From Pseudobdellovibrionaceae bacterium (GTDB taxonomy: Bacteria > Bdellovibrionota > Bdellovibrionia > Bdellovibrionales > UBA1609): a stretch of 62,694 nt of DNA. This document shows, piece by piece, positions 1-62,694 of the stretch. The stretch covers positions 1 to 62,694 of the forward strand of contig JAUVAX010000011.1 in NCBI GenBank assembly GCA_030591685.1, read 5' to 3'. The position numbers and the translations under genes were made by a program. The stretch's first letter is position 1. Every line of letters begins with the position of its first letter. Under the pieces are notes generated by a model. It was not told the DNA's origin and searched no databases. It saw only the letters and a program-made list of their open reading frames with translations.

Positions 1-1122
1 AATTTATATAATTTTAGAAACTTTTCTAAACTGAAACTACCATTATCACCGGGGCTTAATATTTTTTTAGGTGAAAATGGTCAAGGTAAAACAAACTTAC
101 TTGAATCTATTTATCTAGCCGTTAAAGGTAAGAGTTTTCGACCTAGTCAAGTATCCACATTAATCAACAAAGATATCAACAATACTTCCAAACTAGCGTT
201 GGCAAAAGTTAAGATAAAAAAAATAGAATGTTCAGAAGAAATAAAAGTACAACTCTCAGAAGAAAAAAAAACTTTTTTTTTAAATGATAAAAAAACAAGC
301 TCTAGAAAAATAATTCAAAAATTTCCAGTAATTTTATTTAGTCCAGAGAGTTTAACAGCTATTAAAGACGGCCCTGAACAAAGAAGAGATCTCATTGACG
401 AGTGGCTAGTTATTTGTGATATAAAAAATGAAAAAATACTTTCAGATTTTAAAAAAGTTCTTAAAGTTAGAAATAAAATACTTAGAGATTTTAAAAAAGG
501 GTTTTCAACCTTAATACAAACTCAAAGCTTATTAGAGGCCATAAATCAAAATTTTTTAAGCGCCTCTGTAAATTTAATGCAAGCAAGAGTGCAGTCATTA
601 AAATTAATATTAAATGATTTTAATAAAACCATGAGATTTATTACAAAAGACGAATTTGTGGATATTTCTGTGGATTACCTAGTGTCATCAGTGTCAGCTA
701 TGACATGGGGCTACGAGAAAACGAAAGATCAAATGATGCTGAGGGCCAAAGAATTACAAAGCTCTGAGCTTAATTCTGGGCTCACTTTAGTGGGTCCGCA
801 CAGGCATGATGTACAGTTTTTAATGTCTGGTGAGGATTCAAGGTATTATTGCTCGCAAGGTCAACAAAGAGCCCTGATTTTATCGTTTAAAATGGCACAA
901 ATAATCTGTCACCAAAGAGTTTATAATGACTATCCGTTATTATTGTTGGATGATGTTCTGTCCGAGCTTGATAAAACAAAAAGAAACCAATTAATTTTAT
1001 TTTTGAAGGGAATAAATGCTCAAATTTTTTTAACAACAACAGATTTGGCATTTAAGTTAAATGAGTTAAATAAAGACCTTGCGGTGTTTAATATTGAAAA
1101 AGGTCAAATAAAGTCAGTCTAG
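1..1122 (+). CDS. recF: DNA replication/repair protein RecF (5'-truncated by window edge)
   Basis: Frame open from base 1: NFRN...IFLGENGQGKTNLLESI (Walker A); later GPHRHD, SQGQQR, LLLDDVLSELD; directly upstream of gyrB. Confidence 0.97.
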   Translation, partial: NLYNFRNFSKLKLPLSPGLNIFLGENGQGKTNLLESIYLAVKGKSFRPSQVSTLINKDINNTSKLALAKVKIKKIECSEEIKVQLSEEKKTFFLNDKKTSSRKIIQKFPVILFSPESLTAIKDGPEQRRDLIDEWLVICDIKNEKILSDFKKVLKVRNKILRDFKKGFSTLIQTQSLLEAINQNFLSASVNLMQARVQSLKLILNDFNKTMRFITKDEFVDISVDYLVSSVSAMTWGYEKTKDQMMLRAKELQSSELNSGLTLVGPHRHDVQFLMSGEDSRYYCSQGQQRALILSFKMAQIICHQRVYNDYPLLLLDDVLSELDKTKRNQLILFLKGINAQIFLTTTDLAFKLNELNKDLAVFNIEKGQIKSV

Positions 1123-1140
1123 ATTTTGAAAGGGCAATGA

Positions 1141-3579
<2,439 letters not shown>

Positions 3580-3597
3580 AAGTTTTAAGGAAAAATA

Positions 3598-6042
3598 ATG
3601 GATACTACTGAAAACACAAACATACAGCCCGTTGATATTAACAAAGAAATGCGTGAGGCCTATTTACAATACTCTATGAGTGTAATTGTTGGACGAGCTT
3701 TACCTGACGTTAGAGATGGGTTAAAGCCTGTTCACCGAAGAATCTTATTTGCGATGAATGATTTAGGTAACTATCATAACAAACCTTATAAAAAATCAGC
3801 TCGTATTGTTGGGGATGTCATCGGTAAGTACCATCCGCACGGAGATACGGCGGTTTATGATACCATGGTAAGAATGGCTCAGGAGTTTTCTTTAAGACAC
3901 CCCCTCGTCGACGGGCAAGGTAACTTTGGTTCTGTCGATGGAGATTCACCGGCAGCCCAACGTTATACCGAAGTTAGAATGACAAAATTAGCAGAGGAAC
4001 TTTTAGAGGACATTGAAAAAGACACAGTACCTTTTCAACCAAACTATGATGATTCACTAATGATACCTACAGTGCTGCCGGCAAAGTTTCCGAATCTTTT
4101 AGCTAATGGTAGTTCAGGGATTGCTGTGGGTATGGCTACAAATATACCGCCACATAACTTAGGTGAGTTGATCGACGGGTGTATTAACTTAATTAATAAC
4201 CCTGAAATTACAATAGATGACCTTATGAAAGATATTAAGGGGCCGGACTTTCCAACCTCTGGTATTATTTCTGGAACTACAGGTATTCACCAGGCCTATA
4301 AAAAAGGTCGCGGCATTATTACTATTAAGGCTGTTGCAGAAATTATTTCGGTTAAAGATCGAGAGCAGATTATTGTTACAGAAATCCCATATCAGGTAAA
4401 TAAAGCTAAGCTTATTGAAAGCATGGCCTCTTTGGTAAGAGAAAAACGCGTTGAGGGTATCTCAGATATTCGAGATGAGTCCTCTAGAGAGGGCATGAGA
4501 ATTGTAATTTTTTGTAAACGAAACGAAAACGCCCAGGTCATTTTAAATCGTTTATATAAATTTACACAGATGCAAGTGAGTTATGGAATCATAATGCTCG
4601 CTATTGATTCAAAAAAACGACCAAAAACTTTTGATTTAAAGGGAATGTTAGACTCTTTCGTTGAGCATCGAAAAGATGTTGTTACTAGAAGGTGTATTTT
4701 TGAGCTTAAAAAGGCTCAAGCAAGAGCCCATATTTTAGAGGGCTTAAAAAAGGCCTTGGATCAAATAGATGCCGTTATAGAAACGATAAGAGCTTCAAAA
4801 GAGGCTGCCGTAGCAAAGTCTAATTTAATGGAAAGATTTTCCTTCACTGAGGAGCAATCGCAAGCCATATTAGAAATGCGTCTGCAAAGGTTAACAGGTC
4901 TAGAGCGACAAAAAATATTAAATGAACTTGAAGACCTGAAGGAAAAAATTAACTGGCTGACGAAGGTGTTAGCAGACGTTAATGAAGTGTATAAAATTAT
5001 CATTGAAGAATTAGTAGATATAAAAAAGAAGTTTGCTAATAAACGTAGAACAAAAATTGAAGTTAATGAATCTGAAACAGAGGTAGAAGACTTAATAGCT
5101 AATGAAGAGGTTATTGTTTTACTAACGTTCTCTGGAAATATAAAAAGAATCCCCGTTGAAGACTACAGATTACAAAAAAGGGGTGGCAAGGGCCTTAAGG
5201 GGGCCCAAACAAAAGATGAGGATTATGTGTGGAAAATTTTTGGCACAGATACTCATACAACATTACTTTCATTCTCTGATCGCGGAAAAGCATATTGGAC
5301 AAAGGTTTATAAGGTCCCTCAGGGGAGCCGCACGAGTCGCGGTAAATCAATACGAAATGTGATTAATTTATCTGGTGGTGAAAATGTAAGAGCCGTGTTG
5401 CCTATTAAAAATTTTGGTGAGCCAGGATTTGTTGTTTTACTAACAGAAAAAGGGATTATTAAAAAAACTGCGCTTGATTTATATTCGAAGCCAAGGCCAT
5501 CAGGTTTGATAGCTTTAACTACGGATCTTGAAGATAATTTAACAGCGGCTCATACAAGTACCGGAGGCTGTGATATTTTTATAGCCACTCGTCAAGGAAT
5601 GTCGATTCGGTTTAACGAAAATGATGTTCGAGGTATGGGGCGCTCGGCCCGTGGGGTAAAAGGAATTACGTTAGGCAAAGAAGACACTGTGATAGGCATG
5701 GAAGTGATACCTAAAAACTGTGAACATACGATTTTAATTGTTACAGAGGGTGGTTACGGCAAAAGAACACCGCTTAATGAGTACAGGGTACAAAGTCGAG
5801 GTGGCGTTGGAATTATTACTCAAAAGACGACTGATAAAGTGGGCAAGGTTGTTGCGGCTAAATTAGTAAGTAACGATGAGCATATAATGATAACAACAAA
5901 TGAGGGTCAGGCCATACGAATGAAGTGTTCTGATATTTCTAAGTTTGGCAGAAACACTCAAGGCGTTCGTTTGATAAACATTAAATCAGGTGAAAGAATT
6001 ACTGGTTTAGCTGTGCTAGATGCAGATGAAGATAATAATTAA
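3598..6042 (+). CDS. gyrA: DNA gyrase subunit A
   Basis: [29 protein letters not shown], GyrA-box QKRGGKG, beta-pinwheel repeats. Confidence 0.99.
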
Positions 6043-6838
6043 GATATTTTTATTTTCATGGTGTGTGTTGCTCTTAAGTTCGTGCGAACTTTCAACAGCA
6101 AGACTTGAGTACAACAGAGCCATAAGGGCAAAAAAAAACCAGGACTATGAGGTTTCACTTAAATATTTTAAAAGAGTTGCTAAAAGAAAACCGGAAACAA
6201 GTTTAGCATTAGAGTCAGCTATTCAAGGAGCTAGGCTAGCTCATTTTGATGTGCAAGACTATAACTCGGCGATCGAACTGTATAAATTTATTATTATTTA
6301 CTCTGACAAACTTAGTGTGGTCTATGAAGCTCAGTTTGAACTGGCAAATCTATATTATTCAAAAACTCTTAATTATAAAAAAGCTATAATTGAGTACAGC
6401 AAACTTCTACAACTAAAAAATTCAACAAAAAATAAAATAATAATTAAAACGAATATTGCTAAATCTCAGTACCATTTAAATAATTTCTATCAAGCCAATG
6501 TTGAAATAAAAGAATTACTTAAAGAGGACATTTCGGAAGAAAAAAAGTTTGAAATACTTTTATTTAAAGGAAACACGCTTGTAACAATAAAAAAACATAA
6601 GCAGGCCATAAGTGTATTTAAAAAACTCATTATTGACTACCCAGACCGTTCGTTAAAAGAGAAAGTTTTTTTAAATGTTTCTGTTTGTTTTGAGGAAATG
6701 AGCGATTTTAAAAGTGCAATAAAAATCATTGATGGTCAAAAGGGTAAGTATCCCGACACCGATTTTTTAGATCATAAAATACGAAGATTGCAGCAAAGAC
6801 GAAAAAATTTACCAGGAGCAAGGGGGCTTGTTAGATAA
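6026..6838 (+). CDS. TPR lipoprotein (BamD/CpoB-like repeats)
   Basis: Lipobox LSSC, helical TPR-like repeats; overlaps gyrA stop; start at 6020 or 6026. Confidence 0.75.
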
Positions 6839-7056
6839 TGAAAAAGGGTAAAGGTATAATTTTTATTGGTATTGGATTTGAGCTTATGGTGGCTGTTTTA
6901 GGAGGATTATTTGTAGGTCAAAAAATAGATAAATATATGAGCACAAAAGGTGTATTTACAATTCTACTTATGATTATGGGACTATTGGCATGGGCGATAC
7001 ACTTTATTGTTTTAATAAAAAAATTTAGTAACGAAAATAATGGCCCCGAAAAATGA
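6838..7056 (+). CDS. AtpZ/AtpI-family small membrane protein
   Basis: 72 aa, two TM segments, GxGxE...GQKIDKY pattern; heads the atp cluster. Confidence 0.75.
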   Translation: MKKGKGIIFIGIGFELMVAVLGGLFVGQKIDKYMSTKGVFTILLMIMGLLAWAIHFIVLIKKFSNENNGPEK

Positions 7057-7451
7057 GCTCAAAATCGGGACCTAATATTAATACCTTTAATTATTTTCGC
7101 CCGGTGTACTTTCAAATAATTGGGTCATTTGTGGCCCTGGCGATAACGCTAAGCATTAGCGAGGATAAAGCGCTCTTTATGGGCGTTTTCTTTGGTGCAC
7201 TTATCATAACTGTAGATCTTTTCATTCTATGCTGGTTGTTAAAACGAATTTTTTTAAAAAAATCAATTGCCTTGAGTCTTAGTCTCATTGTATTTAAGTG
7301 GGCGATTTTAGGTTTAATAATTTATTTAATGTTTAAATATTTTAACGTCAGTGGCTTAGGGATTTTTGTAGGGTTATCCACATTAATAGTAAGCACTTTA
7401 TTTTTGGTAACAATGAGTTTAGTAACGAAAGAGCAAAATGGTACATTTTAA
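7053..7451 (+). CDS. atpI: ATP synthase subunit I-like membrane protein
   Basis: About four TM helices; directly upstream of atpB. Confidence 0.65.
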   Translation: MSSKSGPNINTFNYFRPVYFQIIGSFVALAITLSISEDKALFMGVFFGALIITVDLFILCWLLKRIFLKKSIALSLSLIVFKWAILGLIIYLMFKYFNVSGLGIFVGLSTLIVSTLFLVTMSLVTKEQNGTF

Positions 7452-8142
7452 CTGGACACAATTAATACCTGGGGTTGGCCATGAGTACATTCATGTCGCC
7501 ACAGCCTTGATTGTGAGCCTTTTTTTGATTGTTTTTGCTGTACTTGGACGAGTTGCTTTAGGTACAGGTGAAGCGGCGATAGGGCCCTCAGGGAAGCTTT
7601 CAATAAAAGGTGTTTTTGAGCTCATAACGGAATTTATCGTTAGTTTAACAGTTATGGTTATTGGTGAAAAGGGGCGTCATTATACGCCGATGTTTGCCGC
7701 CATCTTCCTTTTTATTTTCATTAATAATATTACAGGCTTACTACCGGGCATGACACCAGCCACGGATAATATGAATACAACTATAGCAGTGGGTCTGTTT
7801 TCATTTATAATTTATAATTTATTTGGACTAAAAGAGCACGGAATTGCCTATTTAAAGCACTTTTTAGGGCCGAGTTTACCTTGGTATTTATTTTTTATTC
7901 CAATTATGATGCTTTGTATTGAGCTTATTTCACACACTGTTAGGCCGTTTAGTTTAGCACTGCGACTAAGAGGGAACATGACAGGCGACCATGCTGTTTT
8001 AAGTGCCTTTTTAGATCTCGTACCCATAGTAGTGCCGGTCGCATTTTATTGTTTAGGTCTTTTTGTCTGTTTTATGCAGGCATTTGTATTTACCTTATTG
8101 ACCATGATTTACGTATCTATGGCAATATCGCACGACCACTAA
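7438..8142 (+). CDS. atpB: ATP synthase Fo subunit a
   Basis: NNITGLLPG, ELISHTVRPFSLALRLRGNM, QAFVFTLLTMIY. Confidence 0.97.
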   Translation: MVHFNWTQLIPGVGHEYIHVATALIVSLFLIVFAVLGRVALGTGEAAIGPSGKLSIKGVFELITEFIVSLTVMVIGEKGRHYTPMFAAIFLFIFINNITGLLPGMTPATDNMNTTIAVGLFSFIIYNLFGLKEHGIAYLKHFLGPSLPWYLFFIPIMMLCIELISHTVRPFSLALRLRGNMTGDHAVLSAFLDLVPIVVPVAFYCLGLFVCFMQAFVFTLLTMIYVSMAISHDH

Positions 8143-8156
8143 GGGAGAAAAGCAAA

Positions 8157-8465
8157 ATGAAAAAAGCTATTATTACGACGATGTTACTATTAGGATCTAT
8201 TCCTGCACTAGCTGAAGAGGTTGCACAGGCAACAGCAGAGGCGGCCACAGGATCTGGCGGATTACGTTTTATCGCCATTGGTTTTGCAGTGGGCATTGCT
8301 GCTCTCGGTGGAGCATTAGGGCAAGGTAAAATTGGAGCCTCAGCAATGGATGGAATTGCTAGAAATCCACAGGCTTATAAAGAAATGTTCATACCAATGA
8401 TTTTAGGCTTAGTGTTTATTGAGTCTCTAGTTATTTATGCTTTAGTTTTAGCCTTTATTCTTTAA
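8157..8465 (+). CDS. atpE: ATP synthase Fo subunit c with signal-peptide-like N-terminus
   Basis: GxxGxxxGQG, IARNP loop, FIESLVIYAL; ATG 8157 after GGGAG RBS (ORF-track start 8049 lies inside atpB). Confidence 0.96.
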   Translation: MKKAIITTMLLLGSIPALAEEVAQATAEAATGSGGLRFIAIGFAVGIAALGGALGQGKIGASAMDGIARNPQAYKEMFIPMILGLVFIESLVIYALVLAFIL

Positions 8466-8482
8466 AAAACTCTAATAAAAGA

Positions 8483-8522
8483 AAATTAAAAAAGCAGGCC
8501 TTATGTCCTGCTTTTTTAATTT
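8483..8522. terminator. Intrinsic terminator closing the gyr-atp run
   Basis: AAATTAAAAAAGCAGG-N8-CCTGCTTTTTTAATTT perfect inverted repeat with T/A tracts. Confidence 0.9.
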
Positions 8523-8642
8523 AAAAAGTATGAAGTGCCCGCGTTTAGGGCCTTATTTACATTTAAAATTAATTTTTAAATATTTTTTCGTTTGTAGCGA
8601 CTAAAGTCTTGCTCCTTTGAGAAAAGAAACAAGCTAAGTGGC

Positions 8643-8670
8643 TTAAGTCATTCATGTTTTTTGCCGAAAA
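8643..8670 (+). promoter_or_regulatory. Sigma28 (FliA)-like promoter
   Basis: TTAAG-N15-GCCGAAAA ending 20 bp upstream of ATG 8691; compare consensus TAAA-N15-GCCGATAA. Confidence 0.6.
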
Positions 8671-8690
8671 TACATTGTATAGGGCAAAAC

Positions 8691-10712
8691 ATGGCAGATG
8701 ATAAAAATGTAAAAACAACTGAGCTTATTGACGGTGTACCTCCTGATAAACAGGAGCTTCGGCTTTTATTTTTAGTTAAGCATCCAAATAAAGTGCAGCA
8801 AATCACAAAATACTTAACTCGAAGAGGTTGGCCCTCAAAAACAGTGGGGAGTTTTACGGAGCTTGTTGGTCTTGTGAGCGAGTTCGTACCGCACTATGTG
8901 ATACTAAGCATAAATCATCCAAGTAAAAAAATATTAACTCTTCCAGATATTATAGTACAAACATTTAATTCGCGTTGTATTTTTATTGGTGAGGATATGA
9001 GTGCCAAGACTATGCAATCACTGGATAGGATTAAACAACATAAAGTAATAAAAACAAATATAAGTGGACCAAGCATACATAGAAATATTATTGAAATAAT
9101 TAAATCAGAGCAAAACTTAGAAAAAGCGAACAAAAAGAAATTAGCTCAATCCAAAAAAACAAATAAAAATCCAATTAAAATGGAAGAGTCAAAGCAGGCA
9201 GAAGTAAGCACTAATAATGAAAGAGTAATCGTTGAAGGCAATGTAGTCATTAAAAGTCAGTCACAAAACTTAAGCTCATCGAAAAGTAATTCCAACGAGG
9301 CTGAAGAAAAGGAAAGGGGCAGTGCTTTTGCAAGTGAGACCTCAGACGACAGCCAAGAGAACGCGGTGGTAGGTAAAGCCGAAAACACAGAGGACTTGAA
9401 CCTAACCGATAAGAATCAAGATGAGTACGAAGACCCATTTGATGACGGTGGTTTTTTTGATTCAATGGACTATGACGGAGAATCAGAGGATATAAAGCCC
9501 GTCATCAAACAAGCAACCCCAGAAGATATAAATATAGAAAACAAAGATAAAGAGGCTAATTCTGAAGTTCTATCGACTGCGAATGCTGAAAGTGCAAACA
9601 TTGAAGGTGTGAACGGCGAAGGAGCAGAAGAGTACATCCCTTTAGAGAGCAGCAAAACAGAAAGCAGAGCCAGCCAAATCCAGGCTGAAAATGAAGCCAC
9701 AGAAATAAAAAGTTCAGAGCAAGATGAGCCGCAGAAAATTGAAAAATTAAATGATATTAAAGCAGAGAGTCTAACAGAGCCGTCTGTCGCAATGAAAGAG
9801 GAAGTAAACCCAGAACCGTTGGATTTAGAAAAACCAGAGGACACAGGAGACAAAGCTTCAGAGGACTCAGTAGATGCTGTTAAAATAGCTGCCAAGACCG
9901 TAGGCTCAGAAAAAATAAGCACAGATGTTAAGGGTCTAAAAAATGCAAATCCAGAAAGTGAAACAGTAGAAGACAATAAAATACTAAAGAACTTGAAAAA
10001 AGCGATGGGGAACAAGCAAACAGGTTTATTTCATGAAATTGTAAATGAAAGTTTCTTAAAACTTTGCGATCAAAACAGCGAAAAGCTAGTTTCTTTAGAA
10101 ATAGTAGATAAAACAAGTTGTTTGTTTATAACCTCAAAAAACAACATGGGGTATTTAATGATTGCAAGTTCTGGCGCAGAAGTGGACATGGAGTTGGCCA
10201 AAAGCTTAAGAGTTGACATTGAAAAAAGACTTTTAGAATTAAATGATGAGTACGTTATAGAAACAGAACAGGTTATTAAAATTGATGCCGTTGATTTCAG
10301 CAGCTATGCTAGTGAGACCTCAGAATTTAGCATTAAATCTAGACACAAGGGCAATGAGGTTATGATTTCATTTTTTGAAATGGAGAAGATAGAACCTAAA
10401 ATATATGAGCAAGATAAAGGAAAATTAAAAATCGAACTTTCTGATTTTTCAGTAAACGTTCCGTGCCAGTGCTCTGTATATATGTACCTTGAAAAAAATG
10501 AAAAATTTTACCTTTATTTAAACGAAGGCAGCAGCCTTCAACAAAAGCAAAAGGAAAAGTTAATTAAGAACAATATAAAGCATTTATATATAGACGGCGA
10601 AGATCAAGAAAAATTCAAAAAATGTAGCTCAAAGTTTTTTGTTATTAATTCGATAAACACGTACTTACAAAAAATAATAAAAGAAGAGAAATTAAAAAAA
10701 GACGTCGCCTAG
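8691..10712 (+). CDS. Hypothetical protein: degenerate receiver-like N-domain, long acidic linker, globular C-domains
   Basis: N-terminal beta/alpha pattern resembling REC (LRLLFLV...YLTRRGW...PHYVILSIN); E/D/S/N-rich middle; ATG 8691 preferred to TTG 8661. Confidence 0.75.
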   Translation: MADDKNVKTTELIDGVPPDKQELRLLFLVKHPNKVQQITKYLTRRGWPSKTVGSFTELVGLVSEFVPHYVILSINHPSKKILTLPDIIVQTFNSRCIFIGEDMSAKTMQSLDRIKQHKVIKTNISGPSIHRNIIEIIKSEQNLEKANKKKLAQSKKTNKNPIKMEESKQAEVSTNNERVIVEGNVVIKSQSQNLSSSKSNSNEAEEKERGSAFASETSDDSQENAVVGKAENTEDLNLTDKNQDEYEDPFDDGGFFDSMDYDGESEDIKPVIKQATPEDINIENKDKEANSEVLSTANAESANIEGVNGEGAEEYIPLESSKTESRASQIQAENEATEIKSSEQDEPQKIEKLNDIKAESLTEPSVAMKEEVNPEPLDLEKPEDTGDKASEDSVDAVKIAAKTVGSEKISTDVKGLKNANPESETVEDNKILKNLKKAMGNKQTGLFHEIVNESFLKLCDQNSEKLVSLEIVDKTSCLFITSKNNMGYLMIASSGAEVDMELAKSLRVDIEKRLLELNDEYVIETEQVIKIDAVDFSSYASETSEFSIKSRHKGNEVMISFFEMEKIEPKIYEQDKGKLKIELSDFSVNVPCQCSVYMYLEKNEKFYLYLNEGSSLQQKQKEKLIKNNIKHLYIDGEDQEKFKKCSSKFFVINSINTYLQKIIKEEKLKKDVA

Positions 10713-10730
10713 CCCCTGCCAAAAGTAAGT

Positions 10731-12101
10731 TTATAATAAGGGCTTTATAACCTGCTCAAAGCCATTTTTTATATATTTTAGTTGCTCCGCAGTTTCAGCT
10801 TCAAACCGTATAACTAATACGGGTTGAGTGTTAGAGGCTCGAGCCAGCGCCCACCCATATTTATAAGAAACCCTGAGGCCATCTAAAGTGTTTATTTTGT
10901 ACTCATCTGTATCACATGAAAACTTCTGCTTGAGCTTTTCAACGATAAGATGTTTTTTGTCTTCAGTGGTGTCGATTCTTATTTCAGGGGTGTTGACGGC
11001 AGGGGGAAGGCCCTCTAGAAGCTCTGAGATGGTCTTTCCGGTATTAGAAATTATCTCTATAAGTCTTAAGCCTGCATATAGAGCATCATCGTATCCGTAG
11101 TTTCGGTCAGCAAAAAAGATATGTCCACTGAGCTCTCCACCAAAAGGAGCTTTTTCAGTTTTGATTTTGTCCTTAATTAGACTATGCCCCGTTTTCCACA
11201 TAATAGGGTTGCCGCCCATTTTTTTAATATCTAAGTAAAGGCGATCTGAACACTTTACGTCCCCAATAATTTTTGCATCCGGATTATTGGCTAAAATTGC
11301 TCTTGAAAAAATCAACATAAGCTCATCGCCAAAAATCATTTTACCATTATTATCGACAACGCCGATTCGGTCCGCATCACCATCAAAGCCAATGCCCACA
11401 AGTGAGGAGGTCTCCTTTACAGCCAACTTAAGGTCCCCTAGGTTTTTTTCAACTGTTGGGTCAGGGTGATGGTTTGGAAAGGTTCCATCGGGCTTTTCAA
11501 AGAGTATTGTAGGGCTGAGACCTATAGCCTCGTATAACTTACGAGCAATGCATCCAGCGGCCCCATTGCCACAATCTAAAACAAAAGGGATTGGCTTTAG
11601 ATTTTTAAACTCCTCTTTATAACGAGCAACATATTGATCAAAAATTTTATAATCGTCACTTGATCCATTTCCGGACACGAAATCCTGATCCTTGATCAGT
11701 GACTCAAGTGATTTTATTTCGGAACCATGAATTGTTGAGTTACCCACCGATATTTTAAAGCCATTGTACTCGGGAGGGTTGTGGCTCCCGGTTATGATAA
11801 TGCCACCCTCAATGTTATCAACAGTGAAGGTTGAGTAATAACTGATAGGGGTAGTTATTAGCCCCAGTTGAATGACCTGCGCTCCAGAGTTGACCATGCC
11901 TCTTGTGAGGGCTTCATTTATTGAAGGGCTAGAGAGCCGAGCATCGTGCCCAAGGCTTACAAGTGGGGTTTTATTGTTTGTTTTTTTAATGATATAACTA
12001 ATAAAAGCCTTCCCTAAATTTTCAGCAAACTCAAGGTCGTAGTCTTTTTCGTAGACTCCACGGATATCGTATTCTCTAAAAATGGAACTATTCATAATCA
12101 T
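10731..12101 (-). CDS. Phosphomannomutase/phosphoglucomutase (AlgC-type)
   Basis: IFREYDIRG, TGSHNPPEYNG, FDGDADR, GELSGH, RASNTQP. Confidence 0.96.
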   Translation of the reverse strand: MIMNSSIFREYDIRGVYEKDYDLEFAENLGKAFISYIIKKTNNKTPLVSLGHDARLSSPSINEALTRGMVNSGAQVIQLGLITTPISYYSTFTVDNIEGGIIITGSHNPPEYNGFKISVGNSTIHGSEIKSLESLIKDQDFVSGNGSSDDYKIFDQYVARYKEEFKNLKPIPFVLDCGNGAAGCIARKLYEAIGLSPTILFEKPDGTFPNHHPDPTVEKNLGDLKLAVKETSSLVGIGFDGDADRIGVVDNNGKMIFGDELMLIFSRAILANNPDAKIIGDVKCSDRLYLDIKKMGGNPIMWKTGHSLIKDKIKTEKAPFGGELSGHIFFADRNYGYDDALYAGLRLIEIISNTGKTISELLEGLPPAVNTPEIRIDTTEDKKHLIVEKLKQKFSCDTDEYKINTLDGLRVSYKYGWALARASNTQPVLVIRFEAETAEQLKYIKNGFEQVIKPLL

Positions 12102-12153
12102 TTTCAAACTCCAAACTCTTAAGCATAACTATTATCGTCTTAGATGTTAAAAA

Positions 12154-13089
12154 TCACCTAAAAGAACTGTTTAAAGTGAAATTTATAGCAGAAATCATGG
12201 ATTTTGGATTGGCCATATTTTGTCCATAAATATTCTCTGCAGTGCCATGATCAACACTTGTTCTCAAAAAAGGCAACCCAAGGGTTACTTGCAGTCCGTC
12301 ATCTTGGCCGTGCGCCATTTTAAACGGTATGAGCCCCTGGTCATGGTAAGCACATATAATCACACTATATTTATCAATGTTAGATGGTAAAAAGGCGGCG
12401 TCTGGCACGAGGGGCCCAAAAACATCTACAGGGCAGGCACTGACTACATTACTAAAACGGACCTCGTCCTGGCCGATGAGGCCTTCCTCACCAGCATGAG
12501 GGTTAAGGCCAAGGAGAGCCAAGGGCTTTTTTTTCAAGGCCATAGAAAGTTGCTCTCTTAGTGCTGCAGCAGCTTGTAGTCCCTTATATATAAGGTCTTC
12601 AGAAAGGCGACTCGTGACCTCTGATACAGGAATATGATCGGTAAGAAGCAAAATATTAAAATGACCCCCAACAAATCCCATAAAAATATCATTCTCTGGA
12701 AACCTCTTTCTAAATAAGTCTGTGTGCCCGAGAACCTCTAGTTCGCTGGACATAGACGTTCTTTTTGAAAGAGGGCCTGTAACTAAGGCACAATTCTTAT
12801 TTTCAAGACAGAGGTCAATACACTCATTGACCCACAAGGCGGAGTTGTCAGTCCTAGAGACTAAAAACAGGCCCCCGGAGTGATCTGAAGAAATTTCTGA
12901 AGCAATATTCTTAGAAATTATCGAATTCGGAAGAGCGTCTAAGACAAGGGTCTCTTCGGACTTAGGAATAAAAAGAAAAATGTTAACGTCTTGAATTTCA
13001 TTTGAAAGAGTCTGAAGAGCTTTTACAGAAACCTCAGCTCCGATACCCCGGGGGTCACCGGAGGTGATAAATATACTTTTATTTACCAT
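12154..13089 (-). CDS. pdxA: 4-hydroxythreonine-4-phosphate dehydrogenase PdxA
   Basis: GDPRGIGAE, GHT, GLNPHAGE, YHDQGLIPFK, RTSVDHGTA; follows surA; start approximate. Confidence 0.93.
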   Translation of the reverse strand: MVNKSIFITSGDPRGIGAEVSVKALQTLSNEIQDVNIFLFIPKSEETLVLDALPNSIISKNIASEISSDHSGGLFLVSRTDNSALWVNECIDLCLENKNCALVTGPLSKRTSMSSELEVLGHTDLFRKRFPENDIFMGFVGGHFNILLLTDHIPVSEVTSRLSEDLIYKGLQAAAALREQLSMALKKKPLALLGLNPHAGEEGLIGQDEVRFSNVVSACPVDVFGPLVPDAAFLPSNIDKYSVIICAYHDQGLIPFKMAHGQDDGLQVTLGLPFLRTSVDHGTAENIYGQNMANPKSMISAINFTLNSSFR

Positions 13090-14038
13090 TTTTTCTAATA
13101 AAGGCCTGGGCTCTTTTGTTTTCAATCCACATCTTTAATTGATGACTAATCGCCTGAGCCATAAGCTGACCACGAATGTTTCGCTTCACTTTTGAAAGCT
13201 CAGGGTTTTCAACAAGGGATTTTTTTATAAGCTTAACAATTTGAAATCCAAAAGAAGTTTTAATGATTTTTGTATAGGACCCGGTTTTAATATTGTGTAT
13301 TTCCTTTTCAACTTCAGGCCTCATGTCACCATCTTTAACAGCACCCATAAAGCCTCCGGCTGTAAAATTAGGGTCTTCACTGTGCTGTTCCGCTACCTCA
13401 TCAAAAGGGGCCGTGGACAGTTTATTATGTGCGACGGTTGCTTTGGCAAGGGCCTCTTTTGCGCCGCCATTTGCGTTTAAAAATAAAATGTGAGCTAAAT
13501 GGTATTCGAACAATTGTGTGTTTTTGTTTCCAAACTTTGAAATATAAAAAGTAGTTATGTCATCATCAGTGACTTTTACCTGCGACTGTATTTCCTTTTG
13601 AATGAGCGAGCGCCGCTCAATAGTTTTTTTAATATAGTCTTGATAGTCAGAAAATTTAATATTTTTTTGTTTTAAAGTTTGCTTAAGCTGCTTTCTAGTA
13701 ATCCCGCGACCATTATTAGCGGATCGAGTGACATTTCTAATTTCCTTTTCAACTTGTTCGATGGTTGCCTGTAAGTTTTGTCGTTTAATTTCGACATCTA
13801 AAAGCTTTTCGTCAATAAGGTGGTCTAAAAGGTATGTTCTGTTTTTTAATAGTTTTTGAGGGTCACGGAGTGTAAGCAGGGCGTTGTCTATTAGCCCGCC
13901 AGACTTAAGCTTATGGTGGTACTCAGTGACGTCAGATTCGGTGAGGATCTCACTGTTTACAATAACAAGAATACGGTCAACAACCTTTGCGTAAGTGAGC
14001 TGGGGGGTTAAGAAAAATAAAAGAGCTAAAAGTTTCAT
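13079..14038 (-). CDS. surA: SurA-like periplasmic chaperone/parvulin PPIase
   Basis: Signal peptide, VVDRILVIVNSEILT SurA N-domain, LAHIL...FDEVA..HSED...GG parvulin; surA-pdxA linkage. Confidence 0.85.
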   Translation of the reverse strand: MKLLALLFFLTPQLTYAKVVDRILVIVNSEILTESDVTEYHHKLKSGGLIDNALLTLRDPQKLLKNRTYLLDHLIDEKLLDVEIKRQNLQATIEQVEKEIRNVTRSANNGRGITRKQLKQTLKQKNIKFSDYQDYIKKTIERRSLIQKEIQSQVKVTDDDITTFYISKFGNKNTQLFEYHLAHILFLNANGGAKEALAKATVAHNKLSTAPFDEVAEQHSEDPNFTAGGFMGAVKDGDMRPEVEKEIHNIKTGSYTKIIKTSFGFQIVKLIKKSLVENPELSKVKRNIRGQLMAQAISHQLKMWIENKRAQAFIRKNGK

Positions 14039-15054
14039 TTACGAGCCTTTGTTTTTATATGAATATTATCAATAACTTCAGCATTTTTGAAAACACGAGT
14101 TTTCTGAATTTGCTTCTCTAACCATGCTGTATATACACCTTGCTCACGTTTTTCAATAAGCTGCGAGCTAATTTTTGCCCTAACCTGCCTGTATTTAACC
14201 TGAACCGGCGATTTCTTCTTTAAAACCTTAAATATATGATAACCGTAGGGGCTTTTTATAATATGAGACCTTTCTCCGACGCGCATACTAAAAGCCTTGT
14301 CAAAGACCTCAGATGTTCCCCGCTCGATCCAACCTAAATGACCGCCTAGCTTAGCCTCCGGGGTTATTGAAAACTTTTTGGCTAAAGAAGAAAGAGATTT
14401 CTTTTTCTTAAGGTGCCCTAGAATTGTCTTTGCCTCAGATTCACTGGACAAAACAATTTGTATTAATTTAACGCTTCCAGGCTTAGAAAAATCAGACCTG
14501 TGGTTTCCAAAAAAAATTTTCATTTCATGTTCTGTTGGCAAGGTCACAGAGGCATTTATTTTTTTAATGACAAGCTTATGAAGTAAGCTAAATCGAATTT
14601 TTGACTGCCACTCCTTAAGTGAAAGTCCCTCAAGGCTTAGGGCCCTCCTAAAGGTTATGTCATCAGGATAAGAGGAGCGTATACTGTTAATCTCAGCGAG
14701 CCATCCATCATCACCGTCTTTATGAATGCGGATTTTGTTTTTCTTTGCCCAGTCTCGAGTTATAACTTGAAGCATGAAGTTGTTTATTACTTTTTGTTTT
14801 GCGCGCTTAACAAGGTATTCATTTCGAACAGTTGTGGGAGTAAGGTGCTTAAGTTGTCTTGCTAAACGGTCCGCAAACTCTTTGGTGCTTAACGTAGATT
14901 GATTGACCTTAAGTACCTTTATAGTAGTTAAATCGTTTTTCTTAGAAAAGCATGATGTTAAGAGCATTGCAGTCAAAAAAAGCAGCCCATTAATGACCAC
15001 TTTTTGAGAAATTGGAACAATGTTTAGTTTATAATACTGGCTAAAATTTAACAC
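14035..15054 (-). CDS. Parvulin-type PPIase lipoprotein (PrsA/PpiC-like)
   Basis: Lipobox LTSC; LAKKFSITPEAKLGGHLGW, SPYGYHIFKV; start uncertain. Confidence 0.85.
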   Translation of the reverse strand: MLNFSQYYKLNIVPISQKVVINGLLFLTAMLLTSCFSKKNDLTTIKVLKVNQSTLSTKEFADRLARQLKHLTPTTVRNEYLVKRAKQKVINNFMLQVITRDWAKKNKIRIHKDGDDGWLAEINSIRSSYPDDITFRRALSLEGLSLKEWQSKIRFSLLHKLVIKKINASVTLPTEHEMKIFFGNHRSDFSKPGSVKLIQIVLSSESEAKTILGHLKKKKSLSSLAKKFSITPEAKLGGHLGWIERGTSEVFDKAFSMRVGERSHIIKSPYGYHIFKVLKKKSPVQVKYRQVRAKISSQLIEKREQGVYTAWLEKQIQKTRVFKNAEVIDNIHIKTKARK

Positions 15055-15868
15055 CCTTTAAAGCTCCGCGGTTAACAGAAATAGTATAGCTTTTTTTAAG
15101 GGCCTTAAAAAAAGCATTGAATATTCGTTTTCGTTTTTCTTCGAAAACAACTTGTCGCAGTTGTCGCTTGTCCGCATCTTTGTATCGATTGATCCCGGTT
15201 AGTTTTATAATATGATAGCCAAACCGTGTTTCAACGAGGCCCGAATAGACCTTGTTTTTCTTAAGTGTTCTTGCTGCGTTATAATAAGTAGGGACGGCGG
15301 TGACTCTGGATTGATACCCAATGTCTCCACCAGAGGCCTTAGATAAAGAATCGTTTGAATAGATTTGCACTAACTCTTCAAAAGATTTTTTAGAGGTTTT
15401 AACCTTTTTTAAGACCTCAAGGGCTGCTTTTTTTGCTTTTAGTTTTTCACTCTTGCTCGCTCCGGGCTTGAACTCAATAAGGATGTGACTTGTGCTTAAC
15501 TCGGGGCTCCGTTTATATTCAGCCCTCATTTCTTTTTCAGAGACTTTAATTCGTTGAACCTTTTTTCCGAGCTCACGCTCAAGTAAGAACTTGTAAATTT
15601 CTTGTTTCATTCGCTCTTTAATGAGGGGGTCATTGTTATATTTTCTTTTTTTCGCCTCAAGAACGCCCATTTCATAGCGAATTAAATCTTCTAAGAAGAC
15701 CTTAGTGCTGGGACGATTAAAAGCACTGGTTGTTGTTTTGTATTGTTTTTTGAACTCACTTAGGCGGATGGTTTTGTTTCCAATCTTCGCAACAATGGGG
15801 TCATTTTTTTTAGCCATTGCTGGGTGAAAAACAAATAAGCATAAGAAAAACGCAAAGATTTTTATCAT
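15041..15868 (-). CDS. Parvulin-type PPIase, exported
   Basis: ATG 15868 with GGAGA RBS and signal peptide (AMA|K); SHILI, FEELV..YSND...GGDIG, ETRFGYHII. Confidence 0.9.
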   Translation of the reverse strand: MIKIFAFFLCLFVFHPAMAKKNDPIVAKIGNKTIRLSEFKKQYKTTTSAFNRPSTKVFLEDLIRYEMGVLEAKKRKYNNDPLIKERMKQEIYKFLLERELGKKVQRIKVSEKEMRAEYKRSPELSTSHILIEFKPGASKSEKLKAKKAALEVLKKVKTSKKSFEELVQIYSNDSLSKASGGDIGYQSRVTAVPTYYNAARTLKKNKVYSGLVETRFGYHIIKLTGINRYKDADKRQLRQVVFEEKRKRIFNAFFKALKKSYTISVNRGALKGVKF

Positions 15869-15917
15869 GTAAATTCTCCAAAGGTTAAAATGCGTTGCAT
15901 AAATGATAGCTCTGGGG

Positions 15918-16562
15918 TTACGTTTGAGCAATGAGTTTGCAGACTTTATGTTTTGCGTTAGTGAGGCGAGCCTCAAGATTTTCAGCAAATTCGGGTGATT
16001 TAGCCGGGTCTGTCTTGTTGATAAACAAAGGGTCTTTATCAATAAGAACAAGAACCTTTGCAAAAGGCCTTGGCAAATACGTTTTATTCCATGATTTTTT
16101 AAAATGAAAAGCCTCAGTACATGTTGCAGAAAGAGGGTATATCTTGGCTCCAGAAATTTTTGAAAGCTCAAAAACGCCGGGCTTGACCTTATAAATCGGC
16201 CCCTTTGGCCCGTCCACAGCAATGCTCGCAGGGTTTCCACTCTTTATAAGGCGAATAAGCCCCCTTAAGGCCTGAGCCCCTCCACGAGTTGATGACCCTC
16301 TTGAGGTCGTCCCACCAAGTCGTAAAAGAACTTGATTCATGAGGTTGCCGTCTTTTGATGTAGAGGCCATAGTGCTTAAACCATAGCGGGTGACTATGTG
16401 CAGCAGAGCTAATTCATCGCCATGCCAGTGAGCTAAAATAATGGGCTGGCCAGCTTTTATGGATCTTTTGAACTCTTCAGACTCAACAACGCGAACACGC
16501 CAGGTGAAATAAAAAAGGCGATATAGGCCCCAAATTAAAAATGACAAGACCTTTGTTTTCAC
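15918..16562 (-). CDS. DUF374 / lysophospholipid acyltransferase-family protein
   Basis: AHWHG, SKDG, RGSSTRGG, VDGPKGP, SW..PRPF motifs. Confidence 0.88.
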   Translation of the reverse strand: MKTKVLSFLIWGLYRLFYFTWRVRVVESEEFKRSIKAGQPIILAHWHGDELALLHIVTRYGLSTMASTSKDGNLMNQVLLRLGGTTSRGSSTRGGAQALRGLIRLIKSGNPASIAVDGPKGPIYKVKPGVFELSKISGAKIYPLSATCTEAFHFKKSWNKTYLPRPFAKVLVLIDKDPLFINKTDPAKSPEFAENLEARLTNAKHKVCKLIAQT

Positions 16563-16582
16563 TTACGTGGACCCCTTAGTTT

Positions 16583-17545
16583 TTAAAGAAGATTTTTAAA
16601 CTCTTCTGTTAGCTTTGGGACAACCTCAAAAACATCACCAACAATACCGTAAGTTGCTTTTTTGAAGATAGGAGCCTCAGGGTCTTTGTTTATGGCCACA
16701 ATAACTTTTGAACCTGTCATGCCAGCAAGATGTTGTATGGCGCCTGATATTCCGCAGGCTATGTACAAAGAGGGCGCAACAGTTTTACCCGTTTGACCAA
16801 CTTGATAACTATGGGGCACCCATTCGGCATCAACAATGGCGCGAGAGGCACCCAGAGTAGCGCCAAGGGTTTTAGCAAGGGGTTCAAGAATTTTATACCC
16901 CTCTTTATCGCGCAGGCCTCGGCCCCCAGCAACAATTATATTTGCCTCCGTAAGGTCAAGGGTTTCAGAGGTCCCTTTTACAATATCTTTTATAATTGTG
17001 CTTAAGTTTGTTGATTCAACAGCAAGGCTTGAGGTTTCGGCGGAGGCCGTAGAGTCGGGCTCTCCTATGGGCAATTGATTAGCTCGCATAAGAACAATTT
17101 TTTGCTCACTATTTTGAAACGTCACTTCAGCAGTGCATTTATCAGAATAAAGGGGCTTTTTAACAGTCAATTTTTCATCTTGTAAGTCAATAGAAACACA
17201 ATCACTAGCAAGGCCGGCATTAAGCCGAGCCGCCACTCTTGGGAAAAGGTCTTTAGCCAACGTGGTTGATGAGGCGAGAACAATATTTGAGGAGGCCTCA
17301 ATGATAGCCCTTGAGACAAGGTCAGAGAAAACCTCTGAATTGTAGTTTTTTAAAGAATCGTCACTAGAAACAATGACCTTGTGGGCTCCATAGTGTGCCG
17401 CCTTCTTTGCTGCTAAACTACAGTCATCGCCGATGAGCAAGGCGGTCACGGGGTTTCCAGAGTTTTTAGCTAATGTTAAAAGCTCCAGGCTACCGTTTTT
17501 GAGTTGATCACCAGTAAATTCACAAAATACGAGTACGTTTGGCAT
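16583..17545 (-). CDS. etfA: Electron transfer flavoprotein alpha
   Basis: [47 protein letters not shown]. Confidence 0.97.
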
Positions 17546-17566
17546 TAAGAGTTCCTCCTGTCAGGG

Positions 17567-18340
17567 TTAAATAACCTTTGCTTCTTCTCGGAGAAGTAAA
17601 GCGAGTTTGTTGGCTTGCTCGGCAGCGTCGCCATCAATCATTTTTATGGGCGGCTTTGGCGGGGGCAACTGAAGCCCTTTGAAAATTATTTTAATGTCCT
17701 CAGGTGAATGCTCAAGCGCTTCAAGCTCTAACTCTTTTAGGGGCTTTTTTTTGGCCTTCATGATGCCCGGGAGGCTTGCATATCTAGGCTTGTTAAGGCC
17801 CTTGTTGGCGCCTATGACATTTGCTCCATTAAGTTGGATGATTTCTTTTGTGCCGCCTTCAGTTTCGCGCTCAACAGTAACGCTGGCATTGTCATATTGA
17901 AATTTAGATATGGGCACGGCATGGGGGATATTTAAAAACTCAGCAAGCATTTGGGTAACACTCGAATTATTATTATCAATCGCCATTTTACCAGTAAAAA
18001 TTTGATCGTATTCACCCTCAAGCTTGATAGCTTTTGATAAGGCTTTTGCCGTGGCAAAGGCATCTAAATTATCAGGAGCATTGATGAGTATGCCTTCATC
18101 GGCCCCCATTGCTAGAGCCGTCCGAAGCACGTCAGTAGACCGTTTTTTAGGACCAAGGCTTAGAACTTTAACCTGACCCCCTTGAGAGGTTTTTAACTGC
18201 AGGGCCTCTTCAACCGCTAATTCATCATAAGGGTTCATAATCCATTTAATGTCATTATCGCGAATACTTGACCCGTCTTCAGAAATATTAATTTTAGATT
18301 CAGTATCGGGGACTGGCTTTATACATACAAAAATATTCAT
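17567..18340 (-). CDS. etfB: Electron transfer flavoprotein beta
   Basis: MNIFVCIKPVPD start (GGAG RBS), MNPYDELAVEEAL, ALAMGAD, PRYASL..IMKAKKK. Confidence 0.97.
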   Translation of the reverse strand: MNIFVCIKPVPDTESKINISEDGSSIRDNDIKWIMNPYDELAVEEALQLKTSQGGQVKVLSLGPKKRSTDVLRTALAMGADEGILINAPDNLDAFATAKALSKAIKLEGEYDQIFTGKMAIDNNNSSVTQMLAEFLNIPHAVPISKFQYDNASVTVERETEGGTKEIIQLNGANVIGANKGLNKPRYASLPGIMKAKKKPLKELELEALEHSPEDIKIIFKGLQLPPPKPPIKMIDGDAAEQANKLALLLREEAKVI

Positions 18341-18585
18341 ATTTTGAGGCTCCAATTTTAAACACCTTCTTATATTAAAAGCCTTGAGAGTTGGCAATGA
18401 TATGCTTAAAATCGAAAGAAAATATAAACATAACGCAGGCACCAAAAACCAGGGTCGAGAAGAAAGCCTTATTAATTTAAGCGTCTCCAAAAGAAGAGGG
18501 CATCAAATTAGTTAGACAAGGTGGCTAATTAAAGTTATTTATGGCCCCCTAGCGGAATAGGTCTAAATGTTGAGTCGAGGAAACT

Positions 18586-19248
18586 ATGTCAAAAAATAAT
18601 TATTTTTCATCGAGCGTCGGTAAAAAACAGCTCATGGGCATTACAGGGCTTGCACTTTGTGGGTTTTTATTTGCACATGTTTCTGGAAATTTTTTATTAT
18701 TTGTGGGCGCAAAAGAATATAACATGTATAGTCATGCGCTTATTTCAAACCCATTTTTGGTTTTAGCTGAGCTAGGTTTAGTTTTATTTATACTCATTCA
18801 TATGGTGCAGGCCTTTGTTTTAACTCGCATGAATAAAGAGGCAAGGCCTGTGAAGTACGCCATTAAGGCTAAAGGGGAAAAGGCGACCTCTTTGGTGAGC
18901 ACCTACATGTGGCAACAGGGCGTCATAATATTAGTGTTTATAGCTCTTCACTTGTGGACGTTTAAGTATGGAGAGGTCATATATGCTGAGTACGACGGGG
19001 TGCAGGTTCGTGACCTTTTTGGGCTTGTTGTTCAAGTTTTTCAAAGCCCAATTTATTTGGCAGGGTACCTGCTCGCACTTTTAGTTCTGGGGTTGCACTT
19101 AAGCCATGGATTTCAGTCGACATTTAAAACAATGGGTTTTAACCACCCAAAGTACGAACCAAAATTAAAACTCATGGGGCATAGCTTTGCCGCTTATGTG
19201 GCCCTAGGCTTTATGGTTCAACCTGTTTATATTTATTTATTTCATTAA
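18586..19248 (+). CDS. sdhC: Succinate dehydrogenase/fumarate reductase cytochrome b558 subunit
   Basis: SSVGKK.LMGITG, heme-ligand His in TM helices, HLSHGFQS. Confidence 0.93.
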
Positions 19249-19264
19249 GAGAGGTTCTAAAAGT

Positions 19265-21181
19265 ATGTTGGATGCAAAAATACCAAACGGTCCGATTAAA
19301 AGTAAGTGGGAGCAGCATCGATTTAATTGCAAAAGGGTAAATCCAGCGAATCGAAGAAAATATGATATTTTAGTTGTGGGCACAGGGCTGGCGGGAGCCT
19401 CAGCGGCAGCGTCTTTGGCCGAAATGGGTTACAAGGTAAAGTCTTTTTGTATTCAAGACTCTGCTCGACGGGCCCATTCCATAGCGGCGCAAGGGGGGAT
19501 CAATGCAGCTAAAAATTACCCCAATGATGGAGACTCGGTTTGGAACCTTTTTTATGACACCGTTAAAGGTGGTGATTACAGATCTCGAGAGTCAAACGTT
19601 TATCGACTATCAGAGGTTTCAAATAATATAATTGATCAGTGTGTAGCCCAAGGCGTCCCCTTTGCCCGGGAGTATGGGGGCATGCTCGATAACCGATCTT
19701 TTGGCGGCGCCCAAGTTTCAAGAACATTTTATGCGAAAGGGCAAACCGGGCAGCAACTACTTATTGGTGCTTACCAAGCGTTGTCACGTCAAATTGGTAA
19801 GGGCAATGTCGAGATGTTTCATCGAAGAGAAATGTTAGACCTTGTTACCGTTGACGGAGTAGCCCGCGGAATTACGACAAGAAACTTAGTGAATGGTGAA
19901 ATAGAAAGCCATTCAGGTCACGCTGTTTTGCTTTGCACAGGCGGATACGGCAACGTGTTTTATTTATCAACAAACGCAATGAATTCAAATGCCACCGCGG
20001 CTTATAGGTGTACAAAAAAGGGGGCTTACTTTGCGAACCCCTGTTATACGCAAATACACCCGACATGTATCCCCGTCTCTGGGGAGTATCAATCAAAGTT
20101 AACCCTCATGTCTGAGTCATTAAGAAATGATGGGCGCATATGGGTGCCAAAAAACAAGGGTGACAATCGGCCGCCACTTGAAATCCCCGAAGAAGAACGG
20201 GACTATTACTTAGAAAGAATTTACCCAAGCTTTGGAAACCTCGTGCCGAGAGACGTGGCTTCAAGACAAGCTAAGTTCAGAGTAGACGAAGGCCGCGGCG
20301 TTGGTAAAACAGGCATTGCTGTGTATTTAGATTTTTCTGATGCCATCGCCCGATTAGGTAAAAAAGCTGTGAGCGCTAAGTATAGTAATTTATTTGAAAT
20401 GTATGAAAAAATAACGGGAGAAGACCCTTATACTGTTCCGATGAAAATATACCCGGCCGTTCACTATACTATGGGGGGCCTTTGGGTTGATTATAACTTG
20501 CAGTCTACAGTGCCAGGGCTTCATGTGTTGGGAGAGGCTAACTTTTCAGACCACGGAGCTAACCGGTTAGGGGCCTCAGCCCTTATGCAGGGTTTGGCTG
20601 ATGGATACTTTGTAATACCCTATACCCTCGGTAATTATATCGGCAGTAGTGATTTACCAGAAATTTCAACGGACCATGAGGCCTTTAAGTTGAGTCGCAA
20701 AGAGGTTGAAGAGAGTTTAAGTAAACTACTTAACATAAAGGGTGAAAAATTAGTTGATGAATACCACAGAGATTTAGGGGCCATTATGTGGGAGCGAGTG
20801 GGGATGTCTCGAAACGAAGAAGGTTTAAAAAAAGCCATTACTGAAATTTCTGCTTTACGAGAAGATTTTTGGAAAAATGTTAAGATTTCTGGCGAGGGAA
20901 CCCATTTGAACGCGGAGCTAGAGAAGGCGGCGCGAGTGGCTGACTTTTTAGAGTTAGGAGAGCTGATGGCTCGAGACGCTCTTGAAAGAAAAGAGTCTTG
21001 CGGTGGGCACTTTAGAGAAGAGCACCAAAGTCAGGACAATGAGGCCAAAAGAGATGATGAAAACTTTTGCCATGTCGCTGCCTGGGAATACACAGGGAGC
21101 AAAAACAACCCCTCTTGGTCTCGCCATACAGAGAAGTTAGATTTTGAAAGCGTAAAACTTGTAACTAGAAGTTATAAATAG
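19265..21181 (+). CDS. sdhA: Succinate dehydrogenase/fumarate reductase flavoprotein
   Basis: [45 protein letters not shown]. Confidence 0.97.
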
Positions 21182-21189
21182 GATTTACT

Positions 21190-21957
21190 ATGTCTGAAAA
21201 CTCGAAAAATATGACAATACACTTAAAGCTTTGGAAGCAAGATGGCCCGAAGAGCAAGGGGGCGTTTGTAAGCCATACAGTTAAAGACGTTTCACCGGAT
21301 ATGTCTTTTTTAGAGTTAATAGACGTTGTGAACTCTGAATTTATAAAAAAGGACAAGCGCCCAGTCGAGTTTGATCACGACTGTAGAGAGGGGATTTGCG
21401 GAACATGCTCTATGGTGATTAATGGCGAAGCACATGGCCCTCAAAAGGCGACCACAACATGTCAGTTACATATGAGGTCTTTTTGTGATGGCGATACGAT
21501 TACTGTTGAGCCGTTTAGAGCTAAAACCTTTCGAGTTGTGCGTGACTTAGTCGTTGATAGAAGCTCGTTTGATCGAATTATACAAAAAGGCGGATTTGTT
21601 TCTGTTAATACAGGCAATGCGCAGGATGCAAACAATATCCCCATATCAAAGCCAGACTCTGATAGGTCTTTTTCAGCAGCAGCGTGCATTGGCTGTGGAG
21701 CCTGTGTGGCCGCTTGTAAAAACGCTTCGGCTTCACTTTTTGTGGCTGCAAAAATTACGCATTTATCGTTATTGCCACAAGGGCAACTGGAGCATCGGCA
21801 AAGGGCTTTAAACATGGTGGACCAAATGGACAAAGAGGGCTTTGGAGCCTGTACAAACACAGGAGCCTGTTCATTAGCCTGCCCGAAAGAAATTAGCTTA
21901 GACAGTATTGCCCTTATGAACCGTGAATATCTGAAATCATCTGTCAAAGAACGCTAA
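21190..21957 (+). CDS. sdhB: Succinate dehydrogenase/fumarate reductase Fe-S subunit
   Basis: [32 protein letters not shown]. Confidence 0.97.
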
Positions 21958-22025
21958 ATTTTAAGCACTGTAACGCTGGACCTAGATATAGGTTGTAGCG
22001 GAATTATGACTCAACAGGTAGTTAG

Positions 22026-22130
22026 TTATAAACATTAGCTCACAGGCTTATCCACACTCTCATGTAAGAAAAACTTTATTTTAACCATTGAAGCTTAGCT
22101 GTGGATCATAGTCATACAGGTTGTGCATTA
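22026..22130. promoter_or_regulatory. DnaA-box cluster
   Basis: TTATCCACA 22048-22056 (perfect); one-mismatch boxes TTATAAACA 22026, TGTGGATCA 22100, TGTGCATTA 22122; all intergenic. Confidence 0.6.
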
Positions 22131-22186
22131 ATAGTGCGCACATTTGTAGGCACCCATCTTTTTGACGATCGCATCCTGATACCAAC

Positions 22187-22214
22187 TAAAGTCTAACTCA
22201 TAAAAGCCCGAAAA
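22187..22214 (+). promoter_or_regulatory. Sigma28-like promoter
   Basis: TAAAG-N15-CCCGAAAA, same spacing as the 8643 site; 26 bp before ATG 22241. Confidence 0.5.
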
Positions 22215-22240
22215 GTTTCTACAAACCATGTGGAGAGTTA

Positions 22241-22480
22241 ATGAAGTCTATTAATGATTTAATGAAAGAGCTAGGGTGGAATGAAAAGGCTAATAAATCA
22301 GTAGCAAAGGCTTTTATAAAAAACCTCACTAAGGCGGCGAAGGAAAATTCAAAACCTCAGCCACTAAAGCCTGTTCTATCTAAAGGTCTAGCTTTTAAAA
22401 GAAAAAAAGACCTAAATCAGCAGTTGAGTTTTGACTTAGATCCCGACAAGCCCCTGTTGGATTTAAAGAAGACCTCGTAA
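22241..22480 (+). CDS. Small basic hypothetical protein with QLSF clamp-binding-like motif
   Basis: 79 aa, GGAGAG RBS, fills an intergenic gap; two N-terminal helices, Lys/Pro linker, QQLSFD near C-terminus. Confidence 0.75.
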   Translation: MKSINDLMKELGWNEKANKSVAKAFIKNLTKAAKENSKPQPLKPVLSKGLAFKRKKDLNQQLSFDLDPDKPLLDLKKTS

Positions 22481-22611
22481 TAAGGTCTAATTATAGCAAG
22501 CATAAGTCATTATATATTACTAACATCCCAATTCATTGGTACCATTTTGGAACTAGATTAAGCAAATCACCAGGACGGTGAAAAAATGTATACCGAAGGA
22601 TTGGAGAGAGA

Positions 22612-24285
22612 ATGAAAGCAGTAATAATTTCAGCAGCAGCAATACTTGGGCTCACATTATCATTAAGTGTGATGGCTAAAGAGCTTACCCCTGAGTTTGT
22701 ACCCGGTGAGTATGTGGTTCAGCTAAAGGACCCATCAATGCTCAATCAAAAAGTGATGACTCAAAACATGGGCGAAAATGGAATGAGGGTCATTAACAAA
22801 GAAAAGGGAATCCTTTTAGTAAAGAGAAATTTTTTAGAAACTCACACCTATTCGCTTTCAGCGCTGAACGAAAGTTCATACATTGAGTATGCTGAGCCAA
22901 ACTATATATATAGAGCCTCTGATTTACCAAACGATCCACTTTTAGATCAGCTTTGGGGTTTAATTAATCGAGGTCAGGCGGTTTCAAATTCTGGAACAGG
23001 CGTCAGAGGTGTTGATATAGACGCCGAACGAGCTTGGCAAATAGCTACGGGAAGTAAAAACGTAGTTGTTGCCGTCATAGACACGGGGGTTGATTATACG
23101 ATTCCAGATTTAGCTCCTAACATGTGGCAAAATCAAGCTGAACTCAATGGAGAAGAGGGTGTTGACGATGATGGCAACGGTTTTGTCGATGACATTTATG
23201 GATATGATTTTGCAAATAGCGACGCAGACCCGCGTGATGATCATGGTCACGGCTCACATTGTTCAGGAACAATAGGGGCCAATGGTAATGATGCTAATGG
23301 TGTTGTTGGTGTAAACTGGAATGTTAGCATAATGGCTCTGAAGTTTTTAACGGCTTCAGGGAGCGGGACACTTGAGGGCGCGATTAAATCAATAGACTAC
23401 GCCACAGAAAATGGCGCTCATATTATGAGTAACAGTTGGGGTGGCGGCGGATTTTCAAAAACCCTTGAGGATGCGATCATAAGAGCTAACGACAAGGGTA
23501 TTTTATTTATTGCAGCGGCGGGAAACCATAAAGCCAACAATGATGCTCGGCCCACTTACCCTGCAAACTATGAAGTGCCAAACGTAATGAGTGTGGCGGC
23601 GATTGATAATAGTGGTAAGCTAGCAAGCTTCTCTTGCTACGGAAAAGAAACGGTACATCTTGCTGCTCCTGGGGTTGAAGTGCTAAGCACAACGCCTGAT
23701 GGGTTTAAGTCATGGTCTGGTACATCTATGGCGACCCCGCATGTTTCTGGAGTTGCAGCGCTTGTTTTAGGAAACGAACCCGGTTTATCGATGCTTGAAA
23801 TTAAAGAGCGACTGATCAGAACAGCACGACCAATTGCTGGGCTAAGAAATAAAGTATTTACGGGCGGAATTGTAAACGCCTACCACGCACTAACGAACAC
23901 GCAAGCTCCCATTGATCCAAATGACCCCTTTTATTGGGCCAGGGAAGGCCGCTCAATCTCTACAGAGCATCCTTACTCTGATAGCATAAGCAGAAAATGG
24001 GAAATCACCGTAGAGGGAGCGAAAAGACTAGCCCTTCACTTTTCAAAGTTTGATACAGAGAGTGGTTATGACAAAGTAACGTTTAAAGATGTAGAGGGGA
24101 ACATACTTGGTGTAATGAGTGGGAAGAAAGACGATTCATTTTCACCGGTCGTAATTGGCAATACAATGATTATAGAGTTCGCTACAGATAAAACAACGAC
24201 GCGATATGGTTTTGATATTGATCAAATTGCTGTAGATGCCGAAGGCAATGAGTCGGAATTAAAAGTAAAAATAATAGAACTTTAG
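22612..24285 (+). CDS. Secreted S8 (subtilisin) serine protease with C-terminal CUB-like domain
   Basis: Signal peptide, propeptide (YAEPNY), triad VIDTG / HGSHC / GTSMATPH, CUB-like LHFSKFDTESGYDKV. Confidence 0.95.
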   Translation: MKAVIISAAAILGLTLSLSVMAKELTPEFVPGEYVVQLKDPSMLNQKVMTQNMGENGMRVINKEKGILLVKRNFLETHTYSLSALNESSYIEYAEPNYIYRASDLPNDPLLDQLWGLINRGQAVSNSGTGVRGVDIDAERAWQIATGSKNVVVAVIDTGVDYTIPDLAPNMWQNQAELNGEEGVDDDGNGFVDDIYGYDFANSDADPRDDHGHGSHCSGTIGANGNDANGVVGVNWNVSIMALKFLTASGSGTLEGAIKSIDYATENGAHIMSNSWGGGGFSKTLEDAIIRANDKGILFIAAAGNHKANNDARPTYPANYEVPNVMSVAAIDNSGKLASFSCYGKETVHLAAPGVEVLSTTPDGFKSWSGTSMATPHVSGVAALVLGNEPGLSMLEIKERLIRTARPIAGLRNKVFTGGIVNAYHALTNTQAPIDPNDPFYWAREGRSISTEHPYSDSISRKWEITVEGAKRLALHFSKFDTESGYDKVTFKDVEGNILGVMSGKKDDSFSPVVIGNTMIIEFATDKTTTRYGFDIDQIAVDAEGNESELKVKIIEL

Positions 24286-24303
24286 TTTTTGAGTGAAAAA
24301 ATA

Positions 24304-24334
24304 AAAAAAGGCCGCTGACTTAGCGGCCTTTTTT
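24304..24334. terminator. Bidirectional intrinsic terminator
   Basis: AAAAAAGGCCGCT-GACTT-AGCGGCCTTTTTT between convergent genes. Confidence 0.92.
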
Positions 24335-24338
24335 GTTT

Positions 24339-25220
24339 TTAGTCAGAGGCTTGAACCTCTTTGAAAAATTTCTCAAGGCGAAGGTTTACATACTCGGGCA
24401 AATCAAGCTGCGTGCAGTGTGAACCATAGGGCATAAAGCTTATCTGTGAGTGGGGTAGTTTATGGTGAATATCCTCTTGGTGCTGCCTTGGAGTGATACC
24501 ATCTTTTTGTCCACTAATAATTAAACAAGGCACTTCGATAGCCTCTAGTAAGGGCTCTCCATTAAAGTTCATCATGTCATCAAAGAGGCGCAAGAAGGCC
24601 TTTAGATCCATTTCAGAGATAGATTTTAAGTAAATTTCAATGTCCTTATAAGAAGTAAGAGAGAGGTTAAACCCCCCAGCTAAAGCACTGAGTGTTCCCG
24701 ACAGGGGGTTGTTAATAATCATTTTCCATAAATGCGACGTCGTTTCAGGAAGAAGATCAAAGCTTCTCTTAAGTGTAGTAAAGGCTTTTTCAGGCAAACG
24801 GCTGCCAAACATGTCTTGCAAAGGGTTTTTAACAAAGCCGTTAATAAAAGTTATGGATTTGAAATCATTTGGATTAAGTTGATAGGCTTGAGTAAGGACC
24901 TGCGCACCGTAGCTGTGCGCAATAAAATGAGCCTTTTCAATATTGAGGTGTTTTAAAAGCTCATGTAGGTCCCTTGCAATGGAGCGGATATTTAAATTTC
25001 TGTAATTAACGGGAACATCAGATTGATTGTGGGCGCGGTAATCAACGAGTATAACCTGATATTTTTTTGAAAAAAACTTTGTTTGATAGGTCCAGTGATT
25101 AAATAAACACCCAATCCCATAGACAAAGATAAGTGGTTCGCCATGTCCTCGAACCTCATAATATATACGGGTGTCATCAAAACTTTTAAAGGCACCCGTT
25201 TTTTTTATAATTCTATTCAT
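24339..25220 (-). CDS. Alpha/beta fold hydrolase
   Basis: DYRAH, nucleophile AHSYG, SGQKD, GSH. Confidence 0.9.
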   Translation of the reverse strand: MNRIIKKTGAFKSFDDTRIYYEVRGHGEPLIFVYGIGCLFNHWTYQTKFFSKKYQVILVDYRAHNQSDVPVNYRNLNIRSIARDLHELLKHLNIEKAHFIAHSYGAQVLTQAYQLNPNDFKSITFINGFVKNPLQDMFGSRLPEKAFTTLKRSFDLLPETTSHLWKMIINNPLSGTLSALAGGFNLSLTSYKDIEIYLKSISEMDLKAFLRLFDDMMNFNGEPLLEAIEVPCLIISGQKDGITPRQHQEDIHHKLPHSQISFMPYGSHCTQLDLPEYVNLRLEKFFKEVQASD

Positions 25221-26146
25221 GACTGTATTTGAACCTCAATCTCTGTTTCACCAATTCTTATAATATCCCCTGTGTTTAATATTTCGGAGGACAGGGGCTT
25301 TTCATTTAGAAAAACTTTTTCAGGGTGGTCGGTTTGAATTTGTGCCCCATTTTTTGTTGGCGCGATTGAAAAGCTCTTTTTGGGGGCATCAGGTTCAAAA
25401 AGGCTCAATTGCAGGACTTCTGAGCCAGCGACCCTTGGACCATAGCCAAGAGTCCAGTGGGTTCCTGTTTGTACCCCGCGAAAAAAAATGAGTTCAATGA
25501 CATCATCAAAAGCAAAAACGGGGCGGGGTGAGGTTTTTGGAAAAAACGTATTTTGAATGAGTTCTGCGAGCGCCTCAGGCCACTTTAGGGGGGTAAGGTT
25601 AATGGCCGTCTCATATTTGGGTTCAAAGTTGATGCGCTTAAGATCAGGGTTTGTTTCGTCTAATGCAGGGGCATTTACAATAGCGGAGGATGTCTTCTCG
25701 CTTGAGTCCGAGTAGGGATTTTTGGTTACAGAAGTCTCAAAGTCCTCATTAAAGGGAGGAGTGGGGGGAAGTGTCCCCGTATGGAAGGTCTCTTCATTTT
25801 TATGGGCGGGCGGGTCGCCTACGGGTGGGGGCGTCGGCGAGAGGCTACTTTTGGGCTTTTGAGCTAAGACTTCAAAATGTGTACTGCCAATTTGAAAGCG
25901 CACCCCTGGAGAGAGGGCGATTTTGTCGATTTTTTTACCAAAAACCTTAGTTCCGTTTCTAGAGTCATTATCTTCAAGTACCCACTTTCCAGACGGTAGT
26001 TTTGAAACTTTAGCATGAACACTGGAGACGTTGGGGTCTTTAAGGTTAATAAGGGCCTTTCTTCGCCCGAAGCTAAGCTTGTCGACAAGGCGTATAATTT
26101 GGCCCTTAAGGGGCCCCTCAGAGACTTTTATAACCCATTTACTCAT
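25217..26146 (-). CDS. FHA-domain protein (FHA, Pro-rich linker, degenerate second FHA-like domain)
   Basis: FGR, VSSVHA, LED.DSRNGT; C-terminal LN...L.TGDIIRIGET. Confidence 0.85.
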   Translation of the reverse strand: MSKWVIKVSEGPLKGQIIRLVDKLSFGRRKALINLKDPNVSSVHAKVSKLPSGKWVLEDNDSRNGTKVFGKKIDKIALSPGVRFQIGSTHFEVLAQKPKSSLSPTPPPVGDPPAHKNEETFHTGTLPPTPPFNEDFETSVTKNPYSDSSEKTSSAIVNAPALDETNPDLKRINFEPKYETAINLTPLKWPEALAELIQNTFFPKTSPRPVFAFDDVIELIFFRGVQTGTHWTLGYGPRVAGSEVLQLSLFEPDAPKKSFSIAPTKNGAQIQTDHPEKVFLNEKPLSSEILNTGDIIRIGETEIEVQIQS

Positions 26147-26281
26147 ACATTAATAATACTCTAACCAAAGGTAAATACTATGTTTATGGGGGCTTTCTGG
26201 CCTAAGGGGCGAGGCTCAAGAGGCCCGAATTACGCAGTGTTTTGTGTGCCTGATTATTCATCGTCTCAGGACACAAATCCC

Positions 26282-26310
26282 TTGTCTGACGAACAGGGTC
26301 ATGCTAGATC
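26282..26310 (+). promoter_or_regulatory. Possible sigma70 promoter of rpsF
   Basis: TTGTCT-N17-TAGATC with a TG extended -10. Confidence 0.35.
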
Positions 26311-26335
26311 CTTAACATTAAATTGAACAATAAAA

Positions 26336-26390
26336 ATCACCTTGCTCTTCATTTTTGCCTAGAAGGGCTACAAAACCATAAGGATAAAAA
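26336..26390 (+). ncRNA. S6:S18 ribosomal protein leader (S6S18CBM)
   Basis: CCTT (26340) pairs with SD AAGG; inner stem GCTCTTC/GAAGGGC; unpaired CCA just before TAAGGA; same layout as the E. coli rpsF leader as recalled. Confidence 0.75.
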
Positions 26391-26834
26391 ATGGCTGTTG
26401 AGACAACAAATATTAATAATTATGAAAGTGTCGTCATTCTTGACCCAACCCTCACAGAAGAAGATCAAAAAGCGTTTTTTACGAAAAACAAAGCTATAGT
26501 TGAGAGCTTCGAGGGCCAAATAAATCACATTGATACTTGGGGGCAAAGGTATCTTGCCAACAAAATAAATAAACTAAGCCGAGGAGCTTATTTTCATACA
26601 ACCTTTACCGCCAATGGTGAGTGTGTAAAAGAGCTCGAGCGTACGATGAAAATTAACGACAAGGTCCTTCGCTACGTGCATGTCCGTCTTGATAACCGCA
26701 TGTCTATTGAAAAGCATTTAGACAGATATAAGGACATCGTCTTAGAGTCTAAAAAAAGAGCAGAAGAACGCGAAGCTAAAATGCAGGCGCGTAAGGCTGC
26801 GGGTAACAAAAAATTTAGAAAACCATCTCGTTGA
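26391..26834 (+). CDS. rpsF: 30S ribosomal protein S6
   Basis: YESVVILDP, WG.R.LA..I.K...G.Y, ELER..KI...VLR; basic C-terminal extension. Confidence 0.95.
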   Translation: MAVETTNINNYESVVILDPTLTEEDQKAFFTKNKAIVESFEGQINHIDTWGQRYLANKINKLSRGAYFHTTFTANGECVKELERTMKINDKVLRYVHVRLDNRMSIEKHLDRYKDIVLESKKRAEEREAKMQARKAAGNKKFRKPSR

Positions 26835-26846
26835 TAAACTATAAAC

Positions 26847-27776
26847 TTGAAAGAAGAGGGACCCTTGAGCACCGTGCGTTCTAAGACTTTGCCGTCTATA
26901 ATTTTAGTATTAGTAACTGTTTTTATGGCCTCGCTTTTTGGCGTGGTTGCAGCGGCACCGGTTCGAGTACTTAGGTTGTTTTTTGGCCAGAAATTTTTTT
27001 GGTCCCTGTTATTTTTTTTAGTTTCAATATTTGCCATCTTTGAACATTATAGTCTGGCGATCACCCTTGGGACCCTGGCTGTTTTAATGGGGAGTTTTGC
27101 TGAGTTTGAAAAAAACGGAGACCACCTCTACAAGGCCAGCATTTGTTCGCTATTAACAACAACAACTTTTTTGTTAATAACCTTAATGGTATGGATTTTA
27201 GTAAAGGGTAAGGGCTCTTTGGCCCTTCTGCAAAGCCTCGTTTTTAAGTCTTTTGAACCGGTAAATGCACTATATATTAAATATAATGGGTCTGAATTAT
27301 TAACTCCAGAATTAAAAAAAATAATAACCATACAGTCGCCCTCTATAATTATAACGGCATTGATTGTGTCTTTGTTTTTGGGGTTGGTTTTAGATCGGTA
27401 CTTTTTTAACTTAGTTGGTCTTAAGAATAAAAGAACACAGCACTCTTTGGTACTGTTTCAGCTGAACAGTGCTGTTATTTGGACCTTTATATTTACCTTT
27501 TTGGGCAGCTTTTTTGAGACGAGCCTCCCCTATGTTAAGGTCATTTCAGTAAATATTTTTAATGTATGCATTGTGCTTTTATTTTTTCAAGGGCTAGCGG
27601 TGCTAGGACATTTTTTCGCAACATATAGAGTTTCAAAGATTTGGCGTGTGTTATGGGTTTTTATGCTGGCGTTACAGCTGCCCATTGTTTTAGGTTTTAT
27701 AGGTTTAATGGACTACTGGCTTAATTTTCGTGGGCGTTTTGCTAGGCACGAGGCTCAAGTTCGAAGAAGCCAATAG
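26847..27776 (+). CDS. DUF2232/YybS-family membrane protein
   Basis: Multi-TM, FFQGLAV and GLMDYWLNFR motifs; between rpsF and rplI; start uncertain. Confidence 0.85.
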   Translation: MKEEGPLSTVRSKTLPSIILVLVTVFMASLFGVVAAAPVRVLRLFFGQKFFWSLLFFLVSIFAIFEHYSLAITLGTLAVLMGSFAEFEKNGDHLYKASICSLLTTTTFLLITLMVWILVKGKGSLALLQSLVFKSFEPVNALYIKYNGSELLTPELKKIITIQSPSIIITALIVSLFLGLVLDRYFFNLVGLKNKRTQHSLVLFQLNSAVIWTFIFTFLGSFFETSLPYVKVISVNIFNVCIVLLFFQGLAVLGHFFATYRVSKIWRVLWVFMLALQLPIVLGFIGLMDYWLNFRGRFARHEAQVRRSQ

Positions 27777-27794
27777 TAAAAACAGGAGAGAAAG

Positions 27795-28238
27795 ATGAAA
27801 GTTATTTTAAAAAAAGACGTAAAAGACTTGGGCAAAGCCGGGGATATAGTGAACGTTAAGCAAGGCTTTGCGAGAAACTTTTTATTTTCGCGTAACTTGG
27901 CAACTGAGGCGAGTGAAAAAAATGAAAAACAAATTTTACATTTAGGTAAGTTGGCCGAAAGCCGAAAGAAAAAGGCCGTTTCTGAACGAAAAGAGCTTGT
28001 AGCCAAGCTCGAGGGCGTTACGGTAACTTTTTGTGTTGCTGCCGGCGATGCTGACAAGCTTTTTGGATCAGTAACAAATTATGATATCGCAGAAAAATTA
28101 TATCAAATGGGGTATGAAGTAGATAAAAAAGATATCTCAATTGAGCCTATTAAAATGATCGGTCAGTTTAAGGCTGTAATTAATTTAGGTGATGGTGCAG
28201 AAACTGAGCTTACAATTTCGGTTGAAAGACAGCAGTAG
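27795..28238 (+). CDS. rplI: 50S ribosomal protein L9
   Basis: MKVIL.KDV..LGK.GDIV.VK.GFARNFL, KLFGSVT. Confidence 0.98.
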   Translation: MKVILKKDVKDLGKAGDIVNVKQGFARNFLFSRNLATEASEKNEKQILHLGKLAESRKKKAVSERKELVAKLEGVTVTFCVAAGDADKLFGSVTNYDIAEKLYQMGYEVDKKDISIEPIKMIGQFKAVINLGDGAETELTISVERQQ

Positions 28239-28251
28239 TAAGTCATCTTTA

Positions 28252-28288
28252 AAAAAAGCCACGCGTTTTTATGAGTGATGGCTTTTTT
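28252..28288. terminator. Probable bidirectional terminator
   Basis: AAAAAAGCCA...TGGCTTTTTT inverted repeat between convergent genes; inner stem imperfect. Confidence 0.65.
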
Positions 28289-28475
28289 AGTAAATCTCTC
28301 GAGCTTCAAGAAGAACTTCTTGAAGGTAGCTAGCGATTACCGTGCGCAACTCCTCTATGGTTAGGGTGTCGGCCTGAAAGCCCTCCTGCTCTAACCGCTC
28401 AACTAACTTGTTTTGAATGAGCTCTTTGGGGAGCCCGGTGGCCTCGCAAACCTTTGTTATTAAATCTGTTCCCAT
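28287..28475 (-). CDS. Small acidic helical hypothetical protein
   Basis: 62 aa, strong AAGGAGG RBS (CCTCCTT at 28481-28487 on +), amphipathic helices. Confidence 0.8.
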   Translation of the reverse strand: MGTDLITKVCEATGLPKELIQNKLVERLEQEGFQADTLTIEELRTVIASYLQEVLLEAREIY

Positions 28476-28655
28476 TTGTCCCTCCTTAGACGTAGGTGCT
28501 TAATAGTGTGACAAGCACATTGGATCAGTGGGTTAGTGCTGACTCAAGAAAGAAGGGGGCAAACATAAAAATCTAGACGTTTATAAGGTAACAGGCACTT
28601 ATTTTTTTGCTAGAAGCGCCTTAAGCATGGGTTTTTAGGTCAAAAAACAGGGGTC

Positions 28656-30113
28656 TTAGCTGCCAGGGGCAAAGTTTTTTGGCCCCTTGGGTCCAGGAGA
28701 GTATTTTTGAGCCGAAGGGTTAAATGAGGGCTTAGCACCGGCTTTTTTTGAGGGGTACTGGTTTTCAGGCGGCGGCGGGGTTGGGCCGAGGTTTCGTTCA
28801 GTAAGGTTGTCAAAAATACCATACTCAGGTATCCACTTGAGCCGAACATTTCCCGTGGGCCCGTTTCGCTGTTTACCAACAATAATTTCGGCGATTCCTT
28901 TTATGTCAGGATTATCGCGGTCGTAATAGTCTTCCCTGTAAAGCATCATTATAATATCAGCATCTTGCTCTATAGATCCGGATTCACGTAAATCTGAAAG
29001 CATTGGTCTGCGGTCAGTACGGCCCTCTACACCTCGGTTTAACTGAGCCAGGGCAATAACAGGGACTTTAAATTCTTTAGCGATAGCTTTAAGGGTCTTT
29101 GAAATCTCAGCTACCTCTCGCTCTCGGCTGTCGACTTTTTGTTTTAAGCTCATAAGCTGCAAGTAATCAATGATGACCATGTCAACACCCACCTTAGAGC
29201 TCATACGCCGTAATTTTGAGCGAATATCAAAGGGACTTATGCCTGAGGTGTCATCTATAAAAATTTGAGTTTCACTAAGGGCTGCGGCTGTATTAATAAG
29301 CCTAGGCCAGGCTCTTTCATCAATAGAGCCGACGCGTAAGTCTGAGAGTTGAATTTTAGCAGCAATAGCAAGAAGACGAGTCATAACTTGCTCTTTAGCC
29401 ATTTCAACAGAAAAGTAGGCGACTTTCTTTTTTTCCTTCAAACAGGCATTTAAGATAAGGTTTAACGAAAAGGCTGTTTTACCCATGGAGGGCCGGGCGG
29501 CAATGATGGTCATTTCGCCAGGCTGAAACCCTGCCGTGAGGTTGTCTAGCTCAGCAAAGCCCGAGGGCACCCCTGTGACCTCATCTTGGCTGCCATAGAG
29601 CTCTTCGAGCTTTTTGAGGCTTGATTTAACAAGGTCTCCGGCCCCGACAAGCCCGCCAGAAAGGTTGTCCTGAGCCACGTTAAAAATATTTGATTCAGCA
29701 GTGTCAATGTACGACTGTATGTCTTCGAAGTCCTCAGAGTATCCAGTGTCGGCAATAGTTTGGCCCACAGAGATGAGTTTTCTTGTCGTTGATTTATCAG
29801 CAATAATTTTAGCATGACTAATAATATTAGCGGCTGAGGGGGTTTGGCTGACAAGTTCCGCAAGGTAAGAAGGGCCGCCAACCTGTTCAAGCTCACCCGC
29901 TTTTATGAGTAAATTCGAAACGGTAAGAAGGTCTGAGGCTTGGTTTTTGTGATTAAGCTCTCTAATGACATTAAAAATTTTTCTGTGAGCGGGCTTGTAA
30001 AAATCCTCAACGTTAATGATGTCGCTAATTTCATCCCAAGCCTCTTGCTCAAGCATTAAGCCGCCGAGAACAGACTGTTCAATTTCTATATTACTTGGTG
30101 GTACGCGTTCCAT
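28656..30113 (-). CDS. dnaB: Replicative DNA helicase DnaB
   Basis: EQSVLG, AARPSMGKT, IIDYLQL, QLNR, DLRESGSIEQDAD, KQRNGPTG; Pro-rich tail. Confidence 0.99.
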   Translation of the reverse strand: MERVPPSNIEIEQSVLGGLMLEQEAWDEISDIINVEDFYKPAHRKIFNVIRELNHKNQASDLLTVSNLLIKAGELEQVGGPSYLAELVSQTPSAANIISHAKIIADKSTTRKLISVGQTIADTGYSEDFEDIQSYIDTAESNIFNVAQDNLSGGLVGAGDLVKSSLKKLEELYGSQDEVTGVPSGFAELDNLTAGFQPGEMTIIAARPSMGKTAFSLNLILNACLKEKKKVAYFSVEMAKEQVMTRLLAIAAKIQLSDLRVGSIDERAWPRLINTAAALSETQIFIDDTSGISPFDIRSKLRRMSSKVGVDMVIIDYLQLMSLKQKVDSREREVAEISKTLKAIAKEFKVPVIALAQLNRGVEGRTDRRPMLSDLRESGSIEQDADIIMMLYREDYYDRDNPDIKGIAEIIVGKQRNGPTGNVRLKWIPEYGIFDNLTERNLGPTPPPPENQYPSKKAGAKPSFNPSAQKYSPGPKGPKNFAPGS

Positions 30114-30222
30114 AGGGCCCTCGTAAAAAATTAATATTCAAAAACGAATGCGGGCCTGTTGCCAGAAGAGTCTTAAAATTAGCCTGCCGATGCAAATACT
30201 TGAAGCTAAAGCATAAAAATTA

Positions 30223-30525
30223 TTACGACTTTAAGTTGCGAACCTTAATTTCGTAAGAATCAATTTTCTTTTTTAAAGTGTTTCTATTAATGCCAAGCAT
30301 AGTGGCCGTTTTTACTTGGTTTCCGCGGTTGGCCAAAAGAGAAAGCTCAATAAGCGGTTTTTCAACCTGCTCCATAAAGACTTTATAAAAACCATCAATG
30401 CTGACTTGGGTTTCATTTTTTTGATCAAAAAAAACTTCAAGTTTGCTTTTAACAAGCTTTTCCAACGAAACGTTTTGAAGATTAGCTACGAACAAATGAT
30501 TGGAATTATTTAAGCTTGAATCCAT
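30223..30525 (-). CDS. fis: Fis-family HTH DNA-binding protein
   Basis: VEKPLI..L...GNQ..TA.MLGINRNTLKKKI; 100 aa stand-alone. Confidence 0.85.
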   Translation of the reverse strand: MDSSLNNSNHLFVANLQNVSLEKLVKSKLEVFFDQKNETQVSIDGFYKVFMEQVEKPLIELSLLANRGNQVKTATMLGINRNTLKKKIDSYEIKVRNLKS

Positions 30526-30916
30526 GAAGTAAAACCCCTTTTATTAAGTTTGATTGTAAAGAAAGAACTGAACCAAAAATTCTAATTCCCCCAAGCGATG
30601 AAAGAGTGTGTATACTTTTGCGGCAGCAATTGCAACCATGGTTTTGTGTTTTTTTTAAAAAAATATTGAGAGACATTTTAAAAAAACTTTCGGCATTGTC
30701 GTGCTGTATAATTCATAAGTCTAAGCGTGATATATGGACTTAATGAGCTGCGAAAAAACTAAAAGGGGGGCCGAGGCTCACTGCTGCGTGCAAAATAAAA
30801 AAGAATATTGACAAAGGTCTTATTAATGCAAGGGTCGGCCTTAACGTCAGCTCCACTTAGGTCAAGCTTATAAGTCAGAGCTTTCTCTTTTGTTCATTTA
30901 AAAATAAACTAAAGCG

Positions 30917-33310
30917 ATGAACCTTTTTATTACAAGATTTAAAAGAGATATCTCAGGCGTGGCCTGGTTGTCTATGGGATTGTTTTTAGCTCTTGCGCTT
31001 TATAGCTTTGACCCATTAGACCCGTCATTTAATTCTATTGGTCGGTCCTTATCGGTTACAAATTTTTGCGGCTATGTGGGGTCGTTTATTTCTGATGCCC
31101 TATATCAATTTATGGGTCTGACCTCTTGGGTCTTGGTAATCGCTCTGTTTAGGGTGTCGCACCGTAGCTTTTTAGGAGCCAGGCTTAAACTAAAGGGCTT
31201 AAGAGTTTTATGGGCATCACTGCTTATTTTAACAGTGTCCAGTTTGCTAGAGCTTCACTTTCCTGAAACAAAATTTTTTAGTGGGCAAATAACAACAGGA
31301 GGGTTAATAGGCGTTGTTGTCAGCAAGCTTTTGGTTCAGATGTTTAATGTTTATGGCGTGTCGGTTATATTATGGTCCTCGGCCCTTATACTTTTAGTCT
31401 TTTACACAGAGAGGCCGATAAAAGAACTCATATTGATGCCTTATGATGTGGTTAAAAGTATTTATTATCTCTATCAAGACACATATGCAGGGGAATGGAT
31501 CAAAGAGGCCATCAGGGGGTGTGGAGAATTGTTTAGAAAAATTCCCATTAGACGATTGGCCCATCAGGTGACAGCGGGGGGCTTAAAAAACACACAAAAA
31601 TCGGAAGCTTTGTCAGAAGGAGCCACTTTTTTTAAAATCAAAAAAGAGGAAGATTTAGATTTAAAAAATGAAGCCGCAAGCTCTCCAGAAAGTGAAGCGC
31701 AATATAGCATAGATTTTGATTTGGAGAAAAAAGAGAGCGAGGAGCAAAGAAAATCACAAAAAAGAAAAGTTCACCTTAAGGCTAAGGTTTCTCGCCATGT
31801 AGAAAACTGGGAGTTACCGAAGCTGTCAACTCTTGAGGACCCGCCTCTAGAAAGAAAGCGGGTTGATGAAAAAGAAATCCGTATAAAGTCAGAACTACTT
31901 GTTGATAAGTTGGCGCAATTTAATGTGGGGGGCAAGGTCGTGGGTATAAAACCAGGGCCCGCCGTTACCATGTTTGAGTTTAAACCAAATATAGACGTAA
32001 AAATTTCTAAAATAACAGAGCTGGCCGATGATTTATGCTTAGCTCTAAGCAGTGAATCGGTGAGAATCATAGCTCCAATACCGGGAAGAGATGTTGTCGG
32101 AATAGAGACCTCTAACTCTCACCAAGAAACGGTTTACCTTAAGGACATTATCGCAGAGGAGTCCTTTTGGGATGAAGACTGTAGAATCCCCATACCCCTT
32201 GGTCGTCAAGCCGACGGCGACCCAAAGGTTGTTGATTTAAGAAAAATGCCTCATTTGTTAGTTGCCGGGACAACAGGGTCGGGTAAGTCAGTATTTGTGG
32301 TGTCTACTCTTGTTGCTCTTTTATTTAAGCACTCTCCTAAAACATTAAGGTTAATACTTATAGACCCAAAGCAGGTAGATTTAGCGGTGTTCAATAGTGT
32401 CCCTCATCTGCTTATGCCTCCCATTTGTGAGCCCAAAAAAGCAGTCGTGGCCTTAAGGTGGTCTATCCGCGAAATGGAAAAGCGATACAGATCAATGGCA
32501 AAATTTGGGGCGCGTGATTTGGAGTCTTATAACGAAAAGATTATGGTTTTAGATAAGGCTCAAAAAGAAGAACACCGGTTAATCAACGAGCAATTTGAGG
32601 AAGAAAACAAAAGCAATCAAACCTACTACTATGAATATCAGCCCCTTATAGTTTTAGTTATAGAAGAGTTTGGTGATTTAATGGCCGTTGATAAACAAAA
32701 TGTTGAACATGGTGTTGTGAGGTTGGCTCAGATGGCAAGAGCAAGTGGTATACATTTAATTTTAGCCATGCAGTCCCCGAGAAAAGACGTTGTGACAGGC
32801 CTTATAAAAACAAACATTCCGGGACGAATTAGTTTTAAGGTCGCAAGCAAGCTGGATAGTCGAGTGATTTTAGATGAGTCTGGAGCGGAGAGGCTTTTGG
32901 CTCGAGGAGACATGCTTTTTCTAGCTCCAGGGGTTTCAAAACCGGGTCGGCACCATGGTGCGTGGCTGAGTGAGAGTGAAATTACTGAGGTCGTTCAAAA
33001 GTGGTCTAGTCAGGGGGAGCCAGAGTATGACCCCCTAGCCATGAGGGCTCTTGAGGGATCAGGAGGGGGCTTTGATTTAAGCCCTGAGTCGACAGAAGAA
33101 GACGAAGAGTACGACGAGCGTTATGATGAAATTTTATCGTGGGCGTCAGAGCAAAAAACGGTAAGTGCCTCATTAATTCAGAGAAAATTTAGATTAGGAT
33201 ATCCTCGGGCGGCAAGGTTGATTGAGGTTATGGAGACAGAGGGTGTCGTGGGGCCATCTAACGGGTCTAAACCCCGCGAGGTGTTAATTTCAAGTTATCA
33301 AGAGGCTTAA
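30917..33310 (+). CDS. ftsK: DNA translocase FtsK
   Basis: 4TM N-domain, PHLLVAGTTGSGKS, RLAQMARASGIHL, GAE.LL.RGDM, gamma domain IQRKFRLGYPRAAR. Confidence 0.98.
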   Translation: MNLFITRFKRDISGVAWLSMGLFLALALYSFDPLDPSFNSIGRSLSVTNFCGYVGSFISDALYQFMGLTSWVLVIALFRVSHRSFLGARLKLKGLRVLWASLLILTVSSLLELHFPETKFFSGQITTGGLIGVVVSKLLVQMFNVYGVSVILWSSALILLVFYTERPIKELILMPYDVVKSIYYLYQDTYAGEWIKEAIRGCGELFRKIPIRRLAHQVTAGGLKNTQKSEALSEGATFFKIKKEEDLDLKNEAASSPESEAQYSIDFDLEKKESEEQRKSQKRKVHLKAKVSRHVENWELPKLSTLEDPPLERKRVDEKEIRIKSELLVDKLAQFNVGGKVVGIKPGPAVTMFEFKPNIDVKISKITELADDLCLALSSESVRIIAPIPGRDVVGIETSNSHQETVYLKDIIAEESFWDEDCRIPIPLGRQADGDPKVVDLRKMPHLLVAGTTGSGKSVFVVSTLVALLFKHSPKTLRLILIDPKQVDLAVFNSVPHLLMPPICEPKKAVVALRWSIREMEKRYRSMAKFGARDLESYNEKIMVLDKAQKEEHRLINEQFEEENKSNQTYYYEYQPLIVLVIEEFGDLMAVDKQNVEHGVVRLAQMARASGIHLILAMQSPRKDVVTGLIKTNIPGRISFKVASKLDSRVILDESGAERLLARGDMLFLAPGVSKPGRHHGAWLSESEITEVVQKWSSQGEPEYDPLAMRALEGSGGGFDLSPESTEEDEEYDERYDEILSWASEQKTVSASLIQRKFRLGYPRAARLIEVMETEGVVGPSNGSKPREVLISSYQEA

Positions 33311-33463
33311 GAGCCCTGAGAGTTAAAAAATCAAATATTAATTCACAATGATGACGAACCTGCACAGGGCGCAACATGATGCGAGACCCCGAAAAACCTG
33401 GACTTGATGAGGGGGCGGCATTTGTGATGAGCTTACGTGTAACTCAACAACAGGAGAATTTAT

Positions 33464-34027
33464 ATGAGATTAATTTCTGCACTGACAACGGTTTTATTTA
33501 GCTTATCTGTGTTTGCTCATGACATGCAAATGACTCAGCCCTTGGTTGATATGGTGGGATCACAGCCGATAGTTTTGGCGCCCAATTGGAAAGTGGGGGA
33601 CGAGGCTGACTACTCTATTAATATGGGTTTTATAAAAGGCTCTATGCATTCGTTTATTCGCGAAGAGGTTTATGAGGGGCTCTGGTTTCAGCAAGACATG
33701 GATTTAGGCATTGCTGGAAAGCAAAAAGTAGAAATTTTAATAGATAAAAACTCAGGAGAAATTTTACAACTACTAGTTAATGGCGAGAAAAAAGAAATCC
33801 CAGACGGTGGAAACCAAGAGGTTATAGAAATGGAAGAGGCTCAGGTGACTGTGCCCGCAGGGACTTTTGACTGTGTTTATGTGAAAATTCGAGACACTAA
33901 AGAAAATAAAGACTCTGAAGCTTGGATCAACCCTTCTGAGATACCTGTAATGGGGCTATTAAAGCAGGTTGCCCCTGGACCGTTTGGTGAAGTTGTTGTA
34001 GAACTGACGGGCTATGATAAAAAATAA
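33464..34027 (+). CDS. Secreted acidic beta-rich protein (DUF3108-like)
   Basis: AGGAG RBS, signal peptide (VFA|H), VTVPAGTFDC motif. Confidence 0.75.
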   Translation: MRLISALTTVLFSLSVFAHDMQMTQPLVDMVGSQPIVLAPNWKVGDEADYSINMGFIKGSMHSFIREEVYEGLWFQQDMDLGIAGKQKVEILIDKNSGEILQLLVNGEKKEIPDGGNQEVIEMEEAQVTVPAGTFDCVYVKIRDTKENKDSEAWINPSEIPVMGLLKQVAPGPFGEVVVELTGYDKK

Positions 34028-34892
34028 AACACAATTTCTGTTAACAATTAAAAAGGCAGCTCTTATTGGAGTTGCCTTTTTTTTATTACTACCCATAGCC
34101 CAAGCAAGTAAAAAAAATAGAATCATAAAGAGTTCACAAGAGTTCTTTAGCAAGGGTCAGCGAAAAGCCTCTATTGAAGTCATAGTCAAAGCCCTTAAAA
34201 ACCAAGTCTTTAACAAAGCAGACTCAAAAGCACTTTTGGAGGCTCTAAGCCGAAGCTCATTAATGTTTTATACCGAAAAAGCAATGAAGAAGCACAGTCT
34301 GGCAAAGTCTGTTTTAGCTTCAGATACTCAACTTGCAAAACTTATTTTAAAAGAGGCCCTTCTTTTGGAGCCCAATAATTTAAGTATTGAGCAGTTAATG
34401 ATAAAACAACACCTTATCAGCAGAGAGTGCCGAAAGGCAAAAATGGTTTCAAGCGAGGTGTTGTCAACGAACCCTTTTGCAAAAAAGGTCCTCCTGTACG
34501 CCCAATACGCGAATATTTGCTTGGAAAATTTTAGTGAAATCAACAGGTTATTGAAGGTCAAGAGGTCTTCGTTTGCGCGATCCGATCGAAATCACCTAAG
34601 GGCTCTAATGGCCCTAAAGGCCCAGAGCAAAAAAGATGCGAAGCAGTACATACAGCGGTTTGGCGGCAGTAAAGATCTCATTTTAACAGAGGCCTTGGCT
34701 TGGTTGTCTCAGGAGAAGGAACTTAAAAAAGCCCAGAGGGCCCGGTTTTTACTAAAATCATGTGAAAGCGAAAAAGATGTGAAAAATAAAATATTAAATG
34801 TTTACGTTTGCGAGTATGTTGGGTCTATTGAGGCTGACCTTAAGGGTGTGATTAAAAAAGAGAGTCTAGATGAAACTACGAAACTTAAGTAA
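34014..34892 (+). CDS. Exported basic helical (TPR-like) hypothetical protein
   Basis: 292-aa ORF, signal-like N-terminus (AQA|S), LKEALLLEPNN TPR-like segment. Confidence 0.65.
   Translation: MIKNKTQFLLTIKKAALIGVAFFLLLPIAQASKKNRIIKSSQEFFSKGQRKASIEVIVKALKNQVFNKADSKALLEALSRSSLMFYTEKAMKKHSLAKSVLASDTQLAKLILKEALLLEPNNLSIEQLMIKQHLISRECRKAKMVSSEVLSTNPFAKKVLLYAQYANICLENFSEINRLLKVKRSSFARSDRNHLRALMALKAQSKKDAKQYIQRFGGSKDLILTEALAWLSQEKELKKAQRARFLLKSCESEKDVKNKILNVYVCEYVGSIEADLKGVIKKESLDETTKLK
34050..34084 (+). terminator. Intrinsic terminator-like hairpin inside the start of the next ORF
   Basis: GGCAGCTC-TTATTG-GAGTTGCC followed by T8. Confidence 0.75.
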
Positions 34893-35079
34893 AGAATTTT
34901 TTTTATTAGCAATAGCTTGTCAGATAATAGGGTGTGGGGTTCGAGGTGATCCTCGACCGCCGTTTCGTTCACCCCAAATAGGCCGAGGAAAGGCCACCTT
35001 TAGAAAAGTGGGAGAAGAGTTAAATATTAAGGTTAAAAAAAGCAAAAAGCAAAAAGAGGAGCAAAATGAAAAGCTTTGA
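34870..35079 (+). CDS. Small lipoprotein, LptM/YifL-like
   Basis: Lipobox IIGC followed by GVRGDPRPP (compare CGxKGPLxxP). Confidence 0.65.
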   Translation: MKLRNLSKEFFLLAIACQIIGCGVRGDPRPPFRSPQIGRGKATFRKVGEELNIKVKKSKKQKEEQNEKL

Positions 35080-35944
35080 CGGAGTCTTTACAGCCCTGAT
35101 AACGCCATTTGAGCATGGCGAGGTTGATTTAGATTCATTTAGAAGGCTCGTTCGCCACCAAGTGAACGCAGGAACACAAAAGTTTGTTATTAATGGCACA
35201 ACGGCAGAGAGCCCCACATTAACATGGAGCGAGGTGGTGCGAATCTTTGAAGCGGCCAGAGACGAAGTCGGAGACGAGGGCGTTTTAATTGTCGGCACAG
35301 GTTCAAATAATACAAAAAACACAGTAGAGGCAACACTCAGGGCCAGAGATTTAGGGGCTGATGGAGCGCTCGTTGTATGCCCTTACTACAATAAGCCCAC
35401 AGTGGAGGGGCTAAGGCAGCATTTTCTAGCCGCGGCTAATAGCTCTGATTTGCCGATAGTTCTTTATAATGTTCCGGGGAGAACAATTACAAAAATACCG
35501 AGCCAACTGATCGTTGAGCTCTCTTCACATAAAAATATTGTTGGTGTTAAAGAGGCCAGCGGAAACATCGCAAGAGGCGAGGGTCTTATAAAGGCCTGTG
35601 GTAAAGATTTTATTGTCACAAGTGGGGATGACGGAACGTGCTTTGAGTTAGCCAGCAAAGGCGGCAGCGGGGTTATTTCGGTAATGAGCCATATACTACC
35701 CTCTGAAACAGTCGAGTGGATGCAGCGATCTCGCGAGGGGGACCCTTCTGTGACAGGGGACTTCGAGGCCTATAGAAGCCTCGTCGAGGCCCTCTACTGC
35801 GAGCCGAACCCTATTCCGGTAAAAATGGCACTTTATTTAATGAATATTATTAAGACTCCAGACTTGCGCTTGCCAATGGTTCAAATGAGCGCAGAGGGCA
35901 CGAGCTTATTAAAGCAAAACATGCAGCAACTCGAATTAATTTAG
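35066..35944 (+). CDS. dapA: 4-hydroxy-tetrahydrodipicolinate synthase
   Basis: TALITPF, GTTAESPTL, PYYNKP, LYNVPGRT, GVKEA, NPIPVK. Confidence 0.98.
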   Translation: MKSFDGVFTALITPFEHGEVDLDSFRRLVRHQVNAGTQKFVINGTTAESPTLTWSEVVRIFEAARDEVGDEGVLIVGTGSNNTKNTVEATLRARDLGADGALVVCPYYNKPTVEGLRQHFLAAANSSDLPIVLYNVPGRTITKIPSQLIVELSSHKNIVGVKEASGNIARGEGLIKACGKDFIVTSGDDGTCFELASKGGSGVISVMSHILPSETVEWMQRSREGDPSVTGDFEAYRSLVEALYCEPNPIPVKMALYLMNIIKTPDLRLPMVQMSAEGTSLLKQNMQQLELI

Positions 35945-35955
35945 AGGATTAGAAC

Positions 35956-36651
35956 ATGGCAATAAATGTATTTTTATCTGGTTGTAGTGGTCGAATGGGA
36001 GAGCAAATAAAAGCTCTTATTAAGGCCACCCCTGAAGAGTGGACGTATTCTTTTGGTTTATCACGAGAACCTAAAGAAAAAAACGAGGCCACTAAAATTT
36101 TAGACAGTGAGGCCAAAGAATCAAACATCGTCATTGATTTTAGCTCCCCCGAGGGTTTTGAGACTTCACTTAACTGGGCTGTTTCAAACAATAAGCCCTT
36201 TTTGAGCGGCACAACGGGCCTTTCAAAAAAACAAGAGGGATTGCTCCAAGAGGCTGCTGAGAAAATACCAGTTTTGCTTTCGGCCAATACAAGCTTGGGC
36301 GTAAATTTTGTTAACAAGCTGTTAAAAAGCTCAGGGGCATTAAAGGAGTTCGACTTTCAAATTGTAGAAACTCATCATAATAAAAAACTCGATGCGCCGA
36401 GCGGTACGGCTAAATTATTACAAAAAACTTTAAATGAAGTGCTTAAAAAGGATATCCCAGAGCCGTTGTCTATTCGAGGAGGGGGCGTTTTTGGGGAACA
36501 CGAGGTGTTGATTATGTCTGACGAAGAGGTCATTACAATTAAGCACACAGCACTTAATCGTACTGTTTTTGCCAAAGGAGCCTTGTTTGCCGCCAAATGG
36601 CTGAGCGCTCAGAGCAAGGGGTATTACTCTATGTCGGATGTTTTTAGGTAA
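35956..36651 (+). CDS. dapB: 4-hydroxy-tetrahydrodipicolinate reductase
   Basis: GCSGRMG, IDFS, GTTG, ETHHNKKLDAPSGTA, FAKGA. Confidence 0.97.
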   Translation: MAINVFLSGCSGRMGEQIKALIKATPEEWTYSFGLSREPKEKNEATKILDSEAKESNIVIDFSSPEGFETSLNWAVSNNKPFLSGTTGLSKKQEGLLQEAAEKIPVLLSANTSLGVNFVNKLLKSSGALKEFDFQIVETHHNKKLDAPSGTAKLLQKTLNEVLKKDIPEPLSIRGGGVFGEHEVLIMSDEEVITIKHTALNRTVFAKGALFAAKWLSAQSKGYYSMSDVFR

Positions 36652-36659
36652 GAAAAGCT

Positions 36660-37193
36660 ATGGAAGAGCATAAATGTTTAATTTCTGTGATGGTTTTTTC
36701 AAGAGATGGTGAAAAAATATTAAAAGAAATTTGCAAACAATTTAAAAGTGATTTTGACCTGATAAAGTGCTCAGATGTGTATTTGGTTAAAGGAAAACAC
36801 AGCAAAAGCGAGACCCTACATGATATAGTGACCGAAGACAGTTATATTGGGCTGAGCATGAGTTTTGCTGCCAGAACTGTACTTGAGCCGGAGCTGGCAT
36901 TAAAATTTCTAGAAAACATAGAGTTATTGTTTAAAAACCCTGCGCAAAAAAGGACTGTGAGCTTAAATTTGCTCGCTTTTGATGATAATACAAAAATGAC
37001 ACCTCGCCTTGTGCTCCCTCACCCCTCATTGCACCTGCAGCCAGAGCTTTTAGTGCCTGCAGCGGATGTTTGGCCGGAATATTACCATCCAGTTTTAAAA
37101 CAAAGCCTAATAGGGCTGCTAAAAGGGGTCCAAACCGTGGGTTGGGGAGAGTTTTATGCCCCAGCAAAAAGCGTACTTGATTTTTCGAATTAA
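36660..37193 (+). CDS. FolK/HPPK-fold protein with degenerate active site
   Basis: L..L..IE, RTVSLNLL (compare RxxDLDIL), LVLPHP, LVP..DV.P...HP. Confidence 0.75.
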   Translation: MEEHKCLISVMVFSRDGEKILKEICKQFKSDFDLIKCSDVYLVKGKHSKSETLHDIVTEDSYIGLSMSFAARTVLEPELALKFLENIELLFKNPAQKRTVSLNLLAFDDNTKMTPRLVLPHPSLHLQPELLVPAADVWPEYYHPVLKQSLIGLLKGVQTVGWGEFYAPAKSVLDFSN

Positions 37194-37233
37194 GGGGAAT
37201 AAACAAGAGAGCATCTATTGAAGGAGAGACTAA

Positions 37234-37878
37234 ATGCAATTTTATATTGATACTGCGGACATTAACGAAATACGCGAAGCTAACCAAATGGGAATACTTG
37301 ATGGTGTGACTACAAATCCCACATTGGTAGCAAAAACAGGAAAATCAAACAAAGACGTAATTAAAGAAATATGCGCAGAAATCCCAGGGCTGGTTTCAGC
37401 TGAGGTGATTAGCTTAGAAGCCGATAAAATGTTTAAAGAGGGCCTAGAGCTTGCGAAAATAGCAGACAATGTTGTTGTAAAAGTCCCCATGTGTGAAGAA
37501 GCCCTCAAGGCGGTTAAAATGTTCACAGCAGAGGGTGTTAAAACAAACGTAACCCTTATTTTTTCACCACTTCAGGCCTTGCTGGTAGCAAAAGCTGGAG
37601 CCACACTGATGTCACCTTTTGTAGGTCGGCTTGATGATATAAGTACAGACGGGATGGGGTTAATTGCACAAATTAACCAGATCACTCAAACCTATGGTTT
37701 TTCAACCAAAACCCTTGTGGCTAGTATTAGACATCCATTGCATGTGCTAGACTCGGCATTAGTCGGGGCAGACATAGTGACGGTGCCGTTAAAAGTAATT
37801 AAACAGCTAGCCAAACATCCCTTAACAGACAGCGGAATCGCTCAATTCTTGAAAGATGCTGAGAAGCTGCCACAATAG
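37234..37878 (+). CDS. tal: Transaldolase (FSA/TalC family)
   Basis: IDTA, GVTTNP, SAEV (Glu), VVKVP, SPFVGR (Phe indicates transaldolase type). Confidence 0.93.
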
Positions 37879-37883
37879 GTGGT

Positions 37884-38336
37884 ATGAAAAGAACGATTTA
37901 TTTATTTCTATTATTTGCTCTCGTTGGCTGCGCGACAGGTTCGGTGGCCTTAGTTGATCTTAATTTAAACTTAGGCAGAATTAAAGCTGCTGTTGAGAGA
38001 GCAATGCCTAAAGGGGTTCGCTTTGTCAGTGAAAACGGCAGAGAGTATCGCTCTAATTATTTTCTTAAAATAGGCAAGCGGCTACAAAACGCGAAAACGT
38101 TTTCTCGCAGAGAGTTTGCGCGAGTATTAGTCCTGGGTGATAAGCGACCTTATAAGGTAAAAATAGATATAATTAGGGAAAAGCGCACAAGCAGCAAAGG
38201 GAGCGTTGTTCCAACCTATGCGCGCACAGGACTCAACAAGCCCATGGCAGCGGTCATGGGCCGAAAAATCATGAAAATCCTCTCCAAACGTCGCAATGGG
38301 GCAAACTCCGTTGACGCCTTTGAGCCATTTAAATAA
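37884..38336 (+). CDS. Basic hypothetical lipoprotein
   Basis: Lipobox LVGC after hydrophobic leader; AGGTGG RBS. Confidence 0.75.
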   Translation: MKRTIYLFLLFALVGCATGSVALVDLNLNLGRIKAAVERAMPKGVRFVSENGREYRSNYFLKIGKRLQNAKTFSRREFARVLVLGDKRPYKVKIDIIREKRTSSKGSVVPTYARTGLNKPMAAVMGRKIMKILSKRRNGANSVDAFEPFK

Positions 38337-38412
38337 GCTTTATAATATAGGCGATAAGACTAGCTTTTTATGAAAAATCGTCAAAAACAAAAACCATGAA
38401 GGATCACGGGTT

Positions 38413-40536
38413 TTGAGAAAACGCATAAAACAGGGATTGTTTTTTTTAAGTGTTTTTGGGCTGTTGTTAGCAACAGGCGTGTATCCTGCGAAAATTTCAA
38501 AAAGCTCCTATTCGGGAGTGGCCTCGGTTATTAAAATTAAATCTAAACGAGTGAGCCCGGCGTTTTCAGCGTTTGAAGACCTCTATGATGTTGTTCAATC
38601 AGACAAAGAGATGGTGCCAATTAAGCAAGAAAAGATAATTTTAATTTCAGGACTTAGATCAAATGCGTTTAAAAAAATAGTAGCTAAAAAAATTGAAGAT
38701 AATAGAAACTTTTTTAAAGTAGCTAACGCCTCGAAGTATAAAATGTTAAGAGGCGTTAGGGTGCCTTCAAGGGTTGAATACTCTCGCGCATCCGAGGATC
38801 AATGGTTAGCGGATAATTTAATTAAGGACGACAAAAGCACTAATTATTTAGAGGAGAGCACAGCAAAAGTTCAAAAACAAAACATTAGAAAAATTTATAC
38901 TCAAATGGGAGCCCCAATAATTATTGCAAGTCATAACGTTGTTGAGCCCACGCTAGCGAGAGGCCGCTACCCAGGGCCGCCCCCCAGAGACCCTATAGGG
39001 AGAAGAGGACCTCAAAACAATCAAGAGGATAAAGGATCAGGTGCCCCAGAAATTGAGCAGGACTCTTTGCCGGTAACTATAGCCTCTTCAGATTTTATAG
39101 CTTCAGGGGCAACAGATACAGAAGTGGTCCTCTCAGGAGAGGTACAAATAGAAGAGGGACTCCCCTTTGTGCCCAGCGAGATGTATTTTAAAGTCGTCTG
39201 GAGTCGGAACAATGTAGACGTTCAATATGGTGAGGTTAATAGCGAGTTGGCAACGTTTACTCTGCCTGTGACAGAGAAGGCAGGGGTTGTTTTTGTAGAG
39301 CTATGGAGCCATGAGGGCTTTCTTGTGGGGCTTGGAGAGTTAAACTTAGCGGACACAAAAAGCTTAAAAGAGACTTTAAAAATAAGCGTATATCCCGTTT
39401 CAGAAGAACTAACAGCAGCATTAGTGACTTTAGGTACGGAGCCAAGACCATTTAAAGGTCAAAGCGTAGAGGCGAGAATTTTAGGAAAAAGTACGGGGGA
39501 AATAAGCCTAGAGAAATCAACGATAAAGCTCACAGGGTTTCATAAAAACTCAACCGTACCCATACAGGTAATAGCAGAAGGTCACTGGGGATCTGTGGCA
39601 TCGTTAATGTCTACACGGGGGCAGAGAGTTAAAATGTACCCAGAAAAAACAATGAAGGCTCTAATAGGCCTTACAGTGGGAGACCGATTTTATGATGAAG
39701 CAAAAAAAATGTCGGCAGTGTGGGGGAGAGTTACCCTTGGAGGCGAGCCAGTAAGAGCAGCAACAGTTGAGATTAGCTCTCAGGCGGCGGTGCCTATTTA
39801 TTTTAGTGGATTCGTTCCAAATTCAAAAACTCTTCAAACAACAGATAACGGAAAATATGCAATGCTGTTTGTTGAGCCTGGGCGACACAGGGTTCGAGTT
39901 AAGGTGGGCGATAAATACTATGCGGCTCAACTTGTAGAAACACAAAGAGGATCAGTAACAGAAGTTAATATTGATATAAAGCAAAGCTCGAAATCAAAGA
40001 TAAACATTTATGACGCTTTTACTGGCGAGTATCTCGCTTCGCAGCTTCAAGTTGTTGGAGAGGAAATCGAGCTAAGCTTACCCCAAGGCAGAGGCGAGGT
40101 TTTACTAAGTTCCGATAGAGAGAAGATTGAAATAGATACAGACCCGGGCAAAGAGTATATTTTCACAAGACAGCGAACAGCAAAGCTAAAGCAAATAGAC
40201 ATACCAGGGATTAAAAAATCATGGAAGAAAAAACTATTAATAGAAGCAAAAATAAACATTAGTGATGAGTTAGTCTCAGCTGTTGGTTTTGTAGAGGGTG
40301 AGAAATTTAAGCTAACTCTGCCGAGTGCTGGCCGGGGAGCAAAGGTGGTTTACTTTAACAAAGCAGGAGCGCTTTCAAAAACCCCTCAAGCAAACGGAGG
40401 ATTTGTTGTTGTAAACATGACTCCTGGCGAGCAGCAAATTATCATTGAAGAGCAGCACGGGGAAAAAGTTTTTTCAGACGTCTTTTTAAATGAAGAGGGT
40501 GTTGTTAGCCTTTTGAGGGCTCGACTTGACCCTTAG
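38413..40536 (+). CDS. Large exported beta-rich hypothetical protein (carboxypeptidase-regulatory/Cna-B-like domain)
   Basis: 707 aa, N-terminal TM/signal, GRVTLGGEPVRAATV...TTDNGKY...VEPG.H. Confidence 0.7.
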   Translation: MRKRIKQGLFFLSVFGLLLATGVYPAKISKSSYSGVASVIKIKSKRVSPAFSAFEDLYDVVQSDKEMVPIKQEKIILISGLRSNAFKKIVAKKIEDNRNFFKVANASKYKMLRGVRVPSRVEYSRASEDQWLADNLIKDDKSTNYLEESTAKVQKQNIRKIYTQMGAPIIIASHNVVEPTLARGRYPGPPPRDPIGRRGPQNNQEDKGSGAPEIEQDSLPVTIASSDFIASGATDTEVVLSGEVQIEEGLPFVPSEMYFKVVWSRNNVDVQYGEVNSELATFTLPVTEKAGVVFVELWSHEGFLVGLGELNLADTKSLKETLKISVYPVSEELTAALVTLGTEPRPFKGQSVEARILGKSTGEISLEKSTIKLTGFHKNSTVPIQVIAEGHWGSVASLMSTRGQRVKMYPEKTMKALIGLTVGDRFYDEAKKMSAVWGRVTLGGEPVRAATVEISSQAAVPIYFSGFVPNSKTLQTTDNGKYAMLFVEPGRHRVRVKVGDKYYAAQLVETQRGSVTEVNIDIKQSSKSKINIYDAFTGEYLASQLQVVGEEIELSLPQGRGEVLLSSDREKIEIDTDPGKEYIFTRQRTAKLKQIDIPGIKKSWKKKLLIEAKINISDELVSAVGFVEGEKFKLTLPSAGRGAKVVYFNKAGALSKTPQANGGFVVVNMTPGEQQIIIEEQHGEKVFSDVFLNEEGVVSLLRARLDP

Positions 40537-41953
40537 TTTTGAGGGCATAAAAATACTCTGACAGGGCGGGGTACATGCCAAACTTGAGGTGCGTCCTTGG
40601 TAAAAACAAGACAAAACCTCGAGACAGCCTGAGGTGGTTCTTTTTTGGGCGCCTGATATCAAGATTAAATTTAAAAAAAAGCTCAGCGCTGATATTTAAC
40701 TTCTTTAGCAAGGTTGAAATTTTAATTGCTTTTTTAAGTCGTAGGCGGGCGACGTCTGAAGGGGCTGGGCGATGCTCTAAGGGTTGATTTAAAAACTCAA
40801 CACGGTATTTTTGCGCATGGAGGGCCGCTAAAAAACAAGCGTAAAAGTTTTTAGAAGCAAAGCCAAAGCCGTGCGTGTTAGCCCTGTTAATAAGACCAGC
40901 GACAGTCTTAACACGATGATGCTTTAAAGCCCGTCTCGTGTTGCCAATCCCGTTGTTATAAGAGGTAATGGCTAGCCCCCAGCTTTTAAGAAGTCTGCGG
41001 TCTCGCTTTAAATGTTTTGCCGCCATGGTCGTGGCTTTAAAAGGAGACATTCGCTCATCTATAGACCGAGTCATTTTTAATTTATTTTGAGCTGTTTTGG
41101 GCATAATTTGCCATATGCCCGCGGCACCGACCTTGCTAAAGGCGTTTATATCAAAGCTGCTTTCTACAAAAGGGATACGGGTGAGTTCGTGGGGCAAGCC
41201 TAAGCGTTTAAATTCGTTTTCCATAAATGGGAGAAAGTCATTAGAGCGCCTAAGGGCTGCCTGAAAAAAATCCTTTTGCCCCCTTTGCATTCGGACACGC
41301 TTTACTGAGAACCGGAGTCGGGATTTTATGGACCCCTTAAGGGGGCTCAGGGCACTTAAAAGTTGCTCCTCATAGGCAGTGAGTTTTTTAAAACTCTTTT
41401 TTCTAGAAAGGCGGCGAAGGGTCTTTAAAAGCACAAATTTCTTTTTTCGCAAGAGCCGTCTGATTTTATGATACTTCGTCCACTTATGCAGATTAGAATT
41501 TTGAATATTATGAGTGGTTACAATGTCAAAAATAACCCAAGGGTATTTACTATGGTGAAACACATAGGTGTCCGAATCGTATTTAGTGTAGAAATCGAAC
41601 CAAAAGGAGGTTCTTTTTACTAAATCAACGGGGACCCTAAATTGAGGTGATATTTTCTTAAAAACATCACTTAAGACCTCATTTTTTGTTAAAGCCTCTT
41701 TGTGTGAGCAGGGTTTTGCTTTAGAGGCCTGGTCTTTAAGCTGAAGTGGCGTGGGGTTGTCGAGTTGTGATTGACACTGAAGGCTCAGCGGGAGAGGGAC
41801 CTCTGAGCTTGTTTTTGAGTTAATAAGTAAAGTGGCAATTATAGCAAAACAAAATGGCGGGACTATAATCATGCCAATTCTAACCTCGCTGCGGCTGAAT
41901 AAGGAAAGATCTCTAAATTTTAAGGCCCTCATGGAGCGGATTAAATTTTTCAT
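40505..41953 (-). CDS. Lytic transglycosylase (SLT/MltD-like)
   Basis: PFVESSF (catalytic Glu), AAGIWQIMP, ITSYNNG; N-terminal TM; possible degenerate C-terminal LysM; start uncertain. Confidence 0.92.
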   Translation of the reverse strand: MKNLIRSMRALKFRDLSLFSRSEVRIGMIIVPPFCFAIIATLLINSKTSSEVPLPLSLQCQSQLDNPTPLQLKDQASKAKPCSHKEALTKNEVLSDVFKKISPQFRVPVDLVKRTSFWFDFYTKYDSDTYVFHHSKYPWVIFDIVTTHNIQNSNLHKWTKYHKIRRLLRKKKFVLLKTLRRLSRKKSFKKLTAYEEQLLSALSPLKGSIKSRLRFSVKRVRMQRGQKDFFQAALRRSNDFLPFMENEFKRLGLPHELTRIPFVESSFDINAFSKVGAAGIWQIMPKTAQNKLKMTRSIDERMSPFKATTMAAKHLKRDRRLLKSWGLAITSYNNGIGNTRRALKHHRVKTVAGLINRANTHGFGFASKNFYACFLAALHAQKYRVEFLNQPLEHRPAPSDVARLRLKKAIKISTLLKKLNISAELFFKFNLDIRRPKKNHLRLSRGFVLFLPRTHLKFGMYPALSEYFYALKTKGQVEPSKG

Positions 41954-41967
41954 GCACTTATGTTTAA

Positions 41968-41983
41968 AGCAAAATAAATGCCG
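41968..41983 (-). promoter_or_regulatory. Sigma54 (-24/-12) promoter candidate
   Basis: Minus strand CGGCATTTATTTTGCT: GG-N10-GC with GGCA and TTGC. Confidence 0.6.
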
Positions 41984-42109
41984 CAGAATGGGGGCTGTAA
42001 CCTGTTGAAATCACTTTACGAGGGCCCAGATACAGTGTAATTTTTATTAGTAGGGCCATTTATTGCAAAGGTAGGCGAGCAAAGAGAGCCGCCTTAAAAA
42101 AGGGTTATT

Positions 42110-43582
42110 GTGGACGGTGAACTAAATTTTTTTGAAGCCAAATACACCGCTGTAGTTAGTGACCTCCATCTTTGTGAAGAAGAGCCGATTAACCATAAAC
42201 ACCCCCTTTGGAAAAAATATAAAACGCGGCAATACTTTTTTGATGATTTGTTTTTTGAATTTGTAAGGCACCTTAATAATAAATCGTGTGGCGAGACAGT
42301 AGAGTTAGTTCTTAATGGAGATATTTTTGATTTCGATTCGGTCACTCAAAAGCCTGAGTCCCCCCCTTACAGAGTTTCTTGGTTTGAAAAAAAAACAGGA
42401 TTAAAACCTCAAGAGGAAAAATCAGTCTTTAAGATCAAAAAAATTTTAAACAACCATTCTGTGTGGGTTGAGGCTTTAAGCTGGTTTATAAATCAAGGCC
42501 ACCGAGTCGTGTTTATAATTGGGAACCATGATCTAGAGCTGCACTGGCAAGCGGTTCAAAAACAGATACTAGAAGAGTTAAAGTTAACAAAAGGCCAAAA
42601 ACAGCAGGTTCGATTTAACGAATGGTTTTATATTAGCAACAAGGACACCCTAATTGAGCACGGCAATCAATATGACCCCTATTGTTTGGCCGAGGACCCT
42701 GTAAATCCCTATATTTTAAGATTTAATCAAATTGAGGTGAAGGTTCCTTTTGGTAACCTCGCCACTCGTTACTTGATCAACAGAATGGGGTTTTTTAACC
42801 CGCACGTAGACGATAATTTTATTATGTCAGCAAAAGAGTATGCACAGTTTTTTTTAAAATATGTAGTCAGAGCTCAGCCGCAACTTCTTTTTACATGGCT
42901 TTTTTGGTCAACAGTGGTTTTGTTTCAATCGTTTTTTGATCGTTTACGGCCGTCGTTTAAAAACCCTTTAAACGTCGAAGAGCGAATAGAGAAAATTGCA
43001 GTAAAGGCAAACGCAAGCCCGCGTATGGTGCGAGAGCTAAGGGAGTTGTTTGTAGCTCCGGCGTCGAGTTATCCGTTAATAATTGCTAGAGAGTTGTGGC
43101 TGGACCGTGCTTTTTTAATTATGTTGGCTTTTGGGATTTTCTCGCAAGCTTTTTTATTTATTAACAACATGTATACAATTTCATACGCTTGGGTTTTGAT
43201 CCCGTTTTTATTGTTTTTACCCTTTTTTATGTTTTACTCAAAATCGGTACGATCAGATGTGCATGAATATAAAGAGCCTCGCGAAAAGGTGTTAACAATT
43301 GCAAGTATGATCTGTGGTGTGAGTCGAATCATATATGGACACACTCATGATATAAAACACGAGCTCATTGGCCCCATTGAGCATTTAAATTCAGGGACGT
43401 GGTCCCCGGCTTTTCTGGACGTTGAGTGCGAAAAGGCCATTGATGATAAGACCTTTATTTGGATCGAACCGGACGACCCGGGCCCTGGACGAAAGGCACA
43501 AGTCCTACATTTTATCGACGGTGGGGAGCAAAAGGCTTTCATTAAAAATAAAAAAATTCACACACAGGTGGAGCCAGCCTAA
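42110..43582 (+). CDS. Calcineurin-like metallophosphoesterase with internal TM hairpin
   Basis: SDLH, GDIFD, GNHD, EHG, GHTH, NSGTW; two hydrophobic helices near aa 335-375. Confidence 0.88.
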   Translation: MDGELNFFEAKYTAVVSDLHLCEEEPINHKHPLWKKYKTRQYFFDDLFFEFVRHLNNKSCGETVELVLNGDIFDFDSVTQKPESPPYRVSWFEKKTGLKPQEEKSVFKIKKILNNHSVWVEALSWFINQGHRVVFIIGNHDLELHWQAVQKQILEELKLTKGQKQQVRFNEWFYISNKDTLIEHGNQYDPYCLAEDPVNPYILRFNQIEVKVPFGNLATRYLINRMGFFNPHVDDNFIMSAKEYAQFFLKYVVRAQPQLLFTWLFWSTVVLFQSFFDRLRPSFKNPLNVEERIEKIAVKANASPRMVRELRELFVAPASSYPLIIARELWLDRAFLIMLAFGIFSQAFLFINNMYTISYAWVLIPFLLFLPFFMFYSKSVRSDVHEYKEPREKVLTIASMICGVSRIIYGHTHDIKHELIGPIEHLNSGTWSPAFLDVECEKAIDDKTFIWIEPDDPGPGRKAQVLHFIDGGEQKAFIKNKKIHTQVEPA

Positions 43583-43615
43583 GTATTAACGCGCAGCAAA
43601 AAGCAAAGCTCAACT

Positions 43616-43660
43616 TCAATCATTTAATGATTGAGCTTTTAACCTCATTAGAACTATGCT
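43616..43660 (+). promoter_or_regulatory. Palindromic site overlapping a sigma70-like promoter of the histone gene
   Basis: TCAATCATT-T-AATGATTGA (43616-43634); TTGAGC-N18-TATGCT. Confidence 0.5.
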
Positions 43661-43705
43661 TTAAATATATCTGACAGATAGAAACTTATAATTATTGGAG
43701 GGCCC

Positions 43706-43900
43706 ATGGCTGAAGTATTAGTTGTAACAAGTAAAATAAAAAAAATGATTAAAGAGCAGGGGGACTGCAATACTTCTGGCGAGACCATCCAGGTTTTATC
43801 TGACGCTGTAGCGGCCCTTTGTAAGCGCGGCATTGAAAATGCAAGAGCTGACGGCCGTAAAACAGTGATGGCTCGAGACGTTAACTTTGATCATTTATAA
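43706..43900 (+). CDS. Bacterial histone, Bd0055/HBb-type
   Basis: 64 aa MAEVLVVTSKIKKMIK...NTS.ET..VLS...A.ADGRKTVMARD; RKTxxxRD histone-fold motif; GGAGG RBS; closely resembles Bd0055 as recalled. Confidence 0.95.
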   Translation: MAEVLVVTSKIKKMIKEQGDCNTSGETIQVLSDAVAALCKRGIENARADGRKTVMARDVNFDHL

Positions 43901-43909
43901 GCAATATTT

Positions 43910-46237
<2,328 letters not shown>

Positions 46238-46436
46238 TTAAGCCCGATTATCTCAAACAAAAAAGCCATTGATGTAATAAATACTAACAAGCCTACTTAT
46301 AGCATAAAGAAAAGAGAAGCGGGGGCGGTGTGACGCGGCGAGAAACAGCCATTTGTCCCCCATAAGATTGCTTATCCTTAAGGCTTAGATTAAATCTCTA
46401 GGCAGTTTTAAGTTTTATTTTGAGGAGCCTTTTTTA

Positions 46437-46712
46437 ATGGGTATAGATATAAAAAAAACCGCACGCCTCTCGGCGATTGAACTGTCAAAAGAGCAGGAGC
46501 AGTTATTTGCCGCTCAGCTGCCAAATATTTTAAATCACTTTAAAAAAATATCAGTGATTAACACAGAAGGCGTGGAGCCATTAATTACCCCTATTGAAAT
46601 AAAACATATTTTGCGCAAAGACGAAGCTGAAACCTGGGAAAACCCAGAAACGGCAGTGAGTAATGCAGCTGAAAAAAGCGGAAACTTATTTAAAGTTCCG
46701 CCAGTTGTTTGA
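46437..46712 (+). CDS. gatC: Asp/Glu-tRNA amidotransferase subunit C
   Basis: TEGVEPL, LRKD, NA.....FKVPPVV; upstream of gatA. Confidence 0.93.
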   Translation: MGIDIKKTARLSAIELSKEQEQLFAAQLPNILNHFKKISVINTEGVEPLITPIEIKHILRKDEAETWENPETAVSNAAEKSGNLFKVPPVV

Positions 46713-46719
46713 GGGCACA

Positions 46720-48192
46720 ATGGAAATACTAAAAAAATCATTAACACAATTAAAAGTTCACATTTCAAAAGGCGAAATTTCTTGCGAGGCCGTGACCTCT
46801 CAGTTTTTACAGCAAACAAAAAAATTAAACCCCGGGATAAATGCGTTTATCACAATAAATGATGGGGCTTTAGAAAAGGCTCACGAGTTAGACCGGAGAC
46901 ATAAAAAAGGCGAAACACTTGGTGAGCTTTCAGGCTTACCCATTGCAATTAAAGATTTAATTTGTACCCGCGGTCTAAAGACAACAGCGGCCTCTAAGGC
47001 CCTGAGTAATTTTATCCCGCCCTACTCAAGCACTGTTTTTAGAAAGCTTGACGAGGCGGATGCTATTAATATTGGCAAAACGAACTTAGATGAGTTTGCA
47101 ATGGGCTCAAGCAATGAAACTAGTTTTTATGGTCCGTGTAAAAACCCATGGAACAAAGACTATGTACCGGGGGGATCTAGTGGAGGATCCGCAGCGGCCG
47201 TTGCTGGTTTTATGGCTCCAGCCTCAGTGGGGACAGATACTGGTGGTTCTATCCGGCAGCCGGCGAGTTTTTGCGGGGTTGTGGGGTTAAAGCCGACATA
47301 CGGTCGGGTGAGTCGTTACGGGATTGTTGCCTTTGCTTCGTCTTTAGACCAAGCCGGACCGATCACTAAAAACGTAAAAGATGCAGCCCTTTTAGCAAAG
47401 GTTCTTTGCGGTCGTGACAAAATGGACTCTACGACGAGTTACAACGAAGTACCGAACTGGCTAGAAGGTTTAAACTCAGACATGTCAAAGGTGGTCATTG
47501 GACTCCCTAAAGAATACTTTAACTCGGACATGATAGATAATGACGTCAGGAGCCGAATCAACGAAACCATAGTGCTTTTAAAATCAAAGGGCGCTCGATT
47601 TAAAGACGTAAGCTTGCCGTCGCTTTCGACTTCAATATCTGTTTATTATTTAATTTGTACAAGCGAAGCCTCGTCGAACCTTTCGCGGTATGATGGTGTA
47701 CGGTATGGGCATCGGGCTAATTTTTCAAAAAGAAAAGCCGAGAACATACTTGAGTTTTACTCTAGAACTCGTGGCGAGGCTTTTGGCGAAGAGGTCAAGA
47801 GGCGGATCATTACAGGAACCTTTGCTCTTTCGAGCGGGTACTATGAGGCTTACTACTTAAAAGCTTGTCGTGTACGCCGGGTACTGCAAGACGAATACGT
47901 AAAGGCACTCAGTGAGTGCGATGTTTTGCTCTCGCCAGTGGTATCTAGCACGGCTTTTAAGTTAGGGGTTAAAGACGAAAACCCATTAAATACATACAAT
48001 AACGATCTTTTCACGACGGCAGCGAATTTAGTGGGCGCCCCTGCGCTGAGCGTGCCCATAGGGTTTGGCGAAAATAAAATGCCCATTGGCGTGCAGTTAA
48101 TGGGAAGGGCCTATGATGAACAAAGTATACTTAATGTTGGCCAGGCCATTGAAGAGGGGCTCAAAATAAAGGAGCACGCAAATGTTGTATAA
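46720..48192 (+). CDS. gatA: Asp/Glu-tRNA amidotransferase subunit A
   Basis: [45 protein letters not shown] 46720 after gatC. Confidence 0.98.
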
Positions 48193-49618
48193 TGACTGGG
48201 AAATGGTCTGTGGCCTAGAGATACATGCTCAACTTAACACGAGCTCAAAAATATTTAGTCCGGAGAGCGCTCTTTTTGGTGGCGCCGACAATCAAAATGT
48301 TCATCCTATAACTTTAGGTATGCCAGGATGCTTGCCGCTATTAAACGAAAAAGCCGTTGAGCTAGCCATTAAAACGGGGTTGGCCCTGGGCTGTGAAATT
48401 AATGAAGTTTCACGGTTTGCGCGTAAAAATTATTTTTATCCGGACTCGCCAAAGGGTTATCAAATCTCACAGTTTGAGCAGCCCATTTGTGGCCCCGGTG
48501 AAATTGAGTTTCAAGTAGAAGACTATATAAAGAAAGTCAGAATAGAGCGGGCTCACATGGAGGAGGACGCAGGTAAATCCTCACACCTCGGGGACTCAAC
48601 GTTGATTAATTTAAATCGTGTTGGAGTGCCCTTGCTTGAGATTGTGTCTCAGCCAGATATTAGCTCGCCCTCTGAGGCGGCAGAGTATGCCCGAACTATT
48701 CGACAAATATTACGCTATATAGGCGTGTGCGATGGAAACCTTGAAGAGGGGTCCATGCGCTGTGATTGTAATGTGAGTATTCGAAAAAAAGGGGACAAAA
48801 AACTAGGAACTCGCACAGAGATTAAAAACGTAAACTCTTTTAGGTTTGTACAAAAATCAATAGAGTATGAGGTGCAAAGGCAAATTGACCTTGTGGAGTC
48901 GGGGGGGCAGGTGGTTCAAGAAACGCGCCTTTGGGATTCATCCGCAAACAAAACAGTGTCTATGCGCGCCAAAGAAGACGCCAATGATTACCGGTATTTT
49001 CCTGACCCGGACTTGTTGCCTTTGGTTGTTGCCCCAGAAACCATTGAGCACATAAAAAAACAAATACCCGAGCTGCCAAGGCCAAGGGCTGAAAGATTTC
49101 AAAACGAATTTTTATTAACTCAAAAAGAGGCTGTGAGCTTAACTCAAGAAAGGGCACAGGCTGATTATTTTGAAGCGGTCGTTCAAAACGGAGCCAGCCC
49201 TAAAGCGGCAAGCAGCTGGATTATGACAGAGCTTTTAAGAGAGCTCAACGCTGCTGAGCTTGAATTTGAAGCTATAAAGCTTAGGCCTGAAAACTTAGCA
49301 AAACTTATTAAGCTTGTTGAAAAGGGCACTCTTTCAAGAAATAGTGCAAAAAAAGTTTTTCAAGTACTTTGGTCTGAAAACAAAGACCCTGAGGTGGTGG
49401 TGGAACAACTGGGGCTTGTGCAAATAACAGACTCATCAGCTATTGAAAAGGTGATCAATGAGGTGATTAATAATAACCCCAAGCAGGCAGAGCAGTACCG
49501 GTCTGGAAAGTTAAAGGTGTTTGGTTTTTTTGTTGGTCAAGTTATGAAGGCTACAAATGGTCAAGCCAGCCCGGAGGTTGTGAACTCATTGTTAAAAACG
49601 AAGCTTGGTGCAAAGTGA
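48182..49618 (+). CDS. gatB: Asp/Glu-tRNA amidotransferase subunit B
   Basis: GLEIHAQL, RKNYFYPD, EEDAGK, GSMRCD.N, YRYFPDPDL. Confidence 0.99.
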   Translation: MLYNDWEMVCGLEIHAQLNTSSKIFSPESALFGGADNQNVHPITLGMPGCLPLLNEKAVELAIKTGLALGCEINEVSRFARKNYFYPDSPKGYQISQFEQPICGPGEIEFQVEDYIKKVRIERAHMEEDAGKSSHLGDSTLINLNRVGVPLLEIVSQPDISSPSEAAEYARTIRQILRYIGVCDGNLEEGSMRCDCNVSIRKKGDKKLGTRTEIKNVNSFRFVQKSIEYEVQRQIDLVESGGQVVQETRLWDSSANKTVSMRAKEDANDYRYFPDPDLLPLVVAPETIEHIKKQIPELPRPRAERFQNEFLLTQKEAVSLTQERAQADYFEAVVQNGASPKAASSWIMTELLRELNAAELEFEAIKLRPENLAKLIKLVEKGTLSRNSAKKVFQVLWSENKDPEVVVEQLGLVQITDSSAIEKVINEVINNNPKQAEQYRSGKLKVFGFFVGQVMKATNGQASPEVVNSLLKTKLGAK

Positions 49619-50508
49619 GAGTCGCCGCTTTGGACCTGGGGTCGAATAGTTTTTTACTAATGATTTGTGATGTTAAAGAGAGTGGTCTGACGGTTTTGCA
49701 TGACGAGAGCGTTATTACAAGGCTTGGTCAGGGGGTTCATGAGTCTCGAGGGTTTCACCCAGACGCCCTAATAAGGGCAGAAGAAGCCTTTAAGGGGTTT
49801 TCAAAAACCATAGCACGCTTTAATGTTGAAAAAACAACAGCGGTTTCAACAAGTGCCGCGAGGGACGTTAAAAATGGCGGAGACCTTATAAGTTTAGGCG
49901 AAAAGTACAAAATACCAATCCGTATTATTGAGGGGCAAAAAGAGGCCGAACTCACCTTTTTAGGTGCAACTTACGATTTGGAGAGCTTACCAGGCCTTGG
50001 CGTTGTTGATGTGGGCGGAGGTTCTACAGAAATTATATCTAAAGATAAAGACAATCAGATTGTTGGTTTTAGTTTAGACATTGGCAGCGTGAGGCTAACA
50101 GAGCAGTTTATTACAAAACACCCGGTTTCAGATAAAGAGTTGTTGGCGGTGCAAACCCATGTAAAGGCTCAGCTTCAGGCTATTAGTCCAAAGTTACCTA
50201 AAAAAATAAACCACCTTGTCGCCACAGCAGGGACGCCAACGACGCTGGCCTGTCTTATTAATAATGAGCCTTTTAGTTTAAAGATTCATGGTCAGGTTTT
50301 GCCCTTATCCGTTATTGAGACTTGGCTTGAAAGGTTATCTCAAATGTCAGTAAAAGAGCGCGAAGGGCTAATAGGCATGCCAAAGGGACGAGCGGATGTT
50401 ATTGTTGCTGGAATGATTATTTTAATTGAAACACTCAGGTACTATAAAAAAGGCGAACTCACGGTTTCAACAAAAGGTGTCCGGTATGGCGTGGCTTTTG
50501 AGGCTTAA
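49615..50508 (+). CDS. ppx: Ppx/GppA exopolyphosphatase (short form)
   Basis: DLGSNS, TSAARD..N, DVGGGSTE, GSVRLTE, RADVI.AG, GVRYG. Confidence 0.92.
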   Translation: MRVAALDLGSNSFLLMICDVKESGLTVLHDESVITRLGQGVHESRGFHPDALIRAEEAFKGFSKTIARFNVEKTTAVSTSAARDVKNGGDLISLGEKYKIPIRIIEGQKEAELTFLGATYDLESLPGLGVVDVGGGSTEIISKDKDNQIVGFSLDIGSVRLTEQFITKHPVSDKELLAVQTHVKAQLQAISPKLPKKINHLVATAGTPTTLACLINNEPFSLKIHGQVLPLSVIETWLERLSQMSVKEREGLIGMPKGRADVIVAGMIILIETLRYYKKGELTVSTKGVRYGVAFEA

Positions 50509-50944
50509 ACAAAGAAGGGCTTTAGCGGTACTGCTGCTGCTACTATTACCGCTGTCGTTACCTGCCGAGGTTTTTTTAAAGAAAAAAATAAAAATAAAAA
50601 ACAAAGTACTTACGGTAGAGGTTGCTGATACCTCACGCCTTCGGCAAAAGGGGCTTATGTTTCGCAAATCATTAAAGCTCAATCATGGAATGCTGTTTGT
50701 TTTTGAGGGATCTTTAATAAGAACCTTTTGGATGAAAAACACATTCATGCCCCTGAGCATAGGTTTTTTTGATAAAAAAAGACGACTCCTTGAGGTTCGG
50801 CAGATGCGCCCCGCAAGTCTAGTACAAAAATCCCCATCACTTTTTCGGAGCAAAAAACCAGCCCGGTATGCGCTAGAGATGACCTTAGGCTGGTTTAAAA
50901 AAAACTCTATACCCGTTGGAAGCCGGTTTTTTTATGTAAAATAA
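50486..50944 (+). CDS. DUF192 family exported protein
   Basis: VEVADT...GLMFR, GMLFVF, FWMKNT..PL.I.F, YALE; start uncertain. Confidence 0.9.
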   Translation: MAWLLRLKQRRALAVLLLLLLPLSLPAEVFLKKKIKIKNKVLTVEVADTSRLRQKGLMFRKSLKLNHGMLFVFEGSLIRTFWMKNTFMPLSIGFFDKKRRLLEVRQMRPASLVQKSPSLFRSKKPARYALEMTLGWFKKNSIPVGSRFFYVK

Positions 50945-51073
50945 TGAGAGGCACTTTGGTCTAGTTTAGTAATCCTATGACTTTTGGTGAGTTCTGGTTT
51001 TTGCGTATATAAAATTAGAAGTATATATGTTGTAATATTCTCTAGGTCTATAGCAACTTAAGAGGATGCGTCT

Positions 51074-52468
51074 ATGATAAAACGATTAATACTTACATTT
51101 ACTATTGTTGGGTCACTGTTTATGGTGGCGTGTTCTTCAGACGACACAGACGGCGCAAAGGGAACAGATCAAGCGCCTTATGAGACGAATGAGTTTGAAG
51201 ATGATGAGTTTGAACAAGAAGATTTAGTGGAATCTGACGATGAAGATTCGGATCAGGTGGCGTATCAAGAGCCTGGTGATGACAGCGAATTTGAAGATGA
51301 CGATGAGGCTGAAGGCGAAGAGCCCGGTGAGAGTGCCGAACCTAAGGAGCAGGCGGCGTATGTTGAGGGCCAAGACTATGGCAGCGACGACGAGGAATCC
51401 TCTGAAGAAGATGCAGAAGAGGAAGAGGTCGCTTCGACTGACGAAGAGGAAGAGGGCGATGACGACTACGGCGACGATGAAGACGCAGAAGAGGTTGCCG
51501 AGAACGACGAACCCCAAGAGGTCAGCGAGCCTGAGGCTGTAGAAGAGCCACAACAGGTTGCTGATGCTGATAATGATGGGTTTGACTCTTTTAGTGAAGA
51601 GGTTGCTGAAAAGACCATTATACCGTTAAATAAGATGCTCGCGAAGCCTTACTCAAAAAAGGGTGTTCTTATAAACACCATATATATTGCTAGGGCAGGG
51701 GATGATTTAAACTCAATTGCTCAAAAAATATATGGTTCTGACAGAAGTTCTGAATTGTTAGAGGCGAGTCCATGGTTGAGCAATGGCATCCATGTTGGGA
51801 CGAAAGTCTATTACAGCTCACCAAAAAGACCTAATGATAGCGAAAGAATTCTTACTTACTACGAAGACCAGGGTCTTTCGCCAGAGGTTTATTACTCTAA
51901 GCCGGGCGATAACATTAGGGCTGTTTCAAAAACTCTTTTAGGTCACCACAAAAGTTGGAAAGAAATATGGGCGACCAATATGGACATAGAGTCCAAGGGC
52001 GAACTGGCTGAAGGAACTCAGCTAAGATACTGGGCCAGCTCTGGGGCGGCTCCAGCGATTGCAAGTATTGACGAGGCCCCTTCTGCGAGTGATTTAAATG
52101 CGCCTCCTCCAGCTCCAGAAGAGATTCCGGCACCTGAAGAGATTTCTCCTCCGGTTGAAGTAGCGGCCAATGAGCTGCCACCAGAAAACCCAATGGTCGC
52201 TGAAGACCCCTCTCAAGATCCACTCCCCACGGGGGATGAGACAGAGCTCGCGCCTCCTCCGGCAGCAAGTATTGAGCCACCGCCGCCACCTCCAAGCATG
52301 GATGTTGAGCCGGCAGAAGTTGGTGAGGCCGGGGCCGAGGACGACACTATGATGATGATACTTGCCGCAGTAGTACTAATTTGCGGAGCCCTACTCTTTA
52401 TACTAAAAAAGAAAAAGGGTCGTCAGGATATGGATTTTAATACAAGTACTCATACGCAAATAGAGTAA
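51074..52468 (+). CDS. LysM lipoprotein with acidic and Pro-rich linkers and C-terminal TM anchor
   Basis: Lipobox MVAC; D/E tract; two LysM-like units (GDDLNSIAQKIYG; GDNIRAVSKTLLG...W..IW..N); MMMILAAVVLICGALLFIL-KKKK. Confidence 0.85.
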   Translation: MIKRLILTFTIVGSLFMVACSSDDTDGAKGTDQAPYETNEFEDDEFEQEDLVESDDEDSDQVAYQEPGDDSEFEDDDEAEGEEPGESAEPKEQAAYVEGQDYGSDDEESSEEDAEEEEVASTDEEEEGDDDYGDDEDAEEVAENDEPQEVSEPEAVEEPQQVADADNDGFDSFSEEVAEKTIIPLNKMLAKPYSKKGVLINTIYIARAGDDLNSIAQKIYGSDRSSELLEASPWLSNGIHVGTKVYYSSPKRPNDSERILTYYEDQGLSPEVYYSKPGDNIRAVSKTLLGHHKSWKEIWATNMDIESKGELAEGTQLRYWASSGAAPAIASIDEAPSASDLNAPPPAPEEIPAPEEISPPVEVAANELPPENPMVAEDPSQDPLPTGDETELAPPPAASIEPPPPPPSMDVEPAEVGEAGAEDDTMMMILAAVVLICGALLFILKKKKGRQDMDFNTSTHTQIE

Positions 52469-52490
52469 GTCCACCGCTGGTGGTTGGAAA

Positions 52491-52527
52491 CAAAAAAAGC
52501 GCCTAGTTTAAGGGCGCTTTTTTTTTG
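52491..52527. terminator. Bidirectional intrinsic terminator
   Basis: AAAAAAAGCGCC-N9-GGCGCTTTTTTTTT between convergent genes. Confidence 0.9.
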
Positions 52528-52551
52528 CGTTAAAGAAACTAAAAATAACTG

Positions 52552-52923
52552 TTATGAAACCTTATCAAAAATTGAGTCTAAAACGACCTTGCTGCTCTCT
52601 TTTTTTGTTTTTACAAAATAAATAAGGTCATCAACGATTTGTATGTCTCTGTTGTTTTGCGGCACAAATTGAACGCCACAGCCGGATGCGTTTTTCCAAA
52701 CCACCTTAGCAACAATTTTACGTTCACGTCCGCTGACGCTAAATTTAACGTTAAGCTTATCGTTAACAACGAGCCCGCACTGATCTGCGACTTTTAAAAA
52801 AGCCCCCGTAAGGCTGATGTTTTGCAAAATAGCCCCTGCATTTTGGCGAGCATAGCTACGGCGAAATTCCACAGGGATTTCGAGGAGAACTCTAGGGGCA
52901 GGCTTTTCATTTTCAGGTATCAT
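52552..52923 (-). CDS. Stand-alone PilZ-domain protein
   Basis: NISLTG (D/NxSxxG), AKVVW, GVQF; the RxxxR motif reads PAPR; AGGAGG RBS. Confidence 0.9.
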   Translation of the reverse strand: MIPENEKPAPRVLLEIPVEFRRSYARQNAGAILQNISLTGAFLKVADQCGLVVNDKLNVKFSVSGRERKIVAKVVWKNASGCGVQFVPQNNRDIQIVDDLIYFVKTKKESSKVVLDSIFDKVS

Positions 52924-52947
52924 AAAACCTCCTAATGATTCTAAGCT

Positions 52948-52955
52948 CTATCGGC
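52948..52955 (-). promoter_or_regulatory. Sigma28-like -10 element upstream of PilZ
   Basis: GCCGATAG on minus strand about 25 bp before the ATG; -35 poor. Confidence 0.4.
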
Positions 52956-53287
52956 CTTATGGGGCGAAAATATAAGAGTTAAGATCGACTTTTTACTGAC
53001 CCTGGGTCATATGGAGACACGTAAGAGTTGTTGTATCAATTTGGAGCTCGTGAGATGTAATTATTTCAGCCTACAGCGCTAAAATTAATGCTAGGAGTAA
53101 AAATTAGGCAGAGGTTATTGACAAAATGGGTCAAAAAAAGTCTACTGAAGTAGCACAAAAACCAAATCTAAAGAAAACACCACTCTAAATTAAAATATTC
53201 TCATTTATCTTAGAGATATAAAATCAGAGGTCTATTTTTTAACCCATTCAAAACACATTCATTTAAAATATTATAGTAGGAGAAATA

Positions 53288-54973
53288 ATGTCAGAGTCGA
53301 CAGACATCAAGAAAGAGACTGAGCCCGAAAAAAAGAAGCCCAGGGCGACCAAGGCCACCCCTAGCGAGGAATCAAAATCAGCCTCTACAAAGGCGGCCCC
53401 AGCAGAAGAAAAAAAACAAGCCACAACAAAATCTACGCCAGCAGAGTCACGACCTGAAGAAAGGCCCAGAGAGCCTTCGTCGGGTCAAAAAACCCGTAAG
53501 CGAAGCGGGGGGCGATCAAGTTCAGACTATAGATCTAGAAAGCAGTCTCAAAACAGCAACAGCAACAACAACAACAATAATAATAATAACCAAAACAGAG
53601 GCAACAAGTCCCATCACAACAGAAACAACCAGCAGTCCTCGTACTCTCACCAAGATGATATTGTGGTGGAGCCAGAGGTGGACCTTTCTGACGTCACCTT
53701 GTCTGAAGAGGAAAAGGGCGACCTGAACTCAAAGAGTTTAAAATCAAAAGACATCAAGCATTTGGTGGATTTGGCCACAAAACTAAAAATTGAAAACGCC
53801 GCCGGCTTAAGGCGACAAGACTTAGTGTTTAACATTTTAAAAAGAGCCTCCAAACTAGGTGAAGATGTTTATGGCGATGGTGTGCTAGAAATTTTACCCG
53901 ATGGGTACGGGTTTCTAAGGTCACCAGATTACAACTATTTACCGGGCCCCGATGATATTTATGTAAGCCCATCGCAAATAAGAAGGTTTGGCTTGAGAAC
54001 AGGGGACACGATCACCGGCACTGTTCGCCCCCCCAAGGATCAAGAGAGGTATTTTGCCCTCTTAAAGGTGGACACATTAAATTATGAGCCCACAGAAAAG
54101 GGTAAAGATAAAATTTTATTTGATAACTTAACACCCCTGTACCCTGAGGAGCGCTTTAAGCTAGAGCATGACCCAAAGGTATTGACCTCTCGTGTGGTGG
54201 ACCTAATGAGCCCACTTGGTAAAGGGCAAAGAGCCTTAATTGTGGCGCCACCAAGAACGGGTAAAACAGTTTTATTACAGAACATAGCAGAGTCTATTTC
54301 AATTAATTACCCGGACGTGACCTTAATCGTTTTACTCATTGATGAGCGCCCCGAAGAAGTTACAGACATGTTAAGGCATGTTAAGGGCGAGGTGATAAGC
54401 TCTACTTTTGATGAGCCCCCCACGCGACATGTTCAGGTGGCTGAAATGGTGATCTCAAAAGCAAAGCGGTTGGTGGAGCATAAACATGATGTTGTGATTT
54501 TATTAGACTCGATCACCCGTTTAGCGAGAGCTTATAATACAGTTGTGCCCCCTTCGGGCAAAATACTCTCTGGTGGTGTTGATTCGAACGCCCTTCATAA
54601 GCCAAAAAGGTTTTTTGGGGCCGCTAGGAACGTTGAAGAGGGCGGTAGCTTAACGATCATTGCCACAGCACTTGTAGACACGGGATCTCGTATGGACGAG
54701 GTCATTTTTGAGGAGTTTAAAGGCACCGGTAATAGCGAGATACATCTTGATCGAAAACTTATGGAAAAGCGCATATTCCCGTGTATGGACATAAATAGAT
54801 CCGGCACAAGAAAGGAAGACCTGCTTTTAGACGCCGGCGATTTGCAAAGAATTTGGATTCTTAGAAAGGTGTTAGCTCCAATGAACGTTGTGGATAGTAT
54901 GGAGTTTATTGCGGACAAATTAAAGCGTACAAAAACAAATGCTGAATTTTTATCGAGCATGGGGGCAAAGTAA
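53288..54973 (+). CDS. rho: Transcription termination factor Rho with N-terminal low-complexity extension
   Basis: [60 protein letters not shown]. Confidence 0.99.
53552..53596 (+). repeat. AAC/AAT triplet tract (poly-Asn) in rho
   Basis: Run of aac/agc/aat triplets encoding the NSNS-polyN-QN stretch. Confidence 0.85.
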
Positions 54974-55055
54974 CCCACTGAAATTACTAATAAAAATACG
55001 ATTTCAAAAGCAGGCCGCCAAGCACAAGGCGACACTACGCGACGCACAAAAGCCC

Positions 55056-55076
55056 TGTGGATAACCTTGTGGAAAA
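55056..55076 (-). promoter_or_regulatory. Tandem pair of consensus DnaA boxes
   Basis: TGTGGATAA (55056-55064) and TGTGGAAAA (55068-55076) both match TTWTNCACA, 3 bp apart, intergenic. Confidence 0.65.
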
Positions 55077-55216
55077 TTCGTTTGAAATGTGATTTTTGAT
55101 TAAAGAAAGAGTGTTTCTCTAAGCAAGGAAGAAAAAGTTAGCACTGCAAAAACATCAAGTAAAGGCAATCGTGAAAAAAATACAATTTTTTCGCTAAGCA
55201 TAAAAAGAGTGGTTCA

Positions 55217-56293
55217 ATGTTTAAAAAATTAGAAGAAGTTGAGCGGCGATACGAACAGGTTCAACAGCAGCTTCAAAGGCCAGGGGTGGCAGATAATAAA
55301 AAAGAGTTTCGCTCCATGATGAAGGAGCTCTCTGACCTTGAAAAACTTGTTGTTGTCTACCGAGGTTATAAAAAAACAATCAAAGAAATTAAATCTAACA
55401 AAGAGCTGCTGGAGTCAGAAAAAGACGAAGAAATACGTCAAATGGCAAAGGATGAGCTGGGCGAATTAGAACAAGTTAAAAAAGAGGAAGAGCAAAACTT
55501 AAAAGTTATGCTTTTGCCCACAGACCCTAACGATGACAAAAACATTATTTTAGAAATCCGAGCGGGCGCCGGTGGTGACGAGGCGGGTTTGTTTTCTGAA
55601 GAGCTGTTTAGGGCCTACTCTGTGTTTGCAAACTCAAAGGGTTGGAAGACACAGTTGATTTCAACGTCTTCTGGTAACGTCGGGGGCTTTAAAGAGGTGA
55701 TTGCTTTAATTTCTGGGGATCAGGTTTACAGTACACTTAAATATGAAAGCGGAGTTCACCGTGTGCAAAGGGTGCCAAAGACAGAGTCTCAGGGCAGAGT
55801 GCACACCTCAACGGTAACAGTCGCTGTAATACCTGAGGCCGAAGAGGTGGCCGTTAAGGTAAACCCAAACGACCTTCGCGTTGATGTGTACCGATCAAGC
55901 GGGCACGGGGGACAGTCTGTAAATACGACAGACTCTGCGGTGCGAGTCACGCACCTGCCGACAGGCATAGTTGTCACCTGCCAAGATGGCAAATCACAGC
56001 TTTCAAATAAAGAGCAGGCGTTAAAGGTTTTATACTCAAGGTTAGTGGCCATGGAGGAAGATAAAAAACGCCAAGAGGCCTCTAGCGCCCGGTTATCACA
56101 AATAGGCACGGGTGATCGGTCAGAGAGGGTCAGGACCTATAACTTCCCCCAATCAAGGTTAACAGACCACCGAATTGGCTTAACGACTCATAACCTTACA
56201 GCCGTTATGTCGGGTGAATTTTCTGAAATAATTGATGCGTTAATTGCACACTATCAGGTTGAGGCCTTAAAGAGGCAGAGCAATGACTCTTAA
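55217..56293 (+). CDS. prfA: Peptide chain release factor 1
   Basis: [23 protein letters not shown] (PxT), GGQ, RTYNFPQ.R.TDHR. Confidence 0.99.
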
Positions 56294-57152
56294 AGATGTC
56301 TTAGACAAATCAACACAGTTTTTTAAACAAAAAAAAATCGAATCTCCAAGGCTTGATGCTGAACTTTTATTAGGTCATGCGCTTTCAATGGAGCGCATGC
56401 AGTTGTATTTAAACTTTGACCGCCCTATGTCAGAAGGTGATTTATCACAGTGCAGAGAGCTTGTTAAAAGGCGCTCTACTGGCGAACCCGTGGCCTATAT
56501 ACTTGGAGAAAAAGAATTTTATGGGCTTTCGTTTAAGGTCAATAAAGACGTATTAATACCGCGACCAGAAACCGAGCACATTGTTGATGAAACATTACTG
56601 TGGGTCAAAAATAATTGTATTGAGGGTGAAAAAGTAAAAATAATAGATCTCGGCACAGGGAGCGGATGTTTAGCCATTTCATTGGCTAAGAAAATTAAGA
56701 ACTGTGAAGTTGTCGCTGTAGACATAAGCGAAGAGGCTTTAGTCGTTGCAAAAAAAAATGCAGAGATTAATCAGGTGAGTTCGCAGGTGACTTTTTTACG
56801 CAGTGATGTTTTAAAATTGGACCCTGAGGTTTTTAAAGGGGCCTGTATTGTAGTTTCGAACCCACCGTACGTTGGGGCCTCAGACTATATAGAGGCCGGA
56901 GTAAAAGCCCATGAGCCCCACATCGCACTCTTTGCTGAAGACGAGGGGTTAAGGCTTATTTATGATTGGTCGCAAAGGGCTATAAACGAGGCCAAGGGTA
57001 GAAACAATTTTTTTATGGCCTTCGAAATAGGTGACGAGCACAGGGAAAAGCTGACAGAGTTTGCAAAAAATAAGTTTAGCAACCTAGGGGCGAGGTTTGT
57101 AAAAGATTACTCGGGCCTTGACCGAGTATTTATTGTATCAAAAAACAGCTAA
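56283..57152 (+). CDS. prmC: Release factor glutamine methyltransferase
   Basis: [32 protein letters not shown]. Confidence 0.97.
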
Positions 57153-57163
57153 GGGGTATTAGC

Positions 57164-58423
57164 ATGGATAAAATGTGGGTAAAAGGCGGGGCCATCTTAA
57201 ACGGTCAAGTTAAAACAAGTGGGGCTAAAAACTCAGCCTTGCCGATTATCTTTTCTTCGCTATTGGCAGAGGGTAAACATGTATTTTTTAATGTCCCCGA
57301 TCTATTAGATATAAGCTCAACCCGAAATTTACTTGAGAGTTTAAATTGTAAAACTAAATATGAAAATTCAACACTGACAGTTGAGGTGTCTTATTTAAAT
57401 GAGCCACTTGCACACTATGATTATGTTCGAAAAATGCGTGCGAGTATTTTGTGTTTAGGCCCTCTTTTAGCGCGCTATAAAAAGGCTCAGGTGAGCTTGC
57501 CTGGAGGTTGTGCTATAGGATCGAGGCCCGTAAACATGCACATTGAAGGCATGCAGGGGCTAGGCGCGCAGGTAGAAATTAAAGAGGGCTATATATATGC
57601 CTCGACCCCAGAGGGCTTGCGGGGGGCCACTGTGTTATTTGACCTGCCGACGGTGGGCGGGACAGAAAATATAATGATGGCTGCTGTTCTTGCTGAGGGT
57701 ACAACGGTAATAGAAAACGCGGCCAAAGAGCCCGAAATTGTAGACTTAGCGAATTATCTTATAAAAATGGGGGCAAAAGTTCAGGGTGCCGGCACTGGGG
57801 TAATAACAATTCAGGGTGTAAAAAAACTAAACCCAGCGGAGCATACTATTATCCCAGACCGCATTGAAGCGGGCACGCTTTTACTGGCCGGTGCGATTAC
57901 AGGGGGGGATGTTACAGTTTTGGACTGTGACCCTTCAGATATAGAGCCCTTAATCATAAAATTAAAGGAATCGGGATTTGACATTGAAGTGGGGGAATCC
58001 TCAGTCAGGGTCTTGCCCTGTGCTTCATGGAGAGGGGTAGATATTATGACAGCCCCTCACCCGGCCTTTCCCACAGATTTACAGGCACAGTTTATGGCTT
58101 TAATGACTCAAGCCCAGGGCACAAGCTTAATAAATGAAAGTGTTTTTGAAAATAGATTTATGCACGTTCAAGAGCTCACTCGTATGAGTGCTAACATTAC
58201 ACCAAAAACAAAAGTGGCGGTTGTTAGGGGCAATAAGGGTGGGCTTATTGGGGCGCCTGTTATGGCTACAGACTTGCGGGCCAGTGCGTGTTTAGTTTTA
58301 GCAGGCCTTGTTGCCGTAGGAGAGACGGTCGTGAGTAGAATATATCACTTAGACCGTGGTTATGAGGGTTTGGAAAAAAAATTAGCTTCTTTAGGGGCCA
58401 ATATTAAGCGCGTCAGCGAATAA
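57164..58423 (+). CDS. murA: UDP-N-acetylglucosamine 1-carboxyvinyltransferase
   Basis: [46 protein letters not shown]. Confidence 0.99.
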
Positions 58424-58537
58424 AAATAAACTTTACACTCAAAACAGAGGTTTTTTTACAGCTCTAAGCTTGCTAAGCGCACAGATTCATTAGAAAATTA
58501 CTTCAAGATAAGTCCTTTAATTTTTTAGGTTAATTTG

Positions 58538-61447
58538 ATGGGTATGCAGCAAAAATGGATCATTAAAGATGCTAGTGGTAGGGTTGTTGGCCCCCTCACC
58601 ACACCTCAGGTTATGAGAAAGATCTCAACAGGTGACTTTTCGGGCGAAGAGTTAATCTCGGCTTATCCTGGTAACAAGTGGTACCCCATGAGCCAGGACG
58701 CTAAGTTTTATGACCAGCTTCTTGAGGTTCTCTCTCAAGGGCAGAAGGGGCACGAAAAGTCGGCACCCAGCACGTCAGGCAGTGAATCAGCAAAGGTCAG
58801 TTCAAAAAAACACAAAAGTCATTCAAGGTCAAAAAGTGAAAAATTAGAAGTAGAGATTGAGCCCCCTAAAAGCAGGAGCTATACAGAGAGTGTCTCAGAC
58901 GGGACTAAAACAAATACAAAAACTAAAGACACAACTAACGACGCAGACTCAGAGGAAAAAGCAAAATCAAAAGAGAAAACCAAGTCCAGTAACAAAAAAA
59001 AATCAGGTTTTGCCTCTAAGATTTCAGAGCCGCCGCAAACGGTAATAGAGTTAAAAAGCGAAAAGGAGCTTAACAAAGGGGCCAAGCGAAGTGCTTTTAG
59101 AAAGCCTTTTTTTGCTATTATAGGTATGCTGGTGATCTTTATGGCTTGGGTTTTTATAGAGTCAGACTCAAAACTAACTCCTGGGCGTGTGCGTCTGTTG
59201 GCGCCATCTAAAAAAGTGAACCTCTCGCCAAAAAAACTTAAAAAAAGAACCCTTCAAGCCGTTGCTCATTATAAATTAGATGTTTACGAAAACTATTTAA
59301 GAGCGCAGAGCTTAATTGTGGGGGCTATTGAGGCCAATCAAAAGGCCTCATCTAGCTGGGCGCTACTTTGTTTGACCTACCTTGAATTGTGGCCGTATTC
59401 GTACCAGGACTCTAAAGACCAACAAACAATTTCAAATGCTGTTCGTAAATCGGCCAGTTATGACCCTATTGGAGCCGATGCAGCAACATGTAAGTCCGTT
59501 GATTTGTATATTCGTGGGAGGGGCAAGGAGGCTCGGTCACTTGTTAAGGTGACTCTTGAGAACTTGCCGGGCGGCAACCCGCCAGTTGCACTTTATTTTT
59601 TAAGGGCTTTGTTTTTGGATGAGCCTCAATACTCAGCCACAGCTATTGGGTACGCCCAGTCAGCACAGCAGCTGTGGCCAGGCTGGGTGAGAGCGCAATC
59701 TCTAGAGGCCAGCTTGACGATGAAGGGGGGGAACTATACGGCCGCCGCATCTATTTATAAAAAAATTATCACAAAAAACCCAAAGCACATAGTTTCTAAA
59801 CTACAGTTGGGTCTTATTCAGTATGCGCGATTTAATCATGTAGAGCAGGCTTATAAAACGCTACAAAAGGCCCTTTCGGGCTCCCCTAAGGCGGCCAACA
59901 CGTTGCTATCACAGGCGTACTTGGCATTAGCCAAGGTGTCTTTAGAGTTTAAAGAGTCGGCTCAGGCCTTAAAGTATGCAAAAAAATCTTATTACCATAA
60001 CCCATCAAACATAATAGCAAAAAATTTAATTGAGCATATCGGGGGCAAAAAGGCCTCAAAAAATGCACGGGCAGACATTAGACAACTTATCTCTGAGGGT
60101 GATTTTTACTTTCGTCAAAACGATTACCTAGAGGCCCTCGCTCTTTATAAAACAGCCTATGAGTTAAATAGAAAATCATCAGTGGCAGCAATGAAGGCCG
60201 GTAAATGTGCCTGGAAGCTGAGTTTTACAAACGATGCCATTAAGTGGCTAGCCCTTGCGATTAAAGCCGATCAAAAACTTATAGAAGCTTATGTTTTAAT
60301 GGCTGACTACTATGCGCAAAGGTATGATTTTTCTTCAGCAGCAACAGTATTAAGAAAAGCGGCGAAGGTAGCCCCAAGAAATTTTGAAGTTTACCGGGGT
60401 TATGCACTTATAGAGCTACGCAGAAACAACCCCAAGGGGGCGGTTTCATACGCCAAGAAAGCTCTTAAAATATATGATACCGATGTTCAGTCCAAAATTA
60501 TTTTAACTAAAGCCTATACTATGATGAATAAATATACTGACGCCTTTAGGGAGGCGAGCATTGCTATTGAGATAGATAGCAACAGCCGCGAAGCCCAAGC
60601 GGAGTTTATTAAAGCCATGGCAGGGCTTGAGGGCATAGATGCCGCTATAAGCTATGTAAGCAAGCTCGTTCGAAGCTTTCCGTTTGTTGTGGATTACAGG
60701 CTTGTCTTGGCCGAGTTATTTATGACAGACGAGCGCTATAGCGATGCCATTGAGATTTTTAATCAAGCCCTGCAGGTGGACAGTAATTCAAAAAAAGCCC
60801 TTATGGGTTTAGGGCACTCCAATAAGGCGTTAGGGCAAGGGCAGCCGGCCCTTGAGTTTTTTATGAAAGCGGCTGTTGCAGACCCCTCAGACGTGACCCC
60901 ATTATTTGAAATAGGTTTATTATATCTACAGACAAAAAAACCAAAATTAGCGAAAAACCAATTTGAGCGAATTTTAAAAATAAATCGCAACTACCCTTTA
61001 GCTAATTATTATTTAGGGCAGGCTTTTTTGCAAATGCGTGACTATAAAGCGGCCATAGAGCAGGCCAATAAAGAAAAACGCAAAAACCCAAACTTAAATC
61101 AACCCTATGTTTTATCCGCAGAGGCTTATTACCGAATGGAGCAATACGGTCTTTGTGCGCGTGAGTACCAACACGCTATAAGACTGCGCGCTCAGGGAGC
61201 AAGAAATTATGTTCGAGTAGCTCGGTGCTACAGAATGTCTGGTAATTTAGGTATTGCAAAAAAAATGCTAGAAAAGGCGGCTACCATTGAAAGCGGTAAT
61301 GCTGAAATATATAAAGAGATGGGCGCTATTTATGAAACGTTGGGGGAGTCAGAGCTTGCTGTTCAGTCTTATGAGCAGTATTTGGTTCTTGAGCCCATGG
61401 CGATGGACCGGGTAAAAATATTAGAGCGTATAAACACACTTAACTAG
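58538..61447 (+). CDS. Bitopic protein: GYF_2-like N-domain, charged linker, TM, long TPR array
   Basis: W......GP.T...I..G...GEELIS.....W..M; TM near aa 190-208; many TPR repeats. Confidence 0.85.
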   Translation: MGMQQKWIIKDASGRVVGPLTTPQVMRKISTGDFSGEELISAYPGNKWYPMSQDAKFYDQLLEVLSQGQKGHEKSAPSTSGSESAKVSSKKHKSHSRSKSEKLEVEIEPPKSRSYTESVSDGTKTNTKTKDTTNDADSEEKAKSKEKTKSSNKKKSGFASKISEPPQTVIELKSEKELNKGAKRSAFRKPFFAIIGMLVIFMAWVFIESDSKLTPGRVRLLAPSKKVNLSPKKLKKRTLQAVAHYKLDVYENYLRAQSLIVGAIEANQKASSSWALLCLTYLELWPYSYQDSKDQQTISNAVRKSASYDPIGADAATCKSVDLYIRGRGKEARSLVKVTLENLPGGNPPVALYFLRALFLDEPQYSATAIGYAQSAQQLWPGWVRAQSLEASLTMKGGNYTAAASIYKKIITKNPKHIVSKLQLGLIQYARFNHVEQAYKTLQKALSGSPKAANTLLSQAYLALAKVSLEFKESAQALKYAKKSYYHNPSNIIAKNLIEHIGGKKASKNARADIRQLISEGDFYFRQNDYLEALALYKTAYELNRKSSVAAMKAGKCAWKLSFTNDAIKWLALAIKADQKLIEAYVLMADYYAQRYDFSSAATVLRKAAKVAPRNFEVYRGYALIELRRNNPKGAVSYAKKALKIYDTDVQSKIILTKAYTMMNKYTDAFREASIAIEIDSNSREAQAEFIKAMAGLEGIDAAISYVSKLVRSFPFVVDYRLVLAELFMTDERYSDAIEIFNQALQVDSNSKKALMGLGHSNKALGQGQPALEFFMKAAVADPSDVTPLFEIGLLYLQTKKPKLAKNQFERILKINRNYPLANYYLGQAFLQMRDYKAAIEQANKEKRKNPNLNQPYVLSAEAYYRMEQYGLCAREYQHAIRLRAQGARNYVRVARCYRMSGNLGIAKKMLEKAATIESGNAEIYKEMGAIYETLGESELAVQSYEQYLVLEPMAMDRVKILERINTLN

Positions 61448-61462
61448 AGAACGGGGTAAAAA

Positions 61463-61765
61463 ATGGGCGTAAATCAAATTATGGGAAACATGCAGCACCG
61501 GATAAAGAGCTCATCCTTTGGTGTTTTTACAATACTTTTAAAGCTAGTCTCGGGGTTAGTACTAGGGTTAACCTTTGCGTTAGTGGGTCAAGAAATGATA
61601 GGTTACGAAAGCCTGGCATTTATGTTTGTTATGGTGGTTGTTTTAGGTGTGTTTTTAAGAATAGCCAAAAACTGGAGAGTTTTAGGTGTTGTTGTGTTTA
61701 ATGTATTTTTAATACTCGCAGGGATGTTGTTAAGGGTTTACATAGTGATTGCTCCAGGAGCTTAG
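61463..61765 (+). CDS. Small membrane protein (3 TM), hypothetical
   Basis: 100 aa, hydrophobic, fills the gap before serS. Confidence 0.75.
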   Translation: MGVNQIMGNMQHRIKSSSFGVFTILLKLVSGLVLGLTFALVGQEMIGYESLAFMFVMVVVLGVFLRIAKNWRVLGVVVFNVFLILAGMLLRVYIVIAPGA

Positions 61766-61768
61766 GTT

Positions 61769-62694
61769 TTGATTGATATAAAAAAATTAGAAAAAAACGA
61801 AGACTTTAAAAACACAGGACTCTCTTATGTTGAGGCCTACAAGGGTAGTCTGCAAAACAGAAACGCAGATCCTCAAAAGGTAGATGAGGCCCTAGATTTA
61901 AATAAAAAGCGAAAAGTATTAATTAAAGAAGCTGAAGAGTCAAAGGCCGCGCAAAATAAAGTGGGCAAAGAAATCGCGCAATTAAAAAGACAAAAACAAG
62001 ATGCCAGCGCGCTTTTAACTGAAATGCAAACACAAAGCACTAAGGTGAAAGACCTTAACCACCAGGCCGATATAATTAATAAACAAGTGAGTGAGCTATT
62101 AAGCTCATTGCCGAACATGTGTGACCCGTCGACGCCTGTTGGGTCTTCTGAAGACGACAACGTTGAGGTTTATAAAAAAGGCGAACCCCGAAGTTTTGAT
62201 TTTAAGCCTAAAGATCATGTGGACATAGGCGAGGCGCTAGCCATAATAGATTTTGAGAGGGCGGCAAAAACAACAGGGGCTCGGTTTTCATTTTTAAAAG
62301 GTGCTGGAGCAGCTCTTGAAAGAGCTTTAATGCAATTTATGATGGACGTACACTCGCGTGACCACGGGTATGAGGAGATTTCAACACCTCTTATGGTCAA
62401 CTCAAACTCTATGTACGGCACCAGCCAGTTCCCTAAATTTAAAGAAGAGCAGTTTGAAGTTAAGGGGACAGATTATTTTTTAGTCCCCACGGGAGAGGTG
62501 CCAGTCACAAATTTTTATTCAGGCGAAATACTTTTAGAAGCCGATTTGCCAAAATATTTTACCGCACTCACAGCGTGTTTTAGGTCCGAGGCGGGTAGCC
62601 ATGGTAAAGACACTCGTGGGCTTTTTAGGCAGCACCAATTTTATAAAGTAGAGCTTGTAAAGTTTGTAAAGCCAGAGACCTCGTATGAAGAGCA
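61769..62694 (+). CDS. serS: Serine--tRNA ligase (3'-truncated by window edge; absent from ORF track)
   Basis: TTG start after AGGAG: MIDIKKLE...coiled coil...LPN..D...VG..EDDN, K.TGARF, LERAL, QFPKF, LVPTGEVP, CFRSEAGSHGKDTRGLFRQHQF.KVEL. Confidence 0.98.
   Translation, partial: MIDIKKLEKNEDFKNTGLSYVEAYKGSLQNRNADPQKVDEALDLNKKRKVLIKEAEESKAAQNKVGKEIAQLKRQKQDASALLTEMQTQSTKVKDLNHQADIINKQVSELLSSLPNMCDPSTPVGSSEDDNVEVYKKGEPRSFDFKPKDHVDIGEALAIIDFERAAKTTGARFSFLKGAGAALERALMQFMMDVHSRDHGYEEISTPLMVNSNSMYGTSQFPKFKEEQFEVKGTDYFLVPTGEVPVTNFYSGEILLEADLPKYFTALTACFRSEAGSHGKDTRGLFRQHQFYKVELVKFVKPETSYEE

Follow-up and report, generated by a model that had tools for sequence, protein, structure and literature searches.

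On the + strand of the window, by which we mean the whole 62,694-nucleotide stretch of DNA analysed, a 79-aa open reading frame extends from its ATG at 22241 to 22480, preceded by a ribosome binding site, GGAGAG (22232-22237, +), read from the sequence. The sequence-only reading of this region had named DnaA boxes, a sigma28 promoter, this ribosome binding site, this frame and a QLSF peptide within it, and all of these elements were located where it had placed them. Its claim that the frame is a gene is borne out as well: profile searching places the protein in a conserved family, with 42% identity to Bd0027 over 73 aligned residues (E = 9e-13). Judged by sequence, 22241-22480 is a real gene and a member of the Bd0027 family. 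Bd0027 of B. bacteriovorus HD100, a hypothetical protein, shares its build, QQLSFD tail, neighbours and promoter design, and both small genes are found among sdhA, sdhB, a subtilase gene and an alpha/beta hydrolase gene. The small gene lies ~24 kb from dnaA, and this position is kept. Unlike the window, the B. bacteriovorus-type loci are without upstream DnaA boxes or NrdR-like palindromes. A terminator scan found no + strand terminator 3' of the small gene, and an Rfam scan of 21800-22700 gave a single chance-level match (E = 0.38).

A profile built from 15 relatives and searched against 1.84 billion representative sequences retrieved 430 proteins at E<=1e-3, and the best 150 of these 430 are all 61-137 aa long. 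Four of the five named records, from Bdellovibrionales and relatives, are called "hypothetical protein". Of 36 other genomes belonging to the window's order, 29 have a member of the family, and of 164 genomes representing another 22 families of the phylum, 0 do; by homology, it is an order-wide conserved small-protein family. A word-index homologue search among proteins of similar length returned the query alone, missing the divergent small family that the profile found. The protein was also compared with known families and folds: a Pfam scan at E<=10 gave LssY_C as its sole match, sub-threshold at 15 bits against a 25-bit cut-off; the 79-aa protein matched no NCBIfam family; a sequence profile search of the PDB returned 0 matches at E<=10, and Foldseek against the PDB likewise 0. 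Wide structure comparison with VIA-align reached a best Z of 2.5 with every row tied, and ESM Atlas matched a single cluster (score 0.76), from Bdellovibrionota and named "hypothetical protein". A FlgM-like anti-sigma factor was considered and dropped, the protein having no Pfam match beyond the sub-threshold LssY_C. Our literature search found no paper on a Bd0027 family protein and no published function, and on clamp binding in Bdellovibrio it yielded a translesion-synthesis review only.

A set of 69 related loci was gathered with a narrower alignment (pattern [QK][KE]AFIK[NH]L[IV]), and this set is thereby biased toward Bdellovibrio/Pseudobdellovibrio-type members. Upstream of the window gene lies a FliA (sigma28)-type promoter, TAAAG-N16-CCGAAA (22187-22213, +), assigned by its consensus and its likeness to that of Bd0027; TAAAG occupies 22187-22191 and is followed, after 16 nt, by CCGAAA at 22208-22213. 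By analogy, transcription is predicted to start near 22221. The attack-phase FliA consensus of B. bacteriovorus is TTAAG-N16-CCGATA (PMC3627812), and the window promoter fits a -35 element T[TA]AAG, a 16-nt spacer and a -10 element CCGA[TA]A. Flagellin genes of the window's genome carry CTAAAG or CTAAAT followed by CCGAAGAG. Among 77 loci, 35 carry a strict T[TAC]AAG-N16-CCGA that precedes the start codon by 20-40 nt, against a background of 8 matches in 739,870 nt.

The sigma28 promoter and the attack-phase expression proposed for this gene are experimentally established for its B. bacteriovorus member. Published data give Bd0027 a mapped attack-phase start site at 25425 and list its FliA site as "yes". 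Its promoter has the identical design, TAAAG-N16-CCGAAA, and the printed 51-nt promoter sequence matches locus L125 exactly, ending at start site 25425, with an 83-aa family member downstream at 25438-25689. In the same kind of published data, Bd0027 reaches an RPKM of 1224 in the attack phase versus 112 in the growth phase (10.6-fold induction), and the corresponding values are 14 versus 2010 for dnaN and 4 versus 224 for dnaA. An independent published microarray shows Bd0027 at 0.63- and 0.62-fold on entry into the bdelloplast (p = 2.9e-4). With a growth-phase RPKM of 112 and assignment to the class "Both", Bd0027 is still transcribed during growth and is thus not strictly confined to the non-replicating state. 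According to a time-resolved B. bacteriovorus proteome, DnaN protein persists in the attack phase (log2 change 0.48, attack phase versus 3 h; PMC12546842); in the searched supplementary tables of that proteome Bd0027 has 0 occurrences (PMC12546842).

Further upstream, a perfect DnaA box, TTATCCACA, lies at 22048-22056 (+). It is preceded by a low-match box, TTATAAACA (22026-22034, +), with 2 mismatches to TTATCCACA, and by a degenerate box-like sequence, TAGCTCACA (22036-22044, +; 5 of 9 positions), whose recognition as a putative site comes from relatives. An inverted 1-mismatch box, TGATCCACA, follows at 22100-22108 on the - strand. The arrangement recurs in related loci: in L002, L003, L005, L011 and L018 the variant TTATAWACA precedes the perfect box by ~22 bp, a CCACAG/CACAG core lies between the two stronger boxes in L002, L003, L005, L008, L018 and L081, and in L003 the +52 offset of the inverted box is likewise occupied, by a box in direct orientation. 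Across the 2.66 Mb of the window's genome perfect boxes are at expectation (34 versus 31 expected), and clusters combining a perfect box with a box of <=1 mismatch within 120 bp number 7 genome-wide, two of them flanking dnaA and one being this site. Thirteen of the 17 window-clade loci have a perfect box <=400 nt upstream, on the + strand in 12 of the 13, and within the 6.8 kb of sequence upstream of the gene in these 17 loci perfect boxes number 15, versus 1 in 74.6 kb elsewhere. The 62 Bdellovibrio/Pseudobdellovibrio-type loci, B. bacteriovorus included, hold 5 perfect boxes in the 400 nt upstream. The DnaA boxes on which the sequence-only reading built are thus conserved within the window's clade (13 of 17 loci) but are not a property of the family as a whole (5 boxes in 62 Bdellovibrio-type loci), and since they are nearly absent from the latter, "DnaA-responsive" can describe at most a part of the family.

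Even within the clade, the boxes might serve something other than the small gene. An origin-proximal titration or architectural cluster lodged in an intergenic gap, like datA or the DnaA-box clusters of B. subtilis, would place boxes at a locus ~24 kb from dnaA. Such a cluster would fit their variable distance from the start codon (150-330 nt), the phasing of the direct repeats at 11 or 21-22 bp, and the chance-level occurrence of sigma70-type promoters beside them (2 found versus 2.2 expected). At ~120-175 nt upstream of the sigma28 start as predicted, the boxes are distant for a simple operator. Against a titration cluster, the small gene has the array even in loci with another upstream neighbour than sdhB, namely a divergent Crp-like gene in L003 and a divergent etfB in L016; in 12 of 13 loci the array is directed toward the gene. 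On balance we regard a titration cluster as unlikely, though worth keeping in mind.

Upstream of the boxes lies a 16-bp palindrome, gACCTAGATATAGGTt (21979-21994), which resembles an NrdR box in 6 of 6 conserved positions, with C4 at 21982 and G13 at 21991. A second, weaker NrdR-box-like site at 22009-22024 agrees in 5 of 6, its T9 being a G. The highly conserved positions of NrdR boxes are C4, A6, A8, T9, T11 and G13, according to an excerpt of the published description (PMC13584703). The C4-to-C4 distance of the two palindromes is 30 bp, against 31-32 expected, with a linker of 14 bp and not 15-16; the second site is weak. Related palindromes stand upstream in 9 of the 17 window-clade loci (16 matches in 6.8 kb versus 1 in 74.6 kb elsewhere). 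The window's genome has an nrdR gene, and one similar half-palindrome precedes its class I RNR gene. A loose 10-mer NrdR core is not enriched genome-wide (276 found versus 309 expected), and a palindrome regex gave few matches upstream of the RNR genes of five relatives. The palindromes at the window locus may be NrdR sites.

The encoded protein has a three-part build common to all members: a head of two helices, a disordered linker that varies, and a tail peptide that does not. The helical head and the flexible Lys/Pro linker that had been read from the sequence find support in AlphaFold2, which gives a confident head and a low-confidence tail. The head comprises residues 1-37 (22241-22351, +), with helices at 4-10 and 19-37 and block pLDDT values of 86, 89, 92 and 82; 15 sequences all share M1, G12, A24, F25 and L29, and across the family G12, F/W13, A24, F25 and L29 vary little or not at all. 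Beyond residue 37 no secondary structure is predicted by AlphaFold2 (pLDDT 57-68). The linker, Lys/Pro-rich and with a pI of 10.7, spans residues 38-59 (22352-22417, +), and its length varies from 7 to 66 residues among the best 150 of 430. At the C-terminal end a conserved basic KKTS (22466-22477, +) follows the family end logo, in which, again for the best 150 of 430, K/R stands at -4 in 91 of 150 and at -3 in 90 of 150, V/A/S at -2 in 103 of 150 and S/G/A at -1 in 115 of 150.

Within the flexible segment, by AlphaFold2 and the family alignment, sits a predicted beta-clamp-binding motif, QLSFDL, at residues 61-66 (22421-22438, +), the prediction resting on family conservation; QLSF itself forms residues 61-64 at 22421-22432. 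Conservation of QLxF had been set beforehand by the sequence-only reading as the test that could refute it, and the motif proved invariant, alternating with the canonical QLSLF, QLDLF and QLNLF. Among the best 150 of 430, all 150 carry the tail motif, with the logo [PEG][EQ]-Q-L-S-F-[DNF]-[FL]-[ED]. Motif position 1 is Q throughout, in all 150 representatives and all 15 relatives (Q61 in the window), and position 2 is L in 133, M in 13, F in 2, I in 1 and V in 1 (L62 in the window). At position 4, F (132) and L (18) account for all 150; position 5 is F in 18 of 150, and at position 6 there are 78 F and 40 L. The tail thus takes the form Q-L-S-F-[DN]-[FL] or QL[SDN]LF; L018 ends in EQLSFNL, for instance, and 6 of the 15 relatives have a canonical QLSLF, QLDLF, QLNLF or QISLF. 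Excerpts of a recent preprint give the published clamp-motif forms as Q-phi-x-L-F, with consensus QL[S/D]LF, and Q-phi-x-L-x-L, and cite QLSFF, QLNLF, QLELF and QVELEF as examples (bioRxiv 10.64898/2026.05.27.728225). At motif position 4 the dominant residue in the family is F, as against L in most motifs that have been characterised; the same excerpts document F at this position in B. subtilis MutS (QLSFF), outside the consensus (bioRxiv 10.64898/2026.05.27.728225). A clamp-motif regex over the window's genome hit 5 ORFs, about chance level by rough estimate, among them a YgjP-like peptidase, an FHA protein and a protein of unknown kind. A clamp-like peptide alone therefore does not imply clamp binding, and the case for the motif rests on its conservation and not on its occurrence in a single genome. 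From its likeness to the two published beta-clamp-binding forms, the family tail peptide is predicted to be a DnaN ligand.

Taken together, we see about an even chance that this order-wide small protein, its tail QLSF[DN][LF] being predicted to bind the DnaN pocket, occupies the idle clamp during the non-replicating attack phase. The persistence of DnaN protein in the attack phase, when Bd0027 is made, speaks for this reading. Mechanistically, the tail peptide would dock on DnaN and, once docked, would compete with polymerases and the clamp loader. Shut-off of the FliA regulon after prey entry would then lead to loss of the protein and to release of the clamp, which would help to time replisome assembly. 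In the window's clade, the phased DnaA boxes and NrdR-like palindromes may give the gene a further input, of either sign, from the status of replication and dNTPs.

The tail could also bind DnaN as part of an adaptor, and not a plug, with the head holding DnaA or DNA; the protein would then exert Hda- or YabA-like feedback on initiation during growth, and the attack-phase burst would pre-load the next cycle. A Hda model search of the window's genome hit DnaA itself only, below the cut-off, and no Hda-like paralogue. The head is conserved beyond what a spacer needs (G12, F/W13, A24, F25, L29), Bd0027 is still expressed in the growth phase, and DnaA boxes lie upstream in the window's clade; hdaA of Caulobacter, too, is reportedly DnaA-controlled. 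Expression peaks, however, while dnaA mRNA is nearly silent (4 RPKM), and Pfam, NCBIfam, PDB, Foldseek and VIA-align detected for the head no relative of known function; we know of no partner of it. An adaptor appears improbable to us.

We give similarly little credit to a tail that serves as a linear motif for some other partner, the protein being an attack-phase factor unrelated to the clamp, such as a FliA-regulon protein, small and basic, that acts on the nucleoid or in stress. About two thirds of the B. bacteriovorus attack-phase promoters are FliA-type and drive many unrelated genes (PMC3627812), clamp-like peptides arise at about the chance rate in one proteome, as noted above, and the window protein is indeed basic (pI 9.95). 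Basicity is not conserved, however, the family pI spanning 4.6 to 10.1, and the peptide alternates between exactly the two known clamp-motif forms while its surroundings drift. The gene's constant place near dnaA and the DnaA boxes preceding it in the window's clade also speak against a partner unrelated to replication.

The predicted clamp ligand can be set beside known systems. DnaN clients such as Pol III alpha, Pol IV/Y-family polymerases, MutS and Hda carry, in the excerpted sources, the same kind of peptide, Q-phi-x-[L/F]-[F or x-L/F], in a flexible segment, and in the window's genome the Y-family polymerase has QQQLSLFD and DnaE has QFSLF. These known clients are enzymes or AAA+ proteins, whereas the window protein has a 37-residue head and no catalytic domain. 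Hda, whose clamp motif is given as QLSLPL in the excerpted preprint (bioRxiv 10.64898/2026.05.27.728225), is an AAA+ protein of ~230 aa; the window protein has 79 aa, with no Pfam or NCBIfam match to an AAA+ domain. By analogy, the nearest counterpart for the proposed mode of action would be SocB. This small clamp-binding toxin of Caulobacter reportedly sits in the clamp pocket and thereby blocks replication, and it is said to belong to a toxin-antitoxin pair and to be cleared by ClpXP. Unlike SocB, the window protein is not encoded next to an antitoxin, and its promoter suggests that FliA drives it. Two small helical proteins of Bacillus subtilis also come to mind: Sda is said to be DnaA-box-controlled and to couple replication status to development, and YabA reportedly binds both DnaA and DnaN. 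Sda, however, reportedly targets a kinase, and YabA is said to have a zinc domain and no QLxLF tail; neither family gave a Pfam match to the window protein at E<=10.

A wider reading, which we put forward tentatively and hold to be rather doubtful, is that Bdellovibrio-type predators have in this family their missing brake on replication in G1: a plug driven by FliA would fill the pockets of the persisting clamps, and its decay after prey entry would set the delay to the first replisome. In the window's lineage this brake would also be wired to DnaA and NrdR, in a loop of initiation, dNTP supply and clamp availability. In the excerpted passages of a 2023 review, no regulator of replication initiation had so far been found for B. 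bacteriovorus, and no mechanism preventing or triggering (re)initiation had been reported there (PMC11318664). The Bd0027 family would be the first candidate for a regulator of the time at which these predators copy their DNA. bd0027 is one small gene in which one peptide is critical, and it offers a concrete, cheap test in a tractable model, for which strains of B. bacteriovorus with DnaN-msfGFP at the native locus already exist; in the wild type the first DnaN focus appears 95 +/- 14 min after prey entry. If DnaN binding is true, the family would represent a developmentally timed clamp ligand without an attached enzyme and a new coupling of a motility sigma factor to the replication machinery, and the repertoire of clamp motifs would grow by hexapeptides with F at position 4. 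In the window's clade, the DnaA sites and the NrdR-like ones would, if true, be a rare pairing of two regulators linked to replication upstream of a gene that does not encode an RNR.

Direct reading of the sequence bore out, position for position, every element that the sequence-only reading had described, namely the DnaA boxes, the promoter, the ribosome-binding site, the ATG and the QLSF peptide. The small gene (22241-22480, 79 aa) starts with the ATG at 22241, preceded by the ribosome-binding site GGAGAG (22232-22237). Upstream it is separated from sdhB (21190-21957) by an intergenic gap (21958-22240), and downstream come a CUB-domain subtilase (22612-24285) and then an alpha/beta hydrolase on the opposite strand. 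The first genes of the window are recF (5'-open), gyrB and gyrA (1-6042), with atpB, etfBA and sdhCAB further along, and dnaA and dnaN are located at the end of another contig of the same genome (G000:C63:129272-132029). The window is therefore an origin-proximal stretch of the chromosome, with the small gene about 24 kb from dnaA. The order of its neighbourhood agrees with the published HD100 gene table (PMC3627812).

The small gene is genuine, a member of a large family that has no name. With the window protein as query, a six-frame search of 41 related genomes matched 14 of them at E<=1e-3. A profile of 15 relatives, every one from another genome and sharing 29-46% identity with the window protein, was run against 1.84 billion representative proteins and returned 430 matches at E<=1e-3 (262 at E<=1e-10), with lengths of 61-137 aa throughout the best 150 of the 430. 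Five named records were recovered, and four of them, from Bdellovibrionales, Bdellovibrionaceae, Pseudobdellovibrionaceae or Bdellovibrionota genomes, are annotated as “hypothetical protein”. Of 201 genomes sampled across the phylum, 36 others belong to the window's order, and the family was found in 29 of these; the 164 that represent 22 other families gave no member. Searches of Pfam, NCBIfam, PDB sequences, Foldseek, VIA-align and ESM Atlas yielded no known relative of the window protein. One genome of the same order carries two copies, one in the usual origin-proximal place (G063:C1:25599-25814) and one elsewhere (1172861-1173070).

All members share a conserved build of head, linker and tail. 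AlphaFold2 (15-sequence alignment) predicted helices at residues 4-10 and 19-37 (block pLDDT 86-92) and no structure past residue 37 (pLDDT 57-68). Conservation is highest in the head, which has the consensus MK.(I/V)G(D/E)(L/I)M.ELGFN..A....KAFIK(H/N)LI..A. On one rival explanation, the protein may be a clamp adaptor, Hda- or YabA-like, whose head binds DnaA or DNA; an Hda-like paralogue was not found in the window's genome. The linker measures 7-66 residues (median 28) among the best 150 of the 430 profile matches. A third feature conserved family-wide is the C-terminal end [KR][KR][VAS][SGA] (KKTS in the window, 22466-22477), which may serve as a degradation tag or make contact with DNA or the clamp.

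The predicted clamp-binding motif, QLSF, lies at 22421-22432. The sequence-only reading had proposed conservation of QLxF in homologues as a check, and the peptide is kept: Q-[LM]-x-[FL] stands behind the linker in all 150 of the best representatives of the 430 matches, with the logo [PEG][EQ]-Q-L-S-F-[DNF]-[FL]-[ED] and with QLSFD (42), QLSFN (20), QLEFD (11) and QLSLF (11) as the most frequent forms. Among the 15 relatives, QQLSFDL occurs in three, KQLSFDL in one, and QLEFDF, QMSFNL, QLSFKF, QLEFKL and QLSFNL once each, alternating with the canonical peptide in six (QISLF, QLDLF twice, QLSLF, QLNLF twice). Published clamp-binding peptides are the pentapeptide Q-phi-x-L-F (consensus QL[S/D]LF) and the hexapeptide Q-phi-x-L-x-L, and the client motifs reported with them include QLSFF, QLNLF, QLELF, QVELEF and QLSLPL (bioRxiv 10.64898/2026.05.27.728225). 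Read as sequence, the family tails largely follow these two published forms, though most have F at position 4, where L is the consensus. The tail could also be a motif for a partner other than the clamp. A regular expression for the clamp motif matched five ORFs of at least 60 aa in the window's genome, about our estimate of the chance number: a Y-family polymerase, the 79-aa ORF, a YgjP-like peptidase, an FHA protein and an unknown protein. The case for the motif thus rests on conservation and not on occurrence: the peptide is invariant, and it alternates between the two known forms in a tail that otherwise varies. We consider it probable that the tail peptide binds DnaN. Elsewhere, the canonical pentapeptide is seen as LQLSLFE at residue 245 of the 309-aa FHA-domain protein (window 25220-26146, minus strand), and the YgjP-like metallopeptidase (G000:C50:5212-6066, L123) starts with MFEQLNLF, which places a clamp-motif pentapeptide at its very N-terminus, the position of the motif in Hda as well.

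The FliA-type promoter of the small gene (TAAAG 22187-22191, 16 nt, CCGAAA 22208-22213) compares with the B. bacteriovorus attack-phase consensus TTAAG-N16-CCGATA, reported for 92 of 140 mapped attack-phase promoters (PMC3627812). The first row of the start-site table in that paper is Bd0027 (start site 25425, gene 25438-25689, 35 supporting reads, operon of 27 and 28, “FliA site: yes”). Its printed 51-nt promoter is identical letter for letter in the B. bacteriovorus-type locus L125 and ends at 25425; downstream lies an 83-aa family member with the C-terminal sequence ...PQQLSFDFVEDATPRPKTSKKAVS and 42% identity to the window protein. Bd0027 is expressed in attack phase, at an RPKM of 1224 against 112 in growth phase (10.6-fold, class expressed in both), amid growth-specific genes in the expression table; the corresponding values are 4 vs 224 for dnaA, 14 vs 2010 for dnaN and 3 vs 491 for sdhB (PMC3627812). 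Independent microarray data at bdelloplast entry list Bd0027 at 0.63- and 0.62-fold (p = 2.9e-4; PMC2797640 supplement). The claim of sigma28-driven, attack-phase expression thus holds for the promoter and for the peak of Bd0027, but not for exclusivity, as Bd0027 is also transcribed in growth phase. For the window gene itself, phase-specific expression would follow by analogy. The strict pattern T[TAC]AAG-N16-CCGA stands 20-40 nt 5' of the start codon in 35 of 77 family loci (5/17 in the window's clade, 30/60 Bdellovibrio-type), against a background of 8 matches in 739,870 nt. Within the window's genome, two flagellin genes carry CTAAAG/CTAAAT ... CCGAAGAG. In B. bacteriovorus-type loci (L037:2212-2380 and L125:50-190) a long inverted repeat lies between sdhB and the small gene, its two arms (about 25-30 nt each; aaaggtgcctggt... 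/ ...accaggcaccttt) enclosing about 100 nt; the window has no counterpart.

Further upstream, the window carries a low-match DnaA box TTATAAACA (22026-22034), a perfect box TTATCCACA (22048-22056) and an inverted box with one mismatch (22100-22108). Perfect boxes number 34 in the genome (31 expected), and clusters of a perfect and a near-perfect box within 120 bp number seven: two flank dnaA (C63 129136-129198 and 130699-130791), one is the small-gene site, and one (perfect plus 1-mismatch, 12 bp apart, 55056-55076, minus strand) lies between rho (53288-54973) and prfA (55217-56293). Conservation of the boxes is confined to the window's clade, where a perfect box lies no more than 400 nt upstream of the gene in 13 of 17 loci (12 of the 13 oriented toward the gene), with 15 perfect boxes in 6.8 kb upstream vs 1 in 74.6 kb elsewhere in these loci. 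It fails family-wide: only five occur in 24.8 kb upstream of 62 Bdellovibrio/Pseudobdellovibrio-type loci, and none upstream in B. bacteriovorus loci. In six loci (L001, L002, L003, L005, L011, L018) the perfect box closes a longer conserved composite in which three direct sites follow one another at intervals of about 11 bp (TTATAWACA, a degenerate CCACAG core and finally TTATCCACA), and other genera (L010, L016, L017, L096) show 2-4 direct boxes in a 21-bp phase. The cluster may titrate DnaA instead of controlling the small gene; the array accompanies the gene also at loci in which a gene other than sdhB lies upstream.

Next to the boxes, on their upstream side, is a palindrome, gACCTAGATATAGGTt (21979-21994), with CCACTACATATAGTGT, CCACTAGATGTAGTGG or CCACTACATCTAGTGG as counterparts in relatives. 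It is found upstream in 9 of 17 window-clade loci (16 matches vs 1 elsewhere in the loci) and agrees at 6/6 of the highly conserved NrdR-box positions reported in PMC13584703. A second, weaker box (5/6 positions) follows after a 14-bp linker (usually 15-16 bp), the pair spanning 21979-22024. The genome has an nrdR gene, and its class I RNR gene has one similar half-palindrome upstream. As a lead, these palindromes are putative NrdR sites. Judged by motif, operator-like elements of replication type stand upstream of the gene in the window's clade.

DnaN-msfGFP, expressed from its native locus, gives a diffuse signal in G1, i.e. in attack-phase cells, and in a time-resolved proteome (PMC12546842 supplements) the DnaN level at its 3-h peak differs from that in attack phase by just log2 0.48. 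The clamp thus remains present as protein while the cells are not replicating, when dnaN mRNA is about 140-fold lower. Bd0027 was not found among the supplementary proteome tables of PMC12546842, where a Lys-rich 83-aa protein is easily missed. Literature searches, preprint supplements lying outside their scope, found nothing on the protein under the name Bd0027, and for Bdellovibrio and clamp binding only a review on translesion synthesis. A 2023 review describes B. bacteriovorus as having no identified regulator of replication initiation (PMC11318664). Proteins acting through a clamp-binding peptide are already known; new are this protein build, its sigma28 timing and its family.

With the tail docked in the DnaN pocket, as predicted, the protein would bar polymerases and loader from the idle clamp in the non-replicating hunter; after prey entry the FliA regulon would be switched off, the protein lost and the clamp freed. 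That the small protein is such a replication brake is a tentative proposal, and we think it rather unlikely. The combined statement stands at about even: the family is a real, conserved protein whose tail is predicted to bind DnaN and which probably occupies the idle clamp in attack phase.
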